Below, piece by piece: positions 1 through 32,000 of a stretch of DNA of 32,000 bases. The notes under the pieces were generated by a model. That model did no database searches. It was not told the origin of the DNA and saw only the letters and a program-made list of their open reading frames with translations. The stretch lies in NCBI RefSeq assembly GCF_000400465.1, contig NW_008806293.1, forward strand, positions 154,280-186,279. The letters run 5' to 3'. How positions within the stretch are numbered: position 1 is the first letter of the stretch; each line of letters begins with the position of its first letter. The position numbers and the translations under genes are program-made. Origin of the DNA: Wallemia ichthyophaga EXF-994. Its lineage: Eukaryota; Fungi; Basidiomycota.

Positions 1-2
1 GC

Positions 3-233
3 CTAAATGCCACTGTCGACGCGTGCAAATTATTCTGGAAGACGAGCAAGGAGGAGCCCTTCCACGACAATCGAATGGGCAAGATACCGAGACTGTCGTA
101 CCCTGGTTGGATCCTCGATGAGTTCGAGAAGTTGCTCATGCACGGCATCGCCTCCTTTCTCGCTGATTCTCCAAGACGTTTCTTCTCCGATTGGCATATA
201 GGATATATCGAGCGCGTGGGCGTGCCTAAATAA
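3..233 (+). CDS. 3' end of a gene entering from the left edge; product unknown (...LFWKTSKEEPFHDNRMGKIPRLSYPGWILDEFEKLLMHGIASFLADSPRRFFSDWHIGYIERVGVPK*)
   Basis: Frame starting at nt 3 is open from the window edge to TAA 231-233, has protein-like composition and is followed by AT-rich UTR-like sequence. It is absent from the ORF track because there is no early start codon. Confidence 0.6.
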   Translation, partial: LNATVDACKLFWKTSKEEPFHDNRMGKIPRLSYPGWILDEFEKLLMHGIASFLADSPRRFFSDWHIGYIERVGVPK

Positions 234-727
234 GACAAGGCACTTAAGTGGCATTCAATTGGCGTTTTAAATAGCATTGCACATCATCAAAACATCATTC
301 CCAATCATACACTCAACATAGATACTCAATTATGGAGACGAATCTCTCGCTTTTCTCTACACATCGCAGTCATTGTATTCATTCATCATGTTTTATTATG
401 TCAGTGTCTTGGTTTTTAAAAATTCTTTGTGGGTATCGTACGATGACTCAGTCCACGAATTTGAGTTTCTTCGCGCTATCCGCCTGCAGGTGACTCCGTT
501 TGTGAAAACTTTCTTGTCTGCAAGCAGGGCGAAGTGTATAATTTCCATAAAGCTTATATTTGCGCTCGTGCAAGCTGCACAAGTCTTTAAAGATCTGACT
601 TATTTGTCTTCAATTCAGGTGGTCGTAGCAGAGAAATGGTACTATAATCATGTCGAAGGATGTTAGACGTACACGTGCACCCTCACGCACTCCCATGCGC
701 TCCCAGCAAACGTCTAAACTTAGCGCA

Positions 728-748
728 TTACGTCATCAGCTATAAAAG
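728..748 (+). promoter_or_regulatory. CRE-like element (TTACGTCA 728-735) directly upstream of a TATA box (TATAAAAG 741-748)
   Basis: Direct motif matches about 40-60 nt upstream of the ATG at 787. Confidence 0.4.
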
Positions 749-786
749 TCATGCTTCCGCTTGGCATACGTTTTGCGATAACGACG

Positions 787-3700
787 ATGAGCCCTTCTGA
801 GGATAAGAATGAGTGCGTCATCTAAAAGCAATACCGTTCTACTTAACCCCCACCTCACAGCGTCGTTCTTGACCCGATCACACTGCACAACGTAATCGCA
901 CCAGACACAACGGCGGAGGAGTACGACTATGTGATGCACAAACTAAGCGGTAAGGATAGTGTAGCTGAAGACAAGCTCATCACAAAGCCATTCCCACCTA
1001 CGCACTCGAGCCAGGAATTCATACGCATCCACCTCCCGACGTTTATCAAGGAATTTGGTGTATACGCAGCCATTCTCTCACTTATACCCCTTCCTATACC
1101 CATCATTATCTCCCTTACAGCTGCTCTCCTTTGGCGTATTTGGATTCATATCGACAACGAAGCTGACAAGCTGGCGTACGAGCAGGAACGCCAGCGCACA
1201 CTCGAAAGCAAAGCAAGCGTCGGCGGTGTCCAGGAGAGCTGCAACTGGATGAACCAGATCCTCAATAGAGTTTGGGGGATCATCAACCCTGACCTTTTCA
1301 CTCTCGGTATCGATTTACTCGAAGACACAATGGAGTCCATGCTGCCGTCGTTCATGATGGGCTTTGTGAACGGCGTTAAGGTGAGCGATATCGATCAGGG
1401 CACTGTTCCGATGCGCGTACTCTCCATGCGCGATCTCTCAGACGCCGAGATGATGGAGACGCTCAACAACAACTCTGTCCCAAGTTTCAGTGATCAGGAG
1501 AATTCCTCCAAGAAAGACCTAAGACCTGACGAAGAGAAGGGCGAGTACGTCAATCTCGAAATTAACTTCGCTTATCGGGCCAGACCGTCTGGAGATCTAG
1601 CCACCAAGTCGCGCAACATACATATGCTCATACACTTTGTAGTAGGACTGAAAAAGATGCTCGGGGCTGTCATGCCCGTGTATGTCGAGGTGCAGGGTAT
1701 GACAGGGACTTTGAGGGCGCGCTGTCAGCTCGTACCTAACCCGCCCTTTATCAAGAACACAACTATCGCTTTCATGGGTCTGCCCAAGGTCGTCATCAGC
1801 GCCACACCCCTAACTAAACACTTCCTCAATGCCATGAAACTTCCCCTCGTGTCTCAGTTCATCAACAGCAGTATCAATGAGGCAATGAGAGATTTCTGCG
1901 CTCCAAAATCCTATACTGTTGATGTGCAGGATCTGCTTTTGGAGGACGACGTTAAGAGGGATGTCTCGGCAATTGGCGTAATTGAGGTGCGCATACATGG
2001 CGCTATCGACATTGAAAAGAGCGATACAAATGGGACGTCTGATCCTTACTGCACGATCGCTTTCAGTAAGCAGCAGAAACCGCTGTATTCGACGAGAGTC
2101 ATTGTAAATGATCTCAACCCTACGTGGGAGGAGTCGACAACTATATTGCTACGTCCTGAAATTATCAAGTCGCAAGAAGATATAACAGTGCAGCTATATG
2201 ACTCTGATAGGCTTTCAGCGTAGGTTTTTATAGCCATGAAAGGCGTGAGCGCATATCTCACACTCCAAACAGCGACGACCGTCTCGGCGAAGCCACAATG
2301 AGCATAACGAAGCTTGTCAGAAACGCTGGCAAGATGTACGAGTTGAATAGCGAGCTAGCCGGACAAGTCCACGGTACTAGACGCCAGGGTACACTCTCGT
2401 GGACCGTTGCATTTCATCCAAAGCGCGACCTCAATAAGAGTCTCATGACGGCAGGTACTGATCCCAACGTACCTGAGGACATAGCCAAGCATTACAGGGA
2501 GGAGTTCGGAGATGCCCAGATAGACAATGAGAATAGACTGGTACAGCGCATCAAGCCAGAAACGCAATTCCCATCTGGAATTCTCTCTGTACAGATACAC
2601 TCCATCGCGCAGCTGGAAGTGAAGAACGTTTTGGGGACATTCGGCACAGACGCCAAGCGCAGTGGTGCAGCTGGACAGAGTTACGTGGAGACTGAGGATG
2701 AACAATCAACTACTGCTCCTAGCAGCTACTGCACCATTATTGTCAATGATCAGACTGTCTTCCGGACGCGCAAAAAACCTTTCGCTTTCAACCCCGTCTT
2801 CAACGCTGGCACGGAGAGATTTATTGCTGATTGGAGGAGTACGATGCTTTGCGTGGCCATATACGACACGCGTTATAGAGAGGAGGACCCTATTCTTGGT
2901 GTCATACCTCTCAAGCTGTCTGAGGTGCTCAAAAATGGTTGTCAATTGACAAACAGTTATCCACTGATTGGTGGCCTAGGTGAGTGTTGTTGTATGCTAT
3001 CTTACGACATCCTAACCTAATCACCACCCAGGATACGGACGTGTGCGTCTCAGTGTGCTCTTCAGAAGCTGCGATATGCAATTAGAACGGCCTTTGCTGG
3101 GATGGGAGATTGGTACTGTACAACTGCACTCCAACATAACTGTCAAATTCGACGCAGGCAAGCATTCCAGCTACTCAAAATGCATCATCCGCACTATCTC
3201 CTCAGAAGTGAAACTGCGCAAGCGCAAGACGACAGCATCCGAGACTGTAGTGTGGAAAGTGGAGGCCGACGAACCGCCAATGCGACTACCTGTAAAGCGC
3301 CGCTATGCGAGTGCATTCAGGGTGGAGTTCTACACCCACAACACAAATGCTCTCAATAGTGGTCCTGCAGCCGTGGCAATAATATGGCTGCGCGATATCG
3401 TCGATAATGAGATGCTGCGCAATTTCCGTATGACACTTTGGGATGGTAAGGATTTCCACCGTCTCCTGCAGTGCTATACATATAATGAAGAAGATGCTGA
3501 GAAGTTGGGTCTTAAGAGGATCGGCCATATAGAGCTCGATTTGCGTTACAAATCAGGTCTTGGTAAGACACATGGTCATTTCAAGGGTAATAAGGAGAGC
3601 ATGGATGTACTCCAGGCATGGGAGGCAGCTGTTAGCTCAGGGCAGCGCAGCACGGTGGGTGACTTTATTGGCGAGTATACAGACGTGGATAGAAATAGAG

Positions 3701-4062
3701 ATCCTGCTAGTAGAGCTGTCAGGAGAGATAGTGTTGACGCGTACTCGCATCAGCCTAGCACTATTGGTACGCGCAGGACTGCGCAGACTATGTCGGGCGA
3801 TTTCGGTGAAGAATACGTTACTGACGAAGAACAAGAAAAGCAAGATGAGCAAGATATCAACAGGTCGAGCAGTGGTGAGAATCACACATCTAAACGTGCT
3901 CTCAGAAAGGCTATGCACCGCGAGCATAGAGGTAGCTACCAATATAAGCCCGTAAGAACCGCTATGTGGGCTGCTAAGGGAGTCAGACACTCACTCTCCT
4001 CCGTCAAATCGAAAACTTCGCTGCATGATCGCCGAGCCAACCAGATAGAGACGGAGGTTTGA
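787..4062 (+). CDS. SMP-domain + multiple C2-domain membrane-contact-site protein (tricalbin/extended synaptotagmin, Mug190-like); exons 787-812, 861-2219, 2273-2979, 3032-4062
   Basis: N-terminal hydrophobic hairpin, SMP start ESCNWMNQILNRVW, and C2 motifs (DTNGTSDPYC...LNPTWEE...LYDSDRLSADDRLG; NPVFNAGTERFI). Three GT-AG introns (48, 53, 52 nt) join the ORFs in frame. Confidence 0.88.
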
Positions 4063-4143
4063 TGAGCTACTTAATTCTTAAAATGCTCATCCGAATATAA
4101 ATTAGATGTATCTATATAATAATAAACTTTTACAATGCGTGCT

Positions 4144-6747
4144 TCAAGCACCCTTAACCTCCGCCAAAAGCTCTTTAAGCACCTCATACTCATTTTCATC
4201 CTCAAACGATGTCCTTGTGCGCCCAAGGAACGTCCTTAGAATGCTCTTGGCTTGGTACCTCCAATCAGGAGAGGCATCCTCTTGGTTGTTGGGGTCATTT
4301 ACGTCCGCAGGCTTATCACCAAAGTTCTGCAACACATCCACCAAATCATTGATAGCTTCTGACGCTCTCCGGAATGCTTTGAGGTCATTTTCGACAGAGT
4401 CGTCTGAGCCAACACTAGCTCTGTATGCTTTGAGATGCATGTCGATCGCGTTTCTATACTGCCCCTTCCAGAAGCAGAGTCTGGCGTAAGATTTAAAAAC
4501 GCGAGGCGATGACGATACCTTCTTGAGGAGCGAGTATTCGTAAAGTCTGTCAACAGCTCTGAGTAGACCATGACCTTCGTTTGGATTGTGCGCGACTCGA
4601 GCTCCCTCAGCGGTAGCGTCACCCTCAATAGCATCCTTTTCGTTACGTGGAGCGAGTGTGACAGCGTCAACTATCTTGTCGACAACGTCGAGTTCACTCG
4701 AGTCGTCATTCTCGCCGCAAATCTTCTCACCTCTGATATCTGCTAGTCTACCAACGGATCTAGCAGCATCAGCCAACTGACCGACGTCTATTGCGACAAT
4801 CATGAGGTTCTGCCATATACGCCAGTTATCGAAGCCGAATTTCGAACCTTGCTTGAGGGCTCTGAAAGCAAGCATTTTGTTATCGTGCGACTGTAGGGCT
4901 TGTGAGAATGCATGTCTTTCGGCGATAAATGGCTCACTCACTACTCCTTGATCGCCGAGACGGAGATAAACACTGGCAAGATTATTCCACGATTCCGCAT
5001 CGTCATCTTCCACAGCGACACATCTACCGAAAGATTCAATCGCGCTATCCCAATCCTCTACTTTAATACTAGCGCAACCGAGAATGAACCACGAGTGGTG
5101 GAAAAGGGGGTTGATAGCGACGGCGTTGCGCAACACTTCTATAGTGCATTTATAGTCACCTTTCGCAAAGTACAATCCACCGAGAGATCTCCACGCACGA
5201 CTACTCGATCCTTTCGACACCTCTAATGCCTTTTGGTAGTGCTTCTCGCAGTTGGACACGTCGAGATCTCCATACAAACACCACAACTTTGCGACACGCA
5301 TGACGTCCATTCTTGTACGTGTCTTTGAATCTACTGTTGACTTGGCGCGTGTGGTGATAGTTTGTGATTCGACGATATTTCCTTCGAGTAAACCTTTCAC
5401 TGTCTCGAGGGCATCTCCCTGTCTATCAGTACTGACGTAACAGATGATGGTGTCTTCCCACATCTCCAGCTTCTGGTAAATCTCGAGAGCTGATCTGACA
5501 ACACCCATAGCGACGAAACGCTGTGCTAGCTCTCGTTCTAACTCCCACTTAGCTGGCATTGGCATGGCGAAGAAGTACTTCAAACGCTCTACATTACTCG
5601 AGTCGGATGTCGGCATTTGATCGATTAGGGCTTGTAATTGGAGGGTGGAACGTTGGACGGTGCGGGTGCGATGGGCTTCCAATCTACTTCTCAGCAGCAA
5701 AGCCATTGTGTAAATGGACCAATTTTGATGATTCGATAGCACTCTCTGTACGAAAGCACCCATTTGCGAATTAGTGAGTCCATTCTCTGGTGCCGTGTTC
5801 TTTATATTGAGACACATGGCTAGAAGGATACATTGATCGACAGCCGACAGCTTTGGTTGATTGGTTGGGTCAATGTGGGATAAAGGAGCGGATGCGTCAA
5901 CCGTCGAGCTGAATTGAGTCTGTTCGAGGAGGGTGTCGTCGTTGAGTTGGAGGTTCTTGACTTGAGTATCGGCGTCGTTAGTGTTTTCGTGACTGTCGTG
6001 ACTGTCTTTGGACTGTGCAAGCAAAACAAGCTGGGTAATATCGCTTTGTTGGAATTTCGTACGCTTTCCGAGGGCACCAGTGAGATGAAATTTGAGTTGA
6101 TTCATGTTGGCAGCTTCTAAGAAAGTTTCCGAGGCTTCTCTGTCCCTTTCGCACATGTGATACGCGATACCGATTTCAAGAGTGAGTCTGGCTTGGAGAG
6201 GAGGGGGAAGTCTATCAGAGAATGACTGGTTGACGCCATCGAGGATGGATTGGGGGAGGGGAACGCAATCGTCGAGCAAGTGCTGCTGGGAGATTGCAGC
6301 TCTGAGTTGCCACCACTTTGCAGATCCCAATGGCAGTTCACCTTCATCGCTTTTGAGTAACTCGGCCAAAATGGCTTGGGAGATGAGGAGCAATGGCGCG
6401 TATCTGGTCAAGTGATACGCAGGTTCACCGCCAGAGCTCAGTTTGTGAATTGCAGTTGAATTTTGATAGTCATAGTCATTCCACAGGCCATTCAAGTCTG
6501 CCAAAGTGAAATCAACGTCAGGACCAGTCCAATTGACTTGAATGAAGGAATGAAGGAGTGCTACAGCAACAGCCAGCGCATCCTTCTCATCGACTGTAAC
6601 TCTAACCTTGAGATACTCCAAATCTATATCACTGAGTATCTTCTGCGCTGCATCGCCTAGCAGTACCTCCTTGAATTTTCCTTGGTTAACTAGTTGTACA
6701 AGGCCACTGCCACCTGCACCCTCGAGCAATGCCAGCTCTGAATCCAT
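4144..6747 (-). CDS. EMW1: TPR-repeat protein of the EMW1/TTC27 family, single exon, 867 aa
   Basis: Family-typical segments LTGALGKRTKFQQ, NWSIYTMALLLRSRLE and RTVQRSTLQLQALIDQ, plus a TPR array (AWRSLG, WFILGC, AESWNNLASVY, NWRIWQN). Confidence 0.85.
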   Translation of the reverse strand: MDSELALLEGAGGSGLVQLVNQGKFKEVLLGDAAQKILSDIDLEYLKVRVTVDEKDALAVAVALLHSFIQVNWTGPDVDFTLADLNGLWNDYDYQNSTAIHKLSSGGEPAYHLTRYAPLLLISQAILAELLKSDEGELPLGSAKWWQLRAAISQQHLLDDCVPLPQSILDGVNQSFSDRLPPPLQARLTLEIGIAYHMCERDREASETFLEAANMNQLKFHLTGALGKRTKFQQSDITQLVLLAQSKDSHDSHENTNDADTQVKNLQLNDDTLLEQTQFSSTVDASAPLSHIDPTNQPKLSAVDQCILLAMCLNIKNTAPENGLTNSQMGAFVQRVLSNHQNWSIYTMALLLRSRLEAHRTRTVQRSTLQLQALIDQMPTSDSSNVERLKYFFAMPMPAKWELERELAQRFVAMGVVRSALEIYQKLEMWEDTIICYVSTDRQGDALETVKGLLEGNIVESQTITTRAKSTVDSKTRTRMDVMRVAKLWCLYGDLDVSNCEKHYQKALEVSKGSSSRAWRSLGGLYFAKGDYKCTIEVLRNAVAINPLFHHSWFILGCASIKVEDWDSAIESFGRCVAVEDDDAESWNNLASVYLRLGDQGVVSEPFIAERHAFSQALQSHDNKMLAFRALKQGSKFGFDNWRIWQNLMIVAIDVGQLADAARSVGRLADIRGEKICGENDDSSELDVVDKIVDAVTLAPRNEKDAIEGDATAEGARVAHNPNEGHGLLRAVDRLYEYSLLKKVSSSPRVFKSYARLCFWKGQYRNAIDMHLKAYRASVGSDDSVENDLKAFRRASEAINDLVDVLQNFGDKPADVNDPNNQEDASPDWRYQAKSILRTFLGRTRTSFEDENEYEVLKELLAEVKGA

Positions 6748-6944
6748 TTTACAGCGTTGTTGGTGGTATTTGTTAACGTTGACTGGCTGGCTGGCTTCTC
6801 ACTCCGTAATCCCATCCGATGCAATCAACGTCGTCGATAAATTTCGGAGTTGAATTTATTCATTTGCCTGCTTTATTCTTCAGTTTAATTTCTCTAATCG
6901 CTGTCGTCGTTGGCCCGCGTAACTTTTGCTGTTTTATCACAAGC

Positions 6945-8540
6945 ATGTTTAACTGGTTATTTGGTGGTGGCGTGGACAACCCCAAGCCTTTAAGTAAAAT
7001 CAATAGAAAGCGCTGCTCAATAACCCATCAAGCAATCCCAAGTGGCACTTATCCTGGTCTGCGTAATTCCAGCGGTGTGCACTGTTTCCTCAATTCTACG
7101 ATACAGGTGTGTTTGTGTATACGCGCCTATAATCCCCTTAAATCCCTCACAGTCTCTCGCCTCTCTCACCTCACTTGAATCCTTCCTGGGCGAGCTACTC
7201 AACGAGAGCGATAAGGTAGACATATACCTTCCACTATCGGAGGCGTTGTGGGATGTTATACAGAGTGCGTTTGAGTGTTACAACCAACTCCGCCAAACTC
7301 ACGCTTCAACAGCCCTCAACACACCCAGTCGAGCAGTACACACCAACACGGCGATAATAGACGCATTCTCACTCAGCGACACTAACAACAACAACACCTC
7401 CCTCATGTCTCCCTCCAAGCGTGCCCTCTCCCTCATCCAGTCCGGGCAGCAAGACGCACAAGAGATGTTCCAGTGCATTTCCTCGCTCCTGGCTCACGAA
7501 GAAGGTCTGATAAAAGCTGCTAAATGTAAAGTACGCGGTCTGGACACTCTCACCAGCTCAGATAATACCACTTATACCACCTCATTCCCTCTGGCGGGAC
7601 TTACTGCTAGCAGACTCGCCGATCTGCGCTGCGGGTATGTAGAAGCGATACGGAATATCGCCTTTGATGCACTCTCGCTGAATTTGCCTATGCAGACTTC
7701 GTGCACCGTCGAGCAGCTGCTAGGTGAGTACACAGCGATAGAGACTATAGAAGATGCTTCGTGTAGGAGGTGCTCGCTTGAAGCTACGCTCGCGCGTCTG
7801 CGCCAAGATGTAAAGCAGCTGATGCCTGCTGACCCCAATAAAGGTTCGACATCCCGCCGCAAACGCATCAAAGAGGCTTCTAAGCAGGAGAGGCGACTTT
7901 CGACGCTCCTGAGTGAGGAGGGAGATTTACAAGAAGACGCGAGGTTGAAAGATATCAAAGTGGATAAATCAGGCGGGGGATCCACCAAGCAGATACTGAT
8001 AGCGAGGGTGAGTGTTGGAGTTTTAGCTTAGCGTGTCACAATCACACTCACACTCACACACAGCCACCGCGGATATTGGGTCTGCACATCAATCGCTCAG
8101 CCTACTTGGGGAATGGAATGGCGGTGAAGAACCCTTGCAAAATATTGTTCGGAGATACGCTCGATATAACAGCGTACACTACGACAGGCGCATTAGAAAC
8201 AGCACCGCGCAAACCCATCTCATCGCCGAGCAAAGAGATGATAGAGAGACTTACATCAACAGGCACAATCCCAAGTCGCGTTTTATACACACTCAAATCG
8301 ATTGTCGTACATTATGGTTCGCATCACTCTGGTCATTACGTGACTTATCGCAAATCTCGTTCAGATGATGATGATGAATGGTTACGTACGAGTGATTCCT
8401 CCGTTCAGATTGTTTCTCTCGCAGACGTTCTCCAACAAAATCCTTTCATGATATTCTATGAGAGGGCTGTAGATAAGAAGAAGAGCGAGAATAACACTCC
8501 TAACGCCCAAATACTGTCCACATACTCGTTGCATGACTGA
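6945..8540 (+). CDS. Ubiquitin-specific protease (peptidase C19, USP30/Ubp16-like); exons 6945-7106, 7153-8007, 8064-8540
   Basis: Cys box GLRNSSGVHCFLNSTIQ, QQDAQEMF motif, zinc-finger CxxC, His box HYGSHHSGHYVTY and downstream WLRTSD; introns of 46 and 56 nt restore the frame. Confidence 0.88.
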
Positions 8541-8552
8541 TTTGTACTACTT

Positions 8553-8574
8553 CATTTGATCACCATTTGATCAC
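8553..8574. repeat. 11-bp tandem duplication CATTTGATCAC x2 in a 3' UTR
   Basis: Direct sequence inspection. Confidence 0.8.
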
Positions 8575-8675
8575 GTTGATTTGTTGAAAGAAAGGGGGAA
8601 GGATGTGAAGATGTATGTGAAGGGCAGACTGTAACAATGAGGATCTAAAAAGTACAAAATGGGGATATAAAAAGA

Positions 8676-8766
8676 AGGAGATAATGGGGTTCGAACCCAT
8701 GACTTCCGCGGGTAACATTGTTGAAACGCTGTGAACACGGCGCTCTAACCACTGAGCTATATCTCC
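8676..8766 (-). tRNA. tRNA-Val(CAC) with an 18-nt intron at the canonical 37/38 position (intron 8729-8712)
   Basis: Full cloverleaf: acceptor GGAGATA/TATCTCC, D arm GCTC-AGTGGTTA-GAGC, anticodon stem CCGTG/CGCGG with loop TT-CAC-A|intron|C, T arm ATGGG-TTCGAAC-CCCAT. An oligo-T Pol III terminator lies just downstream. Confidence 0.88.
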
Positions 8767-8889
8767 TGTGAAAGAGGAGGTGATTCAAAATAAACAGTAT
8801 CGCCTAAATTGCAAAACGACGAAATCAACCGAAATACGGCGATTTTTATATAAAGAAAGGCACATGATACGATGCAAAAAATGAGATTT

Positions 8890-9534
8890 TTAAAAAGCTA
8901 CGTATTTGATAAGTTTTAACAAAAGAACAAGTGGGGAGAGATTGATAAGAGATTGTCCCAGTCGGGTGTGCTCGACTGACCAAGTGAGAGCAACGAGTGT
9001 GCTAACTGCGTTGTAGTGGTTGAATAGTGCAGCATAAGCGACACCCCAGAAACACCACACCATAGCATGTGGTGTGGCCCACAAGCAGGCGCACCACACG
9101 ACTGCGAATGTCCACCCGCGCATGCATGTAAGAAGAAGTAGTGTGAGTGGCAGAGCGGGGGACCTGCACTGCCATCGTGCATTGATGGCTAGGAGGAGAA
9201 GTGTGAGGTGTGGGAGGAGGTGGGCGAATTGGTATGTGAGTATGACGAGGAGGAGGAGTGCGAGTGAGGTGAGTTGTGAAAGAATTGATGGGGAGACTGT
9301 CAAAGATGCTGATACTCCCTCTCCCTTCCCTCCCTGGTCATATTCCCGCCGAAGCACTGGATCACTGAGCACCGCATACGCTTCTTGCACGGCGCGGAAA
9401 GACGCGTCCGTCGCTTGTCCCGTGCGGTCCGGGTGTAGCGCCAATGCCTGGCGACGGTAAGCGTGGCGGATGTCCCTGCTGGTGGCGGTCGTGGGCAGTG
9501 CGAGTGTGTCATAGTGGGACGGCGAATAGGGCAT
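8890..9534 (-). CDS. J-domain (DnaJ/Hsp40 class C) protein with a hydrophobic, probably multi-pass C-terminus
   Basis: HYDTL...AYRRQALALHPDR...FRAVQEAYAVLSDPVLRREYD is a complete J domain with an intact HPD motif. I take ATG 9534 as the start; the C-terminal exon structure is unverified. Confidence 0.75.
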   Translation of the reverse strand: MPYSPSHYDTLALPTTATSRDIRHAYRRQALALHPDRTGQATDASFRAVQEAYAVLSDPVLRREYDQGGKGEGVSASLTVSPSILSQLTSLALLLLVILTYQFAHLLPHLTLLLLAINARWQCRSPALPLTLLLLTCMRGWTFAVVWCACLWATPHAMVWCFWGVAYAALFNHYNAVSTLVALTWSVEHTRLGQSLINLSPLVLLLKLIKYVAF

Positions 9535-9567
9535 GGAAGGGCGAGAAGAGAGGGACACAAATGCGCG

Positions 9568-9607
9568 AAGAAAGCGCAAAGAAAGCGCAAAGAAAGCGCA
9601 AAGAAAG
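9568..9607. repeat. 11-bp tandem repeat AAGAAAGCGCA x3.6 between the AMPK-beta stop and the J-protein start
   Basis: Direct inspection: units at 9568, 9579 and 9590 plus a partial unit. Confidence 0.9.
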
Positions 9608-9671
9608 AGAGCGCATAACACAAAATTCACAATGCACAATACACATTACCCCACACACACAAAATAACACC

Positions 9672-10943
9672 CTAATCAATGCTCGTATAATACACAGTAC
9701 TAATAAATTTCCTTCTGTAGCGCGTAGTAGTCCCGACAGCGAGCACGCCGCCGCGGATAGCGCTAGCAGTGAGATGTCTGAGGGTCACGTGATTGGGGAT
9801 AGGTAAGACGCTATTATCGTCAAGAGTGCCTCCGTGTGGGACAGTGCTGTTAGCGGGTGGGGCGATTTGGGGAGGCTGGGCGTTGAGGACGACTCTTTCA
9901 AGCTGTCGAGGAAGCATGGGTGGTTCAGGGAGGAAGGTGTGTGATGAGTGTGATGAGTGTGCGTTGTGCGCGCTGTCTCCCTCCCCCGACTCGAGGTTGG
10001 CATATGTGACTAGCATCTGGGGTATGTCGGTGGTGTACTCGTGTGGAGGAGTTGGATCGTGATGCGTGTGTGGATTTGATGGGTTCGAGTGAGTAAGTGA
10101 GTGTTGTGTACCATCTTGATCATCTGCGCATTGTAAATCACCTTCTTTAGCAGATTGAGGGGTGATTATGCGCGTGTTGTTGATTTCCGTATGAGTGTGC
10201 TCCTTTCTATCATTCTCAGCCAACTTGGGTACTTCAATGTAGTTGACCATCAAGCCATCATCATCTGTGGCAGTTTGTAGGTCATCGCTCACCCGCCAGT
10301 TATTATCCACTACGAAAACAATCCTGTGGTGACCTGGAGGGAGTTTAACACAGGTAACAAAGTCTTTCTCGCTTCTGGTCATGGGTACGCTTGTCTTCCA
10401 ACCAGGACCAAATCGAACTTGAGCATCGTTACCACCACCACGCCAACTCAAGACAGTATCAGTGAGCTCATCCGAGTTTTCATCGTCTCTATTAACAGCA
10501 GCTGCATTATAAGCAGGTAGATCGCTGCCGTCATCGAGTTTGAGGTTGATTGCGGGTGGTTGAGATGCGGGGACGGTGGGGAAGTAGCTGGCTTGAAGGG
10601 CGACGGCGGCGTCGATGAGGGGGGAGCTCACGGAACCAGGCTGAGGACACCAGGCGGGCGGAGGCGGTGGAGTAGCGCGGGTAGTGTGGGTGATGGAGGG
10701 GTTGTGGGTGCTGTTACTGTTGTCGTGGGAGATGTCCGTAGGAGGTTGTTGGCTGAGATCACCACCGAATGGCAACAAATCAGGTAATTCTAAGCTACGG
10801 CGCCGGGGAAACTCAGCATTACGGCGTGGTTGTTGAGCTTTATAAGCGGCAGCTTGTTGTTGACTGGCTTGGCGATTGTGGGTCGCGATATCCTTTATGC
10901 TCTGCTGCCTCTGTGTGTTGCTGGAGGAGGCGCTGTTTCCCAT
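9672..10943 (-). CDS. SNF1/AMPK complex beta subunit (Sip1/Sip2/Gal83 family), single exon
   Basis: N-myristoylation start MGNSASS, CBM48/GBD domain (LSWRGGG...KLPPGHHRIVFVVDNNWRVSDD) and C-terminal ASC domain (PPMLPRQLERVVLN...LPIPNHVTLRHL...TTTRYRRKFISTVYY). Confidence 0.9.
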   Translation of the reverse strand: MGNSASSSNTQRQQSIKDIATHNRQASQQQAAAYKAQQPRRNAEFPRRRSLELPDLLPFGGDLSQQPPTDISHDNSNSTHNPSITHTTRATPPPPPAWCPQPGSVSSPLIDAAVALQASYFPTVPASQPPAINLKLDDGSDLPAYNAAAVNRDDENSDELTDTVLSWRGGGNDAQVRFGPGWKTSVPMTRSEKDFVTCVKLPPGHHRIVFVVDNNWRVSDDLQTATDDDGLMVNYIEVPKLAENDRKEHTHTEINNTRIITPQSAKEGDLQCADDQDGTQHSLTHSNPSNPHTHHDPTPPHEYTTDIPQMLVTYANLESGEGDSAHNAHSSHSSHTFLPEPPMLPRQLERVVLNAQPPQIAPPANSTVPHGGTLDDNSVLPIPNHVTLRHLTASAIRGGVLAVGTTTRYRRKFISTVYYTSID

Positions 10944-11189
10944 CAGATGGATTAATCAGATGATGGTGGTTTGTGATCAAGAAGGCTTTCGCCGGTGATT
11001 AGACGGTATCGGGATTTGAGCAGGAGTACATGGCACACAACAAAATACTAGACATGAACAACCACTTTAATGCTTGTAAAATGCCTCTGAAAATCTTCAC
11101 ACACAGCAGCCAACGAATCCCAAATGCTTAACCAATGGATCGGACACGTACACATTTTAAACTGCAACGACTGCAACGGCAACACCAGT

Positions 11190-11600
11190 TTAGTCAAAGA
11201 GACCGAGACCCATGTCGTCATCGGATTCTTCCTTGGCCTCTTCCTAAAGGAGAGTTAGATTACAACAAACAGCAAATACCGTTCAAACCTTCTTTGGTGC
11301 CTCCTCTGCTGGGGCATCAGCTTGAGCAGCTGGAGCACCTGCAGCTGGGGCAGCAGCAGCACCGGATGAGACGTTGGTGAGAATCTCAGCGACATCCTTG
11401 CCCTCGAGGGCCTTGGCGAGGAGTGTTGCCCAGATGGCCTCGACCTCCACACCTGCTGCTGAGGTGAGCTTGAGAATGTTCTCTGCCTCGAGTGGCACGT
11501 TCTCGTCAGCCAAGATGAGTGAGGCGTAGGTGCTGTGGGCGTGGCATTAATTATTTTACAATCGTACACGCTCCACGTACGTTGCGAGTTCAGCTGACAT
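11190..11600 (-). CDS. RPP1: 60S acidic ribosomal protein P1; exons 11600-11581, 11532-11289, 11243-11190
   Basis: [16 protein letters not shown]...[19 protein letters not shown], Ala/Pro hinge and C-terminal [13 protein letters not shown]; introns of 48 and 45 nt. Confidence 0.95.
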
Positions 11601-11936
11601 TGGTGCTTTTTGAGTTGTTGTCCTGAAAGACTATTGCGCCTCCCAAAAATTATATTCGCACTCTGGAAAAATTTATAAAATGTTGTATTTGGAAGAGGTG
11701 CGCGTGGGCGGTGTTTATACGTGTCCTGTATGTGCTGCGTGTACTGTTTATTGTGCATTTACCCTCATCCCATGTGATGTTAAGGAGGTAGATCAGTATC
11801 GCTAATTCCATCGATATTCTTGGAGATCTGTACTCCCGTCACTCACAGCTCCTCGCTGCCCCTTTTCACGCTCTTAAATTTCCCCTCCCCGCTCTTCTCC
11901 CGCACGGCCACCAACGACGCACACACACACACCCAC

Positions 11937-13796
11937 ATGGCCATTCCATACCCCTCCACGGCCCATCTCCGCCACCGCAAGGCCAATTCGCTCAACAAGC
12001 CTGGATACATTCCCCAGCATGGTCCACCACCGAAGCTCTCGCTGATCAACAGGATGCGCATCTTTCTGCTGAATGACGGGCTCAGCTATCTCTTTATAGG
12101 TGTGTGGGTGCTCCTCTGTAGTCTGGTCTTTGGGCTGGGCTTTGTGAATTACGATCTCAACGACAACTATGCCGGGGGTGAGTGGGGGCGACGATCCCGA
12201 GGGCATACACACACTCACACAGTCCCGCAGCTCGCGCAGTCTTTGGGCGCTCCTTTGTCAGTGCAAAGAGCGCCGCTATCTGCCTGCACATCAACATCGC
12301 CTTCATCCTTTTCCCTGTCTGCCGTACGCTCGTCTCGTACGCACGCAGCACACCTTTGGGCCAGGTGATACCCTTCGACAAGCACATAGATTTCCACAAA
12401 ATAGTTGGCTATGCGGTGTGTGTGTTTACAGTCCTGCACATCCTGTCCCACCAGTCCAATTTCGCGCGTCTAGCGCAGCACAACGGCACGGGATTCAAGG
12501 GCTTCTTTCTCTCCAACTTCGCCTCTGGGCCGGGAGCGACGGGGTGGATCATGACGGCATGTCTTGCCACAATGGTGTACTTTGCGCGTCAGAAAAAAAT
12601 GCGTCGCGCGAATACCGGCTACGAACGTTTCTGGTACTCGCACCACCTCTTTATTCCCTTCTTCGTGCTGTGGCAGTCGCATGGGATGTTCTGCATGATC
12701 CAGCCGGACACTCCACCCTACTGCGACTACTCACAAGTGGGTGTGTTCTGGAAATACTGGCTGGCGGGAGGTGTGATATACATCGGCGAGAGACTGCTGC
12801 GCGAATGGCGCGCTCGTCAGCTCACCTACATCAGCAAAGTCATCCAACATCCCTCACAAGTCATTGAGTTGCAGATACGCAAAGAGGGCATCAAAACGCA
12901 GGCAGGTCAGTACATCTTCCTTAATTGCCCTGCACTCTCCCTCTGGCAGTGGCACCCTTTTACTCTCACTAGCGCCCCTGAAGAGGATTACATCAGCGTG
13001 CATATTCGCGTAGCGGGTGATTTCACCCGCGCTCTTGCTGATACCCTCGGTTGCGACTTTGAGCAAAACGACAAAGTCATCGAGGGCGCTCATCCGAATA
13101 GCTCACACGCTGGTATCGTTAATAGAGTCCTCCCCCGCGTTATGGTCGATGGTCCATTCGGGTCTGCCAGTGAGGATGTGTTTAATGTGAGTGTGGTAGT
13201 TGGTGTGACGGGAGTATATCCCTTCTGACAACCACCTGCAGTACGAAATCGCTGTGCTCGTCGGCGCTGGTATCGGTGTTACCCCTTTCGCCAGCATCCT
13301 AAAAGATATTTGGTACAGAGCTCATTGGCCAGATCCCTCCAAACCGACGCGTCTTAGTAAGGTGTATTTTATATGGGTCATACGGGATTTCGGCTCGGCA
13401 GAGTGGTTCCATTCGCTTTTGCATGCCATCGAAGAGCAGGATTTGGACAACTACATTGAAATTCAGACATACCTCACCGCCAAGATCAAATTTGATGACA
13501 TACAAAACATTCTTGCTCACGATATAGGTAGTGAGAGAGATGCAATTAGTGGTCTGCGCGCTCCAACTAACTTTGGTAGACCAAATTGGGATCGAATCTT
13601 TGAGAATATTACTGCTAAACATCCAAATACTGACGCTGGTGTGTTTTTCTGCGGCCCTCCCGTTCTTGGATCGGCTTTGCATAAGGGTTGCAATAAACAT
13701 TCTAATCCGAAAAGCACTAGATTTTTGTGGGTGTTTCATGCGTTTTTTTGGGTGCTCACTGATGCAGAAAATAGCTTCGGTAAAGAGAATTTCTAG
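11937..13796 (+). CDS. noxB: NADPH oxidase, fungal NoxB/Nox2 type (gp91phox homolog); exons 11937-12177, 12231-13186, 13242-13726, 13775-13796
   Basis: Heme-ligand His pairs (FHKIVG...VLHILSH; YSHH...QSHG), FAD motif HPFTLTS, NADPH motifs GAGIGVTPF and FFCGP, terminal KENF. NoxB-type strings include ILFPVCRTL, CMIQPD and TYISKVIQHPS, with an N-terminal extension. Confidence 0.9.
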
Positions 13797-13960
13797 GTGT
13801 GGTTTGTGGGAATGTCACACAATCACACACTGCTATACAAAATAAATATCATTGTCTGGTTATTAACAAGCATCCTGCTTTTTCTTTGTTGCTATGTATG
13901 TACCGGGAGTATTATGTAGCGATATAGAAGCGTTTTTATGGCGATATGTGAAGGTGCCTC

Positions 13961-15169
13961 CTACAATACCAACTGCTTATCAAAAGAAGCTAATGCAATG
14001 GCTAGTGATGCAGAGGTATCAGAGTCACCGCCGAGGAAGTTGTATTGAGGTTCATTTTGCTTACTTATCAATTGCTGATCGTCTGTTGGTGTGCGAGGGG
14101 TGTGGGAGGTGTGAGAGGTGTGAGAGGTGTGCGAGTCATTGACAGTATTCGACCTGTTCACACGATCTACACCGTCAAAATCAAGCTGCGGGAGAGACAT
14201 GAAAGGTTGAGTGGGCATACCCTTCTTATCAGCCCCCTTACCGTCCTCCTTATCGCTATCACCACTGCGCATAGCTCCACGCTTAGACGGCTTCCATTTG
14301 GTCGGCTTCTCGCGAGTAGTGAGTCGTGGATCATACACAAAGCGGCGTCGCGGATGCTCGTAGCGCACTTTGGCGGGCAAGTCCTTCACGTCGAAGGAGA
14401 CGACGATGGATATTCTGTCAAGGTGGCTTGTAGGTGGAAAGAAATTGCTAATTTTGAGCGACTCTACGCGCAAGGGTACTTTAGCCGCGCGTTCCATGAG
14501 TGATGAGTCAGTACCGGGTGAAAAAACACAGTCAGTGGCATAAATAAGTGTTTTAGCAGGATTGATTGCCCTGCCATCAGCGCGAATGAGAGTTTTCTTC
14601 AGCTGTCCCACCGTCCAATCGCCATCCGCGTCGACTATGATAGGAGGGGTCTTGTCTTGGATGCTGATGTCATCCTGGAAAGAGGCGAGGAGAGTGTGAG
14701 TGTCGTTGGCAAACGGGACAACCCTTGCAATCAGGTGTATAATATCGTCACGCTTAACCCACCCCCCAGTACCCTTCTTACCACGCTTGATAAGATTGCT
14801 CACTTGCATGTCGTCATCGCTCAGATACGAACCTTCAAAGTAAGACAGTATCGAAGTGTTTTGCAAGTGCTGTTTGTTGTGTTGTCTGAACTGAGCTTCT
14901 GCGCCAACGTCGATCTGTGTCTTGTAGATGCGAATACAGTTGAGGAGTAGTTCCTCATCGTCTATCAGCTCAAATAGGTCACCACGTCCACGCAGCTTCT
15001 CCTGCTTGACGATCTCAGCCTTGAGATCTCTGACAGTATAACTCGCTGGGAACGACACGGTGAATGGCGTTGCTCGTGATTCTGGGTTATCGAAGACGAC
15101 ACGCAGCTTGATTAATGGAGGTGTCTGCCTTAAGGAGAATAGAGCAGTGAGCGATTTAGATTTGAGCAT
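13961..15169 (-). CDS. Orphan protein with two tandem ubiquitin-fold-like domains resembling Crinkler (CRN) N-terminal domains and a low-complexity tail
   Basis: Long uninterrupted ORF with ATG at 15169. The repeated pattern is F.V.F....TV.DLK.EI / I.IYK / IHLIARVVP, then TVGQLKK.L / LIYA / ISNFFP..ISIVV. The family call is by eye only. Confidence 0.6.
   Translation of the reverse strand: MLKSKSLTALFSLRQTPPLIKLRVVFDNPESRATPFTVSFPASYTVRDLKAEIVKQEKLRGRGDLFELIDDEELLLNCIRIYKTQIDVGAEAQFRQHNKQHLQNTSILSYFEGSYLSDDDMQVSNLIKRGKKGTGGWVKRDDIIHLIARVVPFANDTHTLLASFQDDISIQDKTPPIIVDADGDWTVGQLKKTLIRADGRAINPAKTLIYATDCVFSPGTDSSLMERAAKVPLRVESLKISNFFPPTSHLDRISIVVSFDVKDLPAKVRYEHPRRRFVYDPRLTTREKPTKWKPSKRGAMRSGDSDKEDGKGADKKGMPTQPFMSLPQLDFDGVDRVNRSNTVNDSHTSHTSHTSHTPRTPTDDQQLISKQNEPQYNFLGGDSDTSASLAIALASFDKQLVL
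14099..14134. repeat. 9-bp tandem repeat GGTGTG(A/G/C)GA x4, coding (SHT)n on the minus strand
   Basis: Direct inspection. Confidence 0.85.
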
Positions 15170-15546
15170 TTCTTTGGCTGTACTCAGCAACCCCCGCTGT
15201 CTTTCCAAATTGAGTTACAGTGGCAGCTGTCACTAGATTCTTTATTTGGTTTAAATTGATTTTATTCGCCTAATTTGTGTCGCTCGCCGATCTCCTCCTC
15301 GCTGTTCCGTTTCAAGTTGCTCAATCGACTGCCCCCGAAGCGCACGGGCCGTGCCGTGTGGTCTTGCTCTAAGTTGCCTTCTCTTTACTGCTAATTTGTT
15401 GTTTGGTCAGTGCGGCTGCTTCTGCTCTAAATAGTGTACGCATTTAGTATTTTTCTTTTCCCGGATTATTTCCCCGCGATCGGCACATGTGGTTGATTAA
15501 GCGGATGTGAGTTGTGTGTGAGTATGTGTGCGTGTGCATTTCCTGC

Positions 15547-15580
15547 CATATCTCCCATATCTCCCATATCTCCCATCTCC
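15547..15580. repeat. 9-bp tandem repeat CATATCTCC x3 plus a partial copy in the 5' leader of the TBC gene
   Basis: Direct inspection. Confidence 0.85.
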
Positions 15581-15610
15581 CCCATTTTCCCTTAGTCTCC
15601 AACCATCATC

Positions 15611-17015
15611 ATGTCGTTCAGCACCCACAGTGCAAACGACACATCGCTCCACTCCCAGCTCAACACCGCCCTTTCATCCAACGATACCCACAATATACGC
15701 CGTCTAGTGCGGCTATCTGCGCTGAGCAGCAATCGCGAGCTGCGAACGAGGACTTGGTGAGGCGTGCTGAGCGAGATACAGCGCACGTCTCTCACACGGT
15801 GTTATTAGGTGTCACGTGATGGGTGTGAGCGGTGAAGGCAGAGAAGGCACAAAAGAAGCCAAAGGCACAGGAGAAGGCAAAGGAGAAGGCACAGATACAG
15901 GCATATCCACTTCAACACACCACGATACAGCGCGGCAGTGGTTCATGTTGTCGTCCTTCAATCCAGTTCGTGACGGCACACGCCTTAATCTCACAACCCA
16001 CTTTGACCTCAACAAGCAAGACAAGCGACGTCTACTCACACCCCACCCCGATGAGAACCAACTGCGACTCGATATCGACCGCTCATTGATCCACTACCCA
16101 CTTCACGTGACTTTACAGCACAAGAATCAACTCAAGGCACTCCTCTACGATTTAATTACAACCACTCTCCGCTTACATCCCACTCTAAGCTATTTCCAAG
16201 GCTTTCATGATGTCATCACTGTCATTCTCGTTGAGCTTGACGTTGATGTCGGTGTTTTGCAAGCTTTCATACACCGTTTTACCCTGCATTGGTGCAGAGA
16301 TGCGATGGGCGTGGGTTTGGAGCCTGTGCGGGGATGGTTGCGCGTGTTGCACAAGATACTAATTGCAGTCGACCCTGACGTGGCCATTATCGTTGAACAA
16401 GCCGCTCCAGAACCCTTTTTTGCACTGTCGTGGATACTAACGCTGTTCGCACATGACGTTGTCGATCAACCTACCATTGCCCGTCTATTCGATTTTTGGA
16501 TCGTCGAAGGTCCACCTGCCCTGGTGTATTTCTGCGTAGCGCTTGTGATGGCTGAGAAGGAGAGACTAGTGGAGCTGGCTGGGGAGTGTGACGGTAAAGA
16601 TGCTCATGAAAAGATTGATGACATTGACAACACTGCTAACATACACCAATTTCTCGCTCATATACCCAAATGTCTCAATGAAAAACTTACTCAAGTTATG
16701 GAAATGGCGATGAATATTAGACAGCGCTTTCCACTTAATCACCCTTTGATTGATGTGGATGGGATTATGGGAAGACAGTCGGTGTTAAGGTCACCACCAT
16801 TCTCAATCACTGATCGCGCTGCAGAGTTGGCGGTGGGGAGACTTGAGTGTCTGGTGAGACAGCCACTGCCATCTATAGAGTTTAGCGGGGCAGAGAGGAG
16901 AAGGAGGAGAATATCGCGGGATAGGCGTAGACAGCAATTCAAGTGGGCAGTCACGCTCGGAGTGACACTCGCTGCTGCTGCATATGGATATTACTCGAGA
17001 CACCAAATAAAATAA
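15611..17015 (+). CDS. TBC-domain Rab GTPase-activating protein, Gyp8/TBC1D20-like, tail-anchored; exons 15611-15756, 15809-17015
   Basis: R-finger LRLDIDRS, Q-finger SYFQGFHDV, FALSWILTLFAHD and a C-terminal TM helix; a 52-nt intron yields LRTRTWCHVMGV. Confidence 0.85.
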
Positions 17016-17072
17016 GCCAATCGAATGCATTTCCTTGATTTTCCTTATTTCCCTCTGTCTGCAACGACCATC

Positions 17073-20000
17073 ATGTTAAAGCCAAAGATAAGCCGGAGTG
17101 GGGAATTATCTCAATAGCATTGAGCCCTCTAATAATATAAATTAGCCAGATTGCGTCGCTATCAACACACGATACACAGGAATCAAGTCGGTGTGCAGCT
17201 ACTCACACCATCTCTTCGTAAACAACTCTATCCGCGGGATCTGCAGGGTCCTGACAGTGCTACCATAAATATCGCGTTGGAACATTTACAAAAGCACGAT
17301 CTCGGTGGCACTGGATCCACTCTCCCACCCACCACCTTCACTCTCCCGCCCCTCCAAGGACCCGATATAGACAATCACTTCTACAGAATTGGCAGTGAGG
17401 CTGCACAACCGTATCTTTCTCTTTCGCGGACTTTCTCCGCCTCGAATCTCCCCCCGTACCCAGATTCTTGGGTCACTGATACCCCCGGCTGGACTGTATA
17501 CGATGCAGACGGCAGCTACAAATCTATCCAAAATGGTCCCAGCGGTGAGTCTATGCTCGTGTTTGACGTGGAGACCCTTCCCCATCTATCCCAGCACGCT
17601 GTGATGGCGGTAGCCGCCTCACCCACACACTGGTACTCGTGGATATCGCCCTATTTAACCGGGCATTCGGAGACCACTGAGCATTTTATACCACTCGGAG
17701 AGAGCCACAAGAGTTACGATCGTGATGGCCACGGGAGACCTGCAAGACCTCGGATCATTATCGGCCACAATGTCGGATTCGATAGAGCACGACTTGGTTC
17801 AGAGTACTCCCTTCATCTCTCTTCTAACCGTTTCATCGATACTATGTCGCTGCACGTCGCTGTGCGCGGCATGTCCAGTCCACAGCGCCCAGCGTGGATC
17901 GCCCACCAGCGCGACAAAAAGACAGAACGCGATCATGCACGCGAAGCAAGCCAGTCGATCAAGAACATTCTCGCAGAGCGCGACGATCCTGAGCTGCTAC
18001 TGTCTCTGATGCGATACGAGCGAGAAGAGCGAGAAGCGCAGGAAGCACTCGACCGCGCTTTTGAGATGGGTGAGATGGGTGGTAACAGTAGTAGTGGCAG
18101 TGGCGAAAGCGAAAGCACCACCACAGACACCCCCGACGACCACAAACTGTGGCAGGACATAGCCTCCTCCAACTCGCTCAGCAACGTATACGAACTCTAC
18201 CATCCCCGCAGACAGCCTCTAGAGAAGGAAGTGCGGGGGTATTTCACTGATCCATCGAGCAACGCGCATACGCTGAGACACGAATTGCAGCATCTCATGC
18301 ATTACTGCGCCGTAGACGTTCAGGCGACGCACGACGTATACAGCAAGGTCCTTCCACTATTCCTCGACCGCTGCCCACATCCCGTCAGCTTTGCGGGTAT
18401 GCTCGGCATGGGCAACTCTTTCCTGCCTATTGACACCTCGTGGCGGGAGTACCTGCGCAAAGCGGAAGGTAAGTACAGGGAGCTGTCGGAAAATGTTCAG
18501 ACCAGCTTAGGGGAACTGGCTCAATTTGCCCGTGGGAAAATGGACGATGAGTCGTGGAGAGATGATGTGTGGCTCGCGCAGCTCGATTGGACACCAAAAC
18601 GTACAAGGGGCGTGAGACGCGGGAGTGGGAGCGGGAGTAGGAGAGAAACAGTCTCGACGTACATACCCTCTTGGCTCGCTAAACTTCTCTCGACACGCAC
18701 AGCATCCTTCGTCAGCTCACCCACTCTCAAATCTACCCTGTTGCCCTACTTGCTACAAATCAAGTACCTGGGTCATCCCGTTGTGTTCACGACAACTCTC
18801 GGCTGGGCAGCGAGAGTGAGACGGAGTAGTACTACAAAGGGTGAAGAACAAAAAAGCATCCCGCTCAAGGAAGGAGATGTGAGGTATGACGAGTTGCAGA
18901 ACTACTACTTTCTTCCACTCCCAGGTTTAGCCACGGGTAGTTTAATAAGCAGACTGCTCCTGCGACTCGTGAAAGATGGCAGCCTCACTAGCATTCTCAA
19001 ACAAGAGGATCTGCTCAAGGTGTTTGAGGGGTATGAAATGGCCTCTGACTATCTAATCAGTAAAGTGGCTTTGGATAGCTACTTGAATTCTTCCCCAGAC
19101 TCCACTGAATCCCCTGAACCATCATACTCGCCCACCTACGCACAGCTCAAGGAACTTGATTGGACACCTGCCAAATTAACTCCACTTATGAATAAGAAGC
19201 TGCTTGAGGCTGCTGAGCGCACAGGCGTGTCTTTGGACCAGACATTCTTACAATCTGCCAACGCACTTAAAGCACCAGCTGCTGCATCCGCCGCACAACC
19301 ACAGATGCAACCGAAGTGGTACTGGGATCTGGAAGGGAAGTTAAAGCGGGAAGAAGGTGAAGAGGAAGGAGGAGGAGAAAAGAAAGGGAAAGTACAAGTC
19401 TCTACACGCAGTAAATTATCCCCCATTCTACTCAAACTACGCTGGCTCGACTATCCAGTTTTCCACTCACGCAAACATGGCTATGTATACAGAGTGCCTC
19501 GTGCAGATATCTCCACTGGTAAACACACCACCCGCCAGCCCACATTATCCTTCAAACATCCCGCCGATGACCACCTCGCTGGGATGGAGAGCGATTTCGC
19601 CTTCTATAAGATACCACATAAAGACGGCGAGGAGCACAACGTCGGTAATCTTCTCTCTAAAGGCTTCATACATGCTTTGGAGTCAGGGATGCTGAGCAGT
19701 GAGGACGACACGGCTCATGCGGCCATGTCACTCAATGCCCAGTGCAGCTATTGGATTAGTGCAAGGGAGAGAGTTATCAAGCAGTTTGCTGTTTTTGATG
19801 GAACGAGTGGGTTAGATATGGGAATGAAAGATGGCGTGGAAGGTGGTGTGCAAAATGGTGTACAAAGCGTCAATTTCAATGAAAGCACTCGAGAAACTAC
19901 CTACCCTCACAAACGCGGCATGATCCTTCCAGAAGTTATCACCATGGGCACCATCACTCGCCGAGCAATTGAAAAAACCTGGCTTACTGCATCTAACGCC

Positions 20001-21295
20001 AAGAAAAATAGAGTCGGTAGTGAACTTAAATCTATGGTTAAGGCGCCTCCTGGATATGCCTTTGTTGGAGCAGATGTTGACTCGGAGGAGCTTTGGATTT
20101 GTTCAACCCTCGGTGACGCTCAGTTTGGTGTACAGGGTGCCACTTCTATCGGATGGATGACACTGGAAGGTACTAAAAATGCCGGTACTGATCTGCACTC
20201 CGTCTCAGCCAAAATTCTTGGTATCTCCAGAGACCAAGCCAAGGTATGTTGGGTGTTTAACTAAATTTTTGCACACTTACATCCACGCAGGTCTTCAACT
20301 ATTCACGTATATACGGCGCTGGTGTGAAGCATGCAGTCCAACTGCTCCTAAAATCAAACCCATCAATGAGCGAAGCAGAAGCCAAGCAACGAGCGACAGA
20401 TCTCTACGCTGCAACAAAAGGTATGACCATGAAAGAGGCATTCGGGAGAAAGTTTTGGTTTGGCGGAACTGAATCATACGTCTTCAATAAACTCGAAGAA
20501 ATTGCACTGAGTGACAGACCGCGTACACCTACGCTTGGGTGCGAGATCACAGCTGCACTCGCAAAGAAACATCTTCCCTCCTCTGGCAGCAATTTCATGA
20601 CGAGCAGGGTGAATTGGGTGGTACAGAGCAGTGGAGTTGATTACCTCCACATGCTCATCGTTTCCATGGATCATCTCATTAACAAGTACAAGTTGAATGC
20701 GAGGTACTTGATATCGGTGCATGACGAGATACGCTTTTTGGTTGAGGAGAAGGATAAACATAGACTGGCACTGGCTCTGCAGATATCCAATCTATGGACG
20801 CGAGCCATGTTCACATACAAGTTGGGGATGGACGATCTACCCATGTCAGTTGCATTCTTCTCTGGTGTAGATGTCGACCATGTGTTCAGGAAGGAGGTTG
20901 ACATGGACTGTGTCACTCCGTCAAACCTTACACCTATAGAACCTGGCGAGTGTCTCGACATTGAATCCATCCTTTCGCTTACTAGTGGATCGCTCATGGA
21001 GGACGGATCTCCGATGGAAGAAGTCCCACCGCTTCATGTGCCCGCGTTAGATGGTCACTTACACATTGAAAACCATCGCCCGCTCACCACTCATTTCCTC
21101 AAAGCACAGTCGGCAGATTCTGTCTCGCAGATACGCATGCTCGAGAAGCGGGCCAAGGCTACTGCATCTGATGAAATTTTGCAAAACACACACACATCGC
21201 ATGACATACCCGTATCTAAAAAAACGCCGTCCGCGCAACACAAGAAGACCCCCGTAAGGAAAGTAAACGTCGTGCGTAAGCTGAGTAAACCTTGA
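17073..21295 (+). CDS. MIP1: Mitochondrial DNA polymerase gamma; exons 17073-17097, 17146-20243, 20291-21295
   Basis: ExoI VFDVET, ExoII IGHNVGFDRARL, ExoIII YCAVDV, PolA VGADVDSEELWI, PolB RDQAKVFNYSRIYGAG (spliced across a 47-nt intron) and PolC ISVHDEIRF. The first short exon is less certain. Confidence 0.95.
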
Positions 21296-21398
21296 GTATG
21301 TTAAGATTATTATTTGTTTAGTTTTGTGTATTTTGTAAATTATAAGCAATTGCATTAATTGGGATTTAAAATATCTATATGTTACTCCACTGCTCCGC

Positions 21399-22493
21399 CT
21401 ACAGCTGAATCACAGTCTTTCCGTGCTTGTCACCTCTAAGCAAGTCCAAGAATGCCTGTGAAGTTGCTTCGATGCCGTTGTAGACGTGATTTTTGACGTC
21501 CAGCTTACCCTCCTTTATCATGGAAGGTATGGTAGCCATGAATTCTTCTTCGATTGTGTTGTACTTTGATTCATGAAATGGCTTCTGTGGAATCAACTCG
21601 AAAGTGATAAACCCTTGGAATGATAGGCGCTTTGCAACGATTTGGAAGGTGTTTTTGATACCATACGCCTCAGCACCGGAGTTGTAAGTTGCAATTTGAC
21701 CGCAGCACTAATGGGAATGAGCCTGTGATCATTTGAGTGGAGATCAACCTACAATTACGCGTCCGTAGACATTGATTTGGTCCAAAACATCTTCCAACAT
21801 CTTCCCACCAACGTTGTCGTAGAATATGTCGCATCCGAATGCAGCCAATTCCTTTCGAGTATCGCTCGTCTTGTAGTTAAAAGCGCGGTCGACACCGAGT
21901 GTCTTCTCGCAATAATCGACCTTCTCGTCGCTACCTACAGCAGCCAACACCTTTAAACCATCCATCTTGCACAGCTGGCATAACATTTGTCCAATGCCGC
22001 CTGAAGCTGCGCTGATAAAGATCTTCTCACCAGCCTTACCCCTTACAAGCTGCTTATAGCTGTAGTAAGCTGTTTTTCCCGGCAAGCCACATGCACCAAT
22101 CAGGGTTTCGTTTGGAAGTTCAGCGTCGGTGATATCCGTATAGAAGGCATTCGAGGCTTCAGTAACGAGTGCGTATTCGGAAAAAGGTAGAGTGAAGCCA
22201 GCGTAATATTTTCTATCTACTTTGAAATGCGCGTTGTTGCTCTTCAGGACAATGACGACACCGCCATTGTCGATTGGCTCTCCGAGGGTGAATGGCGGCA
22301 CGTAGGTTTCAATGCTGGGATCCCTCATCCTGCTCCTCATATACGGATCGAGGCTGAGCATTTCTACCTTGAGAATAGCCTCCCCAGGAGCGAGTTGACG
22401 GTCGAGGTCGAATTGCTGAGTGACGATCTTTAGCGAATCGACTGGCTCGTGATTTGGGATAGAATCAAATAAAACTGTCTTATTGGAGACCAT
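21399..22493 (-). CDS. Zn-independent MDR NADP-dependent alkenal/enone (double-bond) reductase, PTGR-like, copy A; exons 22493-21753, 21707-21399
   Basis: LSLDPYMRSRM, GLPGKTAY, ISAASGGIG, DIFYDNVGG, CGQIATYN and KRLSFQGF; a 45-nt intron restores the frame. Confidence 0.88.
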
Positions 22494-22908
22494 GTTGTTT
22501 GAAACTAAGGGAGAAGACAGAGTGACGTAATTCACCGAACACGCTTATAAATACGTGCCCTTTCAAACACATTACAAATCATGGCAAAATCAGCGTCAAA
22601 ACGACGCAATCAGGCAAATGCCGCGACATACACGTCGATACTCGTGGATAAGACATAATGGTTGGCAGTGACAAGTGATGTAACCGGTTATATCCGGCTG
22701 TGGAAATTGAGACCAAATGCCTTCACACGCATAAAATACCATACAGGGAATCATGCGGCGTACGAGGCGAAAATTAATAATCTTGAGATAATTTTACACA
22801 TTTATAAGCAGATGAATTAATAATCTTCGTGAAACTACTGTGGAGGCGAACAGGGCTATAAAATGCGCGACCAGTATCACACGAACAACCAACATTAAAC
22901 TTTCAGAA

Positions 22909-24067
22909 ATGGTACAAAACAAGTCTGTAATCTTCAACGAAATTCCACACGGTGAACCAAAGTTGGACCAAACACTTAAAGTCAAGAGTGATGAGTTCGA
23001 TACACAACAGGACATCGCAGACGGTTCCGTAATGCTCAAGGTCATCACCCTCTCCATCGACCCTTACCAAAGAGGTAGAATGCGTGCACCAGACAGCGAA
23101 TCATACGTCCCTCCATTCTACGTCGGCCAACCAATTCAAAACCACGGTGTCGCCCGTGTTCTTAAGTCCAAGAACGCTGCTTTCAAGGAAGGTGCTCTTG
23201 TTTATGGTGGTTTGCCATTCTCAGAGTACATGGTTCTCAATGAACAATTCGCCCAAGGCCTAAAGGACGTCAGCGACAGCGGCATTGCTCCAGAAACCCT
23301 CGTTGGTGCTTGCGGTATGCCAGGCAGAACCGCTTACATGTCCTTCTATCACGTTGGTCAGCCTAAGGCAGGTCAAAGCATCTACGTCAGTGCTGGTGCT
23401 GGTGCTGTCGGTGCTTTGGTTATCCAATACGCAAAGAAGACTGGTTTGAAGGTTGGTAATCTATTACTCTGTTGGATTGACAGTCTAACTCGTACGAAAA
23501 GGTCATCGCTAGTGCTGGTTCAGCTGAAAAGGTTGAATTATGTCGCCAAGTCGGTGCAGACGCTGCCTTCAACTACAAAGAGTCAAGCACAAAGGAGGAA
23601 ATCAAGAAGTTCGGCGGTATCGACATTTTCTACGACAATGTTGGTGGTAAAATGCTTGATGGTGAGTGCTTTAGGAGGAAAATTTTGACCATATTCTAAC
23701 TACAATCCCCACAGATGTCCTCGAAGTTATTAACCCAGATGGTCTTGTCATCATGTGCGGTGCCATTAGTCAATACAACAGCGCAGGTGAAATGTACGGT
23801 CTCAAGAATACCGTTCAACTCGTATTCAAGAGATTGACCACGAAGGGCTTCATCGTTTTCTATCTCCACGACAAGCCAAGCAGCCACCCAGACTTTTCAG
23901 GTAAGACTCTTGACGATGAGTTCACTGCAATCGTTCCAAAACTCGTCAAGGAAGGCTCAATCAAGATCAAGGAGCACGTTTACAACGGTATTGAGAAAGC
24001 ACCAGAAGCCTTTATTGACATGCTCAGCGGCAAGAACGTCGGTAAGGTTGTTGTCAAGCTTGAGTAA
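22909..24067 (+). CDS. Zn-independent MDR NADP-dependent alkenal/enone reductase, copy B; exons 22909-23451, 23502-23661, 23715-24067
   Basis: LSIDPYQRGRM, GMPGRTAY, VSAGAGAVG, DIFYDNVGG, CGAISQYN and GKNVGKVVV; introns of 50 and 53 nt. Confidence 0.9.
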
Positions 24068-24271
24068 GCGCTTTAGTCATCTATACTTTAAACACGCACT
24101 GCTATTTAATTCTTGTATCATTTAACGTCAAAATTCGATCAAAGCATTTTCTTGAATGATTTGTTGTGATTTGTATTTGTTTGTAATTGCTTATTGCTAC
24201 TAGGAATCACGCTGCCTTCCTCTTCCTACTTAACGATCTGCAGACTGATAGCAGCCGTTGTGGCGCTGAAA

Positions 24272-25445
24272 ATGGGGAGAGCATCCAAGATTATATCCGC
24301 CGGCAGCCTTGAATTCACTACGACGTGCACAACTTCGTCATACCCAAAAGAAGGCGCCAAAGTTAAAAGCAAATCGCAGCACAGCAGCGTGCAAGGGGCT
24401 TCAACTGTTCTAAATGCTCTTTCTAGCTTACCGAATACTGAGTGTTATATGTACTCGCAGCTTGGGCGAGATTTGACCAGCAACTGCGTCAAAGCCCAGC
24501 TCGCTGAGGAGGGGATTTCAACCGAGTACATCTACAAATCAGACTCTGCGGCTATTCCTGTGGGTGAATTTGAGTGGTCGCTATATAAGTTCGTCTAACG
24601 CGTCTCGCAGCACACTTTCGTTATCAACAACACCTCCAACAATACGAAAACAAGGCTCAACCACTCGAGCGGCGCCGGATCCAGCTCTCTACCGCCGCTG
24701 GAGTATTTTGATAGAGTCTTACAACAATTCAATTTCGACTGGATACACTTCGACGGCCAGACAACAACGAATCTGTATGAGACAATCAAGCATCTGCGAA
24801 AGGGTAAAGGTGAAGGCGTCGACGATATGGGACTCCCAAGATACAAGAACACACTCATATCAATCAGTTGTTTCAACAAGTTGAAGCCAGACATGGTGGA
24901 CTGTCTTCCATTTGCGGATTTTGTCTTTTTCAACAAGGAATTTGTAAATGTGAGTGTTTACTGGTGTGTTGAATTATCTCTAACGCTTCACTCAGAAAAG
25001 CGGATTTGACGATGCGAGGACTTTTCTCCTCTTCATGTCGCTGAGGGTCTCACCTAGAGCAACTATTTACTGCATTTGGGATGAGAGGACGTCTTTCATG
25101 CTTTCGCTAAAGTCTTCGGAGTATATCAAGAGCGAGAATACACGTCGACCTCTTGCACCTTCTTCTCGCTCGAAATCATACTCTAACTCAAATTACATCG
25201 ATGAAGCGTTTGTTGCAGGTGCAATATACGCCACACTAGCGCGAGCTACCTCAATTAACGGCAATTTCAATGGCAAACTGGACAACCAGAAGGTGTTGCA
25301 GTTTGCAACTGACATGATGGGTCTGAAGGGCGCGGGAGTGCCTTTACAGGACATTGGAGGGATTCTTATCAGAGAAGGATGGTTTACTGATATCAGTGGA
25401 GGTGTTCAGAGTCTTGAGCGTACTAAGAGCACTGAAAGCTCTTAA
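24272..25445 (+). CDS. PfkB/ribokinase-fold protein, ketohexokinase-like, with a degenerate catalytic motif; exons 24272-24559, 24611-24949, 24996-25445
   Basis: YPKEG, WIHFDG, ADFVFFNKEF, YCIWDERTS and FVAGAIY follow the ketohexokinase-like PfkB layout; introns of 51 and 46 nt join the frames. GAGD is absent. Confidence 0.7.
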
Positions 25446-25581
25446 AGGGTATTCGGAGGACAAATACCAGCACTACTCAACCCCACCAAGATCCACTCAC
25501 GCATCATATATCCACTAGCATTAAATAACATGCATGTCTTTATGTATACCTTTATTCGGATTCGTATTCGTACAAAAGGAC

Positions 25582-26429
25582 TCAACGACCCATCCATCCA
25601 CCATCGACAGTAAGCATCTCCCCACTGAGATACTTGGATGCCTCACTTGCGAGGAATATCACTGGGCCGACAAAGTCAGCAGGCTCACCCCATCTACTAG
25701 CAGGAATGCGCTCATTCAGCTGTCTCAATCTGTTTGGATCAGCGAGCAACTTCTCATTCATATCGGTAGCAACGTAACCTGGCGCGATAGCGTTGACATT
25801 GACATTCTCCTTACTCCATTCGTTTGAAAGTGCCTTGGTAAGCTGACCGACTGCACCTTTAGCAGATGCATAAGCTGGGACAGTGAATCCACCTTGGAAT
25901 GACAATAGTGAGCCAAAGTTGATTATTTTTCCGTGTCTTCTGGGTACCATGTGTCTTCCTGCTGCCTGAGACAACAACCAAACAGATTTCAAATTAACGT
26001 TGATTACGTCGTCCCAGTCTGATTCGCTGAACTCTGTGCTTGGCGAGCGTCTTTGTATACCACCGCAGTTAATCAGAACATCAATGTGTCCACCGTCTGC
26101 CACTCTAACGGCCTTATCGAACACACCCTTAACAGCATCCATATCGGATAAATCTGCGATGACTATATCAGCCTTACTGCCGGCCTGTGTGATTTGATCT
26201 TTTGTTGCTGTGTTGGAGGTGTCTCTCTGCACGAGAATGACATGCTTAGCGCCAGCCTTTGCAAGTCCAATAGCGCAAGCCTGGCCAATACCACGGGTAG
26301 CACCGCTGCGAGTGTGTGAGAGCTGTCAGTAAGTGTAGCATATACATACGTGATTAAAACATTCTGACCTTGCAGTCCAAACAATGCGCTTGGGTTTGAT
26401 GCGTTTTGTGTTTTGGAAAGGGAAGACAT
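25582..26429 (-). CDS. Short-chain dehydrogenase/reductase, KduD / gluconate-5-dehydrogenase-like; exons 26429-26350, 26305-25582
   Basis: TGATRGIG, DVLINCGGIQRR, catalytic YASAK, KIINFGSLLSFQGG, VNAIAPGYVATDMN and VDGGWMGR; 44-nt intron. Confidence 0.9.
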
Positions 26430-26537
26430 TTTTATACTTTTGGTTGTAGTCAAATAAGTTGCAATGCGTGGATGCTAATTATGAATTAAAAATACAATCC
26501 CGATTTTATCTGCTCAAACGCTCAACGATGACATCAC

Positions 26538-26565
26538 TCCGTTCGGATCGCTAACCGGAGCGGAG
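26538..26565. promoter_or_regulatory. CGG-triplet cluster (TCCG-TT-CGGA; CCGGAGCGGAG) in a 198-bp bidirectional promoter, candidate Zn2Cys6 site
   Basis: The motifs are seen directly; the assignment to a Zn-cluster factor is inference. Confidence 0.3.
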
Positions 26566-26627
26566 TTTATCGCGATTATAAGAAGAAGCGATCGGCTTTG
26601 TCCACTGCTACAAAATTACACAAAACC

Positions 26628-27711
26628 ATGTCCAAAGTAAGCTTACAGTAATACTGCCACTACCAAACCCACTAATAATTGCAGATTCTTATCAGCGGTA
26701 CCATCGTATGGGCACATAGCGAAATTGAGCAGCTCAAGCAGTTCGGCGAGGTCGTGCAGCTCACTTCAACCTCACGCCAGCAGTTTTACGAGGACCTTCA
26801 AACCAAGTACGCCAACACTGTCGCAATCTATAGACACAACGATAGCGCAGGCAAGATTGGCGTGTACGACAAGGAGCTTATTGACAAACTTCCTTCGACC
26901 GTTAAATTCATCTGCCACAACGGCGCTGGGTATGATCAGATAGATGTTGCTGCTGCCACCGCTAGAGGTGAGTTGCTTTGATGGCAATATCTCAGTGCAA
27001 ATAAATTAACACACCACAGGCATTCAAGTCTCGCACACACCAGCTGCAGTCGACGACGCAACAGCCACTACAGCCATGTTCTTGATAGTATCTTCATTAC
27101 GTCAGTACTGGAAGGCAGAAGTGAATGCGAGAAACGGCGTTTTCAAGCAGGGTTTGAAGCCTGCGTCGGATCCTGAGGGAAAGACGTTAGGCATTATTGG
27201 TATGGGTGGTATTGGCGGGGCTGTCGCACGCAGAGCGCTCGGTTTCGATATGAAGATCAAGTACCATAACAGGAGGGAGATTCAGCCGCGCCCAAGCTTC
27301 CCCTGCGAGTATGTCAGCACGATGGATGAGCTCCTGGCCACCTCAGACGTCGTCTCGCTCAACCTCCCACTTAACGAAAAGACGGTAAATTCATTCGGCA
27401 AAGATCAATTCAGCAAGATGAAGGATGGCGCCGTTCTCATAAACACGGCTAGAGGGGGTGTCGTGGAGCAGGAAGCCTTCATTGACGCTCTCAAATCTGG
27501 CAAGCTCTCGTCGGCGGGTCTCGACGTCTACCCAGAAGAGCCAAAGATCGACCAGCGACTGATCGACATGCCCAATATCACCCTCCTCCCGCACATGGGC
27601 ACTGAGACCCGCGAGACGCAGCACAAGATGGAAGTCTTGGTCATCGACAACATCAAGAGCGCCATCTCCTCCGGCAAGTTGCTCAACCAGGTGCACGAAC
27701 AGAAGAACTAA
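26628..27711 (+). CDS. D-isomer-specific 2-hydroxyacid dehydrogenase (glyoxylate / 2-keto sugar-acid reductase family); exons 26628-26636, 26685-26967, 27020-27711
   Basis: HNGAGYDQID, GIIGMGGIG, YHNRR, INTARG, GLDVYPEEP and LPHMG; introns of 48 and 52 nt. Confidence 0.9.
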
Positions 27712-27781
27712 TGTAATATATGCTGTATTGATGATTGTCCGTTTGCTTTTGTTTAGAATCATTTTAAGTATTGCTCCATCC

Positions 27782-28593
27782 TCACCTCCCCAAACGCTGT
27801 TCGACTTTACCGTATGCATAGAGTGCTTTTGTTAATGTGTACTGTTTAAGTGGGCCGCGCGAAAAGGGTAGGCGGAAAGCGTCGTGGTATATCTCACCAA
27901 CCCTCAGCTGCCAGGGTGGAAACCCGTTCATCTGCAGACTCCTACTGATGAATGATGGCTGGAGATGGTGCACTACGATAAGTTCCGGGTCGTCATGCTT
28001 GTACCATCTCTTCATCAGGCTGTCTGTGAATGCTATCCTCTGCGTATGCGTCTCAAACTCCTCCCTATGCACATCCTCTGCTACGGTGAAGAATCGATCT
28101 GATGCCTCGTCGCCGGACAGCACCCTCACGGATATTCCCTTATTGAGTCTCCTCGGCGCTATCTTTGGTGTGGGTGGTGGAGAAAGGGGTGGAGTGTCTG
28201 CGACAAGATCGTCGTCCTGGATATCGCTGTAATATTTTTTGAGAGTGCCTGCATATTGACACCGTTGTGAGCGTGGTAAGCGCTGGACAACAAACACCCA
28301 CCTGTACTCTCATATATCATCAACTGCTGTACGCCCATCTTCTCACACCAGCTGGTCGCGTTACGTGCGCTATCGATGAGCCATTGCAGCTGCTTGTTGC
28401 GCCTCCATAGACCAGAGGATTCGTTCATAATCAGTATCACCGCTATCGACTTGGGTGGGTTGACGTTGTAGCTCCTCCGCCTCCTTAGCGACGCCTTGAC
28501 ACTCTTATATAGCTGAGTTATGATATGCAATGCATGCAATAGCAGTAGCAGTCCTAACAGCGCTGCTCGCTTTATAATGGCGATCACCTGCAT
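27782..28593 (-). CDS. NUS1: Cis-prenyltransferase (dehydrodolichyl-PP synthase) subunit Nus1/NgBR; exons 28593-28302, 28248-27782
   Basis: N-terminal TM segment, PKSIAVIL, SWCEKMGV..L.IYESTG, DPELI...MNGFPPWQLRVGEI and C-terminal EQRLGR (RxG motif); 53-nt intron. Confidence 0.85.
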
Positions 28594-28931
28594 GACTGTG
28601 TATGATGGAGAGATTGATCGTCAAAGATGCCGAATTTAGGGTAATGTTTTACAATATATAAGCCAACAAATTATCGAAACTCAGACGGATTCTTGAACTC
28701 CTCCGAGTCATTTATTAGCATTCAGAGTCAGCGTGGCTTAACTCGTAGCTCAATCAATGAATAAGTTCTCAACCAGCAAATTGGCATTTTATACTTAAGT
28801 TTACTTGATCAGATCAGCTTTTGATCCGACGAAAAAGATTGACACCTATCAATCTTAAGCCCAGTTTAACAGTAATGTTCGAATTAAATCCACAAATAGG
28901 ATAGTACAAGAGGTAATACATAGGGATAACC

Positions 28932-29307
28932 TTAAATGGCAGAAATTGGAACACATCCCTAATAAAGAAATTAGACAATTTACCAGAATGTCTAAGACAA
29001 TACACACCAAGTTGGCAAGGCCATTTTGAGTTTGGTCACTGCAGCAAGCAGCTGTAGTCTTGCATTGGTTAGAGATCGGAACACCGACGACTGCAGCAAT
29101 TTGGTCACATTCGAGTCCGACTTGACCAGCTAATTCATCGATACCGAGTAATCCGAGCGTACCAGTGTCGATGGAGGAGGCGTCCTTGACTTGGTTACAA
29201 CACTTGACACTATCAGTAGAGCAGTCACCGGCTCTCATTTGCAGCTTGGCTGCGAGTGAAGCGGAGAAGAAAGCGGAGGCAGAAAGGGCGATCGCAGAGA
29301 ATTGCAT
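28932..29307 (-). CDS. Class I hydrophobin; exons 29307-29008, 28958-28932
   Basis: Signal peptide plus the 8-Cys pattern C-X6-CC-X29-C-X14-C-X5-CC-X12-C; the eighth Cys (GCVPISAI*) is recovered by splicing a 49-nt intron. Confidence 0.93.
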
Positions 29308-29912
29308 TGAAGAAGACTTAAAGGTTGAGAGATGAAGATGTAGAGAAATACTGACTGAAATTTATGTGCTCAGGTAAATGCAATTAATTTGTGAAAAATT
29401 TAGATCGGCGAGCTTCTAGCACAAATAAATCACGCAAAAAGGAAATTCAGTACCCGCAGCTGTCGAAAACCGCAGGTATTAAGAAATGGAAGCAAATTTT
29501 TTCGGCGTTTGAGCGTCACAAAGGCAGACTAGAATGGCTTATCTCTGATCAAATCGGATTAGTCACTGTGACGCCTATCCAGCCTCGCTCAATCGATGTC
29601 GTTCATCATAAGCGCTCAAGGGCATCATTATACCCCTGTTTCACTCATGTTGGGTCTTTAGACGCGTAACTCAACATTGGAAGTAGAGTTTAGGTGTCGC
29701 ATTTCACTAATCAGTGTGAAATCTTGTCAAATTGAATAAATACAATACACAGGGGCTTCCTTTTACCTTCAAATTCAGCTGATATACAACTTTAGCCAAA
29801 TTACTTGGCATTTCACCAAATGACAAGATGTGATAACACCGAGAATCATCAGCCCAACTATGTATTTAAGAAGCACACATACATTCTCAACTCCTTATAT
29901 CTCAAGATAGAA

Positions 29913-30374
29913 ATTTACTTCAACAATGCTAAAGCTCTCGCCGTTTTCACCTTCACTGCCACCATCGCACCAGTAGCCTCTAAAAGTAACATCTCCCGTC
30001 GTGGAAATGATAGGGATGTCGAATACATAAAATGACAGCTCTGGCAAGGAGTTGATTCCAAGAATGACGACACTTACGGCAAATACGATAAACAAGACAA
30101 GCTATCCCACGAAGACGCGTTCAAGAAGCACCGCGAGGAGGTCGAAAAGCATATCAAGCCGAACAACGATACTGGCGAAAAGAACAAACCGGATTTCAAG
30201 GTTGGTGGTAGCGATGTTTGTTGAATGTTGGCTTACAATCAGAAGCAGAAGACAGACGAGTACAGGAATATAGTCGTTTACAAGAAACTTTCATCAACCC
30301 ACTTATCCATCCACTTCACGACATCTTCTTGGTTGAGTTCGGTGCATTCTCTAAGCGACTCAGACGCAGCCTGA
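29913..30374 (+). pseudogene. Candidate small gene or pseudogene interrupted by a single stop codon
   Basis: A coding-like 162-nt block at 30039-30200 is flanked by AG and GTTGGT splice signals; the upstream frames each contain one stop (see findings). Confidence 0.35.
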
Positions 30375-32000
30375 GATCTCGTTGTCTGAAGTAAAGGAAT
30401 AAACTCCCTACGATCGGCAGAGACTTTCGCACGAGACTCAAACATCGGAAGCAGCTTAATAGCAGGGTTCTCGGACATGTTAGATGTATCCTCGGCTTGC
30501 AGCCTTTCCAGCCAGTCACTATAGCTCACTAGTGTGATACCAGCGCCTCTTTTGTTCAAATACTCTGCCACCACGTTAAAGACCGCGCTCCAGCTCGTTG
30601 GGCGTGGGTGCACGATGTGTAAAAGATCATGTGTTTTGCCTAGACTTCTTCTGTTGTGCGCAAAGTCTACTATGGCTTGCGCGGCATTGTCTAGCGAAAT
30701 CCATTCGACCAAGTCATCTCCATTTGGAAGACACTTGAGGGCGAGGCCAGACTTAATAATTGCTGGTACCCAATTGGAAGAATTCCAGAAACCTGACTTT
30801 CTATCACCGCACAGCTGTCCAATTCGAAGGACTGTCGTTGGTAGTCCCGTCGTCTGTGAGGCGGTGGCCAAGATTCGCTCACCAACAAACTTGCTCTCAC
30901 CATATCCCATTCCAACTGCGATTGCGGGGTCTGAGATTGGCTCCTCGAATGTTTTTCTGCCGACTGGCCAGCGTGCAAGACTTCCGATCGATGACGTGAA
31001 AATGACTGCAGCACCTTGACTTGATGTGATCGCAAGGTTGGTAAGATTAACCACACCGGAAATATCCTGCTCAAATGACTGCAAGGCGACGTTGAAATCG
31101 ACTCTCCAGGCGTTGTGAATGATCACGTCTACTTTAGCACTAATTTCCAAGTAAATGGTCGTACTCAATCCAAGATTCGGCTTTGTCAGGTCGGCTTCGA
31201 TGAGCGACAGCTTTGGAGAGTCTAGAATATCGTCTACTGTAATACCCTTCTCAGCAAGACTGTCCGCCTGACGTTGCTTGAGACTCTTGTGGGCGTGAGT
31301 ACGGTTAATAGCATAGACATGCTCAACGTTTGCATCTTCCATGAGCGTTTGCAGCAGCTGAGCTCCTAGACCACCAGTCGTACCAGTCAAGACAACATTT
31401 TTGCCTTCCCCTACTGGCTGCACCCATCCTTGCTTAGGCTTGCTATTGAGCTTGCGTGAGTGCAACGCGATTGTCGCGCTGATCTCAGCAGCCTTCGTGG
31501 CCACAATATCTTCTTCTGACATTTGCTTGCCGTCATCGTTCAGTAGCTTCTCAATGAAATTAGACAGAAGAGTCAACTTTGGGTGCTGGAAAGCGACTGT
31601 CCCACCTAAAGTTACATTCTTGATAGGTTTTAAAGCTGCAACGAGCTTGTTGCGGATATTCGTGGCCTGCATAGAGTCCATACCTTGAGAGACAAGGTCG
31701 ACGTCGTCCTCGACATTATTGCCGATCACTGATTTTACAATCGCAGAGACAGACGCAGGCACGTCATCGATATCGAATGTAATTGAGTCAGCACCGACAT
31801 TGTCGACGTTATTGTAAGCTTGGACAATTTCCTTATCATAGAGCTCCACTGCTGGCTTACGCTTGACTGGTTAGTGTCAGTGGGGGTGTCGCCGATACTT
31901 CGAAAAGTATACTCACTGGTGCGCTTCGGTGTGATCGGATGATGCTGAGACGAGTGGATTTTCATTGATAATGCGCTCAATTGGCTCGGGATTTGTCTTT
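30278..32000 (-). CDS. NRPS-like A-T-R carboxylic acid reductase, C-terminal part (T and thioester-reductase domains); 5' end is beyond the window; intron 31916-31867
   Basis: Ppant site GMDSMQA, Rossmann LTGTTGGLG, IIHNAWRVDFN, GYGESK and LRIGQLCG. Splicing gives TPKRTIKRKPAVELYDKEI, resembling the end of an A domain. Confidence 0.88.

Follow-up and report, generated by a model that had tools for sequence, protein, structure and literature searches.

An orphan Wallemia gene encoding a protein with an N-terminal ubiquitin-like domain, probably a non-catalytic adaptor

The window analysed here, a stretch of 32,000 nucleotides, carries on its minus strand an open reading frame (ORF) of 402 codons, which corresponds at 99% identity and 100% coverage to a W. 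ichthyophaga hypothetical protein at NCBI (P0001). The peptides quoted in the original prediction were located on this strand, with IKLRVVF from 15112, IIHLIARVVP to 14714 and the second module at about 14701-14390. The neighbour said to lie tail-to-tail about 165 bp away was confirmed as a convergent NOX-family gene encoding ferric-reductase TM, FAD and NAD domains, the stop-to-stop distance being 164 bp. The gene order pol-gamma / TBC-RabGAP / ubiquitin-like (Ubl) gene / NOX / AMPK-beta is kept in W. mellicola, in which the locus is syntenic and single-copy. The gene and the parts of its product are the following.

13961..15169, minus strand: complete single-exon CDS, 402 aa plus stop, based on the ORF list, the sequence and the ortholog alignment
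15169: start ATG (MLKSKSL...), common to all full-length orthologs
15122..15169, minus strand: N-terminal peptide, aa 1-16 (MLKSKSLTALFS...), moderately conserved (55% mean pairwise identity), pLDDT below 50
14912..15121, minus strand: module 1 core, aa 17-86, predicted ubiquitin-like beta-grasp core (AF2, Pfam, Foldseek, hhalign)
14750..14911, minus strand: insert of about 55 aa in module 1, aa 87-140, between beta3 and the last strand (60% mean pairwise identity)
14708..14749, minus strand: last strand of module 1, aa 141-154 (DDIIHLIARVVPFA), predicted to close the beta-grasp (AF2 strand 143-150; 70% mean pairwise identity)
14384..14707, minus strand: module 2, aa 155-262, the best-conserved globular part (71% mean pairwise identity, many invariant columns)
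14282..14383, minus strand: conserved basic extension, aa 263-296 (…LPAKVRYEHPRRRFVYDPRLTTREKPTKWKP…; 70% mean pairwise identity), pLDDT below 50
14054..14281, minus strand: divergent disordered middle tail, aa 297-372 (40% mean pairwise identity), pLDDT 25-28
14177-14209, minus strand: motif QPF(M/L)SLPQLDF, aa 321-331, with invariant columns F, S, L, P, L, D and F
14091..14135, minus strand: 9-bp coding microsatellite (CTCTCACAC, coding strand) encoding (SHT)n (TRF: period 9, 5.0 copies)
13964..14053, minus strand: conserved C-terminal motif, aa 373-402, QYxFLGGDxDTSASLA(I/L)ALASFDKxLVL (72% mean pairwise identity)
13961-13963, minus strand: stop codon of the 402-aa ORF

This ORF is a real gene constrained by selection. 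It is intact across several Wallemia species at 48-63% amino-acid identity, its synteny is kept, and the W. mellicola ortholog keeps a spliceosomal intron (52 bp, phase 1) in a frame-consistent position, exactly at the junction of modules 1 and 2. In the comparison with W. mellicola, pN was 0.18-0.25 and pS 0.81-0.86, these values being given instead of dN/dS since the synonymous sites are saturated; the strong depletion of non-synonymous relative to saturated synonymous change indicates purifying selection on the gene in Wallemia. The conservation is moreover block-wise: identity amounts to 65-72% in both modules, in the basic stretch and in the C-terminal motif, and drops to 40% in the middle tail. 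The idea of a chance ORF or annotation artefact without coding function, for which one could invoke the sole annotation as a hypothetical protein, a family assignment without significance and the more than 60% of residues at a pLDDT below 50, is effectively refuted by this conservation.

The description of the gene as an orphan was borne out, as only Wallemia orthologs were found among 5.8e9 clustered proteins, and an exhaustive search of 1.84e9 representatives with the family profile gave the same picture. The sole match outside the genus (P0007) is a sushi-repeat protein whose score is the sum of eight weak repeats, and it was discarded as an artefact. Two word-indexed searches with the profiles of the modules gave no match beyond Wallemia at E<=10; one of them missed even the orthologs and is for this reason uninformative. 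The family profile had no match among the PDB sequences at E<=10, and the protein searches disclosed no paralogs, all returns being ortholog clusters and their fragments. By these searches the gene is restricted to Wallemia.

In the AF2 model, which is of moderate confidence, module 1 (aa 17-154) is shown as a ubiquitin-like beta-grasp interrupted by the insert of about 55 residues. The core consists of beta1 (LIKLRVVF), beta2 (PFTVSF), alpha1 (TVRDLKAEIVK), two short helices and beta3 (CIRIYKT), with predicted strands at 19-26, 36-41 and 79-84, a helix at 46-60 and a pLDDT of 56-81; hhalign places this core in register with ubiquitin residues 13-34. The insert is predicted as a helix and a loop (helices 89-100, 107-111 and 123-126, strand 113-115) and carries an acidic DDD patch, a Gly/Lys loop and an invariant Trp at aa 137. 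When the model was compared with the PDB using Foldseek, the top matches were all Ubl folds (bacterial Ubl, TM 0.72; RAWUL, 0.70; SUMO1, 0.68), with E-values of about 1e-3 to 1e-2 for a query model of mean pLDDT 46. Both this model and the family profile are weak because the alignment holds four or five sequences, all from Wallemia. The Pfam matches of module 1 belong to four families of the ubiquitin clan (Crinkler, DWNN, ubiquitin and UBL_UBAC1), the last three falling on the beta2-alpha1 region and scoring below Crinkler in the window protein. Every Pfam match lies below its gathering score; no named family has significant support for either module, and the evidence places module 1 in the ubiquitin clan (beta-grasp Ubl), short of a family.

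With its predicted topology and weak Pfam matches, module 1 resembles the integral Ubls (DWNN of RBBP6/Mpe1, the ubiquitin family, UBAC1-UBL), from which it differs by scores below the curated thresholds, by the insert and by its terminus. Neither module is followed by a C-terminal Gly-Gly after its last strand in any ortholog, the ends being ...ARVVPFAND for module 1 and ...IVVSFDVKD for module 2; module 1 is therefore a Ubl integrated into its protein, not a modifier for conjugation. The partner domains of the integral and tandem Ubl families (zinc knuckle/RING, UBA, OAS, USP) are also absent from the Wallemia protein.

Module 2 is possibly a second beta-grasp, its fold not being established. 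Its predicted order of elements is beta-beta-alpha-beta-beta-beta, and the strands 177-180, 207-211, 231-241 and 252-258 and the helix 187-198 came out alike in two independent AF2 runs, both at a pLDDT of about 40. Modelled alone, it reached a pLDDT of 40.7 and the isolated model had no Ubl matches in Foldseek; in Pfam there was no match at E<=10. Beside the order of secondary structures, a second Ubl is hinted at only by a stretch resembling EGIPxxxQRLIFA. In hhalign, aa 174-211 (IIVDADGDWTVGQLKKTLIRADGRAINPAKTLIYA) were placed in register with ubiquitin 10-46, 'ADGRxINPxKxLIYA' facing 'KEGIPPDQQRLIFA' of ubiquitin, in an alignment that is not significant (P=0.047, 1% probability). This faint signal looks more like classical ubiquitin than Crinkler. 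The top ranks of the whole-model Foldseek search were tandem di-ubiquitin, ISG15 and OASL, over 190-250 aligned columns, a likeness to tandem Ubl proteins (ISG15, OASL, USP7-HUBL) that has to be read with a TM of about 0.4, E-values of 1.6e-3 to 1e-2 and a low-confidence model. The two modules had been described as similar to each other; this did not withstand comparison, since BLASTP found nothing, hhalign gave a probability of 4% over 27 columns and the scores were at z = -0.4 to 1.6 against 500 shuffles. A sequence duplication was thus rejected, all three tests being at chance level.

Behind module 2, the basic extension, with its invariant columns L, P, K, R, Y, H, R, R, F, D, P, T, K, K, W and P, may be a part of this module or a basic linear motif. 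The tail as a whole bears three conserved motifs. It had been characterised as disordered and K/P/H-rich, and the disorder and the abundance of K and P were retained; its composition is overall D/S/T/P/K/R-rich, with five His, four of the five in the SHT repeat. The C-terminal motif consists of an acidic stretch followed by a short amphipathic helix (AF2 helix 383-394, pLDDT about 50). This 'SLALALAS' helix was considered as a ubiquitin-interacting motif (UIM) and rejected, as searches of tails and 30-mers gave no Pfam match, UIM included, at E<=10; its Ser also does not fall where the UIM consensus has one. A Pfam search of aa 110-402 found no domain at E<=10. The predicted lack of a toxin domain was accordingly upheld, with no Pfam match in aa 263-402 and a pLDDT of 25-50 there, and at the level of sequence there is no recognisable enzyme or toxin domain anywhere in the protein.

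The original prediction took the two modules for a doubled Crinkler N-terminal domain, a domain for which Zhang et al. (2016) reportedly use the name 'CR Ubl header'. According to this proposal, the protein would be a domesticated header with one or two true homologous domains, having lost its C-terminal toxin and serving now as a decoy or adaptor. PF20147 (Crinkler N-terminal domain) is indeed the best Pfam match of the window protein (aa 31-109, E=5.6e-5), with a score of 24.3 bits that misses the gathering cut-off of 24.6 bits by 0.3. The alignment spans positions 11-79 of the 106 of the profile, about two thirds, and is not reproducible in the orthologs, with a weak echo of 14.5 bits in P0002 and no match in P0003 and P0004. 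The insert was then deleted to let the profile align end to end, including the strand 'IIHLIARVVP'. The score fell to 15.7 bits, DWNN became the top match in all four orthologs, and in this construct the last strand found no alignment with the C-terminal part of the profile, so that the equivalence of this strand with the 'HVLVxxP' element of Crinklers is unsupported. A calibration with canonical Ubls showed that cross-family matches of 15-28 bits are routine inside the ubiquitin clan; none of the five canonical Ubls matched Crinkler, and the match is therefore not one that every Ubl produces, which argues in favour of the header.

[quoted passage not shown] Look-alikes stand collinear with them in the window protein as PFTVSF, LKAEI, IRIYK (LRLYK in P0004) and HLIARVVP, or PFTVSF / LKxEI / (I/L)R(I/L)YK / H(L/M/F)(I/V)xRxVP (HxxxRxVP) in the family. 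Module 1 further resembles the Crinkler domain by its N-terminal position, its predicted beta-grasp fold and its length of about 136 aa (about 130-136 aa in the comparison), its end coincides with the W. mellicola intron, and Crinkler domains are present in a basidiomycete, Serendipita (PMC9815663 supplement). Against this, the PF20147 match ends at position 79, and the motifs are generic beta-grasp features of types shared with ubiquitin, which has VKAKI, RLIF and HLVLRL. The family profile drew no Crinkler-domain protein from the 1.84e9 representatives at E<=1e-3. Unlike Crinkler/CR effectors, which form a multi-copy, recombining family, the Wallemia gene showed no paralog expansion in the protein searches, its product ends without an effector or toxin domain (such as REase, kinase, HNH or peptidase), and its host is a free-living halophile. 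Module 2 shows no Crinkler signal. The part of the prediction that stands is thus the Ubl fold of module 1 with PF20147 as best match in this species, together with the lack of a following effector domain and the restriction of the gene to its lineage; the assignment to Crinkler remains sub-threshold, the case for a doubled Crinkler N-terminal domain falls short, module 2 having neither a Pfam match nor a confident fold, and we consider the domesticated header unlikely. Measured by the refuting condition that came with the prediction, best matches to another Ubl family and no similarity to CRN, the idea came out neither confirmed nor refuted.

We propose instead a Wallemia-restricted, probably intracellular and non-catalytic protein in which module 1 is a Ubl, module 2 would fit a second beta-grasp and the most likely role is that of an adaptor or scaffold, a reading to which we give a probability of about 0.5. 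Integral Ubl domains dock onto partners in signalling and proteostasis proteins. By analogy, the Ubl module or modules of the Wallemia protein would dock onto a partner protein, and the tail motifs (QPFLSLPQLDF, and at the C-terminus the helix QYxFLGGDTDTSASLALALASFD) could recruit further partners. In the layout of the protein, the Ubl of module 1 is followed by the better-conserved module 2, the basic stretch and then a disordered tail bearing these motifs. The intracellular location is probable because no signal peptide was recognised on reading the sequence, aa 1-16 being too weakly hydrophobic. Taken together, the product is probably an orphan, genus-specific Ubl-domain protein acting as a non-catalytic adaptor.

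One more specific docking role deserves to be weighed. The N-terminal domain of SSK1/Mcs4 binds a MAPKKK heteromer and is significantly related to the CR Ubl headers (PMC5289972, review); from this kinship, a fungal Ubl leaning towards Crinkler could be SSK1-like. On this view the Wallemia protein would regulate the HOG pathway on its own, its SSK1/Mcs4-type N-terminal Ubl docking onto a stress MAPKKK (Ssk2-type). The HOG signalling of W. ichthyophaga depends on the two-component SLN1/Ssk branch (PMC4904012). The confinement of the family to a xerophilic/halophilic genus also agrees with this view, but lineage restriction by itself is silent on function, and nothing ties the gene to osmotic stress. 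The SSK1/Mcs4 domain is an intracellular fungal Ubl with the kind of docking mechanism proposed for our protein, which unlike SSK1/Mcs4 has no receiver domain (no Response_reg match in Pfam). We therefore judge the SSK1-type regulator to be very improbable. The chance is slimmer still for the combined form, a stand-alone Crinkler/SSK1-type Ubl header, possibly in tandem, kept without an effector, which would dock inside the cell onto a stress MAPKKK (Ssk2-type), or onto a comparable signalling hub, and regulate it.

In the case where module 1 would be a true Crinkler header, it would represent a rare, toxin-free lone survival of the domain in a free-living basidiomycete and a simple system for the role of the header inside a cell; a Crinkler/SSK1-type header would likewise show the header fold put to a use other than toxin delivery in a free-living organism. 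The result as it stands, a genus-specific Ubl-domain protein, improves the annotation of Wallemia genomes, from 'hypothetical protein' to 'Ubl-domain protein'. W. ichthyophaga is the most halophilic fungus known, and for work on genes confined to one lineage in an extreme halophile the Ubl gene offers a candidate of modest promise. A minor variation was also seen within this species, as the length of the SHT repeat differs between strains, the window protein having one SHT unit more than P0001.

The gene is encoded by a single exon of the minus strand, and the MLKSKSL... start is common to every full-length ortholog. The peptides quoted in the original prediction were found in this frame where it had placed them.

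Window 13961-15169, minus strand: coding sequence, start ATG at 15169, stop at 13961-13963, 402 aa in one unbroken ORF.

The product is 99% identical over its whole length to P0001, an NCBI "hypothetical protein" of W. ichthyophaga, and the gene is already present in public Wallemia genomes, where it is annotated as hypothetical. The sole difference between both proteins lies in a 9-bp coding microsatellite (14091-14135, minus strand) encoding (SHT)n in the disordered tail, with four units in the window and three in P0001; judging from these two sequences, the run is a within-species length polymorphism. Another 9-bp tandem repeat, CCATATCTC (~4.4 copies), is found with adjoining CA-rich repeats at 15546-15600, within the ~650 bp that separate the gene from the divergent TBC-RabGAP.

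The Pfam scan of the neighbours identified a convergent NOX-family NADPH oxidase, a divergent TBC-RabGAP, a mitochondrial DNA polymerase gamma and an AMPK beta; the predicted tail-to-tail position of the NOX-family gene is confirmed, its ORF end being 164 bp from the stop of the gene. The same synteny (pol-gamma, TBC, the gene, NOX, AMPK-beta) is observed in W. mellicola. Among 5.8e9 clustered proteins, relatives were restricted to Wallemia (W. mellicola with 59% identity, two other assemblies with 63% and 48%, and fragments), and the family profile, run exhaustively with HMMER against 1.84e9 representatives, retrieved no further genuine relatives. One non-Wallemia match, a sushi-repeat protein whose score is the sum of eight weak repeats, was discarded as an artefact. 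A sequence search of the PDB gave no match. The family alignment contains four or five sequences only, which weakens both the profile searches and AF2. By these searches the gene is genus-restricted, as far as databases show, and the "orphan" status proposed earlier is borne out.

Synonymous sites have reached saturation between W. ichthyophaga and W. mellicola (pS 0.81-0.86), whereas non-synonymous differences amount to 0.18-0.25 for the conserved blocks and 0.42 for the middle tail.

Mean pairwise identity along the protein
Module 1 (aa 17-154): 65%
Module 2 (aa 155-262): 71%
Basic stretch beyond module 2: 70%
Middle tail: 40%
Final 30 residues: 72%

That the ORF would be a non-gene is barely credible, being contradicted by the ortholog alignment, the synteny, an intron in W. 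mellicola and the comparison of pN with pS; on this comparative evidence, the gene is real and selectively constrained. The W. mellicola intron (52 bp, phase 1, positions 4449-4500 of the locus sequence L001) lies in the Asp codon directly after ...VVPYAN, at the exact junction of modules 1 and 2, which gives independent support to the two-module layout; the window has no intron at the corresponding site (about 14700-14704). In metagenome and Logan assemblies, prokaryote-style gene calls ran through this intron, leaving insertions in the orthologs P0002 and P0004, or were split at it (P0005, P0006), so that these database "proteins" include translated intron.

The AF2 model, obtained from an alignment of six rows, is of poor quality as a whole (mean pLDDT 46) and of moderate quality over module 1 (56-81), where it shows strands at 19-26 and 36-41, a helix at 46-60, a strand at 79-84, then a helical insert and the strand that closes the domain, at 143-150. 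Foldseek matches in the PDB were exclusively ubiquitin-fold proteins, with modest E-values (1.6e-3 to 2e-2); tandem di-Ub, ISG15 and OASL were ranked at the top, and single-domain matches (bacterial Ubl, SUMO1, RAWUL, ubiquilin) had TM-scores of 0.5-0.72. A predicted beta-grasp fold for module 1 is thus reasonably supported.

The original prediction of a Crinkler N-terminal domain is retained in one respect: PF20147 is the best Pfam match of module 1 (E=5.6e-5, aa 31-109, profile positions 11-79 of 106), ahead of weaker matches to DWNN and ubiquitin. Its 24.3 bits are, however, below the cut-off of 24.6, and the match is inconsistent in orthologs, with 14.5 bits in P0002, none in P0003 and P0004, and recurrent DWNN and ubiquitin matches. 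Since the HVLxxP motif lies toward the end of the Crinkler profile (PMC6131194), residues 87-136 of the insert were deleted, letting the "IIHLIARVVP" strand pair with the profile's end; the Crinkler score dropped to 15.7 bits and DWNN topped the list in all four orthologs. In a calibration scan of ubiquitin, NEDD8, SUMO1, Smt3 and Hub1, cross-matches to other ubiquitin-clan families were routine (15-28 bits, E 1e-6 to 1e-1), so a 24-bit match points to the clan and not to a single family; none of the five matched Crinkler, and the Wallemia domain therefore leans to Crinkler more than they do. The collinear PFTVSF, LKAEI, IRIYK and HLIARVVP resemble the published AFPVxI, LKxxI, LxL and HVLxxP of Crinkler, but ubiquitin itself has similar motif types, making them non-discriminating. 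No Crinkler-domain protein appeared among the family-profile matches at E<=1e-3 (1.84e9 representatives). In contrast to Crinkler effectors, the protein remains under the Pfam threshold and displays neither effector fusion nor, in the protein searches, family expansion. On sequence grounds, module 1 as specifically Crinkler does not hold up well, and a true domesticated Crinkler header is unlikely. Published work relates the Crinkler Ubl header to the N-terminal Ubl of SSK1/Mcs4, a fungal signalling protein (PMC5289972), and reports Crinkler domains from the basidiomycete Serendipita (PMC9815663), which offers ordinary alternative explanations for a Crinkler-leaning fungal Ubl. By analogy with this literature, an SSK1-type Ubl protein that regulates a stress MAPKKK of the HOG pathway in this halophile could be imagined, at low probability. 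A toxin-free Crinkler/SSK1-type header serving intracellular signalling in an extreme halophile would be moderately interesting if true and is a long shot.

Module 2 is the most conserved part of the protein and has no Pfam match at E<=10. The claim of two similar modules was not upheld: BLASTP between them gave no match, hhalign 4% probability over a beta2-alpha1 stretch only, and alignment scores were at chance level in every setting tried (z -0.4 to 1.6). Folded alone, module 2 reached pLDDT 40.7, with meaningless Foldseek matches. The same beta-beta-alpha-beta-beta-beta order came out of both AF2 runs, and hhalign against the five canonical Ubls aligned aa 174-211 with ubiquitin 10-46, "ADGRAINPAKTLIYA" facing "KEGIPPDQQRLIFA", an alignment that is not significant (P=0.047, probability 1%). 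The strand order and this register favor a second beta-grasp, for which we see about even odds; if module 2 is a Ubl, its sequence looks closer to classical ubiquitin than to Crinkler.

The tail (aa 263-402) has no Pfam domain, an AF2 pLDDT of 25-50 and a composition rich in D, S, T, P, K and R, with three conserved elements.

Basic stretch: LPxKxRYxHxRxRF..DP..T...K..KWxP
Internal motif: QPF(L/M)SLPQLDF
C-terminal motif, short predicted helix: QYxFLGGDxDTSASLALALASFDKxLVL

The last was considered as a UIM, which the Pfam scan did not support. As anticipated, the protein is toxin-free, with no toxin, nuclease or kinase domain by Pfam. Its architecture consists of one Ubl domain, perhaps two, without a Gly-Gly end, then the disordered tail with conserved linear motifs. 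As the best-supported interpretation we propose, with a probability of roughly 0.5, a Ubl-domain adaptor or scaffold; the module 1 fold, the selective constraint and the absence of enzyme domains are shown by the analysis, and the function itself is inferred. Such a protein would be non-catalytic and probably intracellular, as its N-terminus reads without signal peptide; docking onto a partner would fall to the Ubl module(s) and recruitment of others to the linear motifs of the tail, a working mode resembling that of integral Ubl-domain proteins. Lacking GG, it falls outside the Ubl modifiers. Its most fitting place is among the ubiquitin-clan domain proteins, as a new member restricted to the genus and with a Crinkler-leaning N-terminal Ubl.

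Elsewhere in the window, ARAGORN called a 94-nt "tRNA-SeC (tca)" at 8674-8767 (minus strand), which would be remarkable in a basidiomycete. Rfam finds there an ordinary tRNA (RF00005, 59.8 bits) whose anticodon loop carries an insertion of ~20 nt, and the loop reads UU-CAC-A, with position 37 followed by an intron; this score and reading rule out a selenocysteine tRNA and identify an intron-containing tRNA-Val(CAC). A 167-aa ORF at 11255-11758 (minus strand), with a GCA/GCT-rich repeat at 11318-11363, has no Pfam match; at this place, between NOX and AMPK-beta, W. mellicola has an intron-containing gene for a ribosomal 60S acidic (P) protein, and the true gene at the site is probably a spliced ribosomal P protein, on either strand. 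In W. mellicola, a glutathione S-transferase gene (L001 920-2072) lies between TBC-RabGAP and pol-gamma; only ~135 bp separate these ORFs in the window (17015-17151), which means that W. ichthyophaga lacks the GST gene at this locus.
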